DNA of 64,000 bases from an uncultured Chloroflexia bacterium (GTDB lineage Bacteria; Chloroflexota; UBA6077; JACCZL01), in the NCBI GenBank assembly GCA_963765765.1, contig CAVXYC010000032.1, positions 32,001 to 96,000 of the forward strand. The letters run 5' to 3'. The notes under the pieces are model-generated. The model was not told the DNA's origin and did not search any database. It worked only from the letters and a program-made list of their open reading frames with translations. The position numbers and the translations under genes are program-made. Below, piece after piece: positions 1-64,000 of this stretch (within the stretch, counting starts at the first letter, position 1; each line of letters begins with the position of its first letter).

Positions 1-468
1 GACCGGCTGATTGCAGGAGAAGATCGTAGCCGTGATAAGCGTGAAGGCGAAAATCTGCCACACTTCCAGAGTGCCGGACGTCACCAGCACGCCCATCAAG
101 AAGGTGGCGACAACCAGTATTGGGGAGTACACGAGTAGCAGTCGGCGGCGATCCATCCGGTCGGCTATGACGCCGGCGATGGGGCCGGAAATCAAGAAGG
201 GCGCTGCTCGCAGTCCATTGAGTGCGCCTAACAGAACGGCTGAGCCAGAAAGGTCATACAACAGCCAGCCAAGCGTGACCTGTTGAATCCATTGGCCTGC
301 GCCCATGAAGAACGAAGCTGACCAGAGCAGTCGGTAGTTGCGATGTCGGAGCGAGGAGAATACTGGACCAAAGAAACGCGCACCGGGCGCGGACGTCGCC
401 TCGCTGACTCCGCCGGGCCCATGTGGAGCTGAATCTACGACTGCCTGCTGTACAGCTTCGAGGCTCAA
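1..468 (-). CDS. MFS transporter, N-terminal part (runs off left edge)
   Basis: Manual translation not in the track: FSSLRHRNYRLLWSASFFMGAGQWIQQVTLGWLLYDLSGSAVLLG...GVIADRMDRRRLL (MFS motif A). Probable TTG start overlaps the merR stop. Confidence 0.85.
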   Translation of the reverse strand, partial: MSLEAVQQAVVDSAPHGPGGVSEATSAPGARFFGPVFSSLRHRNYRLLWSASFFMGAGQWIQQVTLGWLLYDLSGSAVLLGALNGLRAAPFLISGPIAGVIADRMDRRRLLLVYSPILVVATFLMGVLVTSGTLEVWQIFAFTLITATIFSCNQPV

Positions 469-932
469 ACTCCGGCCTGTCCCGCTGGCACCTTCTCCAG
501 CTCGTTGAGCTGTTCTAGCCGCTGACGGTAGCGATCAAGTTTGGCCCGCCATTCTGATCCAAGCATCTGAAGCTGCTCCACTTTTTCGTTGAGGAGCTGT
601 TCCTCGCGTTCGAGCAGCTCAACGGCCTGAAGAAGCTGCTGCCGCTTGGCTTCCACGTCGGATTCCTGGCGTGCCTGCTGACCGATCTCAGAGATGGTCT
701 CCTCTGCTTCGATCATGCGCTTGGTTTCAGGAATGCTCAACTTGAGCACATTCCGAAAGCGGGCGATGCGCTCAACGCGACGAAGATCGTCCTGCGTATA
801 CAGTCGAAATCCTCCGTCGAGGCGCGTCGCGGGCTGTAGTAACCCACGCTCCTCGTAGAAGCGCAATGTGCGCTGGGTGAGACCCGTGCGTTCGGCGATT
901 TCGCCTATCTGCATAAAGGGCTTGTCCATCAT
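465..932 (-). CDS. MerR-family transcriptional regulator
   Basis: MQIGEIAERTGLTQRTLRFYEERGLL...GGFRLY MerR HTH followed by a coiled coil. Confidence 0.93.
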   Translation of the reverse strand: MMDKPFMQIGEIAERTGLTQRTLRFYEERGLLQPATRLDGGFRLYTQDDLRRVERIARFRNVLKLSIPETKRMIEAEETISEIGQQARQESDVEAKRQQLLQAVELLEREEQLLNEKVEQLQMLGSEWRAKLDRYRQRLEQLNELEKVPAGQAGV

Positions 933-977
933 TCCTCGCTCCGCGGGCGTCGGCGAGTGCGTACTCTGCCAGCCTTT

Positions 978-1009
978 ATATTATCGACAACTCTTCCGTT
1001 AACGTCAAG
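978..1009 (-). promoter_or_regulatory. MerR-type promoter/operator
   Basis: Minus strand TTGACG (1008-1003), 19-bp spacer, TAATAT (983-978); dyad centred on CGTTAACG overlaps the -35 and spacer. Confidence 0.7.
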
Positions 1010-1175
1010 GTGATAACCATCGCGGTAAGGTGCGGCCTGAATTGCTAGCGCAGGCGTCTCTGCCTCTCCACTTTCCGATCGCGCTGTGATGCACCGGACA
1101 AGCAGAGACGCATGCTGCACGGGTCCGGAGCCCCTTTTCGGTGCCGTTGATCGGAGCGTGCGACAATGTCTCGAT

Positions 1176-2177
1176 ATGCAGCTTGGAGATAGCAGCGCTT
1201 CACGCGCCATTGACGTTGACAGCCTGACCAAGCGATTCGGGAACTTCACGGCCGTCGACGATGTGACTTTCAACGTGGATGAAGCTGAAGTCTTCGGATT
1301 TCTTGGCCCAAACGGAGCAGGCAAGAGCACGACGATAAGTGTGTTGTGCACGCTCCTGCGTCCGACGTCCGGACGCGTCCAAGTGAATGGTTTCGATGTG
1401 GCACGCCAGTCTGATGACGTCCGTCGGTCCATCGGATTAATCTTTCAAGATCCCAGTCTCGACGGCCAGCTCACGGCCAAAGAGAATCTAGAGTTCCACT
1501 CGTTCCTTTACAACGTTCCCCGCCGTGACGCAGCGGAGCGGCAGGAGTCACTCCTACGGATGGTGGACCTCTGGGATCGTCGTAATGCCATCGTCAAGGC
1601 GTTTTCCGGAGGCATGAAGCGTCGGCTCGAGATCGTACGCGGCCTGCTCCATCGGCCTCGGATCCTCTTTCTGGATGAGCCCACGATTGGTCTGGATCCA
1701 CAAACGCGGCGCCTCATCTGGCAGTACATTCTTGACCTTCACAAGAGTGAGGGGATCACGCTGTTCCTGACGACGCACTATCTGGAAGAGGCCGAGTACT
1801 GTGACCGGATCGCGATCATCGATCACGGACAAATCGTGGCTCTCGATACACCCAAGCGGCTTAAAGAGCGTGTCGGTGGCGACGTCATCACGCTACGGAC
1901 GCCCGACAACGAGAGCGCTGCCGGGCGTATCCAGGCCGCGCACGGCCTCATCCCTGAGCGGCAGGACGGAATGCTGCGCATCGAAGTGCCGCGCGGCGAC
2001 GAGGTAATTCCTCGATTGGTGCAGACCCTGGGCGGCGACATCAGCTCCATCAACCTGAGCCGCCCGACGTTGGACGACGTCTTCTTGAAATTGACGGGGC
2101 ACGCAATTCGAGATGAAGACAGCAGCGAGATGGACACGATGAGGCAGGGGATGCGCATGTGGGGCGGGAGACGCTAG
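1176..2177 (+). CDS. ABC transporter ATP-binding protein, DrrA family
   Basis: GPNGAGKST Walker A, FSGGMKRR signature, LFLDEPT; start uncertain. Confidence 0.93.
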   Translation: MQLGDSSASRAIDVDSLTKRFGNFTAVDDVTFNVDEAEVFGFLGPNGAGKSTTISVLCTLLRPTSGRVQVNGFDVARQSDDVRRSIGLIFQDPSLDGQLTAKENLEFHSFLYNVPRRDAAERQESLLRMVDLWDRRNAIVKAFSGGMKRRLEIVRGLLHRPRILFLDEPTIGLDPQTRRLIWQYILDLHKSEGITLFLTTHYLEEAEYCDRIAIIDHGQIVALDTPKRLKERVGGDVITLRTPDNESAAGRIQAAHGLIPERQDGMLRIEVPRGDEVIPRLVQTLGGDISSINLSRPTLDDVFLKLTGHAIRDEDSSEMDTMRQGMRMWGGRR

Positions 2178-2197
2178 GGCACAATGAAGACTGAAAT

Positions 2198-3097
2198 GTG
2201 CAGAGTAAAACATTGAATCAAGCGAACACTGCGTCGGAACTGGTGCGTTCGGAGCGTAAGCAGACTTCCGCGGGCCATTCGGCGCTTTTCACCCTCCACT
2301 CTTCACTCCGGGGCGTCTACATCATCTGGTATCGCGATGTCCTACGCTTCGTCCGCGATCGACCGCGGATCATTGCCGCCATGGCCCAGCCCGCACTGTA
2401 TCTGCTCATCTTTGGCAGCGGTGTCTCTTCGGCCATGCGCGGTCCGACCGCGTCCGGGGCCGATTACCTTCAGTTCCTCTTTCCGGGCGTGGTTGGGATG
2501 ACGGTGCTATTCACATCTGTCTTCACGGCCATGTCCATTGTCTGGGACCGCGAATTTGGCTTTTTGAAGGAAGTGCTCGTGGCGCCCGTAAGCCGAACCG
2601 CTGTAGCCATTGGCAAGGCGCTTGGTGGAAGCACCCAGGCGGTGCTGCAGGGAAGCATTGTGCTGCTGCTTGCCCCGCTGGCCGGAGTGTCGCTCAGCCT
2701 CGCCACTATCGTGACCGTGCTTCCGCTGATGTTCTTGCTCGCCTTCGCCCTCACGAGCCTCAGCATCGCACTGGCCGCACGGATGCGCTCCATGGAGGGA
2801 TTTCAGGTCATGATGAACTTCTTCATGATGCCGCTGTTCTTTCTCAGCGGCGCTCTTTTCCCGCTCGATGGGCTTCCCGTCTGGCTGACTGTACTTACGC
2901 TACTGGATCCAGCAACCTACGGCATCGATCCAATCCGGCGAGTCATCATGATCGGCTCAGGCTACAGCCCCGACGCTCTACCGGCCCTGGAGATCTTCGG
3001 CTTCCCGCTCACGATCGCGCATGAGGTCGCGATTCTCGCGTGCTTTGCGGCTGTAATGCTGGCGCTCGCGGTGCGCTCCTTCGCGCAGCAGGACTAG
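2198..3097 (+). CDS. ABC-2 type permease
   Basis: About 6 TM segments, DREFGFLKEVLVAPVSR, FLSGALFP; follows the ATPase. Confidence 0.92.
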   Translation: MQSKTLNQANTASELVRSERKQTSAGHSALFTLHSSLRGVYIIWYRDVLRFVRDRPRIIAAMAQPALYLLIFGSGVSSAMRGPTASGADYLQFLFPGVVGMTVLFTSVFTAMSIVWDREFGFLKEVLVAPVSRTAVAIGKALGGSTQAVLQGSIVLLLAPLAGVSLSLATIVTVLPLMFLLAFALTSLSIALAARMRSMEGFQVMMNFFMMPLFFLSGALFPLDGLPVWLTVLTLLDPATYGIDPIRRVIMIGSGYSPDALPALEIFGFPLTIAHEVAILACFAAVMLALAVRSFAQQD

Positions 3098-3120
3098 GCG
3101 CGGCGTTGCCAGTGCGGAGT

Positions 3121-3627
3121 TTATTCCGCCAGTGCCCGCAACGCTTCGCCATCCACGCGACAGGTGGTCCAGTCGTCCATGAGCCGTGCGCCCAGCCGTT
3201 GGTAGAAACCGATTGCCGGAGTGTTCCAGTCCAGCACAGACCATTCCAGTCTGCCGCAGCCGCGTTCAACCGCGATGCTCGCCAGACGTTGGAGTAACGC
3301 TTTGCCGAGTCCGCGTCCGCGTCGCTCAGGGAGCACGAAGAGATCTTCTAAATAGAGGCCGGGCTGCACGCGAAACGTCGAATAATTATGGAAGAAGAGT
3401 GCGAAGCCGGCCGGCCCGGACTCATCTTCAACGATGATCGCCTCGCAAAACACGCGCCTTCCAAACAGGTGCTCGCGAAGATCATTAGCTGAGCCGATCA
3501 CCTCATGGCGGAGCTTCTCGTAGTCAGCAAGTCCACATATCAACTCGAAGATCAGCGGAACGTCGTCACAAGTGGCGTTGCGAACCTGAATATGCCGTTC
3601 ACTGTGCTTGGCAAGTTCGGACATCAT
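3121..3627 (-). CDS. GNAT acetyltransferase (diamine N-acetyltransferase-like)
   Basis: LYLEDLFVLPERRGRGLGKALL, RLEWSVLDWNTPAIGFY; start approximate. Confidence 0.9.
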   Translation of the reverse strand: MMSELAKHSERHIQVRNATCDDVPLIFELICGLADYEKLRHEVIGSANDLREHLFGRRVFCEAIIVEDESGPAGFALFFHNYSTFRVQPGLYLEDLFVLPERRGRGLGKALLQRLASIAVERGCGRLEWSVLDWNTPAIGFYQRLGARLMDDWTTCRVDGEALRALAE

Positions 3628-3737
3628 GACGCCAAATGGTACAGCCTTCATTCTGGTCTGCGGAGCCCGAATTCTCGATAATATGTCAAGTTCAATCCGG
3701 GCCGGCGTGCCCGCGATTCAGGTTTGATCCCCCACGT

Positions 3738-4451
3738 ATGACCCTACTCCCACTTTTGCGCCCGCGCGCGTATCGGCGCGCGCCTTCAGGTCCACTTATT
3801 TCCATCGTTCTCGGTGTCCTGGCTGTTGCAGTCCTGACCATCGGTTGCTCGCGGCCGGTGGTCGCGGCGACGCCTATGACCTACGTTGCCATTGGCGCTT
3901 CAGATGCGGTGGGTGTGGGCGCGGCCTCGCCTGAGCATGAAGGTTGGGTTCCGCGCCTTGGGGCGCAGCTGGGATCCGACGTCCGAGTGGTCAATCTGGG
4001 TATCAGCGGCTCAACCCTGGCGCAGGCGTTGAAGGAGCAGGTTGAGCCGGCTGTCGATGCGCAACCGGAGCTGGTGACAATCTGGCTAGCTGTCAATGAC
4101 CTGAACGCCCGCGTGCCCCTGACGCGCTACGAAGCAGACCTTGACCGTCTTCTGGCTACTGTGAGCCAAGACGGTCGTTGTGTACTGGTGGGAAACGTTC
4201 CGGATCTCACCCGAGCGCCCGCTTACGCGCGGGTCGACCCTCAGGTGCTACGCGCGACGATCCAGGAATGGAATTCCGTCATTGGGTCCGTAGTGAGCCG
4301 CCACGGCGCCAGGCTCGTGGACCTCGACGCGCGGTGGAAGGAGCTGACTGAACGACCGGAGCTCATCTCAGCGGACGGGTTCCATCCGAGCAGCGAAGGG
4401 TATGAGCTGCTGGCCACGCTGTTCCTGGAGGCGTATCGTGGTGGCTGCTGA
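3738..4451 (+). CDS. SGNH/GDSL hydrolase, probable lipoprotein
   Basis: [28 protein letters not shown]; hydrophobic stretch ending TIGC. Confidence 0.85.
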
Positions 4452-5184
4452 GATGGTGGTCGCCGCTCATGGGCTCAGCAAGACCTATAAGTCCGGACGC
4501 CTGCGGGTACATGCGCTGAAACGTGTCTCATTGGGGATCGCGAGGGGCGAGATCGTGGCGATTGTGGGACCCAGCGGCTGTGGGAAAACGACGCTCCTGC
4601 ACTGCCTGGCGGGACTTGAGGACTTCGACGAAGGGGAAGTCTGGATCGAGCACCAGGATCTTCGCCGACTTGACGATGGTCAGCGGGCGAACCACCGCGC
4701 GCGGCGTATGGGGTTCGTGTTTCAAAATTACAACTTGCTGCCCGTGCTGGATGCGCTGGAAAACGTGGAGCTTCCGCTCCTACTCGCTGGGCGCTCCGGT
4801 GCCGATGCACGCAAGCGGGCAATGCGGGCACTCGAATCGGTGGGCCTCGAGCATCGGCTGCGTCATCGCCCCAATGAGCTCTCCGGAGGACAACAGCAGC
4901 GCGTTGCCATTGCTCGCGCACTAGCTCCGGAGCCAGCCGTCATCTGGGCGGACGAGCCCACGGGGAATCTTGACACAGAATCCGCCGAGGAGATCATGCA
5001 GCTCGTGGAGAGGCTGAACCGCGAGAACGGTCAGACCTTTGTCCTCGTCACGCACGCATCAGAAGTGGCGGCCCGGGCTCATCGGATTATCCGCATGAGG
5101 GATGGCGAAATTGTGTCGGACGAAGCCCGTGGCCTTACTGGACCTACGCCCGCTCCCTCTCCCCCTGGGAGAGGGCTGGGGTGA
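4441..5184 (+). CDS. ABC ATP-binding protein (LolD/MacB-type)
   Basis: [33 protein letters not shown]. Confidence 0.92.
5155..5175. repeat. REP-like palindrome
   Basis: CCCTCTCCC-cct-GGGAGAGGG followed by ctggggtgag, at the 3' end of the ATPase gene. Confidence 0.55.
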
Positions 5185-5214
5185 GAATAGCCAGCACACT
5201 CTCCCTTAACTAGC

Positions 5215-8200
5215 ATGCGTTCACTCTTCGGGCTCTCTCAGGACGCACTCGTTGTCGGCGTTGGCGCGGCAATGCTGGTTCTCGTCCTTGTACTCGGCGT
5301 GCTCACGTTTCGTCAGCCTCTCTTTGCCCGTCTAGCCGTCCGACGAGCTTTCAGGCGTCCCGGGCTCGCGGTGCTGATCACGGCTGGTCTGACCGTCAGC
5401 ACGATCGTTCTTTCCAGCGCGTTCACGACCGGAGACACGGTCAGTCTGTCCGTTCGATCGGTTGTAGCCGGCGTGGTGGGCTCGGCGGACGAAATCGTTT
5501 TTCTGCCAAAGCGCCAGCGGCGCTCCGGGGCGGAGCTTGCCCAGGCGCTCGCCAGCGGAACTTTTCTTACGGGCTGGAATGAGTACTTCTCAGAATCTGA
5601 GCTCGGCCGCATCCAAAGCGCGTTGGCTGATAACCCGCGGGTCGCCTCGGTGATGCCCGCGATATTAGAGCATGTGGCAGTGTCCACCGCGGATCTGGGA
5701 TTCCGTGGACAGGTTGCCGTTCTGGGCCTGCCGGTGGACGAGGTTGCGTCGGCTGGTGGCCTGTGGACGACGGACGGACAGGCCATAGATCTCAGCAAGT
5801 TAGCTGACGATGCAGTCCTGATGAACACCGAGGCGGCAGCGGCGCTTGCCGTGGCGCCGGGTGATTCGCTCCGCCTGCTTGGTCTGGCGCGTGAGACGGA
5901 CCTTCGTATTGCGGCCATCACTCGCCTAGGGGACATTGGCGGCGGACAGGCCGCGATGTTCCTCCCGCTTCCGCGGCTGCAGGCAATCGCCGAACGTACC
6001 GGAGAGATCAATCAGATCCTCGTCAGTAATCGCGGCGGCGCCACCGAGCGCATCCGCGGCTCCTGGCCCGTGACAGTGGCACTTCGATCGGCGTTGCTTG
6101 ACGACGAAGCTGGCGCCAGGCTCTTCCAGGCCCTCTCCCAGCCCGCGGTGCGAGATGCGCTGGCGCGTGAGTCGATTCGGAGCCCCGGCAGTGGTCGAGC
6201 TCAGGAGAAGCTGAACCTTCTGGTGCAATCTCTCCAGCGCGATCAGGCCAATCCAGAGTTCGAGGCGTTGGTGCAAGACCCTGAGCTGTTGGGCAGGGTG
6301 GCGTCCAGCCTGAACGTCAGCCCGGGTGCGCTCGAGCAGAGCCCGCTGTTTGGGCCGGGTGGAGGGCGACGTCTCCGTGTGCTGGATGTTCAACAGATGG
6401 CGCAGGATCAGGCAGATCGCTGGGCAAGTGCGTTCACATCTCTATTCGTTGCTCTTGGCCTCTTCTCACTGAGTACAGGAGTGCTGCTGATCGTGCTCAT
6501 CTTCTCGCTGCTGGCGCTCGAGCGTCGTGGCGAGCTGGGCACCGTCCGCGCACTTGGAGGGCGCCGCTCCGACGTGGTGACGATGCTGGTGTTCGAGGGT
6601 GTGATTCACAGCGCGTTGGCGGCCGCGGTGGGGTTGGCTCTTGGTGTTGCACTCGCGCTTGCGCTTCTGGCGGTGGCTGGCGGGCTGCTCTCTCAGTACG
6701 GCTTCCGCCTGGAGCCCGCCATCGAGCCGGCGAGCCTGCTGGTAAGCGCTGGGCTGGGATTCCTACTTACCGCGGTGACCGTGGCATACGGATCCTGGCG
6801 AGCGAGTCGTTTTTCGATCGTCGCAGCGATCCGCGATCTGCCCGATCCTGGCGACCGAGCGACCACCTGGCTCGGGCTCGTGCCGGGGGTTATTACTGTG
6901 ATTGCGAGCTTTGCGGTGGGATGGCTTGGAGTCGTTCGAAGCTGGTCTCTGGCCTATGTGGTGGGCGCCGCGCTAGCGGTCGTCGGCGCGGCGCTGCTCG
7001 GCCGATTTGTGTTGCGACGATTCCTCAGTGGGCGTGGTGAGCGTGTGTTGTGGAGCCTGGCGGGCATCGTACTCGTCCTCTTTGGGTGCGTTCCAGCGGA
7101 GTGGCTTCGTACGTTAGGCGTCACTACCGTGCAGAGCTCTGTTGAGCTGAGTGTCTGGCGGGGTTTGTGCGCGGTGCTGGGCGGAGTGTGGGCGCTGGCC
7201 ATGAACGCAGGTGTAATTCGCCTGGCAGCACGCCGATTCATCGCGCTGCGTCTCGGGGCAGCTGAGCTGGCGGCACATCGATTTCGAACCGGCATGACAC
7301 TGACTATGTTTGCGTTGGTGGTGCTGAGTCTTACCGTGGCCGGCGTGCTGCTTACCGTGACTCACGTGGCATTTGGGGATCCCGAGGTAACGAGTGGCGG
7401 CTGGCATCTTCGCGGTGAGAAAGACGGTCCGCCGTTGGATCTCACCACCGCCCTCGAGAGTGGTCCGGTCGATCCTGAGTGGTTCAAAGGCACGGCGACG
7501 GCCGCAACCATTCCTGTTCAGGCAATTCAGACCGGCGCTCCGGGCGCACGTTGGGGCACAGCAAACGTCACGTTGGTCGATGACGCGTTCACCGAATCAG
7601 TCACCTCGCTGGCGCGGGCCGGCGCGGAAGATTCACGGGCGCTCTGGCGACGTCTCGCCGAAACGCCTGGAAGCGCCATCGTAGGGCGCGGGCCTGCTCA
7701 CTTCCACGGGGAATGACGCGCGCATAAACGCGAGCGACGGCGCGGGGTTCCAGCCGTTCTCCATCTGGGTTCGGGATACTCGATCGACGCAGCCGGCTAT
7801 ACGACTCGAAGTTATCGGTATCGCAGATGGACGCGGACCGTACAGCCGGACGATCGTCGTGGGTCAGGACGGACTTCAAGCCTGGCCTGAGCCTGACCGG
7901 TATAGCTACCTGTTTGCAATGAAGGACCCTGAGCTGGCGCGCGACACGGCGTTGGCGGTGAGTTTCGCGGTGCCCGAGCTCAATATCCTGGTCATCGGCG
8001 ACGAGCTTCGCTTGATGCAAGGCGTGCGCGGGCTGCTCACTACGGTGCTCCAGGGCTACATGGCCATAGGGCTCATCTCGGGGCTAGCCGCCCTGGCGGT
8101 CATCAGCGCGCGTGCCGTAGTGGAGCGTCGTCGTCAGCTCGGCACGCTCAGAGCGCTCGGCGCGAGCGGCCGATCGATCACCATCATGCTCTTGCTCGAG

Positions 8201-8434
8201 GCAGGGCTCGTGGCCGTCGCCGGTGCGCTCCTCGGTGTCGCCGTCGGGCTGGTGGTTGCAAACCAGATCGTAGGTGTCCTCGTGCGTCAGACGCCGGAGC
8301 TTCGATTCACAATTCCGTGGGATCAGCTCGGGATTTTGATCGGAGTGGTGCTCATCACCGGCCTGTTGACCACGGTCGTTCCAGCCCGCCAGGCCGGCCG
8401 CCTGGCGCCAGCGGAGGCGTTGCGGGAGGGCTGA
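5215..8434 (+). CDS. FtsX-like ABC permease, frameshifted near 7690-7720
   Basis: Two FtsX domains (ERRGELGTVRALGG; ERRRQLGTLRALGA) split over ORFs 5215-7716 and 7859-8434. Confidence 0.85.
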
Positions 8435-8485
8435 GTATGGCTCCTTAGTGGTACGATAGTATTACTCTTACCAGTAAGGATTGGA

Positions 8486-8730
8486 ATGGCGATGCGAATT
8501 ACCTCAAAAGGCCAGGTCACGATCCCGCAGCACGTTCGGGAAGCGGCCGCTTGCTGCCCAATACAGAAGTCGATTTTGTGATCGAGCCTGCTGGCGTTCG
8601 TATCGTGAAAGCCAAATCAGCCCAACGACCTACCCGTGGTGACCTGGCTGTCGAACGACTGCGCCGCGCCCGAAGCCATTTCTCAATGACCACCGAAGAG
8701 ATCATGGAGCTCACGCGAGGAGACAATTGA
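8486..8730 (+). CDS. vapB: AbrB/MazE-type antitoxin (frameshift ~8550)
   Basis: Manual translation MRITSKGQVTIPQHVREAA/LLPNTEVDFVIE...MTTEEIMELTRGDN; stop overlaps the toxin start; dyad CTTAC-ca-GTAAG at 8467-8478 upstream. Confidence 0.85.
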
Positions 8731-9131
8731 CTGCCGTGATGGTCGACAGCAATGTGCTCATCGATGTCACCGCCGGTAACCCGACCTGGGAGGATCGGTC
8801 CAGCTCGAGGATCAAGCGGCTGGCAGACGAGGCCCTGCTTCTTATCAATCCGCTCATCTTTGCTGAAGTGTCGATTGGCTTCGACTCGATCGAGGCACTC
8901 GACGATGCTCTTCCCACGGACCTATATCAACGAGTGGAGCTGCCGTATGAGGCAGCATTTCTGGCTGGCAAGGCCTTTCGCGATTACCGCCGCGCGGGGA
9001 CTTCGAAGCTCACCGATGCCGGACTTCTACATTGGCGCACACGCTGCTATCGCAGGCTACCGCCTTTTGACGCGCGACCGGCTCGATACCGTACCTATTT
9101 CCCAAGGTTGGAGCTCATTGCTCCTGAATGA
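8727..9131 (+). CDS. vapC: PIN-domain toxin (two compensating indels)
   Basis: VMVDSNVLIDV N-terminus; the conserved PDFYIGAHAAIAGYRLLTRD lies in an alternative frame at ~9010-9080. Confidence 0.88.
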   Translation: MTAVMVDSNVLIDVTAGNPTWEDRSSSRIKRLADEALLLINPLIFAEVSIGFDSIEALDDALPTDLYQRVELPYEAAFLAGKAFRDYRRAGTSKLTDAGLLHWRTRCYRRLPPFDARPARYRTYFPRLELIAPE

Positions 9132-9141
9132 AGGAAGTGTC

Positions 9142-10010
9142 ATGACGATCAACCTGGCGAACGTGCAGGGCATCGACGTCCACGTCCACATCACCACCGG
9201 CGACCGCGCCCGCGCGGCGAGCGAGGGAACGAGCGCACGTCCGCGGCGCTGGCATACTTCAAGGTCGAGAAAATGCACGCGTCCGGCGAGGAGATCGCCG
9301 AGCTGTATCGCGGGCTCAACCTGGCCGCGGTGATCTTCGACGTGGACAGCGAGACGCGCGGGGGCGCGCGAATCTCGAACGACGAGACGGCGGACGCGGC
9401 CCGCAGCAATCCGGATGTCCTGATTGGCTTTGCCAGCGTGGACCCGTGGAAAGGCGAGCTGGCGATCAAGGAGGCGCGGCGGTGCGTGGAATACCTCGGA
9501 TTGAAGGGCTTCAAGTTCCATCCGCCCATCCAGGCATTCGATCCGTCCGACCCGCGCTTCTTCCCGCTGTTCTCGGCAATTTCCGAGCTGGGCGTCCCGG
9601 CCATCTTCCATACCGGCATGAGTGGCATCGGCGCGGGCACGCCCGGCGGCAGCGGCATCCGCCTGCGCTACGGCCAGCCGATGCTGCTGGACGACCTGGC
9701 CGTGGAGTTCCCCGAATTGACGATCATCGGCGCGCACCCGTCCTGGCCCTGGCAGGAGGAGATGCTCGCCATTGCCCGTCACAAGTCAAACGTATACCTG
9801 GACATGTCCGGCTGGGCGCCCAAGTACTTCCCGCCGTCGCTCGTCCAGCAGGCCAACTCGCTGCTCCAGGACAAGTGCCTCTTCGGCAGCGACTTCCCCG
9901 TCATCTCCCCGGAGCGCTGGCTGAACGAGTTCGCCGAGCTACCGTTCAAGGAGTCCGTGCGGCCGAAGATCCTAAAGGAGAACGCGGCGAGGGTGCTGAG
10001 TCTCGGATAG
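9142..10010 (+). CDS. Amidohydrolase family protein (frameshift ~9245)
   Basis: IDVHVH in the upstream frame; GFKFHP, FHTG, GAHPSWPW, LFGSDFP. Confidence 0.88.
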
Positions 10011-10024
10011 CGATTCCCGTCAGC

Positions 10025-10227
10025 ACGTACAAAGTGATCTTGCCGCGACGGTCGATATTCATCGGCCGCAAGTGCGGAATTCCTCTCCCATCTTCGTTGT
10101 GCTCGCCACTGGCGAAGCCAGCCCGAATATCGTCGACTACATCTCCGAGCAAAACTACCGCCCAAGAGGGCGGTAGTTTCAACACGTCAATTGGGTAGTG
10201 TGGGTCAATCTGAAAGGTCGTGGTCAT
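10025..10227 (-). pseudogene. N-terminal fragment of a type I R-M specificity subunit (HsdS-like)
   Basis: LPPSWAVVLLGDVVDDIRAGFASGEHNEDGRGIPHLRPMNIDRRGKI resembles an HsdS TRD start; ends after ~65 aa. Confidence 0.65.
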
Positions 10228-10350
10228 CGACTTCCGGGTGTCACAAAGCTGAGACGCACTGCTGGACGGCCCAAGGCGGTTTACCAAACAGATCGGAAAG
10301 CTGACTGTCGGAAGGACGACGATTCGCCCGAACTGGTGAGAACTCAGCTT

Positions 10351-12318
<1,968 letters not shown>

Positions 12319-12388
12319 ACGGTGCCTCCCGGCTCTGAAGCTGATGATAGCGCGAGATGGCCGAATTCGCGGAGTGCGGCGGATCGAC

Positions 12389-12646
12389 CTAACGCAGTGC
12401 CGGCAGCAGCACCAGGCGCAACGCCAGCAGTACGAGAATGGCCAGCATCGGAACGAAGGCGGAGCTGATGAAGCGTGGTGTCACACGTCGCACCGCGCTC
12501 AGGACCGGTCTAGTTGCAGTATCGAACAGATCCGTGATGAAGTTCCGTCGACCACGCGCAAGTATGCGTAGCACGCATTGGCCGATGATGAGCCAGATCA
12601 GCAGCGATAGTGCGAAGTTCAGGAGGTGCGCAACGATGGCGAGCAT
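12389..12646 (-). CDS. YggT-like small membrane protein
   Basis: Two TM helices with ATRPVLSAVRRVTP between them; within the acetate operon. Confidence 0.65.
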   Translation of the reverse strand: MLAIVAHLLNFALSLLIWLIIGQCVLRILARGRRNFITDLFDTATRPVLSAVRRVTPRFISSAFVPMLAILVLLALRLVLLPALR

Positions 12647-12674
12647 GAATTGGTTATTCGGAAAGGACGCGTGA

Positions 12675-12706
12675 CGGTGAGGCCGGTATGCATACCGGCC
12701 TCACCG
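12675..12706. repeat. Perfect 32-bp palindrome in intergenic spacer
   Basis: CGGTGAGGCCGGTATGCATACCGGCCTCACCG. Confidence 0.8.
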
Positions 12707-12721
12707 CACGTTCGGTATCTC

Positions 12722-14659
12722 CTACTTACTCCCTCCCACTGCCGGTGAGGGCGCCGTGGCAGGTCGTCCGCCGGAGCTGGAGTCCCGGATGGTGGCTCGT
12801 CCATCTCGCCTACGGGCATGCGTAGGGCGTCGACCATATCCTGGATGTGCTTCGGCGGCGGCTCCGTGGCCAGGCTGACGACGATCTGACACACGAAGTT
12901 CACGATCATCCCGAAGATCCCCGCCGAGAGGTGGGTGAGCCCGAGCACGTGAAGTACGGGTTCGTGTAGTTAGCGCCATGTAGATGATGCAGGCGATCAT
13001 GCCGGCGATCATGCCGGCGATGGCGCCATTGGCGTTGGCGCGCCTCCAGAAGATGCCGAGCAAGATCACCGGGAAGAACGACGACGCGGCCATCGAGAAC
13101 GCCCAGGCGACCATCTGGGCGATCAGCGCCAGCCGTGGGATGGCCGCCAGCGCCGCCAGCAGCGCCGCCACCAGGATCATCACGCGGCTGATCATGAACC
13201 GGCGTGCCGTACGACGCGTTCGGGTTGATCAGCTTGGCGTAGATGTCGTGGGAGACGGCCGTCGCGATCACCATCAGCAGGCCGTCGGCCGTCGAGAGCG
13301 CCGCGGCCAGGCCGCCCGCCGCGACCAGCGCCGAGACCGTGTACGGCAAGCCCGCGATCTCGGGCGTCGACAGCACGATCAGGTCCGGCGACGATGCTCA
13401 GCTCGGCAAACTGCAGGATGCCGTCGCTGTTGGCGTCGCGGATGGTCAGCAGGCCAGTTCTGCCCCAGTTGGCGACCCAGTCCGGCAGCGCGGCGATCGG
13501 CTGGCCGACCAGGTTCTGGAGGATCTCCCAGCGGGCGAACGCCGCATAGGCGGGCGCGGTGAAGTAGAGCAGGTAGATGAAGAAGAGCGACCAGCCGACG
13601 CTCATCCGCGCTGCCTGCGGGTTCGGCACCGTGTAGTAGCGGATCAGGATGTGCGGCAGGCCGACCGTGCCGCCATCAGGCAGAGCGTCAGCGCCATGAA
13701 CTCCCAGGGCGTGCCGACCCAGTCGTCGATTCGCGACCAGCTCGGGCGGCGATCGAGGCCGATCTGACGCAGCGCTATCGATGCCAAGAGGCGTTCGAGA
13801 GCGCGTGCGTGAACGGCTGGACGTACTGGGCGGCAGAGCCCTGGGCTGCTCCAAGCTGAACGATGTTCTGGAGCGCCTGCCCGTACATGATCTCGGAGAT
13901 CGGCACGCCGGTGAAGCGCGTCGAGAGCATCGAGACCGGGATCAGGTAGGCGATGATCAGGATGATGTACTGCGCCACCTGGGTCCAGGTGATCGACTTC
14001 ATCCCGCCCAGGAACGAGCACAGCACCACGCCGGCCAGGCCGAGGAAGCACGCCCAGGACGTAGTCGACACCGAAGAACCGGCTCATGATCAGGCCGACG
14101 CCGACCACCTGGGCGGTGACGTAGGTGAACGAGGCGAGGATGGCGCAGATCGCCGCGACAACACGCGAGGCTTCGGCCGTTCGGCGAACCGCGCGGCCAC
14201 GAAGTCCGGGATCGTGAACTGGCCGAACTTCCGGATGTACGGCGCGAAGAAGAGCGCCAGGATGACGTAGCCGCCGGTCCAGCCCATGATGTAGGCCAGG
14301 CCGTCGTAGCCGAGCAGCCAGATCGTGCCGGCCATCGAGATGAACGAAGCGGCGCTCATCCAGTCGGCGCCCGTGGCCATGCCGTTGAAGAAGGCGGGCA
14401 CCTTGCGGCCGGCGACGTAGTACTCGTCGAACTTGCGTGTGAAGTTCACGACGCCGATGACGCCGTACAGCGCAAAGCTGAGCAGGATGAAGAACACCGC
14501 GATCAAGCCGCGCGGTAGCCCGGCGTTCAGCTCCAGGAACATGACGACCGCGACAAGAGGAGGACGACAGCGTGAACAGCCCGTAGCCTTTGTAGAGCTT
14601 CGCTTCCAAGGCCTTCATCTCCGCGCGGGAGAGCTTGGTAGCGGCGACTCAGCGGCCAT
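12722..14659 (-). CDS. Sodium:solute symporter, ActP/VC_2705-like (many frameshifts)
   Basis: Fragments NGMATGADWMSAASFISMAG, LGGMKSITWTQVAQY, GLPHILIRYYTVP, AAGGLAAALSTADGLL, VAWAFSMAASSFFP. Confidence 0.9.
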
Positions 14660-14668
14660 GACTCTGCC

Positions 14669-14972
14669 TTACTCCTCCTCGTTGAAGCCGTACTTCGGGA
14701 TCGATCACGCGGTTCATCACCAGCGCGTAGACGAAGATCAGGATGACGAAGACGGTGATCGAGAACTGGCTTGCGAGCCAGTATCCGAGCGGGAAGCCGG
14801 TGAGGATCTGGATATTGTTGAGCGCTTTGGCGAACGGCGGATGCAAGTATCCGCTGACGAACCAGATAACCAAAAGGCCCGCAATAAGCTGCAGGTTGGC
14901 TTTCCAATAGCCACGTAATCGCTCGTTTTGGTCCGAGCTGCTGCCGGAACGATCTGGTGCTTGAGCTGCCAT
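14669..14972 (-). CDS. DUF4212 small membrane protein (symporter partner), 3' frameshift
   Basis: YWKANLQLIAGLLVIWF...GFPLGYWLASQFS directly upstream of the symporter. Confidence 0.88.
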
Positions 14973-15317
14973 AGACTCTACCTCTCGCCTCGATGCGAAT
15001 GATCTCTGTGGCGCGACGCTGCGGGCACACGTGATGCCACAGATCTCAACAATGTTGAGTTGGGATCAGCGCTCCTCCCTTCAGCGGTAGACGTTTGGCG
15101 CTACCGCGATTGCGTGTGGAACCATGCTTGCCCAATCCATAGAAATCTGCAAGTGTTCTGATCTCGTGTTGTTCTAGGGCGGGAATCTAGTGCTGCCAGA
15201 CCTGGGTCGTTGCGTATGCATCCGCCAGCGCCCGATCAGACTCAAGGAGGCGGACTTTACGGGTTCCTGAGCTTGACAGTATGATGCTCACACCGTAAGC
15301 CGATCTCGGAGGCAGCG

Positions 15318-16598
15318 ATGTTACCGGTCCAGGACAATGAGCTCATCACGCGTGTGAGTCCAGGCACCCCCATGGGTGACTTGATGCGACGTTACTGGCA
15401 GCCTATTGCCGCGTCGGCGGAGCTCGACGACAGCCCCTTCCGCACCAAGGAAGTCAAGATCATGGGCGAGGAGCTCGTCCTCTATAAGGACCGGAGCGGC
15501 ACCCTTGGACTCATTGAGCGATATTGCTCGCACCGCCGAGTGAACCTCGCTATCGGTGTGGTCGAAGATGACGGCATCCGTTGTCAGTACCACGGCTGGA
15601 AATTCAACGAGACAGGTAAATGCGTCGAGCAGCCTTTCGAGGACACGATGCATCCCGAGGCGGCATTCCGCTCCAAGTGCAATCTGTCCGGCTATCCGGT
15701 CAAAGAGCTGGCCGGTCTGGTCTGGGCCTACCTCGGTCCAACACCGGCACCTGAGCTACCCAACTGGGGGCCGCTGGTGTGGGGCGAGACGGTGCACGAT
15801 ATCTGCATCACCAATCTCCACTGCAACTGGCTCCAGTGCCAGGAGAATTCGCTGGATCCGGTCCACACCGAGTGGCTCCATGGCTACTTCGCTCGATACT
15901 TCACCGAGATCATGGAAGGCCAGGCGCCGACCTGGACCAATCGCAGCAAGCCCCACCAGAAGGTCGGGTTCGATGTGTTCGACTACGGCATCATCAAACG
16001 ACGTGTCTCGCTGGGTGATGGTCCGGACAACGACGACTGGAATATCGGTCACCCGATTCTTTTCCCGAACATTCTCCTGGTGGGCAGCCAGTATCAGGCC
16101 ACGATGCAGTTCCGTGTGCCCGTGGACGATGAGAACACGCTGCACATCTCGCTGTACACCTGGCGTGCCGCGCCCGGTATGACCGCGCCCGAGCAGCCGA
16201 ATGTGCCGTACCGCCACATCTCACTGCGAGATGACTCCGGTCAGTGGAACCTCAGGAACACCTTCAACCAGGACTACATGGCCTGGGAGACGCAAGGCAC
16301 TATCGCCAAGCGACACCTCGAGAAGCTGGGGGAGTCGGACCGCGGCATCATCCTGTTCCGTCAGCTCTTGAAGGATCAGATCCAGAAGATGCAAAACGGC
16401 GAGCCGCTCATGAACGAGTTCCGCGATCCCGCTCAGAATGTCTGCCTGGAGCCGCCGCTGGAGAAGATCAAGTTCAGCAACCGTGAAGGTCCCAGGAGCT
16501 ACATCCCGGGTGAAGTTGGTTACAGCCGCGACGGGAAGCTCATCGAAGAGGTTTTGAAGACCTGGAGCAGCCCGGCGAAGGAGCTCGTGACCGCTTAG
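15318..16598 (+). CDS. Rieske non-heme iron oxygenase alpha subunit (phthalate 4,5-dioxygenase/LigX-like)
   Basis: CSHR...CQYHGW Rieske motif; ENSLDPVHTEWLH iron site; GGAGG RBS. Confidence 0.92.
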   Translation: MLPVQDNELITRVSPGTPMGDLMRRYWQPIAASAELDDSPFRTKEVKIMGEELVLYKDRSGTLGLIERYCSHRRVNLAIGVVEDDGIRCQYHGWKFNETGKCVEQPFEDTMHPEAAFRSKCNLSGYPVKELAGLVWAYLGPTPAPELPNWGPLVWGETVHDICITNLHCNWLQCQENSLDPVHTEWLHGYFARYFTEIMEGQAPTWTNRSKPHQKVGFDVFDYGIIKRRVSLGDGPDNDDWNIGHPILFPNILLVGSQYQATMQFRVPVDDENTLHISLYTWRAAPGMTAPEQPNVPYRHISLRDDSGQWNLRNTFNQDYMAWETQGTIAKRHLEKLGESDRGIILFRQLLKDQIQKMQNGEPLMNEFRDPAQNVCLEPPLEKIKFSNREGPRSYIPGEVGYSRDGKLIEEVLKTWSSPAKELVTA

Positions 16599-16610
16599 AG
16601 TTGATTCATC

Positions 16611-16822
16611 GCCTCAGATAGCGACGCTACTGAGGGGACCATGGGATTAGAACCGCCCCAAGGGCCTTCCTGCAGGAGATTGAGTTCCTGCGGGAAGGCT
16701 CTTGGGGCGGTTCATTGGAACGAGAGACTGGGACCGCCGACATCCTGTCGGCCCGGCCCCTGAGGGCCGCCTCGCAGGTTTCCGGGACGCGCACAGGGCC
16801 CAGGTCATCTCCCCTGGGCCTG
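16611..16822 (+). ncRNA. Structured intergenic element (candidate ncRNA or 3' UTR)
   Basis: 28-bp stem 16650-16713 with two G-U pairs on the + strand, then a four-way junction 16728-16785 and a hairpin 16796-16821. Confidence 0.4.
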
Positions 16823-16850
16823 AGTCATTGTTGCGTGGTGGCCGTTCTTA

Positions 16851-17270
16851 TCAGTCGCTGTCAGTAGTGATCTCGATGTTCACGGTGGTCGCGACCGCGA
16901 CCGCACGATAGAGCGGTCAAACGGATTGCCAGTGCTGAACGAGCGCCTCGGCTTGCACGGCATTCGGTCCGTCCATGCGGAAGCGCACGTCGATGCGCAG
17001 GAAATCCGCCGTGTTCTGAGCCGAGCGGACGCCGTCGATCTCCACCTCGACGTGCTGCAGGGGCACCTGCCGTTGGCGCGCCGCTCCGTTCACCACATTG
17101 ACACCGCAGGACGAGATGCCGGCCAGAAATGCTTCACCTGAGGTCACAGCCTCGGCCGGACCGCTGGAGGAATCGATGACGAAGTGATTCGCTCGGGCGC
17201 TATTGAGCGTCCGTCCTAACGTGTCTGTGTTGACAGATTGGACAGAGTCGACTTTCAGATCATCGGGCAT
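16851..17270 (-). CDS. OsmC-family protein, probable selenoprotein (UGA at 16917-16919)
   Basis: EAFLAGISSCG first Cys; the frame continues HWQSV-UGA-PLYRAVAVATTVNIEITTDSD, with UGA at the conserved CP position. Confidence 0.8.
16887..16902 (-). promoter_or_regulatory. Bacterial SECIS-like hairpin
   Basis: GGTCGC-GGTC-GCGACC; loop begins with GG, 20 nt after the UGA. Confidence 0.65.
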
Positions 17271-17282
17271 GCGGATCGCCTC

Positions 17283-17732
17283 CTAGGGTGTATGGCGTCG
17301 GTCTTCGTCGCGACGCTCTTCTGTTTCGTCCGGGCGGTGGTAATCGTCCTCCAGACGGTAGGTCGTACCGACCTCAGGCGTGGACGCCTCGAAAATGACG
17401 GCGTCCGCATCCGGGGCGGCGCACAGCCGGTGACGTTGGCCAATGGCCACGGAGTAGCCCACATGCGGCTCCATCACCACGTCATGAAGCTTGCCATCGG
17501 GCCCTTCGAGCACTAGGATGCCTTTTCCATCGATAAGCGTCTGGGTCTCGGTTTTGGCATCGTGCAGCTGCAGGCTCAACCGATGTCCGGCCTTCACGTG
17601 AATCAACTTCGATGTGTACGGAGCGTCCTCCGGTGAGAGCAGCACCTCATGTCCCCATGGCTTCTCCACGCGACGTGCGCCGGGCAGAAGCGAGAACGCG
17701 GTCGGATCATAAGTAGGCGGCTGCTCTGGCAT
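17283..17732 (-). CDS. Cupin-domain protein (mannose-6-phosphate isomerase-like)
   Basis: RVEKPWGHE, RLSLQLHDAKTET, QRHRL, FEASTPE, RLEDDY. Confidence 0.85.
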   Translation of the reverse strand: MPEQPPTYDPTAFSLLPGARRVEKPWGHEVLLSPEDAPYTSKLIHVKAGHRLSLQLHDAKTETQTLIDGKGILVLEGPDGKLHDVVMEPHVGYSVAIGQRHRLCAAPDADAVIFEASTPEVGTTYRLEDDYHRPDETEERRDEDRRHTP

Positions 17733-17830
17733 CGACGTCGAGTTCCTTCATAGAAGCGTGGCATGTGGAAGCTTCTCTATTCCGAGTGTAGCACCCAGTG
17801 CCTGGATGCATAGAGACTCGGTCAGCAGGC

Positions 17831-19084
17831 TTAGCTCTTGATTTCCTCAGGCGGTCGGATCAATCGAAACGTGCGCCAGAGTGCGATGTCATACGCAATT
17901 TTGATCGCTCCACCAACCACGAATGTCAGCCCGATGAATGGGGATTGGAGAGCCAGGCCAGCGAGAGGGGGAGCAATGGACTGCGCGATATTTCGGCCTA
18001 CCGTGGTGAACCCAGCCGCGGCCGTTCGCTCTGACGGATCTACCACCGCCATGAGATACGACTGACGAGTGGGTACGTCCATCTGTGAAAGACCAGACCG
18101 AATGAGCTGCAGCAAGATAGCGATCTCTACGGAAGGAACCATTGCTTGAAGAATGACCAGAGCGTTGGCCGGAATGTGGCTCCAGACCATCGTGTTGATG
18201 AGACCAATGCGAGTGGCCAATCGCTCGGCGATAAGTAGAGACAGCGCCGAAAGCAAGTTCGATGCAGCGAACACCGGGCCAAGAGCGTCCACTCCAAGAC
18301 CGAAGCGCAGCGTGAACCAGTACGCCACGATGCTTTGAACAATGAAGCCACCGCCAAACGAGTCCATCCCAAAGAGCGCTGTTAGGCGGAAGACGATACG
18401 CCGCGACTGATGGATGCCAAGAGCGCTCTTGAGCGCCGGCGGTGAACCGAGCTCCACGGCTGGCGAAAGGCCGAATGCTATGACCAGCGCGGCGAGTGCC
18501 CCAACGGCGTAGACGCCAAATAGCCAGCGATGGGCAAGGAGAGGGTCCATGCCCAGTTGGCCAGTGAGCGCTGCAACGCCACCTGCGAACAGCGCCCCCA
18601 CGGAGCCAGAGGCGATGCCAACGAGGTTGTAGATCGTGAAGACTCGAGTTCGTCGGTTATCTGGCGCCATTTGAGACATGACAGCTTGCTCGAGTGTGAC
18701 AAAGGGGCCGACCTCCTGGATCCCGGCGCTGATGGTTCCGCTCAGGGAGGCGAGCACAAGTAGCCAGAACTGATCGCTCAGCGCATAGGCGGCGCCGGTA
18801 ATCATCATTAAAGCGCTGAAGATCACCAGTACTCGTCGACGGCCAAACCGATCGGCTGTGAGCGCGACCACAATCGTCAAGACACTGGAGCCGAGGAACG
18901 CGGCTCCCAGGAGAATGCCAAGCTCCACGCCGCCTAGACCCAGGTCCGCGACGTGCACGCCAAGGACCACCGAGACGATTCCGTAGCCGAAGCTACGGAA
19001 TGCCCGTGCGGCCAGCACGCGCCGCCCGTCCACGCCTAGCCAGCTGGGGCCTGGGAATCGCGTCGTGGTCGACATCTCACTCAC
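17831..19084 (-). CDS. MFS transporter
   Basis: About 12 TM segments, ADRFGRRRVL, SQMDVPTRQSY. Confidence 0.9.
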   Translation of the reverse strand: MSEMSTTTRFPGPSWLGVDGRRVLAARAFRSFGYGIVSVVLGVHVADLGLGGVELGILLGAAFLGSSVLTIVVALTADRFGRRRVLVIFSALMMITGAAYALSDQFWLLVLASLSGTISAGIQEVGPFVTLEQAVMSQMAPDNRRTRVFTIYNLVGIASGSVGALFAGGVAALTGQLGMDPLLAHRWLFGVYAVGALAALVIAFGLSPAVELGSPPALKSALGIHQSRRIVFRLTALFGMDSFGGGFIVQSIVAYWFTLRFGLGVDALGPVFAASNLLSALSLLIAERLATRIGLINTMVWSHIPANALVILQAMVPSVEIAILLQLIRSGLSQMDVPTRQSYLMAVVDPSERTAAAGFTTVGRNIAQSIAPPLAGLALQSPFIGLTFVVGGAIKIAYDIALWRTFRLIRPPEEIKS

Positions 19085-19190
19085 GGAGCAAGCGTACTGG
19101 AATCGCTCATTCGAAATGACCCGCGGTGGAGCATGGCATACTGACTAAAGCTGGCTCTTGAGCTGGCTTGGGGACGAGGGAGACATCGGG

Positions 19191-19622
19191 ATGCCAGTGC
19201 GTTATCAACGGTTTACCTACCGTTATCTGCAAGGGCGGCCGCGCGGCGCGGATACCGCGTTTGAGCATGTTTGGCTTACGAGTGTGCAGCCATCTCCGGT
19301 TACGGCCGCGCGCCGTCCCCCCGTCGACGTGTGGGAGACGGCCTCCGCGGTGTTCGTCAAGGTGATGCTGCCCGGCGTCCAGGAAGATGAGATCAAGGCG
19401 CTGCTCTATGAAGACGTTCTGCTGATCAGCGCGACTCGGACGGACACCGAAGGTGAGGAGGAGCGTCGATTTTATCGCGCGGAGGTGCACTATGGACCGC
19501 TCGAGGTCACGGTACCGCTGCCGGTTGTGGTTGAAGCAGACGGTGTGGATGCAACTTTCAAGCAGGGAGTCCTGACGATTCGCTTGCCCAAGAGCAGCGC
19601 CGCCCAGGGAGCGCAAGCATGA
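19191..19622 (+). CDS. Hsp20/alpha-crystallin protein
   Basis: PPVDVWET, LPGV, ATFKQGVLTIRLPK; stop overlaps the lon start. Confidence 0.9.
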   Translation: MPVRYQRFTYRYLQGRPRGADTAFEHVWLTSVQPSPVTAARRPPVDVWETASAVFVKVMLPGVQEDEIKALLYEDVLLISATRTDTEGEEERRFYRAEVHYGPLEVTVPLPVVVEADGVDATFKQGVLTIRLPKSSAAQGAQA

Positions 19623-22204
19623 CCATGGAGCAAGAGGCGCAAGCTCAGACTCCAGAGCCAGAGATGGAATTCCCAAAGGAGCTACCGGTATTGCCGCTTC
19701 GCGGCACGGTGATCTTTCCCTTTACCGTGGCACCCTTGACCATCGGTCAAGAGCGCTCCGGCCAGCTCGTGGACGCCGTGATGCGCGGCAACCGACTTCT
19801 CGCGGTCGTCGCTCAGCGCGCGGCCGAAACTGAAAGCCCCGGGCCGGAAGATCTCTACACCTTTGGTACGGCTGGTCGCATCGCCCAGATGGCGCGCAGC
19901 CCAGAAGGCCAGCTCGTCGTGCTGATTCAGGGTGTGCAGCGTGTTCGCATCCCCTCGTACGCATCGACATCACCGTATCTCGTCGGTCAGATCGAGCCCG
20001 CTCCAGACCAACTCCCGGATCTGACCAATGAGCAGGCGGCAATGGAGTTAACGGCGCTGCAGCGAAACGTGGTGCAGCAGTTTCAACGTCTTGCGGCCCT
20101 TGCCAATCTGCCTCAAGAGATGGCCCAAATGGCCAGTCAGCTCGAGGACCCGTTGCAGACGGTGTACCTCCTTGGCTCGGCAACGAGGCTCGAACCGGCA
20201 GTCCGCCAGGAGCTGCTCGAGCTGGAGAGCATCGGCGATAAGCTTCAGCGGCTCTCCACGGCGCTCGGCCGTGAGATCGAGATTCTGGAGATTGGTCAGC
20301 GCCTCCAGAACGAAGCCCAGACGGAGATGAGCAAGGCGCAACGCGAGTACTTCCTGCGCGAGCAGCTCAAGGCAATCCAACGCGAGCTGGGTGAAGATGA
20401 TCCAGCCCAGGCCGAGACCGCGGAGCTGCGGCGTAAGCTGGAGGCCGCTCACCTCCCGGAAATACCGCGGCGTGAAGCCGAGCGTGAGCTGGAGCGCATG
20501 GAGACGATTCCGTCTGTCTCCCCCGAGCGCGGCATGATCCGTACATACCTTGATTGGATGGCCGCGCTGCCCTGGCAAATCAGCACTGGCGGAAGCATCG
20601 ACGTGGAGCGTTCGCGGGCGATTTTAGACGAGGACCATCACGGGCTGGAAAAGGTCAAGGAGCGCATTCTCGAGTATCTGGCCGTCCGGAAGCTCAAGCA
20701 GGAGCGGCGAACCGAGGGCGAGATCACTGAAACCGGTGCAAGCTCCGGATCGATGGAGGCCGTCGCGCCGCTCACCCCCACGGATGAAGCGATGCACGAG
20801 CCGATTCTGTGTCTGGTGGGCCCGCCCGGTGTGGGGAAAACCAGCCTTGGCCAATCTATTGCCCGGGCCATGGGCCGTAAGTTCGTTCGAATCAGTCTGG
20901 GCGGAATTCGAGACGAGGCAGAGATTCGCGGCCATCGCCGTACCTATATTGGGGCCCTACCAGGCAGGATTATTCAGGGCCTTCGTCGAGCCGAGACGAA
21001 CGACCCAGTGTTCATGTTGGATGAGCTCGACAAGCTCACGGTGGGATTCCAAGGTGATCCAGCAGCGGCTCTTCTCGAGGTGCTCGATCCGTCGCAGAAC
21101 AGCACGTTTGAAGATAACTATCTGGCCGTTCCTTTCGACCTGAGCAAGGTGCTCTTCGTCTGTACTGCCAACGTGCTTCAGAACATTCCGGGCCCCCTGT
21201 GGGACCGTTTGGAAGTGCTGGAGATTCCCGGTTACACGGACGAGGAGAAGATCCAGATTGCCGAGCGTTACCTCGTTCAGCGTCAGCGTGGTGCCAATGG
21301 CCTGCGCGAGGACGAGATCACATTCGAGCGAGATGCATTGCGGCGTATCGTGCGCGACTACACGCGCGAGGCCGGCGTGCGCGATCTCGAGAGGCAAATC
21401 GGCACGATCATACGCAAGGTCGCGCGGGATGTGGCCGCCGGCCGTGAAAGTGCCTCCACAAATGGCGCAGCTCGGCCCGTGAAGATCACAACCGAGCGGG
21501 TCGCCGAGCTGCTCGGTCAGCCGCGGTTCACCGATGAGACCGTGGAGCGTGTGGATCGACCCGGTGTGGTCACTGGGATGGCCTGGACACCGGTGGGGGG
21601 CGACATTCTCTTCGTAGAAGCAGCCATGCTTCCGGGTCAGTCGGATCGGTTGATCGTCACCGGGCAGCTCGGCGACGTGATGCGCGAGTCGGTTCAGGCC
21701 GCGCTGACGTATCTTCAGTCCAGCGCCGAAAGCTATGGGCTGGACCCCAAGAGTGTCCAGGGACGAGGCGTCCACGTCCACGTCCCGGCTGGGGCGATCC
21801 CAAAGGATGGTCCATCGGCGGGAGTCACCATGCTCACCGCCCTGGCTTCGGTCATGACCGGCCGTCCGGTTCGACACGATCTGGCCATGACGGGTGAAAT
21901 CACTCTACGCGGCAAGGTGCTGCCGGTCGGTGGCATCAAGGAGAAGGTCATGGCCGCCCACCGCGCCGGCATCAGGACTGTGCTCCTACCGCGCCAGAAC
22001 GTGCGGGACCTTGACGGGGTACCGGAGGAGCTTCGCAATGAGCTCAAAGTCATTCCCATCGACACGGCTGAGCAAGTGCTGAGCGAGGCGCTGGATCTGA
22101 AAAAGGTGGAGAAGGAGAAAGCGAAGTCAGCCAGGTCATCCGCGGCGAGGAACGGATCGGGCTCAACCAGACCGAAGGCCGCGCGATCTCGAGCTCAGCC
22201 CTGA
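19619..22204 (+). CDS. lon: Lon protease
   Basis: LPVLPLR N-domain, GPPGVGKTS, PKDGPSAG catalytic Ser. Confidence 0.97.
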   Translation: MTMEQEAQAQTPEPEMEFPKELPVLPLRGTVIFPFTVAPLTIGQERSGQLVDAVMRGNRLLAVVAQRAAETESPGPEDLYTFGTAGRIAQMARSPEGQLVVLIQGVQRVRIPSYASTSPYLVGQIEPAPDQLPDLTNEQAAMELTALQRNVVQQFQRLAALANLPQEMAQMASQLEDPLQTVYLLGSATRLEPAVRQELLELESIGDKLQRLSTALGREIEILEIGQRLQNEAQTEMSKAQREYFLREQLKAIQRELGEDDPAQAETAELRRKLEAAHLPEIPRREAERELERMETIPSVSPERGMIRTYLDWMAALPWQISTGGSIDVERSRAILDEDHHGLEKVKERILEYLAVRKLKQERRTEGEITETGASSGSMEAVAPLTPTDEAMHEPILCLVGPPGVGKTSLGQSIARAMGRKFVRISLGGIRDEAEIRGHRRTYIGALPGRIIQGLRRAETNDPVFMLDELDKLTVGFQGDPAAALLEVLDPSQNSTFEDNYLAVPFDLSKVLFVCTANVLQNIPGPLWDRLEVLEIPGYTDEEKIQIAERYLVQRQRGANGLREDEITFERDALRRIVRDYTREAGVRDLERQIGTIIRKVARDVAAGRESASTNGAARPVKITTERVAELLGQPRFTDETVERVDRPGVVTGMAWTPVGGDILFVEAAMLPGQSDRLIVTGQLGDVMRESVQAALTYLQSSAESYGLDPKSVQGRGVHVHVPAGAIPKDGPSAGVTMLTALASVMTGRPVRHDLAMTGEITLRGKVLPVGGIKEKVMAAHRAGIRTVLLPRQNVRDLDGVPEELRNELKVIPIDTAEQVLSEALDLKKVEKEKAKSARSSAARNGSGSTRPKAARSRAQP

Positions 22205-22289
22205 TTCGACTTTCCTCCAGACGATCGCAGCAAGATGCCATTCCCGGTGGTTGACGATGCGTTACTGTGACCGCTAGCCTCCCAATACG

Positions 22290-24171
22290 ATGATGCTGCA
22301 ATCGCCCGGACTACCTTACGTCGTCAATCCATACGCGTACGCCCGCCGCAAGACTCGGGAAGTCATGGTCGGCGATGTCGGCGTGGGCGGGGCCAACCCT
22401 ATCCGCGTTCAGTCCATGACCACCACGCGCACGCAGGATGTGGATGGCACGGCCGCTCAAGCGATCGCGCTGATTCGGGCCGGGTGCGAGATCGTGCGAA
22501 TCACCGCGCCGACTGTTCAAGATGCGCGAGCAATTGGCAAGTCGCGCGCGATCATTCGCGCGGCTGGCTATAAAACGCCGCTCGTGGCGGATATTCACTT
22601 CTCTCCTGAAGCGGCAATGGAAGCGGCCAATCACGTTGAGAAAGTACGCATCAACCCCGGTAATTACGCCGACTCACGCAAGTTCGCCATCCTGGAATAC
22701 ACCGACGCCGAGTATGAGGCTGAGCTGGAACGCATCCGTGAGCGGTTCTCGCCGCTCGTGAGACGTTGCAAAGAGCTTGGCATCTCTATGCGTGTGGGGA
22801 CGAATCACGGGTCGCTGTCCGATCGAATCATGAATCGATTCGGCGATACACCGCTTGGGATGGTGGAGTCGGCGCTGGAGTTCCTCCAGATCGCTCGCGA
22901 CGAAGGGTACCTCGACATCATCTTGTCGATGAAAGCGTCGAATCCCAAGGTCATGATCCAGGCCTATCGCCTGCTGGTCGCTCGGATGGATGCGCTCGGG
23001 TGGGACTATCCGCTGCACCTTGGCGTGACCGAGGCGGGCAACGGTGAAGATGGGCGCATCAAGTCCGCCGTTGGCATCGGCTCGCTCCTCGACGACGGGC
23101 TAGGCGATACGATTCGCGTGTCGCTCACGGAAGATCCCGTGGCAGAAGTGCCCGTGGCACAACGACTGGCGGGCTGGTACTCGGACCGCCCGGATGACGA
23201 GTCGGATGCCGCTGATGTCTGACCCGCGCGATCCCTACGAGTACACCCGACGGCTGTCCGATGAGGTTCACGTGGGCACAGTGTCGTTCGGAGGGCGCGA
23301 ACCCGCGGTCCTGATACATACCACGACTGACGGCGCCGCGGTCAGCGAGTCCATGGACACCAGCGGACAAGTACCGCCTCCGGATATCCTCCTCAACGTC
23401 CATAACCAAAGTGGGATGACATCGCCGCCACAACGGTTCGCGGGCGACTCGACAGAGCTCTCATCCGAGCAGATCGCGGCGCGGCCGTTCCTGCTCGTTT
23501 ACGAGCGTGATGACGATGACTTCGTCCGTGCGGTTGACGTGCTCCTAGGCTGGGCGAAGCAGTGTGAGCAGGACGGCCATACCTCGTTCGCATTGGGTTT
23601 TCGTCTAGGCTCGGTAGGTGCGACGATTCGTGCTGGTCGGCACTTGGCAGCCCGCCTTCACGAGAGCGGACGCGCCTATCCCATTCACGTCGTGTCGCCG
23701 CCGGCCGATACGTTTGGCGATCTGCAGCTTGGCGCATCCGTCGCGCTAGGATCATTGCTGTGTGACGGCATCGGAGATAGCGCGGAGATCCGTTGGTTGG
23801 ACGATACGGACGCTGTGCGGCTTGGTTTCAACATCCTGCAAGCAGCGAGTGCCCGAATCACCAAGACCGAGTACGTCGCCTGCCCGGGTTGTGGCCGAAC
23901 GCTCTTCGAGCTACAACCGACGACAGACCGCATCAAGTCCCGCACTGGTCATCTAGTGGGCGTGAAGATTGCAGTCATGGGCTGCATTGTCAATGGCCCA
24001 GGCGAGATGGCGGACGCCGACTTCGGCTACGTTGGCGGCGCTCCAGGCAAGGTGAACCTCTACGTTGGCAAAGAGTGCGTCGAACGTAATGTGCCCCAGT
24101 CAGACGCGGACGACCGTCTTATTGAGCTCATCAAGGCGCACGGCCGCTGGACGGAGCCTGCCAGGGTTTGA
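22290..24171 (+). CDS. ispG: HMBPP synthase, long form (frameshift ~23190)
   Basis: [24 protein letters not shown] in ORF 22290-23222; CPGCGRT and [11 protein letters not shown] in ORF 23194-24171. Confidence 0.93.
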
Positions 24172-24253
24172 TCGTGGCCTTTGAGGGTTCATCCGCGGAC
24201 GCGGGCCGTAAGTATCTCCGGAACGTATGACATACTGATTCTGGTGAACTGAA

Positions 24254-25621
24254 GTGGAAACGTCCTGGTTATTTGGGATCGCCTCCGTCCTGGTGCTGGT
24301 GCTGGCCAATGGATTCTTCGTGGCCACCGAATTTGCGATCGTCGCGGTCCGCGGCAGCCGGCTGGAGCAGTTAGCTCGCGAAGGTAGTGGCACGGCTCGG
24401 CTCGCTCGAAACATCGTTGAGCATCTCGACGCCTATATCGCCGCCTGCCAGCTCGGGATCACAATGACCTCCTTGGCGCTTGGCTGGATCGGTGAGCCAG
24501 CCCTGGCGGCCGTGATTGAGCCACCAATGGAGGCTCTCGTGGGAACCTTTGCTCCGGCCGCTTCCCATGCCGTCTCCACGGGAGTGGCCTTCGCCTTTAT
24601 CACTAGCTTGCACATTGTGATAGGTGAGCTAGCTCCAAAGGGCGTGGCCTTGCAGCGAACCGAAGCAACCACGCTCGCAGTGGCACGTCCGATCCATCTC
24701 TTTTACGTCATATTCCGCTGGCCCGTGACGCTCCTGAACAACGTGGGTAATGGCGTGCTGCGGATCTTTGGCATGGCTCCGGCGTCGGGCCACGAGATGG
24801 TGCACAAGGTTGAGGAGCTACGTCTGTTGGTGCTCAGCAGCCAGATGGCCGGTGAAGTGGAAGCATCAGAGGCGCGCATCGCATCACGAGCGTTCTCATT
24901 TGCTGACTTGACCGCCGAGGAGCTGATGACGCCGCGCACGGAGATCGAAGCGATCCCTGTCGATGCCACTCCGGCGCAGCTACTGGAACGGATCACATCG
25001 ACGCGCCACACCCGAGTTCCGGTCTTTGAGGGCTCACTGGACCGAATCGTTGGTGTGTTACTGGCGCGAGACCTTCTGCCCTTCCTCACTGCGAGGCGAC
25101 CGCTGCCACCACTCGAACGACTCATGCACCCGCCGGTGATCGTCTTCGCAAGCTGGCGTGCCGACACCATCCTTGACCAGATGCGGACAGGTCCGCACCG
25201 TCTCGCGGTGGTTCAGGACGAGTACGGCGGCACCGCTGGTATCGTCACGTTCGAAGATTTGGTGGAAGCGCTTATTGGTCCAATCGCTGAGGAGTCCGCT
25301 CGGGGTAACCTTGCGGCTCTGGACGACTCACAGCCCGACCGAAACGTCCCTCAAGTCATCGATGGTCTGACCCGTCTGGCTGAGTGGGAGGAGCTCGCAG
25401 GCGTCACGCTGCCTGAGGAAGATCACGAAGCCGTTGATACGCTTGGCGGCCTGGTCATGACCCGCCTCGGCCGCATCCCGGAGGTGGGAGACAAGGTTGA
25501 GGTCGATGGACTCACTCTGCGAGTCGAGGAGCTGGACGGTCGACGGGTTGCGCTGGTGAGGATGGAAGCATCTCCTGAGAGAGAGGCGACCAGTCCGGTC
25601 AGTGAGTCCACCGAGCACTAG
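24254..25621 (+). CDS. HlyC/CorC (CNNM-CBS) family membrane protein
   Basis: NGFFVATEFA, CQLGIT, GELAPK, MTPR, DEYGGTAGIVTFED. Confidence 0.93.
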   Translation: METSWLFGIASVLVLVLANGFFVATEFAIVAVRGSRLEQLAREGSGTARLARNIVEHLDAYIAACQLGITMTSLALGWIGEPALAAVIEPPMEALVGTFAPAASHAVSTGVAFAFITSLHIVIGELAPKGVALQRTEATTLAVARPIHLFYVIFRWPVTLLNNVGNGVLRIFGMAPASGHEMVHKVEELRLLVLSSQMAGEVEASEARIASRAFSFADLTAEELMTPRTEIEAIPVDATPAQLLERITSTRHTRVPVFEGSLDRIVGVLLARDLLPFLTARRPLPPLERLMHPPVIVFASWRADTILDQMRTGPHRLAVVQDEYGGTAGIVTFEDLVEALIGPIAEESARGNLAALDDSQPDRNVPQVIDGLTRLAEWEELAGVTLPEEDHEAVDTLGGLVMTRLGRIPEVGDKVEVDGLTLRVEELDGRRVALVRMEASPEREATSPVSESTEH

Positions 25622-25634
25622 GGGCGCGAGCTCG

Positions 25635-26594
25635 CTACATCTTCAGCAGTCGTTTCACATTCCCGTGCAGAATTTTGTTCCTATCCTCAGAGCTGAGTGG
25701 AATGCCTTCCATCCACTCGGTGCCGGGTGGATTCTCCACAAACGGATAATCGATGGAGAATAGGATCCGATCGATGCCCATCTCCATCATGCTGCACAGC
25801 ACGGCGGACGTGGAAAAGTTACCGCTGGTGGTAATCCAGAAGTGCTCGCAGAACGTGTCCTTGAACGCCATGGGCATGTTGCCGGGGCGAGAAAATGAGT
25901 GATCGATGCGCCACAGTGAGAATGGCAGCCCCTCGCCCAGATGGCCCAGGATGATCTTGAGGCGCGGGTAGGCTTCGAACACGCCGCTGAGGACCATGCG
26001 GATCGCCTGCGTGGCGGTCTCCACAGTGAAGCCCCATCCCGCCGTGTTGATCTGCGGGAAGTCCTTGACATAGTCACCGTAATAGAGCTCGGTTACCGTC
26101 GGATGCGGCGTTGCCGGATGGAGGTAAATCGGAACGTCCAGCTCCTGGGCGCGTTCGCAGATGGGCCAGAAGCGCCTGTCATCGAAGAACACGCCGTTGG
26201 TCAAACCGTGCACCATGGCGCCCTTCAGCCCGAGCTTCGTCACGGCCCGCTCCAGCTCATCAGCGGCCGCCTTCGGATCTGGCGTGGGCAGCGCCGCGAA
26301 GCCCGCAAACCGATCCGGCCGTCCATCGATGGTGGCTTTCAGGCGATCGTTGGCTCCGCGCGCCATTCGTACGGCGGTTTCGGGATCCATTCGTTGAGTT
26401 GATGGCGCTCCATGGGAAAGCACCTGAACGTCGATGCCACCCTCGTCCATCTCCTTCAGTCGGAACTCACCAACGTCGTCAAGTCGCTCGCGAATGCGCG
26501 CCGGCTGGCGATCGTTGCCATAGCTCGCGGCGACTTCCGGATCGTAGTAGTGCTCTTCCAGCGCAATCACCAATCGGCCATCTTTCGTAGCCAT
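25635..26594 (-). CDS. Amidohydrolase-family decarboxylase (gamma-resorcylate/2,3-DHBA decarboxylase-like)
   Basis: IALEEH, PIYLHP, ILGHLGEGLP, ITTSGNF, LFSIDYPF. Confidence 0.88.
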   Translation of the reverse strand: MATKDGRLVIALEEHYYDPEVAASYGNDRQPARIRERLDDVGEFRLKEMDEGGIDVQVLSHGAPSTQRMDPETAVRMARGANDRLKATIDGRPDRFAGFAALPTPDPKAAADELERAVTKLGLKGAMVHGLTNGVFFDDRRFWPICERAQELDVPIYLHPATPHPTVTELYYGDYVKDFPQINTAGWGFTVETATQAIRMVLSGVFEAYPRLKIILGHLGEGLPFSLWRIDHSFSRPGNMPMAFKDTFCEHFWITTSGNFSTSAVLCSMMEMGIDRILFSIDYPFVENPPGTEWMEGIPLSSEDRNKILHGNVKRLLKM

Positions 26595-26693
26595 GCGCTT
26601 TCCCTCCCTGGGCGTACAGTCGTGGGTTGGGGTACTGTAACAGGAGCCCGAAGATTCACTCGGGCTCCTTTCAGCAACCATGTGGAGTAAATC

Positions 26694-27173
26694 ATGCTCG
26701 ACTACACGATGAAGCGGCTGGACGGGCAGGAAGAGAACCTCAAAAATTACAAGGGTAAGGTCCTTCTGCTGGTCAATGTGGCGAGCCAGTGCGGTCTCAC
26801 GCCTCAGTACAGTGGCCTTCAGGCGCTTTATGCCGAGTACAAGGATCAGGGGTTCGAAGTTCTTGGCTTTCCCGCCAACAACTTTGGCGCACAGGAGCCT
26901 GGGAGTGACTCGCAGATCGCGCAGTTCTGCGAGACCAATTACGGTGTAACGTTCCCGCTGTTCTCAAAGATCAGTGTCAAGGGCGCTGATAAGCACCCTC
27001 TTTATTCGGAGCTCACATCCATGCCCGCGCCAATTGGCGGGGAGGTGGAGTGGAACTTCCAGAAGTATCTTGTGAACCGTGAGGGCGAGGTGGTCGCTCG
27101 GTTCGCCCCTCCCACCACGCCGAGCGATCCCGCATTGGTGGGGAAGATCGAAGAGCTGCTAGTGGCGAAGTGA
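26694..27173 (+). CDS. Glutathione peroxidase (Cys type)
   Basis: VNVASQCGLTPQY, LGFPANNFGAQEPG, WNFQKYL. Confidence 0.95.
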   Translation: MLDYTMKRLDGQEENLKNYKGKVLLLVNVASQCGLTPQYSGLQALYAEYKDQGFEVLGFPANNFGAQEPGSDSQIAQFCETNYGVTFPLFSKISVKGADKHPLYSELTSMPAPIGGEVEWNFQKYLVNREGEVVARFAPPTTPSDPALVGKIEELLVAK

Positions 27174-27255
27174 ATCGCGCCTCACGGGGCATGCACGGGA
27201 TGAGGCTCTCATGACGCTGCTTTTCAGGAGCCGGACACCACCGCGCGGGCTGTAA

Positions 27256-28047
27256 TCAAAGCCGCTGAAGGAGCGCTGGAAGCTCTACTACTGAGCCAAT
27301 CTCCGTGACTGGACAAGGCCCGACTTGCTGGGGCAGCGGGCGACCAGATGGATTGATCCAAATCGGACGAATCCCGGATCGAACCGCTCCGAGCACGTCT
27401 CGGAGCGGGTTGTCCCCCACCATCAGTGTCTCGTGCGGCGTTGATTGTAGCTGCCGTAGGGCGAAGCCGAACACATCAACGCAGGGCTTTCCCATACGAA
27501 GGTCTCCGGAGATGGCGACTGCCTGGAAAAAGGCGCCGAGTCCGGTATGTGCCAGCTTGTCAAACTGAAGGTCGGACGGACCGTTGGTGACCAGGCCGAT
27601 TTTGAAATCTGGCGAGAGCTCAGTGAGCACTCGATCAGATTCCGGAATGAGCGAATGGTGCCGCCGTCGATGGGTTCGGTAGATGTCTGTCATCTCGCAA
27701 GTCAGGTTCGGATCCTCGATCCCCAGATCACGAAGGACCTCTCGCCAGACTGCTTGCTGATACGTCGGCAACCATGCCTGTAGCTTGCTGAGATCACGAT
27801 GCCAGCCTGGACGCGTGGAGCATAGACCTTCCATTGCGCTGATCCCCAGCGCATGGCAGAGCGGGTGGGTGGGGCTGGCCCACCAGATTGATGTGGCATG
27901 CTGGCGAGCGAGTGATGCCAGGGCCGCAACGTCACATTCGTACCGATCCGCGGCAGGTCTGGCGGCGGCGCACAGCGCGCTCTCCACCGAGGCGTGCTCA
28001 ATGAGCAGCGTATCGTCAAGGTCGAAGAGGACTGTTGTAATCGGCAT
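27256..28047 (-). CDS. HAD-family hydrolase
   Basis: FDLDDTL, LVTNG, GKP, MVGDNPLRDVLGA. Confidence 0.9.
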   Translation of the reverse strand: MPITTVLFDLDDTLLIEHASVESALCAAARPAADRYECDVAALASLARQHATSIWWASPTHPLCHALGISAMEGLCSTRPGWHRDLSKLQAWLPTYQQAVWREVLRDLGIEDPNLTCEMTDIYRTHRRRHHSLIPESDRVLTELSPDFKIGLVTNGPSDLQFDKLAHTGLGAFFQAVAISGDLRMGKPCVDVFGFALRQLQSTPHETLMVGDNPLRDVLGAVRSGIRPIWINPSGRPLPQQVGPCPVTEIGSVVELPALLQRL

Positions 28048-28112
28048 GCGCGAACGATCCAGGATTCACCCCCGAAATTTCAATGTGACGGGAGCCCTCT
28101 GCTACGTCAGAC

Positions 28113-29570
28113 TCAGCGAACGCCCACTTCGTGACGTTCTCCTTTGTACGTTGAATGAGCGAGGCGCTCGATGAGCGGCAGATGGATGACGAACGTACTT
28201 CCGTGGCCTAGCGAGCTGCTTACCGAAACGCTGCCACCATGCGACTCCGTAATGCGGTTGACAATAGCCAGGCCCAGGCCGGTACCCCCAGGCCCCATGC
28301 CCGCGCGACCCTCCACGCGATAAAAGCGATGGAAGATGTAGGGTAGCTCTTCGTCAGGGATCCCGTGGCCATTGTCGCGAACCTCAATGACACAGTTGGG
28401 CCCATCCGAGCGAACCGTCACGTCCACTTCGCCGCCGTCTGGTGTGTACTTGAGCGCATTCTCCACAAGATTGCCGCACGCTTGAACCAGGCGGTGGTGG
28501 TCCGCCATGACCCATGCGTCCGATCCGATCCTGAGCTCCAGGTGCATGGACCTGGAGGCGGCCTCGGCGGACCATTCTGAGACAACTTGCTCTACCACGG
28601 CGCGAATCGAAGTGGGTTCTAGTGTGAGCGAAAGTCCGCCAGTCTCCAGGCGTGCCAGCTCCAGCAGGTCGTCGGCGAGCCGACCGAGGCGCCCCGTGTG
28701 TGCCACGAGTCCATCGACCAGGCGATGTCTCAGCGGCGGATTCTGATCAGCCCCTTGCTCCAGGGCGACTGCGGCGGTCTGCATAGCTCCAGCCAGTGAG
28801 TGCAGCTCATGGGAGATGTCTGAAGCGAATTCTCGGCGAGCCGTCTCGAGTTCGCGAAGTCTCGCGGACATATCGTTGAAGGCGTTGACCAGCAGGCCAA
28901 CCTCGTCGCGCGAGCTGGCTGTAACGTGTTGATCTAGATCTCCCTTCGCGAGCCCCTGGGCCGCCTGGCTCAGCGCACGCACCGGAGTCGTGATCGCTGA
29001 GGCGAACCAGGCAGCCACAATGCCGGCGATGGCGGCCGTAGCGGCGGCTCCCAGGGCAATGCCGAGATAGAGCTGGGAGATGGTTTGATCGATGTCTTGA
29101 AGCTGATACGCCAGTCGGATGGCTCCGACGATCTCCCCGTCATGCTGGATTGGCATGGCCACGTAGAGCACCTCACTCTGAGGGCCAAGTCTCGGGAAGA
29201 CGCCACGGTTCTCCTCACCCGTGAGAGCCCTGCTCAAACCGGTCTGGAGCTCGGCGGCGCGGCCAATGTCCCGCGGATCTGAATCGACCTCTCCCAGCAC
29301 TTCCCCGTGGCGATCGATGATCAGCGAGCGAGCTCCAATGGCCTCGTCGATCGTCATCAGGGCGTGCTTGATATTCTGCTCGTTGTCTGTTGCAACGTCT
29401 TCGGCCACGAGGCTGGCTACGACGGCAGCTTGCCCCTTAAGGTCCAACGAGAGACGATCGAGCAGGAGACGCTCGAGAGTGTTCGCCACAACCGCGGCGA
29501 ATGCCACCACCGCGACAAGAGTCAGACCACCGAATGTCAGGATGAGCCGAGCGCGAAGGCTACTGGCCAT
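28113..29570 (-). CDS. Membrane sensor histidine kinase (HAMP)
   Basis: DISHELH, NLVENALKY, DNGHGI, GTGLGL. Confidence 0.93.
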   Translation of the reverse strand: MASSLRARLILTFGGLTLVAVVAFAAVVANTLERLLLDRLSLDLKGQAAVVASLVAEDVATDNEQNIKHALMTIDEAIGARSLIIDRHGEVLGEVDSDPRDIGRAAELQTGLSRALTGEENRGVFPRLGPQSEVLYVAMPIQHDGEIVGAIRLAYQLQDIDQTISQLYLGIALGAAATAAIAGIVAAWFASAITTPVRALSQAAQGLAKGDLDQHVTASSRDEVGLLVNAFNDMSARLRELETARREFASDISHELHSLAGAMQTAAVALEQGADQNPPLRHRLVDGLVAHTGRLGRLADDLLELARLETGGLSLTLEPTSIRAVVEQVVSEWSAEAASRSMHLELRIGSDAWVMADHHRLVQACGNLVENALKYTPDGGEVDVTVRSDGPNCVIEVRDNGHGIPDEELPYIFHRFYRVEGRAGMGPGGTGLGLAIVNRITESHGGSVSVSSSLGHGSTFVIHLPLIERLAHSTYKGERHEVGVR

Positions 29571-30294
29571 CGAGTGAGGGATCAAGTCTATACCCGACGC
29601 CGCGGACCGTCTGGAGATATTGCGGGCGTTCCGGGTCGGGCTCGATCTTCTTTCGAATAGCGTGAATGTACACGTCAAGTGCGCGCTCATCACCGTAGAA
29701 GTCAGGGCCCCAGATCGTATCTATCAGGAAGCGGCGGGTCACGACGTGGCCGGGCCGCTCTACGAGCAGCATGAGTAGGTCGAACTCACGCGCTGAGAGA
29801 TAAACCGGAACTCCACGGACGGTCACGGCACGAGCGTCGCGGTCGATCTGCAGCTCGCCGAGCATGGTGACTCCTAGTGGCAATCCGCCTCGACCCGTTT
29901 GAACACGTCGCAAGGCCGCCCGTACTCGGGCAAGAAGCTCGGTGGAGACGAACGGCTTGGTCACGTAGTCGTCGGCTCCAGAGTCAAGGCCAATGACCTT
30001 ATCCGCGTCCTGTCGACGTGCCGTGAGCATGATGATTGGCCCGGCCCAATCGATTCGCATGCGACGGCATACCTCGACGCCGCCCAGGTCCGGTAGGCCT
30101 ACGTCAAGCAGGACGAGGTCTGGCGACCAGCGGCGCATCAGGCCAAGCGCCTCCGACGCCGTGCCGGCCACCGTCACATCGTAGCCTTCTTGCTTGAGCA
30201 GGAATCCTAACGAGTCGGTGAGAAGTGTGTCGTCGTCAACAACGATGATTCGCGCGGGCATGCGTCCATCTCGAACTGGTTGAGCCGTGCTCAC
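29560..30294 (-). CDS. OmpR-family response regulator
   Basis: VVDDD, LLDVGLP, GADDYVTKPF, TVRGVGY. Confidence 0.95.
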   Translation of the reverse strand: MSTAQPVRDGRMPARIIVVDDDTLLTDSLGFLLKQEGYDVTVAGTASEALGLMRRWSPDLVLLDVGLPDLGGVEVCRRMRIDWAGPIIMLTARRQDADKVIGLDSGADDYVTKPFVSTELLARVRAALRRVQTGRGGLPLGVTMLGELQIDRDARAVTVRGVPVYLSAREFDLLMLLVERPGHVVTRRFLIDTIWGPDFYGDERALDVYIHAIRKKIEPDPERPQYLQTVRGVGYRLDPSLDGQ

Positions 30295-30361
30295 GGTTGA
30301 AGTCTACGCCCTGGGACGGACCAGGATCGTTGTTGTTTCCTTAAAGAACAAAAGCCTCTGT

Positions 30362-30488
30362 TAGCCATCACAGGGACCGCACCCCGGACCTTCCCAGCCG
30401 CCGCGGAGCGTGCGTGTTTAGGAACAATGAAGAATACGGCTCGCTCCGCAGCAGCGGGGAGGACCCGGGTGATGCCCATTCGCAGCTA
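30362..30488 (-). ncRNA. Long irregular hairpin upstream of the two-component operon
   Basis: GCUGCUGCGGAGCG/CGCUCCGCGGCGGC 14-bp core with G-U pairs only on the minus strand, extended by outer stems. Confidence 0.4.
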
Positions 30489-30760
30489 GTGCCTCGCCGT
30501 CTTGCAAAACTCGCGGCTTCCCATGAGCCCCTGAGAATGCACATTTCAGCGTTACCCTGACGGCGCTTGGGGCGCCGTCAATGAGCATCGAGAATGTTGG
30601 TGATAAGCCGGTCACGATGACCACGGGCAGCGTGAATGGAGGTGGAACAGCCGAGCCGCATCCCGTCAGGTGCGGTCCTCTCACCGCCATCCACGCACAC
30701 AACCGGGGATATCGAGAAGGACCGATCCTGGAGGGATGCGGCTCTGCTGGTCAGTGGCTG

Positions 30761-32701
30761 CTACTGCTTCTCGAAGGCGAACCTCATGTCCGTATTCGGA
30801 AGCTGTGCAGGCCGCGCAACGCCATTCGGCTGGTTGTTGTCATACTGCAGGTAAAACGGGCTGTTAGCCATGTCCGCACTGAGATCGCCCGGTAGTCCCT
30901 GGCCGGTGATGACTGTCCGGAACCAGTCGGCCAGGAGGATACGCTCCGTACAGCGACAGCTCGTCTGGTAGTGCATGATCGATCGCTGGAACCGCTGGTA
31001 GATGAACCCGCCATTGCTGGGGTCCGCCTGCGGTTTCGAGGTGGGCACGCCCCAGATCTCGAGGTTCAGAAGCGGCAGGAGGCTGGCATTACCGCCACCG
31101 CCGGGGAACGCCATCGCCAGGTCCACCGTTCCCATGAAGCGATCGAAGAAGCGCACCGGTTGTCCATTGAACTCGTTGGGAGCGTTTCGCCGAGTGAACT
31201 CGACCACGTCGGTTGCGTACGTCGGGCTGCCGACCTGTGGAGCCGAGCCGGTCAGCGATGGATCGCTCGCGGGGAATGTGGAGCCGTTTACGCGGGTGGC
31301 GGGCATGATGTCTCCCTGGAGGAGGTTCATGGAGCCCACGCTTCCATCCGGACGAAGCTGCAGGATGTGACCCTGGAAGAACTGCACCGTGAAGCCCATG
31401 AACGTGAACTCACGCGAGATGGGGTAGCCAAAGCTATTCTGGCGGCCGCGCAGGTTGTAGTACTCCCAGAATCGATCGTTGCTAATCCGGAAGCCGGTGT
31501 TGGAGAAGTAGCGCTCATCGTGAGGGACGTTGCCGGCCGGTGCCGGTGGTTGTGGCCCGCGGGTCGCTGTCGCGGCTGGTGTCGCCGTGGCGGTGCCGCC
31601 AAGTGCCACCTTTGCGCCGCGGATATCGCGATCGCCGCCACGCGCATCCTGCCAGACCAGCGTAGAGCCTGTTAGAGCAGGCGCGTCCTGGTCGCTTCCA
31701 TCGTCTTGGATGCGGAAATCTGCTCCGCCATTGACCAGGTCGTACGCGTAAATATTGCGGTCGCCATCCCGCGCGTCCCACCAGGCAACGAGTGTCTGAG
31801 AGATGACAGGGTTTCCCCGTTTGCCCGCGCGGGTGCTGCTGATCTGATTTGGTGAACGGGTGGTGGTGTCGTAGAGATAGATGCCGGCGTCTTGCGGGTC
31901 GTCAGCGGAACCGCCGGATCGGAAGACGATGTACTTGCCACTGACCGATGGCTCATACGCTGAGCTGACACCGTCAATCTGCTGCAATGAGCCCGATGAC
32001 AGATCCTTGTACCAAATCCGACCGCCGTCTCGATTATCTTCCCAGGCCACCAGATTGCCGTCGATCCTCGGTCGGGTCTGTTGACCGTCGCCTTCCTGGA
32101 CAACTGACTCCTCCCGATCGTCCAGGTCGTACATGCGAATGTCGGCTGTGCTGCCTCGGCCGTCCTGCCAGACGATTTTTCGCCCCGAGATTGCGGGATT
32201 GTAATGAGATCCACCGGACTCAATGCGACGGACGTACTCGCGCTCCACAAGGTCGTAGACCACCAGGTCAAGATCACCCTTGGGCGTCTGCTCGACCCAG
32301 ACGGCGACATTACCGGAGACCGACGGCGCCACGGCGTTGACCTCTGGAGGAAGTCGCTTTGAGTCCTCCTCCGATAGGTTTCGCGCGCGGATGTCCGCAA
32401 GCCAGTTGACCTGGACCGTGGCCCCAGGCGTTACCGTGGGCGTGCCCGGGCCGACCGTTGGCGTGGCCGTGGGGGACGGTTGGGTCCGTCGATAATCTTC
32501 CCACACGACCCAGTTGCCATCGATCTCGGGCGAGCGTTGATCGCCACCTCGATCGTCTACGACGAATTTCTCCACCCCCGGAGACGCTTGTGCACTGACC
32601 ATCGATCCATCGGAGTCGACGGTCAGAAGTGTCGCGGCGCCAATAACCAATCCGCCGCCCAACAATTGGACTAGTCTTGCAGACTGTCCTCGAGATCGCA
32701 T
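30761..32701 (-). CDS. Secreted beta-propeller repeat protein with C-terminal Chloroflexi-type surface domain
   Basis: AGGAG RBS, signal-like segment, repeated P.ISG..VVWxDxR.G..DIY units, PT-rich linkers, RYFSNTGF...FGYPIS...VQFFQ. Confidence 0.8.
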   Translation of the reverse strand: MRSRGQSARLVQLLGGGLVIGAATLLTVDSDGSMVSAQASPGVEKFVVDDRGGDQRSPEIDGNWVVWEDYRRTQPSPTATPTVGPGTPTVTPGATVQVNWLADIRARNLSEEDSKRLPPEVNAVAPSVSGNVAVWVEQTPKGDLDLVVYDLVEREYVRRIESGGSHYNPAISGRKIVWQDGRGSTADIRMYDLDDREESVVQEGDGQQTRPRIDGNLVAWEDNRDGGRIWYKDLSSGSLQQIDGVSSAYEPSVSGKYIVFRSGGSADDPQDAGIYLYDTTTRSPNQISSTRAGKRGNPVISQTLVAWWDARDGDRNIYAYDLVNGGADFRIQDDGSDQDAPALTGSTLVWQDARGGDRDIRGAKVALGGTATATPAATATRGPQPPAPAGNVPHDERYFSNTGFRISNDRFWEYYNLRGRQNSFGYPISREFTFMGFTVQFFQGHILQLRPDGSVGSMNLLQGDIMPATRVNGSTFPASDPSLTGSAPQVGSPTYATDVVEFTRRNAPNEFNGQPVRFFDRFMGTVDLAMAFPGGGGNASLLPLLNLEIWGVPTSKPQADPSNGGFIYQRFQRSIMHYQTSCRCTERILLADWFRTVITGQGLPGDLSADMANSPFYLQYDNNQPNGVARPAQLPNTDMRFAFEKQ

Positions 32702-33058
32702 TTCCACTCCTGATTGCCGTGCCTCCGCGGCCGCGTCGCTGACGGAGGCTTTGCCGCCGGGCTGACACGCATGGCAATTGCTGATTCCAGAAACGGTGAA
32801 TCGCCAGGTGTGGTTGCGAATTTCCAACCATGCCCCGGGTAGCGACGTCCGGGTGTTATTGACCTTGTGACAGATTTGATTGACGCACACGGCGGCGTGA
32901 TATCGCTGTGATTTCCCAACGGCTCTGCGCAATGTTGCTGTGACCGCCTGCTGCCGAGAATGCAGACAGGCGGTGTCGGTCTGGGAGCAGCACACCGCAG
33001 CGACATCCGCGGATGGGTCTGCGCGTCGCATTCTGACAATCGGGGGCACCCTTTCATC

Positions 33059-33280
33059 ATGATGTGGGATAGGACACCGGTTCAGGACGAGCGCCGGGTG
33101 CGGGATTTCCTGAATTGGGAATACGGGCTGAGTGAGACGGCGGCCTCGCTTGCGCATAAACTGCGGGTGGATCGTCGCGTATGCCGGCGTGTGCTTGACA
33201 CCGCCGTGACAGAGGGGATTATCGAGCGCCGGGAATTCGAGGACATGGCGCCCATCTACGTTCGGTTTCCGGAACGATGA
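33059..33280 (+). CDS. Small winged-helix-like protein
   Basis: SETAASLAHKLRVDRRVCRRVLDTAVTEGIIERR; ATGA overlap with the next gene. Confidence 0.55.
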   Translation: MMWDRTPVQDERRVRDFLNWEYGLSETAASLAHKLRVDRRVCRRVLDTAVTEGIIERREFEDMAPIYVRFPER

Positions 33281-33690
33281 TCCTTGCCGTAGCTCCGACG
33301 AGCGGCGGGATTCAGTCGGCAGCACGTACGATTCTGGTGGTCGACCATCGGGAAACCATCCGCCGCGTCCTGGCGTTGATTCTGGAGAGCGAGGGTTTTC
33401 AAGTGGTGTCCACCGATACGGCCTCGGCGGCTGTGGCGCTGGCGTTTGAGATTCAGCCCGCGGTGGTGATGTTAGATCTATCTCTCGCGCAGCAATCCGC
33501 TATCAAAGCTCTCAAATCGCTAAAAGCTGATGCGCGCACTGGCAACGTGCCGGTGATCCTGCTCACCACTCATTCCGACGCCGTGAGCGATGTGGACCGG
33601 ACTCAGGCCGCTGCCGTGCTGACCAAGCCACTTGATCTCGACGCCATGGTGGCACAGGTTCGCGGTCTGGTGACGCTGTCGGTTGAGTGA
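33277..33690 (+). CDS. Single-domain response regulator
   Basis: TILVVDH, VMLDLSL, VPVILLT, LTKPLD. Confidence 0.85.
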   Translation: MILAVAPTSGGIQSAARTILVVDHRETIRRVLALILESEGFQVVSTDTASAAVALAFEIQPAVVMLDLSLAQQSAIKALKSLKADARTGNVPVILLTTHSDAVSDVDRTQAAAVLTKPLDLDAMVAQVRGLVTLSVE

Positions 33691-33751
33691 GGCGTGTTGA
33701 TATGGGCTACCGGGAGGACAACCCTACCCGCTCACCCAACTTGGCTATACA

Positions 33752-34258
33752 TCAGAACTCCCACCGTGTCGCGGACGCCTGAAAATCGGCCTCGCGCCAG
33801 CCATGAGCGACTGACGTTTTGACGGCAAACCAGGCCGAATCCTCGCCGGGAAGGGTTGATACGTCGATGCCGTATTTCTCCTGATACGCCGAGCCCAGTC
33901 CAGCGATATCGTCCGTATGGTTGAAGCGCTCCACGTTGCCCTCCAGGATGACCACCTCGTCGCCGCTCTCCAGGTGAACGACCACGTGACCTGTGGCAAC
34001 CAGGTTGCGCCCCTTTGCTGACCGGGTATCGGTACTGAAGTACAGCGTTCCATCCAGTACCACGCCCCATACGGGCGCAGCATGCGGTTGCCCGTCTGGC
34101 GATGCCGTACATACCCAGTAATTGCGGGCAGTTTGGAGCCGCTCGAGGGCCCATGGCCATGAGATGAGTCCGCTATCGCTCGTTTCAATGCCATAGTCCG
34201 CCGGAAAGCGTGGACGGCCAGATTTGGGCTCGCGTGCGGGCTGTCCCATGTCGGTCAT
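33752..34258 (-). CDS. Pyridoxamine 5'-phosphate oxidase-family protein
   Basis: NYWVCTASPDGQPHAAPVWGV, KGRNL; AGGAG RBS. Confidence 0.85.
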   Translation of the reverse strand: MTDMGQPAREPKSGRPRFPADYGIETSDSGLISWPWALERLQTARNYWVCTASPDGQPHAAPVWGVVLDGTLYFSTDTRSAKGRNLVATGHVVVHLESGDEVVILEGNVERFNHTDDIAGLGSAYQEKYGIDVSTLPGEDSAWFAVKTSVAHGWREADFQASATRWEF

Positions 34259-34450
34259 CGTGTCGGCTCCTTCTAACACTGAAGGTCCGTCCCTCGCGTT
34301 AACGAAGGCCGCTCCTGCGTCGCCGCGCATGGGCGTGCGCATTGTCGCCATTACTCCATTCACGGACACGCGTACAGGCGTCATTCCCGCGCTGCCAGTG
34401 TACGCTGCCGTTCCCGTCGACACGACAGAACGGGTATCCTGGCCCCGCCC

Positions 34451-34900
34451 ATGAGCGCCGTGTCAGCCCGACTACCCGATCCAACGACGACTAATCAGTG
34501 ATCGTGGCGCTGGTCGTCGGCGTTTCGTTTCTGGGGTTCGACATCACGGGCCCATTCATGCCGCTACTTGCGCGCGAGCTTGGTGTGACGGACCCGCAGC
34601 AGGCCGCGTTCTAGGGCGGGATACTCAATGCCACAACCCCCGCGGTTGGCGTAGTGTCCGCGCCGATGTCGGGCCTGGTAGCGGACCGCCTCGGCCCCAA
34701 GTACATGGCGGCACGCTCGCTCGCCGGTTTTGTAATCACCTACACGGCCGTGGCCTTTGTGACCGATCTCTGGCAAGTCTGGGCTCTGCGAGTGGCAACC
34801 GGTCTTATGCAGGCTATCTGCCAACGATGGTGGCGCTGATGGTAGCCACCCGCTCCGCGGGAGCACTTGGGCCAGCGCTCGCTGGAGCGCTGGCGACGAT
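34451..34900 (+). pseudogene. Degraded MFS transporter fragment
   Basis: PFMPLLARELGVTDPQQAAF-TAG-GG..., GLVADRLGPK; in-frame stop plus indels, then truncation. Confidence 0.7.
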
Positions 34901-35363
34901 CAATATTCAGTCAATATTTCTCATTGACTCGGGGCTGTTCCCGGTTGGCCTTGCACTTACGCTGTTTGTCTGGAAACGAAACTCCTCGGACTAATTCCAA
35001 CCGGTGTGGAAGCGCAGCCTGCACTTTTCCTCTTAGCTCAGGTCGATTGTCCTAGGTGTTGTCGTTGTCGCCACCCTGATCCACGGGCGCGGTGTTGTCG
35101 TTATCGTTGCCGCTCGGGTAGGAAAGAATCACCCAGTCACTCACGAGAACTCATTGCCCTGCTGTGATCCGTTGAACGAGATGGTGGCGTCAAGCTGAAT
35201 ATCGCTGATATTGCCGGGGCCCGGTAGCATCAGCAGGATTGGAGCACCACCCACGCTTACGAGCAGGCAAGGCGGATCAGATTCCGTATCTGCACCGGTG
35301 ATCGTTCCGGTGCGCCCGCCTGTCAGTACAGAGGGTTTAGTGCACAGTTCAGGCCGGGTATTG

Positions 35364-36176
35364 CTAAGGTGAAGGAAACGTTTCTCGCCAGGAGTTTGCG
35401 CGGCTCCTCTCACCCTGAACTGTGACTCGCCCCATTGCCTCGAGCTCGCTGAGATCAGCACGACCATAAAGCCAGCGCGCGAGGCCAGCAGCGTCTCCTT
35501 CGATGGTCACATCGGCGGCGTCGGCTTGGCGACTGATCGTCGCCCCGTCTTCTGATGATCGGATCAGCCACGTTGCGTCTGGCACTCCCGTCGCGTGGAT
35601 TCTCCAGCTCCCAGGGTTTGCCACGCCCGATCGGCGAAACAGCGGAAGATTGTTCTCGAGAATCGCTGGCAAGATGTATTGAGCGACGTCGTTGTCGATC
35701 TCTGATTCTCGCCCGACTGATGTCTCCAGGTCCCAGTTGTGAAACGCAAGCTCAACGACCCGCTGATCCACAATCCACGACGCCGGCATAAGCCAACGGG
35801 GGTGGGGGCAGGGCTGCTCAAGCTCCGCGGCACTCAGCCCGGCGAGCCGATCGCGCAAATCGCGGTGACTCGACTCGAAGGTTTCCGTCAACGCTTCGTT
35901 CGGCATCTCTCCCAGCTCCTTTTGACGCAGCTCACGCTCCTCATTCGTTTGCGGGAACGTCTGCCCACCGCTCAGCCCGGTATCGAGCATGACGTTGAAC
36001 ATTTCCGCATTGCGTACCAGGTGCGCCACGATGGTCTTTACCACCCACGGCGGGCAGTTGGTAGGTCGTGCCCAGTCTTCAGGTCGAAGGGAGCGAGCGG
36101 TGACGACTAGCTGTTCGCCAATAAGCGTCTGTAACGGCAGCGCCTCGGTACGCCGCCGTTCTCGTTCCGTTGGCAT
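35364..36176 (-). CDS. Maleylpyruvate isomerase (MDMPI)-family protein
   Basis: DWARPTNCPPWVVKTIVAHL, ELAFHNWDL, C-terminal SCP2-like part. Confidence 0.85.
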   Translation of the reverse strand: MPTERERRRTEALPLQTLIGEQLVVTARSLRPEDWARPTNCPPWVVKTIVAHLVRNAEMFNVMLDTGLSGGQTFPQTNEERELRQKELGEMPNEALTETFESSHRDLRDRLAGLSAAELEQPCPHPRWLMPASWIVDQRVVELAFHNWDLETSVGRESEIDNDVAQYILPAILENNLPLFRRSGVANPGSWRIHATGVPDATWLIRSSEDGATISRQADAADVTIEGDAAGLARWLYGRADLSELEAMGRVTVQGERSRANSWRETFPSP

Positions 36177-36194
36177 GGTGAGCTCCTGTTCGCG

Positions 36195-36713
36195 TTACGG
36201 GTGTTCCTGATGTTCGAATCGACCGGAGTAGTGGCCTGAGCCAATGGTTTCTTCGAAGACAAACTGGCAGATCTTGATACCTGGTCGGATAGCAAGCGGC
36301 ATGGGTCCAGCATTGTTCATTTCGAGTGTCTGATGATTGTCTATGCCCGGGTGCATGAAGCTGGCTGTAATGTGCACCATCAGACCGATCCGAGCAAACC
36401 TACTGCGGCCCTGAAGCCAGCCGCAGAGATTGTCGGGGAGCGTCACGCGCTCTCGAGTCAGCCCGTGGGCCGTCTCTCCGGGCATGAGGACGAAATAGTC
36501 GCCATCGTCGATCGTGATCAGATCGGTAACTGACTCGTAATCGGCGGCCTCCGTCACGTGAAAGATGTCCCGAACGCGTTTGAAGACGCGAAACTGATTG
36601 CCAAGGTGCAGGTCCACAGAAGCCGGGCCAACTTGGGCCTCGACGAATGGGTCGACGCGAATGATGCCCGCTTTGATGCGACGAAGAATCTCATCGCGCG
36701 CCAGAATAGCCAT
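36195..36713 (-). CDS. dcd: dCTP deaminase
   Basis: QVGPASVDLHLG, GRSRFARIGL, TLEMNN, ICQFVF. Confidence 0.92.
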   Translation of the reverse strand: MAILARDEILRRIKAGIIRVDPFVEAQVGPASVDLHLGNQFRVFKRVRDIFHVTEAADYESVTDLITIDDGDYFVLMPGETAHGLTRERVTLPDNLCGWLQGRSRFARIGLMVHITASFMHPGIDNHQTLEMNNAGPMPLAIRPGIKICQFVFEETIGSGHYSGRFEHQEHP

Positions 36714-36784
36714 GATGCTCCCAGTCGTCTCTAATCTCGGGCGAATGAGCGCCGCTCAACCTTTGCGGCTGTCAGGGGAAAAGG

Positions 36785-36817
36785 AAAGGGCCGTCCACCC
36801 AGGATCGGCCCTTTTTT
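36785..36817. terminator. Intrinsic terminator, potentially bidirectional
   Basis: AAAGGGCCG...CGGCCCTTTTTT, T-rich tails on both strands. Confidence 0.75.
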
Positions 36818-36844
36818 GTCGAACAACGACGATTCTTCTGAACT

Positions 36845-37832
36845 TTACTTCTTTTCTACTTCAATGCCGTCAGCGTATTGAGCAACGTTTTGGTCATCGC
36901 TGACTCTCATATGAATCATTGCGGTCCCGATCTTTGCGCCTGAAGGGATATCAGCTCCATCTTGCACTCGCCCTTACTCGTGGCATCAGTGCTATCGAAG
37001 TTTCTTCTGCGCCGCCATTGAGCTCACGAGTAGCCCAGCACGATGCGCCCTGGTTATCGCGACTGTGACCGCGAGACGTTCACCCTGCTTGATACTGCTG
37101 TGAACGTCCTCGAACTTGAGCATCATTGAGCCGTTACTACCCGGGGCTCGTGCCGGGTGCAAAGACCTGTGTGACATCTTCGAAGTCGATGCTCTGGCCG
37201 CCGCTTTTTACCGTAACTTTGACGTCAGCGTCTCCGAGGCGCGCATCATCAGGGATCACAACTTCCATCTTGCATTCGGATTTGGACGTCTTGCCCGATG
37301 TGAACGCCGCCGTCTTGCCGCCTTTGAATTGGATCTTGCCATCGCAGGTCGACCCGTCCGTCGCCTCAATAACGACCTTGAAGGTCTGATTCTGTTCGAC
37401 GCTACTGGGCAGCGTCTTGAATGTCGGGGATATTGGCTCGGAGCTATCCGGCTTTGGCGGCGCTGTGGCTGCGGTTGAGACTGTGGCTGTGGCTGTGCGT
37501 GATGGAGTGGAGGAGCCGCTGGACACGCCCGTGCTGGAATTGCTGCCCCCTAACGTCGTTCCGCCGAACGTGCCGGCGGGCGCTGCGCTCATGGCCTCCA
37601 CGGGAACGAGGCCGGACAGGAACGGCTCACCCTCGGGGTATCCGTTGATCACCTCGTCGGTCAACGCCACCGGCGACACGAGGTGTCTTTGACCACTTCG
37701 GATGAGAAAGATAAAGCCGTCTGAGCGGATGGCGAGCTGATTCTCGGCGGGATCGGACTGGGCCGCAACCGGAATGACGAGTCCACCGATCACTAGTCCC
37801 GCCACGAAGAGCAATATTCCGCGAAATTTCAT
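36845..37832 (-). CDS. Secreted protein with two tandem beta-rich domains (second domain broken by frameshifts)
   Basis: Signal peptide MKFRGILLFV, S/T linker, domain 1 GSTCDG...SECKMEVVIPDDARLG; downstream frames give GASCWA...SKGECKMEL.IPSGAKIG...GIEVEKK. Confidence 0.7.
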
Positions 37833-37946
37833 GGTAATTCCTCTCGGTAGACCAATGGGCCGGGCTGGACAGTGTGCCACAGGCCGCCCCGCGAGGGCCA
37901 ACATGTGAGAACATCTCGATTCTGTAACAATTGGACCCGAATGGTG

Positions 37947-39206
37947 TTATTCGGCTCGTTCCAGAAGTGCAAAGGCCCGCTCTACCCAGCTCTGCGCGAG
38001 ATGGACCTTGCGCTTATCCACAGCGCTCGAGGCGCCGGCGGGACATTGAGAGACCCATCTAGGGATGCACTCGTAGACGCCATAGTAGACGCCGCCATCG
38101 TGTCCATCAAAGAGCACGGTGCTGAGATCACGTAACGATTCCCGCGCGTTGGTGAGCCAGCGCTCGTCTGGATCAACTTCATATAGCTCGAGTAGGCCGC
38201 TCGATGACCAGGCGCTGTAGTGGCTGAACACCTGTGGAATACCGAGCTCAAACTCGTATCCCCCCAGGGGCGAACGAAACCGTTCGAGATTCTCCGCTAA
38301 AACACGGGCGCGGTCCAGGTGGTCTAGTCGCGTGTCTCCGAGTGCACGCATCGCTAGGTGTGCCTCTATCATGATTGCCTGGTCGTAGTTCACATAGCTG
38401 GGCGGCGGCGCGTGAGTACTGGCCATGTTGTCTCGAAATCCGTAGCGATACAGCCCCATCGCCGGATCGAAGAGCTGGTCACTCCAGCTCATGGCAAGCT
38501 CTGCCCAGTTGCGATACTCTCTGTTGTCTGTTGCGCGATAGAGCCGCGCAAAGAGCTGCGCCGCCATTCCAGCGGTCTGGACAGGCTTGCCAGCCTCAGA
38601 GCGCTCGCGTTGGCTGTTCCACCAGAAGCCGCCGCCGAATTGTTCGTCCCAGAGTCCTGAATCGATCAAGTATCGGGCGGCCCGAGTGGCGCCGCGCAGC
38701 GCGCGGTCCTGAAGCTCCTGGTCTCGGACATACTCGGCGGCGTCCAGCATGGCGATACCAGCGATGGCATTGTCATCGGCATAGATGTCACGGGTGGTGA
38801 TATTGGTGCCATCCAGGTCTGATCTGGGCGCATAGCCACCAGGAAACGTCTCTTGCCAGAGGCTCTCTAGATAGTCAAATCCCCGCTCAATGCTGCAATT
38901 CAGTCGAGCGTTCGAGTCGCCACTGACTCGGGCAAGTGCAACGTCTGCCATAACCTGGCTGGAGACATACCAGTGGTCGGCAATGGTAGCGCCGGGCTCG
39001 CGAGCATATGTGAGGTGTCGTGCCGTCTGGCATACGCCCGTGGGGTAAGGGACGGCCAGTCGGCTCCATGTATAGCGCTCGATCTCGGCCGCGATCTGCC
39101 CCGACGTGGCGGTCGCCGGTTGGCTTGATGGCGGCATGAGCCAGACCACAACGGCGAATGCGAGCAGTGCTACACCGACGCGAATCAGCAGGGTATCGAT
39201 TCTCAC
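37947..39206 (-). CDS. Secreted glycoside hydrolase, GH76-like
   Basis: IYADDNAIAG, LWDEQFGGGFWW, YDQAIMI; N-terminal TM/signal. Confidence 0.75.
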   Translation of the reverse strand: MRIDTLLIRVGVALLAFAVVVWLMPPSSQPATATSGQIAAEIERYTWSRLAVPYPTGVCQTARHLTYAREPGATIADHWYVSSQVMADVALARVSGDSNARLNCSIERGFDYLESLWQETFPGGYAPRSDLDGTNITTRDIYADDNAIAGIAMLDAAEYVRDQELQDRALRGATRAARYLIDSGLWDEQFGGGFWWNSQRERSEAGKPVQTAGMAAQLFARLYRATDNREYRNWAELAMSWSDQLFDPAMGLYRYGFRDNMASTHAPPPSYVNYDQAIMIEAHLAMRALGDTRLDHLDRARVLAENLERFRSPLGGYEFELGIPQVFSHYSAWSSSGLLELYEVDPDERWLTNARESLRDLSTVLFDGHDGGVYYGVYECIPRWVSQCPAGASSAVDKRKVHLAQSWVERAFALLERAE

Positions 39207-39302
39207 AGTCTTGGATGGAGGTTAATGGAAGCGGGGGCTCGAGTGCAGGCCGATGATGAAATGATGAATACGGAATTAAATTCCGCGCCTCGCGCCTCTT
39301 CT

Positions 39303-39947
39303 TTACGCGATCAGCGCCGCGATGACTCCGACGAGGAAGACTCCGTCGAAGACGCCCGCGCCGCCGATGCTCAGCATGAGGGCTGGCATGCGGCGCACCG
39401 CGGGCAGGTTCAGTAAATCGGCCCCGATCAGCGTTCCAAGTGTCCCGCCAATGTACGCTACCGGGGCGGCCTGGCCGCTTGCGAGAAGCATGGCTATGGC
39501 AGCACTCAGGAGCGGTGGGACGAATGCGGGAAGCGTAATCCCCACGCCGGGTGTCACGCGGGCGAGCGCTTTACACACCGCCGCCACGATAACAATGGTA
39601 ACGAGGGTCTGAAGCAGGGGCGCACGCGGAGCAAGATAGGCGGAGAGTGCCAGTGGGATGATGGCCCCGCCAACATTGATGGCGAGAACTCGCTGCCGCA
39701 CCACTGGAGGGTAGTAATAGAAGAAACGCATGATCCCGCGAGGTAGCTGCTGGACGACTACACGCTCACTACTCAATGGGATATTGATCATGCCGCCCAC
39801 AAGCGACGCGAAGAGCACCATCAATGCGGCCTCGGAAGAGAGACCGAGACGCGCGAACGAAAACGTCGCGAGATTCAGGTAGATCAGCGCCAGAATCAGC
39901 GGCGTTACCAGCACAAGCAGTACGCCCAGCGGCAAGCACGCCAGCAT
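39303..39947 (-). CDS. DUF1614 membrane protein
   Basis: INIPL, AINVGGAIIP, GTLIGADLLNL, SIGGAGVFDGVFL. Confidence 0.88.
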   Translation of the reverse strand: MLACLPLGVLLVLVTPLILALIYLNLATFSFARLGLSSEAALMVLFASLVGGMINIPLSSERVVVQQLPRGIMRFFYYYPPVVRQRVLAINVGGAIIPLALSAYLAPRAPLLQTLVTIVIVAAVCKALARVTPGVGITLPAFVPPLLSAAIAMLLASGQAAPVAYIGGTLGTLIGADLLNLPAVRRMPALMLSIGGAGVFDGVFLVGVIAALIA

Positions 39948-40086
39948 GATTCAGTTTAGACAAAGGGCACACGACCTGGGCTTCGCGCATGCTGTTGGAA
40001 GGGTTCGCTTCCAGCTTCTCCTGTCCCGATTGACAGTCCGGAAGTGTGCCGCCTATAGTGACGCCATCGGACGCCCGGAGGACGGC

Positions 40087-41127
40087 ATGACTTCCACACT
40101 TCCCCGAACTGCTTTGGATGGCTTCTACCAGAAGGTTCAGCAGCTCAATATGCGACCCCTGTGGCTCAACACCGGCGGCGGATCCGAGCCCGATGAGCAG
40201 ATCAAGGCGATGCACTGGCGATGGTCCGACATTCGGGCATGCATGGTGGAAGCCGGCAATCTCATGCCCGTGGGAAGTGCGGACGCCGAGAGGCGAGTAC
40301 TCACGCTTCAGAATCCCAGCATCCCGAGTGGGCGTGGCTCCACACAGACAATCCAGGCTGCCGTGCAGATGATTCACGGCGATGAGCGGGCTCCGTCTCA
40401 TCGGCATACGATCGCAGCCATCCGTTTCATCATTGAAGGCAGCGGAGCTGTCACGATCGTTGACGGTGAGCCGTTGGTAATGGAGCCCGGCGATTTCTTA
40501 CTTACGCCCAACTGGACCTGGCATGGCCACACCAAGGAGACGGACGGCGAGATGTTCTGGCTGGACGTGCTCGACGCGCCGTTTGTCCGAGGGCAGAACT
40601 GGATGTTCTACGAGGAGTATCCCGGCGATGACCTGCAGCCCCCAAACGTGGGACGTGACGATTCGCTACGTCGGTTGGGTCTGCCCGGGATGCGACCGCT
40701 CACGTATCGCCCGAACGGCAAGTCGTACTCGCCGCTCTTTACTTACAAGTGGACCGAGGCGCGCCCCGCGCTGGATCGTCTGAGCGATGCCGATGCCAGT
40801 CCTTACGATGGGCGAGCAATTCGATACGTCAATCCGATCAGCGGCGGGCCAATAATGCCAACCATGGACGCTACGCTCCAGCTTCTGCGGCCAGGTGAAG
40901 AGACTCGAGCCCATCGTCACACGAGCAGCGCGGTTTACTACGTGGCCGAGGGTTCAGGTAGCAGCCAGATTGGCGATCAGACCTTCAATTGGACGACGAG
41001 TGACGTCTTTGCGGTACCGACATGGGCTCGTCATGCGCATCAGGCCGGCGGTGCCGGCGCGGTGCTCTTCTCGATCAGCGATCAGCCTGTCCTCGATGCA
41101 CTGGAGCTCTACCGGGAAGGCGAATGA
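40087..41127 (+). CDS. Gentisate 1,2-dioxygenase-like bicupin
   Basis: AERRVLTLQNP, APSHRHT, LTPNWTWHGH, YVNPISGG, AHRHT. Confidence 0.88.
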   Translation: MTSTLPRTALDGFYQKVQQLNMRPLWLNTGGGSEPDEQIKAMHWRWSDIRACMVEAGNLMPVGSADAERRVLTLQNPSIPSGRGSTQTIQAAVQMIHGDERAPSHRHTIAAIRFIIEGSGAVTIVDGEPLVMEPGDFLLTPNWTWHGHTKETDGEMFWLDVLDAPFVRGQNWMFYEEYPGDDLQPPNVGRDDSLRRLGLPGMRPLTYRPNGKSYSPLFTYKWTEARPALDRLSDADASPYDGRAIRYVNPISGGPIMPTMDATLQLLRPGEETRAHRHTSSAVYYVAEGSGSSQIGDQTFNWTTSDVFAVPTWARHAHQAGGAGAVLFSISDQPVLDALELYREGE

Positions 41128-41184
41128 GCGGTGAGCGGCAGAACGAATACCGGGGCGATTTCCACCGACTGATGAGGATTGTTA

Positions 41185-42099
41185 ATGCCGCTTGATCCGC
41201 AGGTGCGCCGGTATCTGGACCAGCAAGCTGCGTTAGGTGCGCCTCCGCAACGGGAGATACCGCCTACGGTACAGCGGGCCAATCAGCGTGCTGCGCGCGT
41301 CCTGAATGTGACCGAGCGTGAGATTCCCGGGCCCAGCGGGTCCATCCCGTTGAGAACCTTTACCCCGGCAGGTCCGGGCCCGTGGCCCGTGCTGGTGTAC
41401 TTCCACGGTGGTGGATGGGTCATTGGGGATCTCGACGTTACCGATCTCCGCTGCCGACTATTGGCTGATTGGGGGCGCTGTCTGGTGGTCTCCGTCTACT
41501 ATCGGCACGCGCCCGAGCACCGATTCCCGGCGGCGATTGACGATAGCTACGCGGCGACTCTCTGGACCGCTGAGCACGCCTCGGAGCTCGGCGCGGATGC
41601 CGATCGATTGGCGGTGTGCGGCGACAGCGCTGGAGGCAATTTGGCCGCGGCCGTGACGCTCTTGGCCCGCGAGCGCGGCCCGCGAATCATGTTTCAGAAC
41701 CTCGTGTATCCGGTGGTGGACCATGACTTCAGCCGCGCTTCGTATATCGAGAACGCGGCGGGCTTTGGCCTATCACAGGACACCATGCGCTGGTACTGGG
41801 ATCAGTACGTCCCCGATGAGGCGCAGCGAGACGACCCGTTCTGCTCGCCGTTCCGGGCGGAGAATCTCAGTGGTCTTCCCCCTGCTTTCATCCAGACCGC
41901 GGAATTTGATCCCTTACGGGACGAGGGAGAGGCGTATGCGGAGCGTCTCCGCGCCGCCGGTGTGCCAGTAGTGCTCAAACGCTACGATGGAGTGATTCAC
42001 GGATTTGTGGGCCAGGCCGGAGAGTTCGACATCGGTAAGCAGGCGGTGATTGATGCCGTCACGGCCCTGAGGGAAGCTTTCTCTAGGGTTAGGGGTTAA
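41185..42099 (+). CDS. Alpha/beta hydrolase (HSL/Aes-type esterase)
   Basis: HGGGW, GDSAGGNL, DPLRDEG, HGF. Confidence 0.93.
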   Translation: MPLDPQVRRYLDQQAALGAPPQREIPPTVQRANQRAARVLNVTEREIPGPSGSIPLRTFTPAGPGPWPVLVYFHGGGWVIGDLDVTDLRCRLLADWGRCLVVSVYYRHAPEHRFPAAIDDSYAATLWTAEHASELGADADRLAVCGDSAGGNLAAAVTLLARERGPRIMFQNLVYPVVDHDFSRASYIENAAGFGLSQDTMRWYWDQYVPDEAQRDDPFCSPFRAENLSGLPPAFIQTAEFDPLRDEGEAYAERLRAAGVPVVLKRYDGVIHGFVGQAGEFDIGKQAVIDAVTALREAFSRVRG

Positions 42100-42597
42100 G
42101 AGTTAAGGGTTAAGAACGGGCCTGCTCGGCATTGAAACACCGAACAGGGTCTTGCTAGCTCGCCAGTCCCGCCTCAGTTCGGCTTCGAAGCTTGGCCCGC
42201 GCGCCGGCAACCCGTGCACCAACACCTATTCGTTGGTCTTAACCGAGTACACGCTGGTCCGAATTCAACGTATTTGGACGCCGCCAGAAGAGTCGGCAGC
42301 AACCCGCGGATTCGAGCGAGGATGTAAGAGGTCACCAGCAGGCAGTGTCGGGGGTATCCTCGGGTTTCCCGTTCGTGATTCGCGCTGCCGGGAACGTGAG
42401 CTAGCGTTTGCGGAGCCACCGTAAAGCCAGTTGACCACAACACTTGGAGTTGTCCCCGCCCCGGTGCCCAGGGCGGTTCACGCCTCGAGTGTCAGCCTTC
42501 GAGGACTACGAGCAGCTTCACGTCGGCGCCATGGTCAAGGCGATGCCGCGGACCCGCTAGGGCCGCCATCGCGCGCTGGCAGAGGTGAGCCCGGGGA

Positions 42598-43467
42598 TCA
42601 GGAAAGTGGTTTTCCACCGGTGACGCCCACGACCTCGCCGTTGATGTACCGTGACTCATCAGAAGCGAGGAACACGTAGAGCGGTGCGAGCTCGGCGGGC
42701 TGGGCCGGGCGGCCCATAGGGTAGCCCTCGCCGAAGTGCGCCGCCTTCTCCTCCGGGATGGTCGACACGATCAGCGGTGTCCAGACCGGCCGGGTGCCAC
42801 GGCATTTACCCGGATACCACGCGTGATCGTCTCCTGGGCGAGCGCCTTAGTGAACGTGACGATGGCACCTTTGCTCGTAGCATAGGGCAGGAGCTGGGGC
42901 GAGGGCTGGTAGGCCTGGATGGACGTGGTGTTGATGACCGCGCTGCCCTCGCCCATCAGCGGCAGGGCGGCCTGGGAGAGATGGAACATGGCCGAGATGT
43001 TGGTCCTCAGCGTGAACTCCCACTCATCGGCCGAAAACTCAGCGATGCCGTCACGCTGCATCTGGTACGCGGCGTTGTTGACCAGGACGTCCAGGCGCCC
43101 CAGCTCGTCGGTGGTCCTCCGGATGAGGTCGCGGCAATGGCTCGCCTCAGCGATGTCGCCCGGGGCGAGGACGGCCCGGCGGCCGGCCGCTTCGACGACC
43201 CGTGCGGTCTCGTGCGCGTCGGACTCCTCATTGAGGTACGAGATGAGGATGTCCGCCCCCTCGCGGGCGTAGGCCAGCGCCACCGCGCGACCAATCCCGC
43301 TGTCCGCGCCGGTGATGAGCGCGACCCGCCCTTGTAAGCGCCCACTTCCGCGGTAGGTCTGCTCGCCAAAATCGGGCCGTGGCTGCATCTCGGATTCGAG
43401 GGCCCGGATGGTCCTGGCGCTGTTCGGGGAAGGGTGGCTGGGGTTCAACCTGCTTGGGGTCCTGCAT
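42598..43467 (-). CDS. SDR oxidoreductase, YghA/YhdF-like (frameshifts ~43400 and ~42790)
   Basis: MQDPKQVEPQPPFPEQ, YRGSGRL, TGADSGIG, YATSKG, GEVVGVTGG. Confidence 0.9.
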
Positions 43468-43974
43468 GAGTTGTGTGCTCCTCTTGTGTTTAAGCGCTCG
43501 GCTCGGCAATCGATACTCCGCGCGCCGAGACCACCCCCGGGGATGTTCCCAGTGTGCGGACCACTGCCGGCCAGCAAGTACAACCGGCGTACCGTCACCT
43601 GCTGAGGCGGGGCGGCGGCGGACCAGCACCTGCTTGAGCGCATTGTGGCGATCGCGCCAGCCGTTGGGTGGGCCGACATCATGATGTCTGAGCGCCATTT
43701 CGCGGCCTCGGATGCAGGTCCCGTGCCGCACAGCCCCGCTTCAACGGCTCCTGAAGCGCCCGGACGTCAGCTGGGCCGTGGATCCCGAGATCGAGGTGCC
43801 GCTCATTTCCGTGGTGGTGCTTGACCGGTCGTCATGATCGATCGCGGGGAGGGCGCGGTGATCTTAATAGTGGGATTATCAGACCCTGGCCAGCTCTGCG
43901 GAAACCGCATGGCATAGCACCTGCGAGGCCGACGGTCGGCTCGCAGCGATACGCCGCGAGCGAAGGTGGTCTCT

Positions 43975-44343
43975 ATGGAATCGGATACCCCGTCGGGCAT
44001 GCTGAGTGGCTATATCTGTCCCACCTGCGGCGGCGCATTGTGGGGACAGCGCGATGGGCATAGTGCGACCGCGTACGAATGCCGCATCGGGCACTCCTTC
44101 ACCGCGGAGCAGCTCTGGACAGCCCACTGCGCGCAACGAAACCAGGCGCTGATGGTGGCCGAGCGGTCGCTGGCGGAGAACGCTGCGCTCGCCCGTGAGT
44201 TGGCGGAGCTGGGTCGAGCGCTCGGCAAGGACAGTCTCGCGGCGGACCTTGAGGACGAAGCCGCGACCGAGGAGCGCTACCTCGCGCAGGTGCGGGCCAT
44301 GCTGGACGGCCTCCAGGAGGATGACGGCGCCGCCAACGCCTAG
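43975..44343 (+). CDS. Stand-alone CheB C-terminal-like Cys/His domain protein
   Basis: CPTCGGALW...YECRIGHSF followed by a helical region. Confidence 0.65.
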   Translation: MESDTPSGMLSGYICPTCGGALWGQRDGHSATAYECRIGHSFTAEQLWTAHCAQRNQALMVAERSLAENAALARELAELGRALGKDSLAADLEDEAATEERYLAQVRAMLDGLQEDDGAANA

Positions 44344-44462
44344 CGCAGCGCGGCAATTATCTGCTCGGAAATACTCGATGCACGCAGCTCTCCCTGGCCA
44401 GGGTGGGTTGGTGGCCATAGGGAACTGTCTGCCACCCGACCCCCAGCCTAAGGACTCCATCC

Positions 44463-45169
44463 ATGCGAAGACCTCGACCGCCGTCGCCCACACTCGGTTA
44501 TCAGGACTGGCGGGAGCTTCTCTTCCTCCACTGGCCGGTGTCCCCGGACGTTCTCCTGCCGATGATTCCGGCCCCGCTCACGCTGGACCTCTTTCGGGAG
44601 GTGGCCTATGTCAGCCTGGTTCCCTTTGTGATCAAATCCGCCCGTCCAATCGGCCTGCCGGAGCGTTCGGCGTGGATTTTCAGGAGACGAACGTCCGCAC
44701 CTATGTGCGCGCGAGGGGAGAGGATCCTGGCATCTACATGTTCTCGCTCGACGCCGGATCGCGCGCGGCGGTCCTCGGAGCTCGCCTCGCGTACGGCTTG
44801 CCATACTACTTCGCTGATACATGGCTGCGACGTGACCGGGATGGGGTAGACTACGCGCTGCGTCGCCGCTCGGGCACACAACCCCGCCTCCGTGTCCGGT
44901 ACCGGCCCGGGGAGGTCCTGGGTGTGTCGGCTCCCGGCACGCTCGACCACTTCTTGATCGAACGATATCGGTTACACGTCAAGCGTGGCCCGACGATGTG
45001 GACGCTCCCGGTCAGCCACGCACCCTACGTGCTCCAGCGGGCTCACGTCCTGGCGCTCGAGAGTCAACTAATCGGCACCGCGGGCATCGCCACGCTCGGG
45101 GAAGTGTCCTTGGCGCACTACGTGGCCGGCGTGAACGTCTCGCTCCTCCCGCCCCGGGTGACGGTCTAG
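44463..45169 (+). CDS. YqjF/DUF2071 family protein (frameshift ~44670)
   Basis: QDWRELLFLHWPV, FQETNVRTYV, FSLDA, GLPY, FLIERY. Confidence 0.88.
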
Positions 45170-45250
45170 GGACTGGCGGGGAACGGCGGTCTTCGCCCTC
45201 GGCATGACCCTTGCACAACGCTGCGCCACACCGCCAAGGAGTCTCATCGC

Positions 45251-45763
45251 ATGACCAGCGAGACCCAGACGCGAGGCGTCGACGCGCAGGAGGCGACGTA
45301 CCTCGCGATCACCAGCACATTCCTCACAGCCTTCGGGGCTTTCGTAGCGTCCGTCGGATCGCGCCGCGCATTTGAGCCCCGGGCTACCGACCTCGTCTTG
45401 CTCGGCCTGGCGTCCCAACGGCTCGGGAGACTGGTGGCATTCGACCGAGTCGCCCAGCCAGAGCGGCAGTTATTCACTCGGACGGTGGAGGACGCGAGCG
45501 GGGCGGGCGAGACAGTGGTCGCCACCGGTCGGGGCGCGCGCCGAGCGATCGGCGAGTTGTTATCGTGTCCCGTCTGCATCGGCACATGGTCGGCGGCAGC
45601 GCTCACCTACGCGCTGCACTTGGCGCCCGGGCCCGCGCGTATCTTCATCACTATCCTCGCGGCCAGCGGGTTGGCCGAGCTCTCCAATTCCGCGGTGGAA
45701 GCAATGAGCTGGAGCAGCCGTGCCGCGCGCACCGAGGTCGGGGAACGTCTTTCCCAGCATTGA
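45251..45763 (+). CDS. DUF1360 family membrane protein
   Basis: AIGELLSCPVCIGTW; AGGAG RBS. Confidence 0.85.
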   Translation: MTSETQTRGVDAQEATYLAITSTFLTAFGAFVASVGSRRAFEPRATDLVLLGLASQRLGRLVAFDRVAQPERQLFTRTVEDASGAGETVVATGRGARRAIGELLSCPVCIGTWSAAALTYALHLAPGPARIFITILAASGLAELSNSAVEAMSWSSRAARTEVGERLSQH

Positions 45764-46021
45764 TTGCTCACTTCCAGTGCCGCGCGCTCGTCCTACCGGC
45801 CGCGCCCCTGGGTTCCTAGACGACGCGAGCGCCGCGGACGTGGCATCGTCTAGGCTGCACCATCGCAACTGGGGCCCCGGTCTGAGCGCCGACGGCTAGC
45901 GCTTTTCTCGGTGACCTGGTTGGCGTCGGCGTTCATCTGGTGCGCCCCGCTTCCGACGTGGGTATGCGAGCGCCGTGATGCATTGCAAGCAGTGGGCGCG
46001 TCAGCACACCTTGGGGGTGGA

Positions 46022-46055
46022 GGCCGCGGGTACTCGGGCAAGAGTACCCGCGGCC
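46022..46055. terminator. Perfect 14-bp hairpin between convergent genes
   Basis: GGCCGCGGGTACTC-gggcaa-GAGTACCCGCGGCC; no clear U-tract. Confidence 0.5.
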
Positions 46056-46076
46056 ATGTCAACTCTTAGTCGACTT

Positions 46077-46340
46077 CTAGTCGTCTGGTCCGAAGTTATC
46101 GGGGAAGATCAGTCGACGAAAGCCTTCCACCACGAGTCCAGTGGCTCCTAATGCGGCGAAAGGCATCAGGCAATCCAATGGTGAGGCCAGAGGCATCATC
46201 GTGCGCGGAAGACCCGGGGGTGGCACAGGTGGAGCGAGCACCAGATTGGATCGGTTCTGCCAGAAAAGGTACACCACTCCCATGGACGCCAGTCCCGCGA
46301 GAATGAGCCCAAGCCCGACGAGTCGCTCTCGCAGGGCCAT
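46077..46340 (-). CDS. Small 2-TM membrane protein
   Basis: Two hydrophobic helices around a Pro-rich loop; directly follows the GT2 gene. Confidence 0.6.
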   Translation of the reverse strand: MALRERLVGLGLILAGLASMGVVYLFWQNRSNLVLAPPVPPPGLPRTMMPLASPLDCLMPFAALGATGLVVEGFRRLIFPDNFGPDD

Positions 46341-46342
46341 GG

Positions 46343-47092
46343 TTAAGGGCTATGCTCCCTGCTGGTGAGAGGCGCGGCTGGCCCCTGTCGAGCGAGCTCC
46401 TCGTCTAGGTGAAGACGAAGCCAGATGAGCTCGCGAAACGCCCGCGCGATCACGTCGAGTCGCGCGCCGGTGGGTTGACCCGCGGGACGCGGATAGTGGC
46501 TGGCCCGATGCTCGATGATGCGGTAGCCGAGGCGACGGGCCTTGATCAGGAACTCCGCGCTGAATGTCGCGCCAGTGGCGCGCACATGGACACGGTCCAG
46601 AATGGATCGGCGAAAGAGCTTGAATGCACAGTCTACGTCTTTCGCGGTGTAGCCAAACAGCACATTGACCAAGGAGTTCCACCCCCAACCAAAGAATAGT
46701 CGCTTCGGGGGGTCTCTTCGTGGGTCTCGGTAGCCGATGACCAGGTCCGCGTTCCGCATCAACGGCAAGAAGTTCACCAGCTCTCGGATATCGAATTGCT
46801 TGTCGCCGTCCGTAAGAAAGACCAGCTCGCGTGTGGCGGCACCGAACCCAGTTCCCAGCGCCGCGCCGTATCCACGGTTGTGCTCATGGCTGACGCAGCG
46901 AACGTGGGCATTACTGGCGGACAGCTTGTCCATGACTGCACGAGTTCCATCGCGGCTTCCGTCGTTCACTACGATGACCTCGTAATCCGACGTCAGGGTT
47001 TGAAGGAAATCGACCACGGCGCCGACAGTAGCGCCAATGACAGCCTCTTCGTTGAAGGCGGGCAGAACTACGGAAATGCTGGGTTGGGACAC
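46343..47092 (-). CDS. GT2 glycosyltransferase (polyprenol-phosphate sugar synthase-like)
   Basis: SVVLPAFNEE, VNDGSRD, NRGYGAAL, TDGDKQF, DVDCAFKLF. Confidence 0.92.
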   Translation of the reverse strand: MSQPSISVVLPAFNEEAVIGATVGAVVDFLQTLTSDYEVIVVNDGSRDGTRAVMDKLSASNAHVRCVSHEHNRGYGAALGTGFGAATRELVFLTDGDKQFDIRELVNFLPLMRNADLVIGYRDPRRDPPKRLFFGWGWNSLVNVLFGYTAKDVDCAFKLFRRSILDRVHVRATGATFSAEFLIKARRLGYRIIEHRASHYPRPAGQPTGARLDVIARAFRELIWLRLHLDEELARQGPAAPLTSREHSP

Positions 47093-47227
47093 TAAGGCTC
47101 CGTCCGGCGGGGACGCGCGGGTGAGGTTGAGTATAGGGAAACGCCGGCCGGGCCCGCTGACAGCATGTTTTGAGTCGGCCCCTGCCGATTCGCGCGGAGC
47201 TGCAGGTACCTATGTCTATAATGTCGC

Positions 47228-47713
47228 GTGGCCCAATGTGCTCGCGCGCGTGAGAAAGTGCTGCCTCTGGACGCCCTGATTATCTCGCTCGAGACCATTC
47301 GACCCCGGCGCATCGCACTCACCAACGGCTGTTTCGATCTCCTCCACCTGGGGCACATTCGTTCGCTCGAGCACGCGGCGTCGTTAGGCGACGTTTTGAT
47401 CGTCGGCATCAATAGTGACGATTCGGTGAAGGCGCTAAAGGGCGCGGATCGGCCGCTCCTTCCCGCCGACGAGCGGGCTGAGATGATTGCGGCGCTCGGT
47501 TGCGTGGATCTGGTGACGATCTTTTCCGAGCTCACTGCTGAGGCGCTCGTTAGGGCAGTGAAGCCAGATGTTTACGTCAAGGGTGCAGACTATGGCGAAG
47601 CACCTCTTCCCGAGGCTGCAATTGTGCGAGGCTACGGCGGACAAATCGAGCTTGTGCCGCTTGTTCCCGGTCTGTCCACCAGCTCCATCATCGAACGCAT
47701 GCGCGCTCACTGA
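47228..47713 (+). CDS. RfaE domain II-like nucleotidyltransferase
   Basis: TNGCFDLLHLGH, GINSDDSV, KGADY, STSSII. Confidence 0.9.
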   Translation: MAQCARAREKVLPLDALIISLETIRPRRIALTNGCFDLLHLGHIRSLEHAASLGDVLIVGINSDDSVKALKGADRPLLPADERAEMIAALGCVDLVTIFSELTAEALVRAVKPDVYVKGADYGEAPLPEAAIVRGYGGQIELVPLVPGLSTSSIIERMRAH

Positions 47714-47825
47714 CCACGTTGATTGCTGCCACGCGGCTGGCTCGAGCGATCCGAGCTCGCCATGGGCGTGTTGACGCCAGAACAGAAGACCCAGCTCATC
47801 GCATGAGCGGATTTCGAGGATAAGA

Positions 47826-49127
47826 ATGACGCGTTGGTTCGTGAGGCTGGCTCTGCTCGTGGCGTTGGCGAGCACGGCACGCGCGGCCGTGCATGCAGAA
47901 GAGCTATCGGATAATCAGCGCGCTGAAATACAGGCTGATGTCTCCGTGATACGAGGCCTCCCTGCCATTTCGGACGTCGCAATCAAACGCGTCAGTCAAG
48001 CGGAGCTACGGGCTCAGTTCCTTGAAGAGCTCAATGACCCGGAGACGATCGAGTCGCTCAAGACGACAAAGAAGTACAACGTGCTCCTTGGTCTGGTTCC
48101 GGCTGACATTGATCTCCATGACGTTCTAGTCAGTACGCTCTCCGGCGCGGTCATCGGACAGTATCGTCCAGCCGATAAGACGATGTATCTGGTGGCGGAT
48201 GAGAGCGCGTCTGTGGGACCCGACACCAAGATCGTCGTTGCACACGAATATACCCACGCGCTGCAGGACCAACACTTTGGACTCGAAGCGCTCACCTCGA
48301 AGACTAAGGATCACGACGACCGGGCTCAGGCCTTACGAGCCTTGTTCGAGGGCGATGCATCCATCGTTGAGCTTCTCTACGAGCGGGAGCGAATCTCCGG
48401 GGACGAGGCGGCAGAGCTGCGCCGTCAGCGCTCTCAGGCTCCCGATACCATGTTGACTGCCCCGTTCATCCTGCAGGAAGAGCTAAAGTTTCCGTACGTC
48501 GAAGGCATCTTTTTCAATATCGACCTCTGGCAACGTGGCGGATTCTCAGCAATCGACGGAGCATATCGGGATCCGCCAGTCTCCACGGAGCAGATCCTTC
48601 ATCCGGAGAAATACGAGTCTCGCGAAGCGCCGGTGGAGCTAGGGATGCCTGATCTACTTCCCGTGTTTGGCCCCGAGTGGCGTCAAACATACGCGAACGT
48701 GATGGGGGAGCTTGAACTGCGCATACTCATTGAGCAGTTCACTGACTCTTCATTGGCCGCGCGCGCCGCGGCAGGGTGGGGCGGCGACGCGTTCGTTGTT
48801 CTGGAGGGCCCGGGGGAGCATGTTGCCTGGGTGATGGACAGCGCCTGGGATTCCGATGAAGAGGCACGCGAATTCTCGGATTCCTTCGGGTTTGCGCTCC
48901 AGCGGCGGTTCGGGACGTCCCGCGCCACCCTGCAAGAGGAGGGTGGAAAGGCGCTATGGAGCACTCCGGTGGGAGTGGTTGGCGCGGCTGGGTCGGGCTC
49001 CCGCGTAGCGATTGTCTACGCGCCTGATCGGGCTCAATCAGAAGCCGTGCTGGCCTTATTGTCACCTCAATCCACGGCACCCAGGCTTCCGGTCGCAACC
49101 CCTAAACCAGCGCCCGATTCGCCCTAA
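47826..49127 (+). CDS. Secreted zincin-like (HExxH) protein
   Basis: Signal peptide, VAHEYTHALQDQHF, EGDA, PPVSTEQILHPEKY, AAAGWGGD. Confidence 0.75.
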   Translation: MTRWFVRLALLVALASTARAAVHAEELSDNQRAEIQADVSVIRGLPAISDVAIKRVSQAELRAQFLEELNDPETIESLKTTKKYNVLLGLVPADIDLHDVLVSTLSGAVIGQYRPADKTMYLVADESASVGPDTKIVVAHEYTHALQDQHFGLEALTSKTKDHDDRAQALRALFEGDASIVELLYERERISGDEAAELRRQRSQAPDTMLTAPFILQEELKFPYVEGIFFNIDLWQRGGFSAIDGAYRDPPVSTEQILHPEKYESREAPVELGMPDLLPVFGPEWRQTYANVMGELELRILIEQFTDSSLAARAAAGWGGDAFVVLEGPGEHVAWVMDSAWDSDEEAREFSDSFGFALQRRFGTSRATLQEEGGKALWSTPVGVVGAAGSGSRVAIVYAPDRAQSEAVLALLSPQSTAPRLPVATPKPAPDSP

Positions 49128-49179
49128 ATCCCCTCTCAGTGCCAAGTATCCTAGCGAATCCTGCTAGGATACACGTCAT

Positions 49180-50046
49180 ATGCGTCTCCGTTTCATCGGC
49201 CCGCCGACAGCTACTGCGCGTCCAGCGTCACCCGTGACATCGCGCGCCACATCCATCTCTGTCATACGTGGGGCGGCTGTAGTCGGTGGCGTGCTCATTA
49301 CGCTGCTGATAGCCCTTCCGGTAGCGGCCATATTTATTCGACTTTTTTCTCAGGGCGGAGTTCTGGAGTCGCTAGGGCGTCCACTCGTGCTCGAGGCGCT
49401 CCGACTTAGCGCGTGGACCAGCCTTGTGTCGCTCGCCCTTGCGATTGGCAGTGGTACGCCCCTGGCGTTTGCGCTGGCTCGGTACCAATTCAGGGGACGA
49501 GCATTTCTGGACAGCTTGATCGATCTCCCCATGGTGCTGCCTCCCGCCGTGGCTGGTATTGGTCTGCTGATGGCGTTTGGCCGACGCGGTCTGCTTGGTC
49601 CATGGCTCGAGAGCATGGGAATCACCATCGGCTTCACGACTGGTGCAGTCGTACTGGCACAGCTCTTCGTCGCAGCGCCGTTCTACATCCGCGCTGCCAG
49701 CGCCGGTTTCCAGGCAGTGGATCGGGAGCTGGAAGCTGCTGCTCTTGTCCACGGCGTCTCGAGCGAGAGGACCTTCTGGCGCGTCACGGTCCCGATTGCC
49801 GCTCCGGCGCTTGTGGGCGGTGCGGTCATGTGCTGGGCGCGAGCGTTAGGTGAGTTCGGGGCAACAATTATGTTTGCCGGCAGCTTCGCCGGACGTACGC
49901 AGACGATGCCCTTGGCGATCTATGCGGCGCTCGAGAGCGATCTCAACGCCGCGCTCGTCCTCTCCGCGCTGCTCGTGCTCGTTTCGATGGTTCTGTTGGT
50001 GGGGCTCCGGCTGGCGTTCAAGAGAATTACGGGTGTCGGCATCTAA
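49180..50046 (+). CDS. modB: Molybdate ABC transporter permease
   Basis: DLPMVLPPAVAGIGLL, WARALGEFGATIMFAG, TQTMPLAIY. Confidence 0.85.
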   Translation: MRLRFIGPPTATARPASPVTSRATSISVIRGAAVVGGVLITLLIALPVAAIFIRLFSQGGVLESLGRPLVLEALRLSAWTSLVSLALAIGSGTPLAFALARYQFRGRAFLDSLIDLPMVLPPAVAGIGLLMAFGRRGLLGPWLESMGITIGFTTGAVVLAQLFVAAPFYIRAASAGFQAVDRELEAAALVHGVSSERTFWRVTVPIAAPALVGGAVMCWARALGEFGATIMFAGSFAGRTQTMPLAIYAALESDLNAALVLSALLVLVSMVLLVGLRLAFKRITGVGI

Positions 50047-50078
50047 CACGCCGCGGTGAACATCGCTGGCGCGCCGCC

Positions 50079-50918
50079 TTAGTCGCCGCCCGACATTCGC
50101 TGGATCAGCGCCTCGAGTTCTTCATTGGAGTAGTAGTGGATCACCATACGTCCGCCGTTGGGGCCGTGGTGCAGCTCTACCTTGGTCCGCAGTGTTTCCC
50201 TGAGTCGATCTTGCAAGGCAAGCACGTCTGCATCAGTTTGGCGCGGGCTGTGAGACCCCTCTCCAGATGCCAGAAGACGGCGCGCCCTCGCCTCGGTCTT
50301 CCGCACTGAGAGGCCTTCGCTGATGACCATCGCCAGGAGCGCCTGTTGATCATCCGGCTCGGGGCAGAAGAGAAGTGCCCGTGCATGACCTTCGGTAATC
50401 GTGCCCGCGTGTAGAGCTTCCATCGCCTCTTGCTGTAGGCGCAAGAGGCGTAGCGTGTTTGCGATCGTTGCGCGATTTTTCCCAACGCGCTGCGCCACTT
50501 CATCCTGCGTCAGCCCGTGATCCTGAATGAGCTGTTGATACGCGCTGGCGGATTCCAGTGGATTGAGATCCTGACGTTGAATATTCTCCACAAGCGCCAG
50601 CTCGAGCTGCTGTCGGGGAGTGACCTCTCGTACCACCGCTGGAACCGTTGCCAGTCCGGCCTCACGCGCCGCGCGCCAGCGCCGCTCGCCTGCGATCAAC
50701 GTGTAGCCATCACCGGTCTGGCTCACGAGGAGTGGTTGGAGTAGCCCGTGTTGGCGGATCGAATTGGTCAGCTCTTCCAACGTTGCTGGATCGAAGCGCT
50801 CACGCGGCTGCGAGGGGTTGGGGACGATCGCGTCAAGCTGGACCTGGACAACGCCCCGATCTCCACGTGGGATCAGCGCATCAAGGCCCCGACCGAGACC
50901 GCCGCGTTGACTCTTCAC
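50079..50918 (-). CDS. parB: Chromosome partitioning protein ParB/Spo0J
   Basis: GLGRGLDALI, NPSQPR, IAGERRWRAA, ENIQRQDLNPLE. Confidence 0.95.
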   Translation of the reverse strand: MKSQRGGLGRGLDALIPRGDRGVVQVQLDAIVPNPSQPRERFDPATLEELTNSIRQHGLLQPLLVSQTGDGYTLIAGERRWRAAREAGLATVPAVVREVTPRQQLELALVENIQRQDLNPLESASAYQQLIQDHGLTQDEVAQRVGKNRATIANTLRLLRLQQEAMEALHAGTITEGHARALLFCPEPDDQQALLAMVISEGLSVRKTEARARRLLASGEGSHSPRQTDADVLALQDRLRETLRTKVELHHGPNGGRMVIHYYSNEELEALIQRMSGGD

Positions 50919-51675
50919 TGCACTCTCCGGCGAACTTCTTCGGCGAGCTCCGCGTATGCCTTTGCGCCCCGGGAGCTGGGATCATATGTGCGCGCGGGTT
51001 GCCCATAGCTGGGCGCCTCACTCAGCCGCACCGACCGCGGGATGATACTCCGGAGTACGGCACGTGGAAAATGTGTCTGAACTTCTCTCACTACCTGGGT
51101 ACTCAGGCTCGTGCGTAGATCGTGCATGGTCATCAGAACGCCCAGCAGCCGGAGTTGTGGATTCATCCCCTCACGGACGAGATCGAGCGTCTCCAGGAGC
51201 TGACCCAGCCCCTCCAGTGCCAGATACTCACACTGCACGGGAATCAGCACGTCCGTAGCGGCGGCGAGCGCGTTCACCGTCAGGATGCCCAGTGAAGGTG
51301 GGCAGTCGATGATGATCGTCTCGTATGGTCCATCCAGCGCATGCAATGCGGCGGCTAGGCGGTGCTCATACCGGCCGCACCAGCGAGTTCGATCTGAGCG
51401 CCTGCCAGAGATCCGTTCGCCGGTGCGAGGTCCAGACCGGGCTGCACATCCGGATGAATGATGTCCGCCATGCTACGCTCCCCCATGATGACGTCGTAGG
51501 TGGAGCTCTCTACAGCGCGCCAGTCAACGCCGAGTGAGCTGGTGGCATTTGATTGCGAGTCCATGTCCACGAGGAGCGTTCGTGCGGTGGTCCCGAGCTC
51601 CGCGCTCAAGTTCACGGCCGTGGTGGTCTTTCCAACACCGCCCTTCTGATTGACGACCGCGATGATTCTGGACAA
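50915..51675 (-). CDS. parA: ParA/Soj ATPase (frameshift ~51360)
   Basis: NQKGGVGKTTT in ORF 51355-51675; IDCPPSLG and VRLSEAPSYG in ORF 50915-51346. Confidence 0.93.
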
Positions 51676-51766
51676 CGTAATACCTAGGAGCCGATATCAA
51701 TAACTTTAAGGACCGCGGAGCATTGAGCTAACGACTCTCGCTGTCTTCGAAGCTCCTGATATCCCC

Positions 51767-52621
51767 TCACTTAGGCGTGTTGGGCAGTCGCTTCCCGGCG
51801 GCCCAACGTTCCTCAATCTGCTCCGCGGTTGGAACCGCCTCATGACCCTTTCGCTCGACCGCGAAGGATGCTACGCAGTTAGCAAAATCTGCGCTGGCGA
51901 AGGGATCGCCGGTGGCTGCTAGACGGGTGAAGTATGCCGCGGCGAAGAAATCACCGCTCCCGGTTGGATCCACAATTTTTCCGCTGGCGAAGGCTGGAGA
52001 ATGGCGCGATGTGCCTTTATGGTGGACAACCGCGCCGGCATCACCATACGTCAGAACGAGGACTTTACCTTTAGCAGCCCACGATTCTATACGGCCGGGA
52101 TCATCCACATCGTCAATGCTCATGACAACGGCGTTGGCGCGCGCAAGGACGGCGTTGGCATTCTTCCAATCTGTTGGCCGAACCACGCCGGCTTGGTCCC
52201 AGGCACGCATCCAGCCCTGTGGGGTTACGCCAATGAACGCCTTGGGGAACGCGCTGAGGAAATCGTTCTCCACCTCGCGGGCCACCGGGGCGAGATGCAC
52301 AATCGGCGTGTCGCGCCACTCTGGCAGAAGCTGCTTTGCGGAAAGCGACGGCGCAATCGCCTCTACCTTCTGCCGGCGAATGAGATTCTCGTACGTATTG
52401 GTGAACCGTGTGCTGTCTTCAGCGGGAATGCGCGCTACGCGCACGTCACCCAGTACATCTACGAGTGCTGGTTCGAAGCTCGCCGCGGTGAGTAGGCCCA
52501 CACGCTTTCCCAGCACAGCGGCAATGAGAGAGGCGTACGTGGCGGTCCCGCCGAGCGTTGGACCATCGGGCGTCTGGTCGGCCGTAACGTGGCCGACCAC
52601 CAGATAATCGAGCTCAGGCAT
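51767..52621 (-). CDS. PfkB-family carbohydrate kinase
   Basis: LGGTATY, VDPTGSGDFFAA. Confidence 0.88.
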   Translation of the reverse strand: MPELDYLVVGHVTADQTPDGPTLGGTATYASLIAAVLGKRVGLLTAASFEPALVDVLGDVRVARIPAEDSTRFTNTYENLIRRQKVEAIAPSLSAKQLLPEWRDTPIVHLAPVAREVENDFLSAFPKAFIGVTPQGWMRAWDQAGVVRPTDWKNANAVLARANAVVMSIDDVDDPGRIESWAAKGKVLVLTYGDAGAVVHHKGTSRHSPAFASGKIVDPTGSGDFFAAAYFTRLAATGDPFASADFANCVASFAVERKGHEAVPTAEQIEERWAAGKRLPNTPK

Positions 52622-52701
52622 CGACTAGCGAGACGAAAGGCGAGTGGCGGCTGCCGAGGAGGTGGGTCCAGAAGTTTGTCTTCTGTGGCTCGCGGTCCGG
52701 T

Positions 52702-53505
52702 TCATCGCCCTCGTCCTCGAGGAACATCCCTGCCCACATCCAGATTGCCGAGTCGCTGTGGCTGGCGTGGGGAGACGACGACGCGGCGGTTGTCGCCCTC
52801 ACCGATCGAGTGTGTGGTGACGTACGGATGCTGTTGGAGTGCCATGTGTACGGTGCGCCGCTCGGCGGGCTGCATTGGATCCAGGAAGATGGGCTGACGA
52901 TAGCGCTGGGCCCGCTCGGCCGCTCGCAACGCGATATCACGGAGCATCCGGCTGCGGCGCTCACGATAGCCTTCCATGTCAACGATGACACGAACTCGCT
53001 TGGAGAGGCGTCGACTGGTCATCAGGCCAGTGACGAACTGAAGCGCGCTGAGCGTTTCTCCGTGGTGACCGATCAGAATACCTAGGTATTCTCCCTCTAC
53101 TTCCAGCTCGACGGTTGGCAATCCCTCATCGTCCACGGCGCGGGTGACGACAACATCTGCTTCCATCTCCATGGCGTGCAGAATGTCATCCAGGGTGGCG
53201 CGTGCGGCCTCGGCGATGGGCTCCATCTCGGGACTCGGTGCTACCCATTGAGCAACGTCATCGTCCGAGGCATCGTCCTCGAGCTCTTCATCGTCCTCAG
53301 GCAGCGCGTCATCGTCGTACTCGTCATCCGGGGTTATAGGGTCGTCCACGCGCGCACGTGGCGTGACGCGCACGAGCGCCAACACCTCTGATCCACCCGG
53401 ATCCAGAATCTCGATATCGACCTCGTCACGTTCGAGGCCGAGCTCATCTAGGGCATTTTCGACGGCGTCATCGACCGTACGGCCGGTTGCCTCAACGCTT
53501 TCCAC
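52702..53505 (-). CDS. jag: RNA-binding protein Jag/KhpB (EloR)
   Basis: ATGRTVDDAV, LIGHHGETLSALQ (KH), ERRTVHMAL (R3H). Confidence 0.93.
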   Translation of the reverse strand: MESVEATGRTVDDAVENALDELGLERDEVDIEILDPGGSEVLALVRVTPRARVDDPITPDDEYDDDALPEDDEELEDDASDDDVAQWVAPSPEMEPIAEAARATLDDILHAMEMEADVVVTRAVDDEGLPTVELEVEGEYLGILIGHHGETLSALQFVTGLMTSRRLSKRVRVIVDMEGYRERRSRMLRDIALRAAERAQRYRQPIFLDPMQPAERRTVHMALQQHPYVTTHSIGEGDNRRVVVSPRQPQRLGNLDVGRDVPRGRGR

Positions 53506-54373
53506 CGCGTTTCCTCTTACCGCTGGATTTGGCGCCTCTACCCGATGCGGGCGCCCGCGTTCCCTCCGAGCTGCCCTCGGAATCACCTGCTGGAAGGATT
53601 TGTGCTTGGCCGTTAGAGTCGTTCGCGTTTGCGCCCTTGGGCCGCTTCGATCCTACGGTCCCACTGCTATCGTCGGACTTATTGCCACCGAGTCCTGGGA
53701 TTAGCGGAAACAGCGATCCCCATCCGGTGGTGAAGTACTGCTGCACCAGACTGACCACATTACTTACCACCCAGTACATCACCAGTCCAGACGGCAAGGT
53801 GAATGTGACGCCCAAGAATACCAGGGGCATGAACGTCATCATGCGGTTCATCATCTGCTGCTGCGGATCCGTGGAGGGCATGGTCATCATGCGCTGCAGA
53901 ACCAACTGAGTAACGCCTGTCAGGATGGCCATGATGTATAGCGGGTCGGGATCTCCCAGACTTGGCATCCATAGGAATGCTTCGCGGAACTGGGGGTCAC
54001 CATTGTCGTGCGACGACAGGGTGATGAGCGCGGAATAAAGCCCGATAAAAATGGGCATTTGGATAAGGAGAGGTAGACACCCTGACGCGGGATTGACGCC
54101 GTTCTCCTTATAGATGCGCATCGTCTCTTGAGTGACGCGCTCGCGATCGTTGCCGTACTTCCTCTGGATCTCCTTGACTTGCGGCTGAATTGCCGTCATC
54201 GCCTTCTGCGAGCGCATCTGGTAACGGCTCAGCGGAAACATGACCAATCGAATGGCGATGGTGAACAGGATGATGGCCAGCCCGCCGCTGCCGGTCAGGT
54301 TAGCCAGATACTTCAACCCGTCAATGAGGGGATGAACGATGATCAAGTTCCAGATATCGGTAAACTGATCCAC
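53492..54373 (-). CDS. yidC: Membrane protein insertase YidC
   Basis: [27 protein letters not shown]. Confidence 0.95.
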
Positions 54374-54408
54374 GCTACTGCCGCGCCTCCATACAGGTCG
54401 GACACATC

Positions 54409-54450
54409 ATGAAGTGTTTCGCAATCGTTATGAGGTGTCTCGCAATCGTT
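54409..54450. repeat. 21-bp tandem duplication
   Basis: atgaagtgtttcgcaatcgtt / atgaggtgtctcgcaatcgtt (2 mismatches). Confidence 0.8.
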
Positions 54451-54666
54451 CCGGAACGGGTCGAACCCGCCGGGATGAAATGGGTGGCATCGGCTGAGGC
54501 GACCGGCTGCCATCCAGATGCCTCGCGCTACGCCATATTCGCTCACTGCGTCGTGAGCGTAGACGGAGCAGGTCGGGTAAAACCGGCAGGCGGACGGCAG
54601 CATGGGAGATACGCATACCTTGTAGGCGTGGAGCGCACCGAGTACCAGCCGCGTACCGAGGGGCAT
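54428..54666 (-). CDS. yidD: Membrane protein insertion efficiency factor (3' frameshift)
   Basis: [23 protein letters not shown]; the expected VP ending continues in the alternative frame to the stop at 54428. Confidence 0.92.
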
Positions 54667-54669
54667 CGA

Positions 54670-55200
54670 TCACACGGGGCTCGACCGGATAGAGATGTGG
54701 GCACGTCGAAACAGCCCATCGAGTGCGCTGCATAGTTCATTCCAGGTAGCAGTGGCACTGGGCGGGCGCGCTATGACCAAGAGGTCGAATCCCGGCGTAA
54801 AGTCGTGCTGTCGCAATCGAACAAATTCCCGAATGCGTCGCCGGACGCGGTTACGAACAACCGCCGTGCCCACTCGCTTGCTCACGGCCATACCAAGTCG
54901 ATTATGATCGAGTTCGTTTGGCGCGGTGACGAGCACGGCTAGGGGATGGGCCCAGGACTTTCCAGCAACTCGCACCCGTTCGATCTCGGCGGACGTACGG
55001 AGATGAGCGGAAGTGGGCCAGTGGAGTGGCCTGGATGTTGATGCTAAACGACTGTCAGGCGCTTGCGACCCCGAAGCCGGCGACGACGCAACACCGCTCT
55101 GCCGCCCGGCGAGCTCATGCGCTTGAGAAATCCGTGCTCCCGCTTCCGCGGGATACGCTTGGGTTGATACGTTCGTTTTGGCAATCCGAAAAAGCTCCAA
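54670..55200 (-). CDS. rnpA: RNase P protein component; start uncertain, possibly upstream of rpmH
   Basis: [25 protein letters not shown] (RNR motif), DLLVIARP. Confidence 0.92.
55044..55184 (-). CDS. rpmH: 50S ribosomal protein L34
   Basis: Manual translation, TTG start with GGAG RBS: [46 protein letters not shown]. Confidence 0.96.
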
Positions 55201-55298
55201 ACAGAGCGGTGACAGACGAGATTATAGGTGGCGAGAGGGTGACTGTCAATTTTAATTGCCCGTCAGGCGTACTCTCGCAGACCCGGATCGCGGCGGCG

Positions 55299-55958
55299 CT
55301 AGAAGGTTCGACCCTGCACGCGACGAACGTCGAATTTTGCTGTGTCTGCCACGGCCATCACTGCCATCACGCCGGCCTGTACCGGATCACTCACGATCAG
55401 GTCGGCCGCCTCAGGCACGCTTCCGGCCATGTTGAGGGAGATGACGATGATGCCTTGCTCGCGAATCTCGCGCACGGCCTCGGCAACATCACCACCCATG
55501 AGTGCGCCGGCCAGAACAAGCGCCGCGGCGCGCGGCAGGCGAGCCACCGCGCGAACTGCGCCAGCGAGATTCTCTTCGCCCACCAGTGGAATTGTGTCCA
55601 CCGAGATGCGTTCGCCACGGATGTTGTGACGATCGGCCTCGGAGATGGCGCCAACGGCTACCTGTCCTACCTGTGCGCCGCCCCCAACCACAATGATGCG
55701 TTTGCCGTAAATCTGTCCGAAGGACGGAGCTTGCTCTACATACTGAGCCACCGGTGAGGCCCCGAGATCTCGAAGGAGCGCATCTGAGTCGGCGACACCG
55801 GTGAGCTCGAAGTACACCGCGGACCGCCCTGAGCCTCGCTCGTTAATGATGTCGACATAAGTAATGTTGACCTGGTGGTCGGTAATAACCCGTGTGAGGG
55901 CATACAAGACCCCCGGCTGATTCGGGGTCTGAACGAGAATGGCGAGCTCGTCTGGCAT
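55299..55958 (-). CDS. ACT domain + DUF5612 protein
   Basis: NQPGVL ACT start; YGKRIIVVGGGAQVGQVAVGAISEADRHNIRGERISVDTIP. Confidence 0.8.
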   Translation of the reverse strand: MPDELAILVQTPNQPGVLYALTRVITDHQVNITYVDIINERGSGRSAVYFELTGVADSDALLRDLGASPVAQYVEQAPSFGQIYGKRIIVVGGGAQVGQVAVGAISEADRHNIRGERISVDTIPLVGEENLAGAVRAVARLPRAAALVLAGALMGGDVAEAVREIREQGIIVISLNMAGSVPEAADLIVSDPVQAGVMAVMAVADTAKFDVRRVQGRTF

Positions 55959-56163
55959 GGCGTAAGGCTACACGGACCGAGAGGCGGGAGGCGAGAGGCG
56001 GAGCGAAATGAAGAATACAGAATTCCGCGCCTTGCGCCTTGCGGCTCTCATCTCTTGCCTCGTGCCCCTGCTGGCCTGTGTCCCAATTGACACTTGCGTG
56101 GTGACCGAGTTGACAGTCTGAGGGGTGAGCGTGGACTTACGCTAAGAACGGACGGAGGAAAGC

Positions 56164-56283
56164 ATGGCGAATGAGATAGCACCAAATGCCTGGGAATACG
56201 ATGAGCTGGCCTTGTTGTTGTCCGTTGACGAGATGCGACTCCTCGAGCCTTCACTGGTGGAGATTGAGGTGCCCGAGGCGTAG
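56164..56283 (+). CDS. Unannotated 39-aa acidic peptide
   Basis: GGAGG-5 nt-ATG; MANEIAPNAWEYDELALLLSVDEMRLLEPSLVEIEVPEA; fills the gap before the crtI stop. Confidence 0.55.
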   Translation: MANEIAPNAWEYDELALLLSVDEMRLLEPSLVEIEVPEA

Positions 56284-56291
56284 ATTCGGGA

Positions 56292-57791
56292 TTACCGCTT
56301 GGACCCGAGAATGAGCCCAGCCGTGATCTCGGCAGAGAGCAGCGTCCCTGGTAGTCCGGCGCCTGGATGCGTTCCGGCGCCAACGAGGTAAAGCCCGGAG
56401 ACATCGGATTGGCGATTGTGCGGTCGGAAGTAGGCAGACTGATCTAATGTCGGCTCGATTGAGAAGGCTGCCCCTTGTCGGCTACCTAATCGAGTGGCGA
56501 AGTCTGCCGGAGTGAAGCGACGCTCAACAACGATGCTGCGTTGGAGCTCCGTCAGTCCGAATTGGTGCTCCAGATAGCGCATGATTCGGTCACGGAACGG
56601 TTGGTCTAGCTCTCGCCAGGGGCGGAGCCGGCTCGCAAATGCGGCACGGGTGCGAGTACGTACATGCTCTCAGCCCCCGGAGGTGCGAGTGACGGATCGG
56701 TGCGCGTGGGCGTGTGAAGATAGAGTGCTAGCTCGCTCGGGAGCTCCATTCCGTCGAAGACTTCTCGGATCATCTCCTGATATTGATCCGGCATGACGAC
56801 CGTGTGATGACGCAGATGAGGGTACTGGCGTGACAAGCCGAGGTAGATCAAGTAGCAGCTCATGGACTGCCGATAGGTGCGATTGCGCGCTCGAGTGACC
56901 GGCCTCTGGGCTTCGCGCGGAAGCAGCTCGAGATAGGTGTTGACCGCATCTGCGTTACTGATGATCGTGTCGGCGGTGATCCGCTGCCCGCCGTCGAGCT
57001 CGATGCCGCGTGCCCGACGATCCGCAACCATGATCCGACGAACGGGACTGTTGATGCGCAGCTCACCGCCCAGCGCCTGGAATCTTCGTGCCAACGCTGA
57101 CACGAGCGCAGCCATGCCGCCGCGCGCAAAGTGAACGCCGCCGAGTCGTTCTAGGTACGGGATGATGCTATAGATGGCACTGGCCCGCAGTGGACTGCCG
57201 CCGATGAAGAGCGGATGGAATGAGAAGATTGTACGGAGGCGTGGATCCTCAAAATAGCGGGATGTGTAGCTGTAGACGCTCCGAATGGCGCCAAGCCGAA
57301 GTAGCTCGGGCACGATGCTGGTGAAGCTGCTCAGCTTGTGGAACGGCTGCCTGGCGAGATCCTCAAATGCGCGCTCATAAATCTCGCGAGTGTCCGCGAG
57401 AAATGACCGAAATGCCGACACGTCCGAAGGATTGAATCGGGCAATCTCGCGTTCCATGCTCTCCACGTCACTGCACGCGTCGAAGTACTGACCGTCTGGG
57501 AAGAAGATGCGGTAATAAGGCTCGAGGGGAATAAGCTCCAGGTCATCTTCCAGCCGACCGCCGAATGTATTCCACAGCTCACGCAATAAGTGGGGCGCGG
57601 TGATGAGGGTGGGCCCCATATCGAAGGTGTATCCCTGCTCGGCATACTTGCCCGGCTCGACCGCCCGGCTGCTCGAGTGCTTCCACGATGGTGACTTGCC
57701 AGCCCGCGGCCTGGAGTCGTATTCCGACAGCGAGACCACCGAAGCCAGCGCCGATCACCACAGCGCGCGAAGGCGAAGGCGTGCTGGTCAT
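56292..57791 (-). CDS. crtI: Phytoene desaturase (frameshifts ~57660 and ~56625)
   Basis: VIGAGFGGLA, GYTFDMGPT, YLHTPTRTDPSLAPPG, LYLVGAGTHPGAGLPG. Confidence 0.93.
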
Positions 57792-58540
57792 GGTTGCGAG
57801 AGCTGTGCAACTCGATGCGCGAGCTCGCGCAACACCGTTTCGCGCTCTTCCCGTCGGTCAACCCTCAATGGCGACCCAACCCGCACGCTGAGTTGCGAAC
57901 GTCTGCTCTGATAGTGAAGACCTATGGGAACGACCGGTACGGATTCCCCAAGCCGACGTGTAGCGATCCACGCGAGATCCACACAGCCCCGATTGAATGG
58001 CAGCAGCTCGGCATCTTCCCGTGACGGCGTAGGCCACGGATCGACCTTGGGGTAGCCCTCCGGAAATATCAATAGAGCTCGATGCTGACGAAGTACGTCT
58101 AGCGCTAGATACGTGGCGCGTCGCAGGCGTGGAAGTCTGTCTCCGTGGTGGAATTGATGCTTATCGTTCAGCCCGAAGCTTCCAGACCGAATCACCGCGG
58201 GCCAGCGCGCCAGGAGGGTTGCTCCCTCGAGAAGCCGACGCTGCAGCGGGCTCCGCGCCCAATCCAACGCCACCATGATGTGCAGCGGCCGCGGCACAAT
58301 GCTCAACAGCGCACAGGCATCATAGAGATGGTGCACGTGCCGAGACGCCAGGATGATGGGTCCATTCTCTGGCAAGTGTTCGAGTCCGTCCGCGCTCAGT
58401 GCCAGGTGTCGCCGAACGACGATGTGGGCGTAGACGCGAAGAGTGAGCCAGGCGCCGAGGTCCACGGCAGCGGACGCCGTGCCAACGAGCGGGATCGCCT
58501 CAACCCTGTTGGCGGTCCCGGTAAGGGTCCGGTAGATCAA
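57788..58540 (-). CDS. PlsC-like acyltransferase (candidate carotenoid glycoside acyltransferase)
   Basis: SRHVHHLYD (HxxxxD), LIFPEG, VVPIG; overlapping stop/start within the crt operon. Confidence 0.8.
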   Translation of the reverse strand: MIYRTLTGTANRVEAIPLVGTASAAVDLGAWLTLRVYAHIVVRRHLALSADGLEHLPENGPIILASRHVHHLYDACALLSIVPRPLHIMVALDWARSPLQRRLLEGATLLARWPAVIRSGSFGLNDKHQFHHGDRLPRLRRATYLALDVLRQHRALLIFPEGYPKVDPWPTPSREDAELLPFNRGCVDLAWIATRRLGESVPVVPIGLHYQSRRSQLSVRVGSPLRVDRREERETVLRELAHRVAQLSQP

Positions 58541-59415
58541 TGAGCGCCCGATTGCTGCAGATTCGCGGCGTCCAGGCGTCGGCCTGTTGAGCGTGATCGA
58601 CCCGAGCCGCTCCAGAGCGCCAGGCTCGCCGGAGCGACGCCAAGGACCAGCGCCAGAATGCATGGCTGCCAGAGTCCAACGCTCAGACTCAGTCCGATGG
58701 CGAAGACAATATTGGCGACATACACGATGAATGGCACCCGCATGCTTATAGTCGTGAGCGGTGGGACGGAACCCCAGAGCCATCGACTGATGGCCATGAA
58801 GAGCAGGCCGGTACCGGCCCAGCCAATGAAGTTCTGAATCGGCATGCCGAAGTACGGTCCGGCCTGATGCCACGTCCAGAACTTCATTGGCAGCGACTCA
58901 TGCGCCATGGCGGGATCGAGCACAAGGTCCCAGACTGTCAGTAGCCAGACACCGAGCAGCAGACTGTGCCATTCTCGTGCTCTCTGTCCGAGGTGGCGGG
59001 TGGCCACCGTCGCCATCAAATAGCTGGCCAGGCCCATGGTGAACCACGACAGTGGGATCGTATAGGGCACTCGACCGCCAATCTTGAAGCCGAGCCCCTC
59101 CGTGTATTCGTATGCGCCGAACAGCCAGCCGGTACCGGTTCCCAGAAGCTCCATACTGACCGAGAGCGCTGTTGAAGAGACGAAGAAGACAAGCGTTCGT
59201 CTCCAGCCCAGAAGCCAGACTCCGAAAGCGACCATGGTAAGCGCACCCAGAACGATATGGAGCGCTCCGGCGTATTGCATTCCGAAGACGAACACTTGTG
59301 TAGCCAGCGGATTACCAACCCAGATGTGTGGATTGGGGAGAATGATAAGTAGGCCTCCCAGGCCGAAGAGAAGCGCGACAAGATGACCCACGAGCAGCGC
59401 TATCACGACTCTCAC
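58537..59415 (-). CDS. cruF: Carotenoid 1,2-hydratase CruF-like
   Basis: ELLGTGTGWLFGAYEY, VPYTIPLSWF, WDLVLDPAM, GMPIQNFIGW. Confidence 0.85.
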   Translation of the reverse strand: MRVVIALLVGHLVALLFGLGGLLIILPNPHIWVGNPLATQVFVFGMQYAGALHIVLGALTMVAFGVWLLGWRRTLVFFVSSTALSVSMELLGTGTGWLFGAYEYTEGLGFKIGGRVPYTIPLSWFTMGLASYLMATVATRHLGQRAREWHSLLLGVWLLTVWDLVLDPAMAHESLPMKFWTWHQAGPYFGMPIQNFIGWAGTGLLFMAISRWLWGSVPPLTTISMRVPFIVYVANIVFAIGLSLSVGLWQPCILALVLGVAPASLALWSGSGRSRSTGRRLDAANLQQSGAH

Positions 59416-60575
59416 AGGGTCGCCTCAGCAAGCGCTCGTCCTCGCCAGGTTTGGCGGGATCGGAATGCGCTCCACCAGAGCGTCAGGCTCATAGGTACGT
59501 CCATGATGGGTGAAAGCCAGTACGTCCAGGGACATTCAACGTATGCACGCCGTGTTCCTGCCAGGACGCCAAGCCGTATGCACAGCAGCATGAGGTTCAA
59601 TCGGGTCAGAACTGCTCCCGGGGCGGGATGCGCGTTCATGAGCCCGCTACAGGGCAGCAAGACGATCGGGAGCGCTTGCGCCAGAGTGACCTCGAGCAGG
59701 CCCACGCCAAAATTCCAGCCAATGACCCGATCACGCAACGGGAGCGAGCGGGACCAACCGACCAAGGTATTCCAGGCCCCACTGTACATCCTGACGTGTA
59801 CGAGATCATCTTTCGTTTCCGCGAAGCCAACCCGGTATCCACGCGCCACCATATGACGCGCCAGACTGACGTCCTCGCAGCGCGAATCGCGCACACGTTC
59901 GAGCCCGCCGACGCTGTCGAGCGCATGGCGCCGAATCAACATGCACTGACCGTTGGCCTGCGCATCCGTCACACTGGTCGCGACGTGACCTGGAATTCCG
60001 AATCGATAGACGAGGCTGGTTAGAAGCGATGGATGAATGAGCCCAGCCATGGCGCCGTCGACAACCTGGCGCGTCGCCACACTCAACGCGTCCAGGGCAT
60101 GCTGCTCGGCGTGATGCATCAGGGACGCAGCCAACAGAGGTTCCGCCTGCGCATCGGCGTCGAGGGTCAGCAGCCAGGATGAATCCGCGTGCGCAGCGCG
60201 GCGTCCGACCTCGATACCCCACGCTTTGCCGTTCCAATCCGCCGGGATAGGCTCAGCGTCGATCCATCGAATTCGAGCGTCGAGAGCGGAGAAGCGGTCC
60301 GCGATGATGCGGGTTCCGTCGGTGGAGCCCCCATCAGCTATCAGGATGCTCGCTACTTCGGGCCCTTGCTTGATAGCTCCGTTCAGACAGTCCGTCAAGC
60401 GATCCTGTTCATTGAGCGTCGGAACAATGATGGTCACCGAGCCATTCAGATCCACTCCAGAGCGTGTCTGGACCGCTTGACCATCGCGCGTTTTAACGAG
60501 CCGGCGGACAACGCGCGCAGCGAACAAACACTGGAGCGCGAGCAAGAGCCAGAAGAGCGAGCCAGACCCGTTCAT
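59412..60575 (-). CDS. cruG: Carotenoid glycosyltransferase CruG-like (GT2)
   Basis: PTLNEQDRL, DGGSTDGT, WNGKAW, LDADA, QANGQC, WSRSLP. Confidence 0.8.
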   Translation of the reverse strand: MNGSGSLFWLLLALQCLFAARVVRRLVKTRDGQAVQTRSGVDLNGSVTIIVPTLNEQDRLTDCLNGAIKQGPEVASILIADGGSTDGTRIIADRFSALDARIRWIDAEPIPADWNGKAWGIEVGRRAAHADSSWLLTLDADAQAEPLLAASLMHHAEQHALDALSVATRQVVDGAMAGLIHPSLLTSLVYRFGIPGHVATSVTDAQANGQCMLIRRHALDSVGGLERVRDSRCEDVSLARHMVARGYRVGFAETKDDLVHVRMYSGAWNTLVGWSRSLPLRDRVIGWNFGVGLLEVTLAQALPIVLLPCSGLMNAHPAPGAVLTRLNLMLLCIRLGVLAGTRRAYVECPWTYWLSPIMDVPMSLTLWWSAFRSRQTWRGRALAEATL

Positions 60576-61549
60576 ACTTGCTGCTCCGAGACGGCTGCAA
60601 AGACCGGCACACCGATGCGCTCGCCCAGCTCCCAGACTTTCACCGTCGCGGCCGCCATCAAGGCGTGGCGCCCCTTGGCCAATGAAGAAGTCGTCGCACG
60701 TTGCCGCAAGACGTCATAACGCCGACTTTCAATGACGTCGAGAATCCCACGGTACAGCAATGCCGCCGTGAGAATTGACAATCTCACATCGCGAGGCAGC
60801 AGCGGAACTCCTTCCAGGCCGCGCTCGTACTGAAAATACGCGCGCTCAACCTGGAAGCGCATGAGTGACCGAAAATGCCGATCCGGCCCTCGTCCCGCAT
60901 CGGCGAGACGGACGATGTGGTCTGCGTCACACTGGAATACGGCCAGCTCATCTTGAGGGAGGTACATCCGCCCTATCGCAAGGTCGGCTCCCACGTCCCG
61001 CAGGATATTGGTGAGCTGCATGGCGATTCCCAGCTCCTCGGCTGCTGCAAGGGCTTGAGGCGAGCAGGCGCCCAGGACGTGTGCCATGCAAAGCCCTACT
61101 GTGGCGGCTACCTGGTGACAGTAGTGCCGCAACTCGCGGAACGACTGGATATGCACCGGACCGAGGTCCGACTCGACGCCATCCAAAAGATCAAGCAGGT
61201 GACGTCGCGGCACGCAACATTGATCCAATACTTCTTGCAGCGGGCTTCCGAGTGCGGGCTCAGGGCAGCGTTGGGCGGCGCTTTTGAGCCACGCTCGCCA
61301 CTGTTGGAGCTCGCGGCGAGCCTCGAACCGGTCGGACGGTGACTGGGCCTCATCCACCAGATCGTCGACGTAGCGGCAGAATGCGTAGAGGATGACAACG
61401 GACTCGCGGACGTCGGCGGGAAGAAACCGAGCGGCGAAGTGGAACGAGTGTGCGTGCCTCGCCATGACGGTCTCGCACGCGAAGGCATCCGACGGCGGTC
61501 TCAGAGATGGAGACGCGGCTGGCAGCGTGGGGCGCAGGAGAGCGTTCAT
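60572..61549 (-). CDS. crtB: Phytoene synthase
   Basis: LYAFCRYVDDLVD, YCHQVAATVG, LGIAMQLTNILRDVGAD. Confidence 0.93.
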   Translation of the reverse strand: MNALLRPTLPAASPSLRPPSDAFACETVMARHAHSFHFAARFLPADVRESVVILYAFCRYVDDLVDEAQSPSDRFEARRELQQWRAWLKSAAQRCPEPALGSPLQEVLDQCCVPRRHLLDLLDGVESDLGPVHIQSFRELRHYCHQVAATVGLCMAHVLGACSPQALAAAEELGIAMQLTNILRDVGADLAIGRMYLPQDELAVFQCDADHIVRLADAGRGPDRHFRSLMRFQVERAYFQYERGLEGVPLLPRDVRLSILTAALLYRGILDVIESRRYDVLRQRATTSSLAKGRHALMAAATVKVWELGERIGVPVFAAVSEQQV

Positions 61550-61600
61550 GATCTTATGGCCTCTTTAGACTAGCATCGAGAGTCGCCAACTGCGCGCGGC

Positions 61601-61633
61601 GCCCTCGACAAAAGATGGACAATTCCTGTCAGT
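61601..61633. promoter_or_regulatory. CarH/LitR-like operator upstream of crtB
   Basis: TCGACA (61605) and TGGACA (61616) spaced exactly 11 bp; degenerate third unit. Confidence 0.45.
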
Positions 61634-61682
61634 GTATAAGGCTTGTGCTTCCCGATAGACGGGCAGACTGGGCGCGAACGCT

Positions 61683-62864
61683 ATGACTGAACCATTTCAA
61701 CCGCTGCAGGGTATCCGAGTCCTGGATTTCTCACGCATCCTGGCCGGCCCGTATTGCACAATGGTCCTGGGTGACATGGGCGCTGAGATCATCAAGGTCG
61801 AGCGCCCCGGTACTGGCGACGAGACGCGCGCCTGGGGCCCATTCGTCGGTGGCGAGAGCGCGTACTTCATGTGCGTCAATCGCAATAAGAAGAGCGTCAC
61901 CGTGGACCTGAGTACACCGGACGGTCAGACGATCAGTCGCGATCTTGCTGCCCAGAGCGATGTCCTGGTGGAAAACTTCCGTCCAGGAACGATGGAGAAG
62001 TTGGGACTGGGTTACGACGATCTGCGCGCCATCAATCCGCGGATGGTGTATTGCTCCATCTCCGGCTTTGGGCGGAGCGGGCCAGACAAGGACCGGGCGG
62101 GCGTGGACGTCATCGTCGAGGGCGTCGGCGGATTGATGAGTATCACCGGCGAGCCGGACGGCGCGCCGGTGAAGGTAGGTGTGGCGATCATCGACGTCGC
62201 GACAGCCCTACACGCCCACGGCGCCATTACCGCGGCGCTCTTCGAGCGAGAGCGCACGGGCTCGGGGCGGCGACTGGAATTCTCACTGCTCGAGGTTCAG
62301 ATCGCGACGCTGATCAATATCGGCAGCGACTACCTGATTGGTGGGATCGTGCCGAAGCGCTGGGGCTCGGCCCACACCTCCATCGTTCCATACCAGGCGT
62401 TCGAGGCGAGCGATGGCTACGTGGTGGTGGGCGCGGTCAACGAGACGCAATGGCTGCGATTCTGCGAGGCTATCGATGGGCCGGAACTGGCCGGGGATGC
62501 ACGTTTTGCGACCAATGCGCTGCGCAGTGAGCATCGTGCCGAGCTTTTCTCGATCGTGCAGCCCATTCTCCGGCAGAAGCCGCGCTCGGAGTGGTTGGAT
62601 AGGTTCCGATCCGTGGGCATTCCCAGCGGGCCGATCAACACGCTCGATGAGGTCTATCGGGATCCACAGGTGGAGCACCTGGGTATCGTCCAGGAGGTGG
62701 ATCATCCGACCGCCGGGCGGATCAAGCTGGCCGGTTCGCCGATCCGCGCGGACGATGCGCAGTTACCGGTACGCCTACCGCCGCCACGGCTCGGTGAGCA
62801 CACCGCCGAAGTGCTCCGCGATGTTCTCGGCTACGAAGAAGAACGGATACGCGTACTTAGCTAG
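61683..62864 (+). CDS. CaiB/BaiF family III CoA-transferase
   Basis: LDFSRILAGPYC, NRNKKS, ENFRPG, SISGFG, PPRLGEHT. Confidence 0.95.
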   Translation: MTEPFQPLQGIRVLDFSRILAGPYCTMVLGDMGAEIIKVERPGTGDETRAWGPFVGGESAYFMCVNRNKKSVTVDLSTPDGQTISRDLAAQSDVLVENFRPGTMEKLGLGYDDLRAINPRMVYCSISGFGRSGPDKDRAGVDVIVEGVGGLMSITGEPDGAPVKVGVAIIDVATALHAHGAITAALFERERTGSGRRLEFSLLEVQIATLINIGSDYLIGGIVPKRWGSAHTSIVPYQAFEASDGYVVVGAVNETQWLRFCEAIDGPELAGDARFATNALRSEHRAELFSIVQPILRQKPRSEWLDRFRSVGIPSGPINTLDEVYRDPQVEHLGIVQEVDHPTAGRIKLAGSPIRADDAQLPVRLPPPRLGEHTAEVLRDVLGYEEERIRVLS

Positions 62865-62889
62865 TGCTGGTAGCAACGGTCTTGGAATG

Positions 62890-64000
<1,111 letters not shown>

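Follow-up and report, generated by a model that had tools for sequence, protein, structure and literature searches.

The question raised by this locus is whether a TGA triplet near the 3' end of an OsmC-like gene terminates the protein or is read as selenocysteine (Sec). The locus lies within a 64,000-nt stretch of DNA, all of which was analysed and which is referred to here as the window. A preliminary description held that the called ORF ends at HWQSV-TGA, that its frame runs on for 21 more codons and completes the OsmC C-terminus, that a perfect hairpin (GGTCGC-GGTC-GCGACC) has its loop 20 nt after the UGA, that Sec replaces the second Cys of the C-P motif, and that gene callers truncate the protein. 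Our results argue for an intact selenoprotein gene. Judged from sequence comparison, it would encode a 139-residue OsmC/Ohr-fold protein, a putative thiol (selenol) peroxidase, with the UGA at codon 118 decoded as Sec, and we give this reading a probability of about 0.9. On this reading, the public record of the gene is a mis-annotation as a truncated OsmC.

The minus strand of the window bore out the reading frame that had been described. The ORF ends in HWQSV followed by TGA, and beyond this triplet the frame stays open for 21 sense codons, P-L-Y-R-A-V-A-V-A-T-T-V-N-I-E-I-T-T-D-S-D, PLYRAVAVATTVNIEITTDSD. With read-through, the 139-residue translation covered all 100 positions (1-100) of the Pfam OsmC model (PF02566) and scored 52.5 bits, above the cut-off of 27.5, so the extension does complete the OsmC C-terminus. 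Coordinates of the gene and its neighbouring features are given in Table 1. The upstream cupin-fold neighbour was recognised by a weak Pfam match (MannoseP_isomer, 23.4 bits) that falls below the cut-off of 23.6. A consensus terminator scan 3' of the selenoprotein gene called nothing there, the 8-bp hairpin listed in Table 1 included. TGA otherwise serves as a normal stop in the 64-kb window, where it closes 16 of the 32 stop-to-stop frames of at least 300 codons and is the commonest stop.

Table 1. Positions of the predicted selenoprotein gene and associated features in the window.
Feature	Position	Strand	Description
Predicted full OsmC/Ohr-type selenoprotein CDS	16854..17270	-	139 codons, Sec at codon 118; translated with TGA = U
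Called ORF	17270..16917	-	117 aa, C-terminus HWQSV, then TGA
In-frame UGA, predicted U118, at the second (C-P-motif) Cys column	16917..16919	-	19 TGA vs 7 TGC/TGT loci; aligns with VCP of Ohr structures
Cys55 codon, first active-site Cys	17106..17108	-	Cys in 27/27 aligned sequences; aligns with first (peroxidatic) Cys, ...SAC motif, of Ohr chain 1n2f
Shine-Dalgarno AGGAGG	17279..17284	-	8 nt 5' of ATG; overlaps TAG stop of upstream cupin gene; from sequence and ORF list
Predicted true termination signal	16848..16853	-	TGA 16853..16851, directly followed by TAA 16850..16848
SECIS-like hairpin, stem GGUCGC/GCGACC, loop GGUC	16887..16902	-	6-bp stem starting 15 nt after UGA; pairing and covariation in relatives
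Perfect 8-bp hairpin, possible transcript end, without T-run	16797..16820	-	Inverted repeat about 30 nt after the predicted true stop
Upstream cupin-fold gene, translationally coupled to the selenoprotein gene	17283..17732	-	149 aa; from ORF list; weak Pfam match

The column occupied by the TGA was compared at the DNA level by searching 301 genomes, a sample of the phylum (Chloroflexota), in all six frames. Matches were found in 33 genomes, and 26 strong loci (L023-L048, the window's own locus included) were extracted. The 301-genome tallies take in five genomes flagged as unpublished (G227, G038, G145, G173 and G272), with no individually read locus coming from them, and the 21-genome tally behind the tRNA-Leu comparison takes in G303, which carries the same flag. 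A single in-frame TGA was present at the Sec/Cys column in 19 of the 26 strong loci, and TGC or TGT in the other 7. All 26 continued with P/L-L/I-Y/F/W-R/K/G after this codon. Every TGA locus had a frame that stayed open for at least 17 further codons and a conserved peptide, and PLY(R/K/G)xVAVAT and the final strand were kept at overall identities of 29-82%. In the first four codons following the UGA, the frequency of non-consensus letters at codon positions 1, 2 and 3 was 0.105, 0.105 and 0.395, a bias towards the third position that is what would be expected of coding sequence. After the shared motif the 19 Sec forms read x-V-A-V-A-T (V-A-V-V-T in one case); the 7 Cys forms are diverse at this site (AVVKGT, TVAAAT, TLSKAV, TLASAT, TVAQAA and TVSGST).

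Of 270 candidates from a protein database search, 124 qualified as homologues at E <= 0.001, and 120 of these homologues were listed. The listed homologues, with identities down to 39%, carry source names describing OsmC family proteins from Chloroflexota, Candidatus Rokuibacteriota and Candidatus Tectomicrobia MAGs, as named in the database. Among these 120, 113 end at the residue before the Sec column, 5 end earlier and 1 continues differently; another, P0016 (145 aa), reads N-C-P-L-Y-R-A-V-A... straight through the column. The window's own product is entered as a 117-aa protein too. A wider search, covering all of 1.84 billion cluster representatives, gave 271 matches at E <= 0.001, 83 of them at E <= 1e-10. 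In the best 150 of the 271 representatives, the column was spanned by 65, with Cys in 64 and Gly in 1; 44 end within two positions of the column, 25 are shorter fragments and 16 diverge earlier. A related-locus search with the single protein found 2 loci, both in Chloroflexota MAGs. A maximum-likelihood tree of 27 proteins requires a minimum of 3 Sec/Cys switches and has Cys forms nested among Sec forms. The tree was rooted at its midpoint only, and we therefore claim no direction for the switching.

Together these comparisons agree with what the preliminary description had expected of the column. It had looked to homologues for either Cys or UGA, and both were found, 7 Cys and 19 TGA in the 26 loci and Cys in 64 of the 65 spanning representatives. 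The TGA aligns with the VCP of Ohr structures, as anticipated from the proposed replacement of the second Cys by Sec. Truncation by gene callers had also been foreseen, and 113 of the 120 listed homologues stop exactly before the Sec column. Homologues ending at this position had been named as one outcome that would count against Sec; the frame and the peptide instead continue in 19 of 19 TGA loci. The ends recorded in the database at this column are gene-caller output and are no evidence of true termination.

The hairpin was found where it had been described, its loop lying 20 nt downstream when counted from the A of the UGA. The description of bSECISearch reportedly places the UGA-to-loop distance at 16-37 nt. 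Perfect 6-bp hairpins with loops of 3-8 nt begin at 164 of 64,000 starts in the window (61% G+C), which gives a chance of about 0.055, or roughly 1 in 18, of finding one such hairpin in a span of 22 positions. A single-sequence fold of the 66 nt after the UGA did not outperform shuffled sequences (z = -0.95), and another hairpin, one that includes the UGA itself, was preferred in the minimum-energy structure. Taken alone the hairpin is within chance, and the case therefore rests on comparison with relatives; its significance comes from conservation there. The competing hairpin through the UGA was 84% paired across relatives without any compensatory change, and it was rejected for its lack of covariation.

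For this comparison, 48 nt from each UGA were aligned without gaps in the 19 TGA forms. Stem columns 18-23 and 28-33 formed 6 of 6 pairs in 19/19 Sec forms. None of the 7 Cys forms has the hairpin; 3-5 of their 6 stem positions were paired, and local stem energies were -1.0 to -7.1 kcal/mol, compared with -8.8 to -12.6 kcal/mol in the Sec forms. Within the stem, pair 21/30 was C-G in 14 Sec forms, U-A in 4 and U-G in 1, and pair 22/29 was G-C in 18 and G-U in 1. These changes affect the third base of Val and Ala codons and are synonymous. The alignment contained 13 double-sided changes, and 0 of 500 shuffles reached the observed pairing or covariation score. When the 3' partner was slid by 1-3 columns as a control, pairing fell to 29-75%. 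RNAalifold predicted the same 6 pairs.

A stem-loop shortly 3' of the UGA, whose apical loop is small and includes a G, is the criterion for a bacterial SECIS element in PMC1088965. The element seen here agrees with this qualitative description, having a 6-bp stem at nt 18-33, a 4-nt loop with invariant G25 and U26, and covariation. The loop reads GGUC or CGUG in the 19 Sec forms. The SECIS-like element lies inside the coding region, and the V-A-V-A-T peptide is fixed in Sec forms because of this position.

The two loop-flanking columns, 24 and 27, show a pattern of their own: they are G..C in 10 Sec forms and C..G in 9, with no other combination, and on the protein tree the switch occurs in at least 3 separate places (in L025 relative to its clade, in L046 relative to L039, and between major clades). 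The columns co-vary as if they formed a seventh pair around a 2-nt G-U, and a free hairpin cannot form a 2-nt loop. This covariation may reflect the shape of the hairpin when bound by SelB.

The fold of the read-through protein was modelled with AlphaFold2 from the 27-sequence alignment (mean pLDDT 90.7). In the model, residues 119-125 finish a helix and residues 129-137 form the last strand, and the whole segment 119-137 is predicted at pLDDT 90-97. On this model, a product of 117 residues would have an incomplete final helix and would lack the OsmC fold's closing strand. The top Foldseek matches were 1lql, 2onf, 2egt and 1ml8 (TM 0.82-0.85, probability 1.00), and Ohr/OsmC chains scored TM 0.63-0.78. 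By sequence, the nearest solved proteins were Ohr (1n2f, E = 0.005). Residues R20, D33, F48, C55, A64, R82 and U/C118 were invariant in 27/27 aligned sequences, position 46 was occupied by E (23 sequences), D (3) or Q (1), and Pro followed U/C118 in 26 of the 27. The protein belongs to the OsmC superfamily by a profile score above the gathering score, by its fold, and by two conserved redox residues, of which helix 1 carries the first and the C-terminal C-P motif the second.

The presence of the Sec machinery was examined in the genome from which the window comes, a draft assembly of 33 contigs and 6.49 Mb with 91.84% completeness and 6.85% contamination. The preliminary description had called for a search for selA, selB, selC and selD, and this expectation was borne out for three of the four genes; canonical selC was not found in the draft. 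Matches above the NCBIfam cut-offs were obtained for selA (555 bits), for the adjoining selB, a 651-aa open frame (337 bits with neighbouring matches), and for selD (382 bits). The selD gene has a single in-frame TGA at G-A-G-U-A-C-K, and SelD itself is therefore a selenoprotein in this genome. In the other genomes with the OsmC gene, selA was present in 24 of 25, the exception being an 84% complete genome (G052) with a TGA form. The gene is a weak discriminator, since it also occurs in 231 of the 301 genomes of the phylum sample.

Canonical tRNA-Sec was sought in the assembly by several routes. An Rfam search, in which 150 of 835 candidates were scored, did not find it in this 91.84%-complete assembly, and the best tRNA-Sec match there (47.7 bits) was rejected as tRNA-Ser(GCU). 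No tRNA-Sec was detected by cmscan around selAB and selD, and a 13-base anticodon-arm pattern gave 145 mostly random matches in the genome, with no tRNA-Sec among them. The selC genes of 5 relatives had no blastn match in the genome, and no tRNA is present at the one position that corresponds to the flank of selC in the same-genus genome. All 5 relatives tested, the same-genus genome included, have a clear tRNA-Sec (65-73 bits), and ARAGORN agreed. ARAGORN also called a tRNA-SeC(tca) in the window's genome (G000:C15:168062-168147), and this candidate was rejected as selC. It matched only the generic tRNA model of Rfam (33 bits), has two acceptor-stem mismatches and a weak D-stem, and is 90% identical to the genome's own tRNA-Leu(UAA), of which it is a diverged copy. 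Its look-alikes in four relatives checked were ordinary tRNA-Leu(UAA), as was the sole full-length match in the same-genus genome. Given intact selA, selB and a Sec-type selD, the absence of selC may be an assembly gap.

The gene neighbourhood was compared over 1.5 kb on each side of the gene. The same-genus genome alone kept the cupin neighbour beside the OsmC gene. In the window, a Rieske oxygenase homologue is the convergent neighbour (15318..16598), and in three order-level relatives (L045, L047 and L048) a homologue is found directly upstream on the same strand. The window region was present in soil and rhizosphere metagenomes, with shares of 0.20-0.42. No public soil contig bridges the TGA with at least 31 letters on both sides, and the TGA is neither contradicted nor firmly confirmed by them. 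Contigs from RNA libraries cover 17079-17399 only, which comprises the 5' half of the gene and the cupin junction and is no proof of transcription.

Three other explanations of the UGA were weighed against its decoding as Sec. If the UGA were a genuine stop, the product would be a 117-residue OsmC-like protein without the second Cys and the downstream similarity would be a relic. TGA is indeed the commonest stop in the window, 113 of the 120 listed database homologues are called to end exactly at the column, and the genome's own assembly yielded no selC. However, those database ends come from gene callers, and the open frame and its peptide are retained in 19/19 TGA loci at 29-82% identity with variation biased to the third codon position. 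Cys forms read straight across the same column, and a protein of 117 residues would, on the model, be left with an incomplete last helix and no last strand. We consider termination at this UGA very improbable. A sequencing or assembly error, or a recent pseudogene in which a TGC or TGT codon for Cys became TGA in this genome alone, has a negligible probability: although the assembly is a draft with 6.85% contamination, the same TGA is present in 18 other independently assembled genomes at identities down to 29%, and a soil-metagenome contig from another run, which covers 16785-16922 and ends 3 nt past the TGA, has no listed change at the triplet.

It is also highly unlikely that the UGA is decoded as another amino acid, either as Leu by a UCA tRNA derived from tRNA-Leu or as Cys by a recoded tRNA-Sec-like species. 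The tRNA-like gene at G000:C15:168062-168147, with its UCA anticodon and 90% identity to tRNA-Leu(UAA), could be taken to suggest such decoding, as could the failure to find canonical selC in the same assembly. Yet that tRNA has two mismatches in the acceptor stem and a weak D-stem, and the only full-length match in the same-genus genome is an ordinary tRNA-Leu(UAA). Simple suppression needs no SelB-type hairpin, and the UGA and hairpin are conserved together in 19 genomes across the phylum. Leu at the position of a redox Cys would abolish the active site, and selA, selB and a Sec-type selD are present.

If the UGA is decoded as Sec, insertion would occur when SelB carrying Sec-tRNA(Sec) binds the hairpin with the ribosome positioned at the UGA. 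In the enzyme, going by its homology with Ohr, the residue Cys55, with the invariant Arg20 and Glu46 beside it, would attack an organic hydroperoxide and become a sulfenic acid, Sec118 would attack Cys55-SOH to give an intramolecular selenenylsulfide, and a dithiol donor, for example a lipoylated protein, would reduce it again. Resolution of Cys55-SOH by Sec118 appears the most likely course because the family keeps both Arg and Glu and has Sec at the resolving position. By this analogy we put the assignment of Cys55 as peroxidatic residue and Sec118 as resolving residue, with the selenenylsulfide re-reduced by a dithiol donor, at slightly better than even odds. Reversed roles, with Sec118 attacking the peroxide and Cys55 resolving, seem less likely. 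With Cys55 as the peroxidatic and Sec118 as the resolving residue, the gene would lend itself naturally to testing the contribution of Sec in a role other than that of first nucleophile, and the Cys forms nested among Sec forms would offer ready-made pairs for the effect of Sec at the resolving position. Somewhat more tentatively, at a little under even odds, the locus could belong to a widespread unannotated selenoprotein family of soil Chloroflexota and, by database names, of Rokuibacteriota and Tectomicrobia MAGs, with Sec at the Ohr-type resolving position and catalysis through a Cys-S-Se-Sec selenenylsulfide.

Selenoproteins with an OsmC-like sequence have been reported before. They were described in 2005 from the Sargasso Sea, with 3 sequences assigned to COG1765 and the motif UxxT (Zhang, Fomenko, Gladyshev, PMC1088965), and are repeated as one UxxT family in PMC2398784, PMC1976440, PMC9312934 and PMC13188914. 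This published family corresponds to NCBIfam NF041052, 'OsmC-related (seleno)protein', the sole matching NCBIfam model. The window protein scored 18.5 bits against NF041052 (cut-off 95), and no member above the cut-off was found in its own genome. In the phylum sample, 14 of 301 genomes exceeded the NF041052 cut-off, and 14 of the 15 over-cut-off matches had one TGA. Four genomes (G140, G050, G095 and G149) carry both this family and the window type. The two share the OsmC fold (PF02566), their status as bacterial selenoproteins and a SECIS inside the coding region, and in the phylum the NF041052 SECIS has the same geometry, with a 5-6-bp GC stem from about nt 18 and G-U in the loop. Seven NF041052 TGA members from the phylum have the sequence G-F/A-F-U-L-L-T with the second Cys retained (...R-G-C-F/Y...); the Sec of the published family thus occupies the position of the first Cys. 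The window clade differs in keeping the first Cys and having Sec at the second (U-P-L-Y). The SECIS-like element itself, at 16 nt, is very compact and has a geometry common to a second family in the phylum; it could help define SelB recognition in Chloroflexota.

Comparison with Ohr gave a different set of likenesses. Both active-site positions align with Ohr (1n2f, TIGR03561), C55 matching its first Cys and U118 its VCP, and the Arg and Glu beside the peroxidatic Cys of Ohr have counterparts in R20 (27/27) and E46 (23/27). At 25.4 bits the window protein is below the TIGR03561 cut-off of 88.85 and is therefore no Ohr equivalog. In Corynebacterium glutamicum Ohr, PMC4486171 describes Cys60 as peroxidatic and Cys124 as resolving into an intramolecular disulfide, and re-reduction of Ohr and OsmC by lipoylated proteins is described in PMC8945050. 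The chemistry is likely shared by homology: hydroperoxide reduction through an intramolecular S-S bond, here S-Se, and re-reduction by a lipoyl protein. Ohr differs in having Cys at the resolving position, where Sec is predicted here. In the structure comparison, the third OsmC subfamily (1lql, 2onf, 2egt, 1ml8) lies closer to the model than the Ohr/OsmC chains do, and the model's best matches are proteins of the YhfA and Mycoplasma pneumoniae MPN625 type (1ml8, 1lql). The YhfA class is described in PMC8945050 as being without the Arg and Glu beside the peroxidatic Cys, whereas the window family has retained both, Arg20 being invariant and Glu46 conserved.

Searches of the main text of openly accessible papers gave no report of Sec at the second Cys of OsmC/Ohr proteins. 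The public call for the gene, like those for 113 of the 120 listed homologues, is a stump without the active-site residue. With truncated calls, and with NF041052 not reaching the clade, the family is therefore invisible in selenoproteome counts of soil bacteria. What is new relative to the published OsmC-like selenoproteins is the predicted Sec at the other active-site position, in a clade beyond the reach of the existing NF041052 model.

The organism's SelD is a selenoprotein too, because its selD gene (locus L018) carries an in-frame TGA in the context G-A-G-U-A-C-K, followed by strong hairpins 3' of the TGA. Searches of the whole assembly of this genome (G000) turned up no canonical tRNA-Sec, though selA, selB and selD are present. 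The tRNA-Sec gene, selC, was present in all five relatives tested, and its absence from G000 is probably an assembly gap.

ARAGORN applied the label tRNA-SeC to another gene, a second tRNA-Leu(UAA) copy that has diverged and whose anticodon has changed to UCA. This copy shares 90% identity with the tRNA-Leu(UAA) at C20:72131-72211, and it has a weak D-stem and two mismatches in the acceptor stem. A search of 20 relatives found no UCA version of the copy; look-alikes were checked in four of the 20 and were ordinary tRNA-Leu(UAA). The UCA copy is possibly a pseudo-tRNA, or else a tRNA resembling an opal suppressor.

Features located in the window and elsewhere in the G000 assembly
Feature	Location	Strand
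Inverted repeat, 28-nt arms, 8-nt spacer	window 16650-16713	
Rieske [2Fe-2S] oxygenase gene, LigXa/KshA-like type, adjoining the Sec-OsmC gene	window 15318-16598	+
selD with in-frame TGA	G000:C21:109702-110619 (L018)	
Second tRNA-Leu(UAA) copy, diverged, anticodon UCA	G000:C15:168062-168147 (L054 663-748)	minus

Within the window, the Rieske oxygenase gene is convergent with the Sec-OsmC gene; in three order-level relatives (loci L045, L047 and L048), it lies directly upstream of the Sec-OsmC gene on the same strand. These adjoining positions suggest that the oxygenase may be tied functionally to the detoxification of peroxide. Between the two convergent genes in the window sits the inverted repeat, whose arms are 93% complementary; it is perhaps a terminator acting in both directions, or else a repeat element.

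In the alignment of the 48 nt from the UGA in 19 TGA forms (A2), the two bases that open and close the loop of the SECIS hairpin change jointly. They stand in column 24 (window 16896) and column 27 (window 16893): G..C was seen in 10 forms, C..G in nine, and other combinations in none. The changes fall at synonymous codon positions. From the sequences, the two columns look like a seventh pair, yet such a pair would leave a loop of only two nucleotides, G-U.

The search of 1.84 billion cluster representatives also returned long proteins with two to four tandem stretches resembling the Sec-OsmC domain, among them P0121 (714 aa), P0130, P0141, P0142 and P0144.

Of the 301 genomes sampled from the phylum, 14 contain the published UxxT family of OsmC-like selenoproteins, represented by the NCBIfam model NF041052, at scores above its cut-off. 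The UxxT loci L094-L100, from genomes G140, G203, G104, G050, G062, G208 and G200, have a SECIS with a GC stem of 5-6 bp from about nt 18 and G-U in the loop, a layout shared with the Sec-OsmC family studied here.
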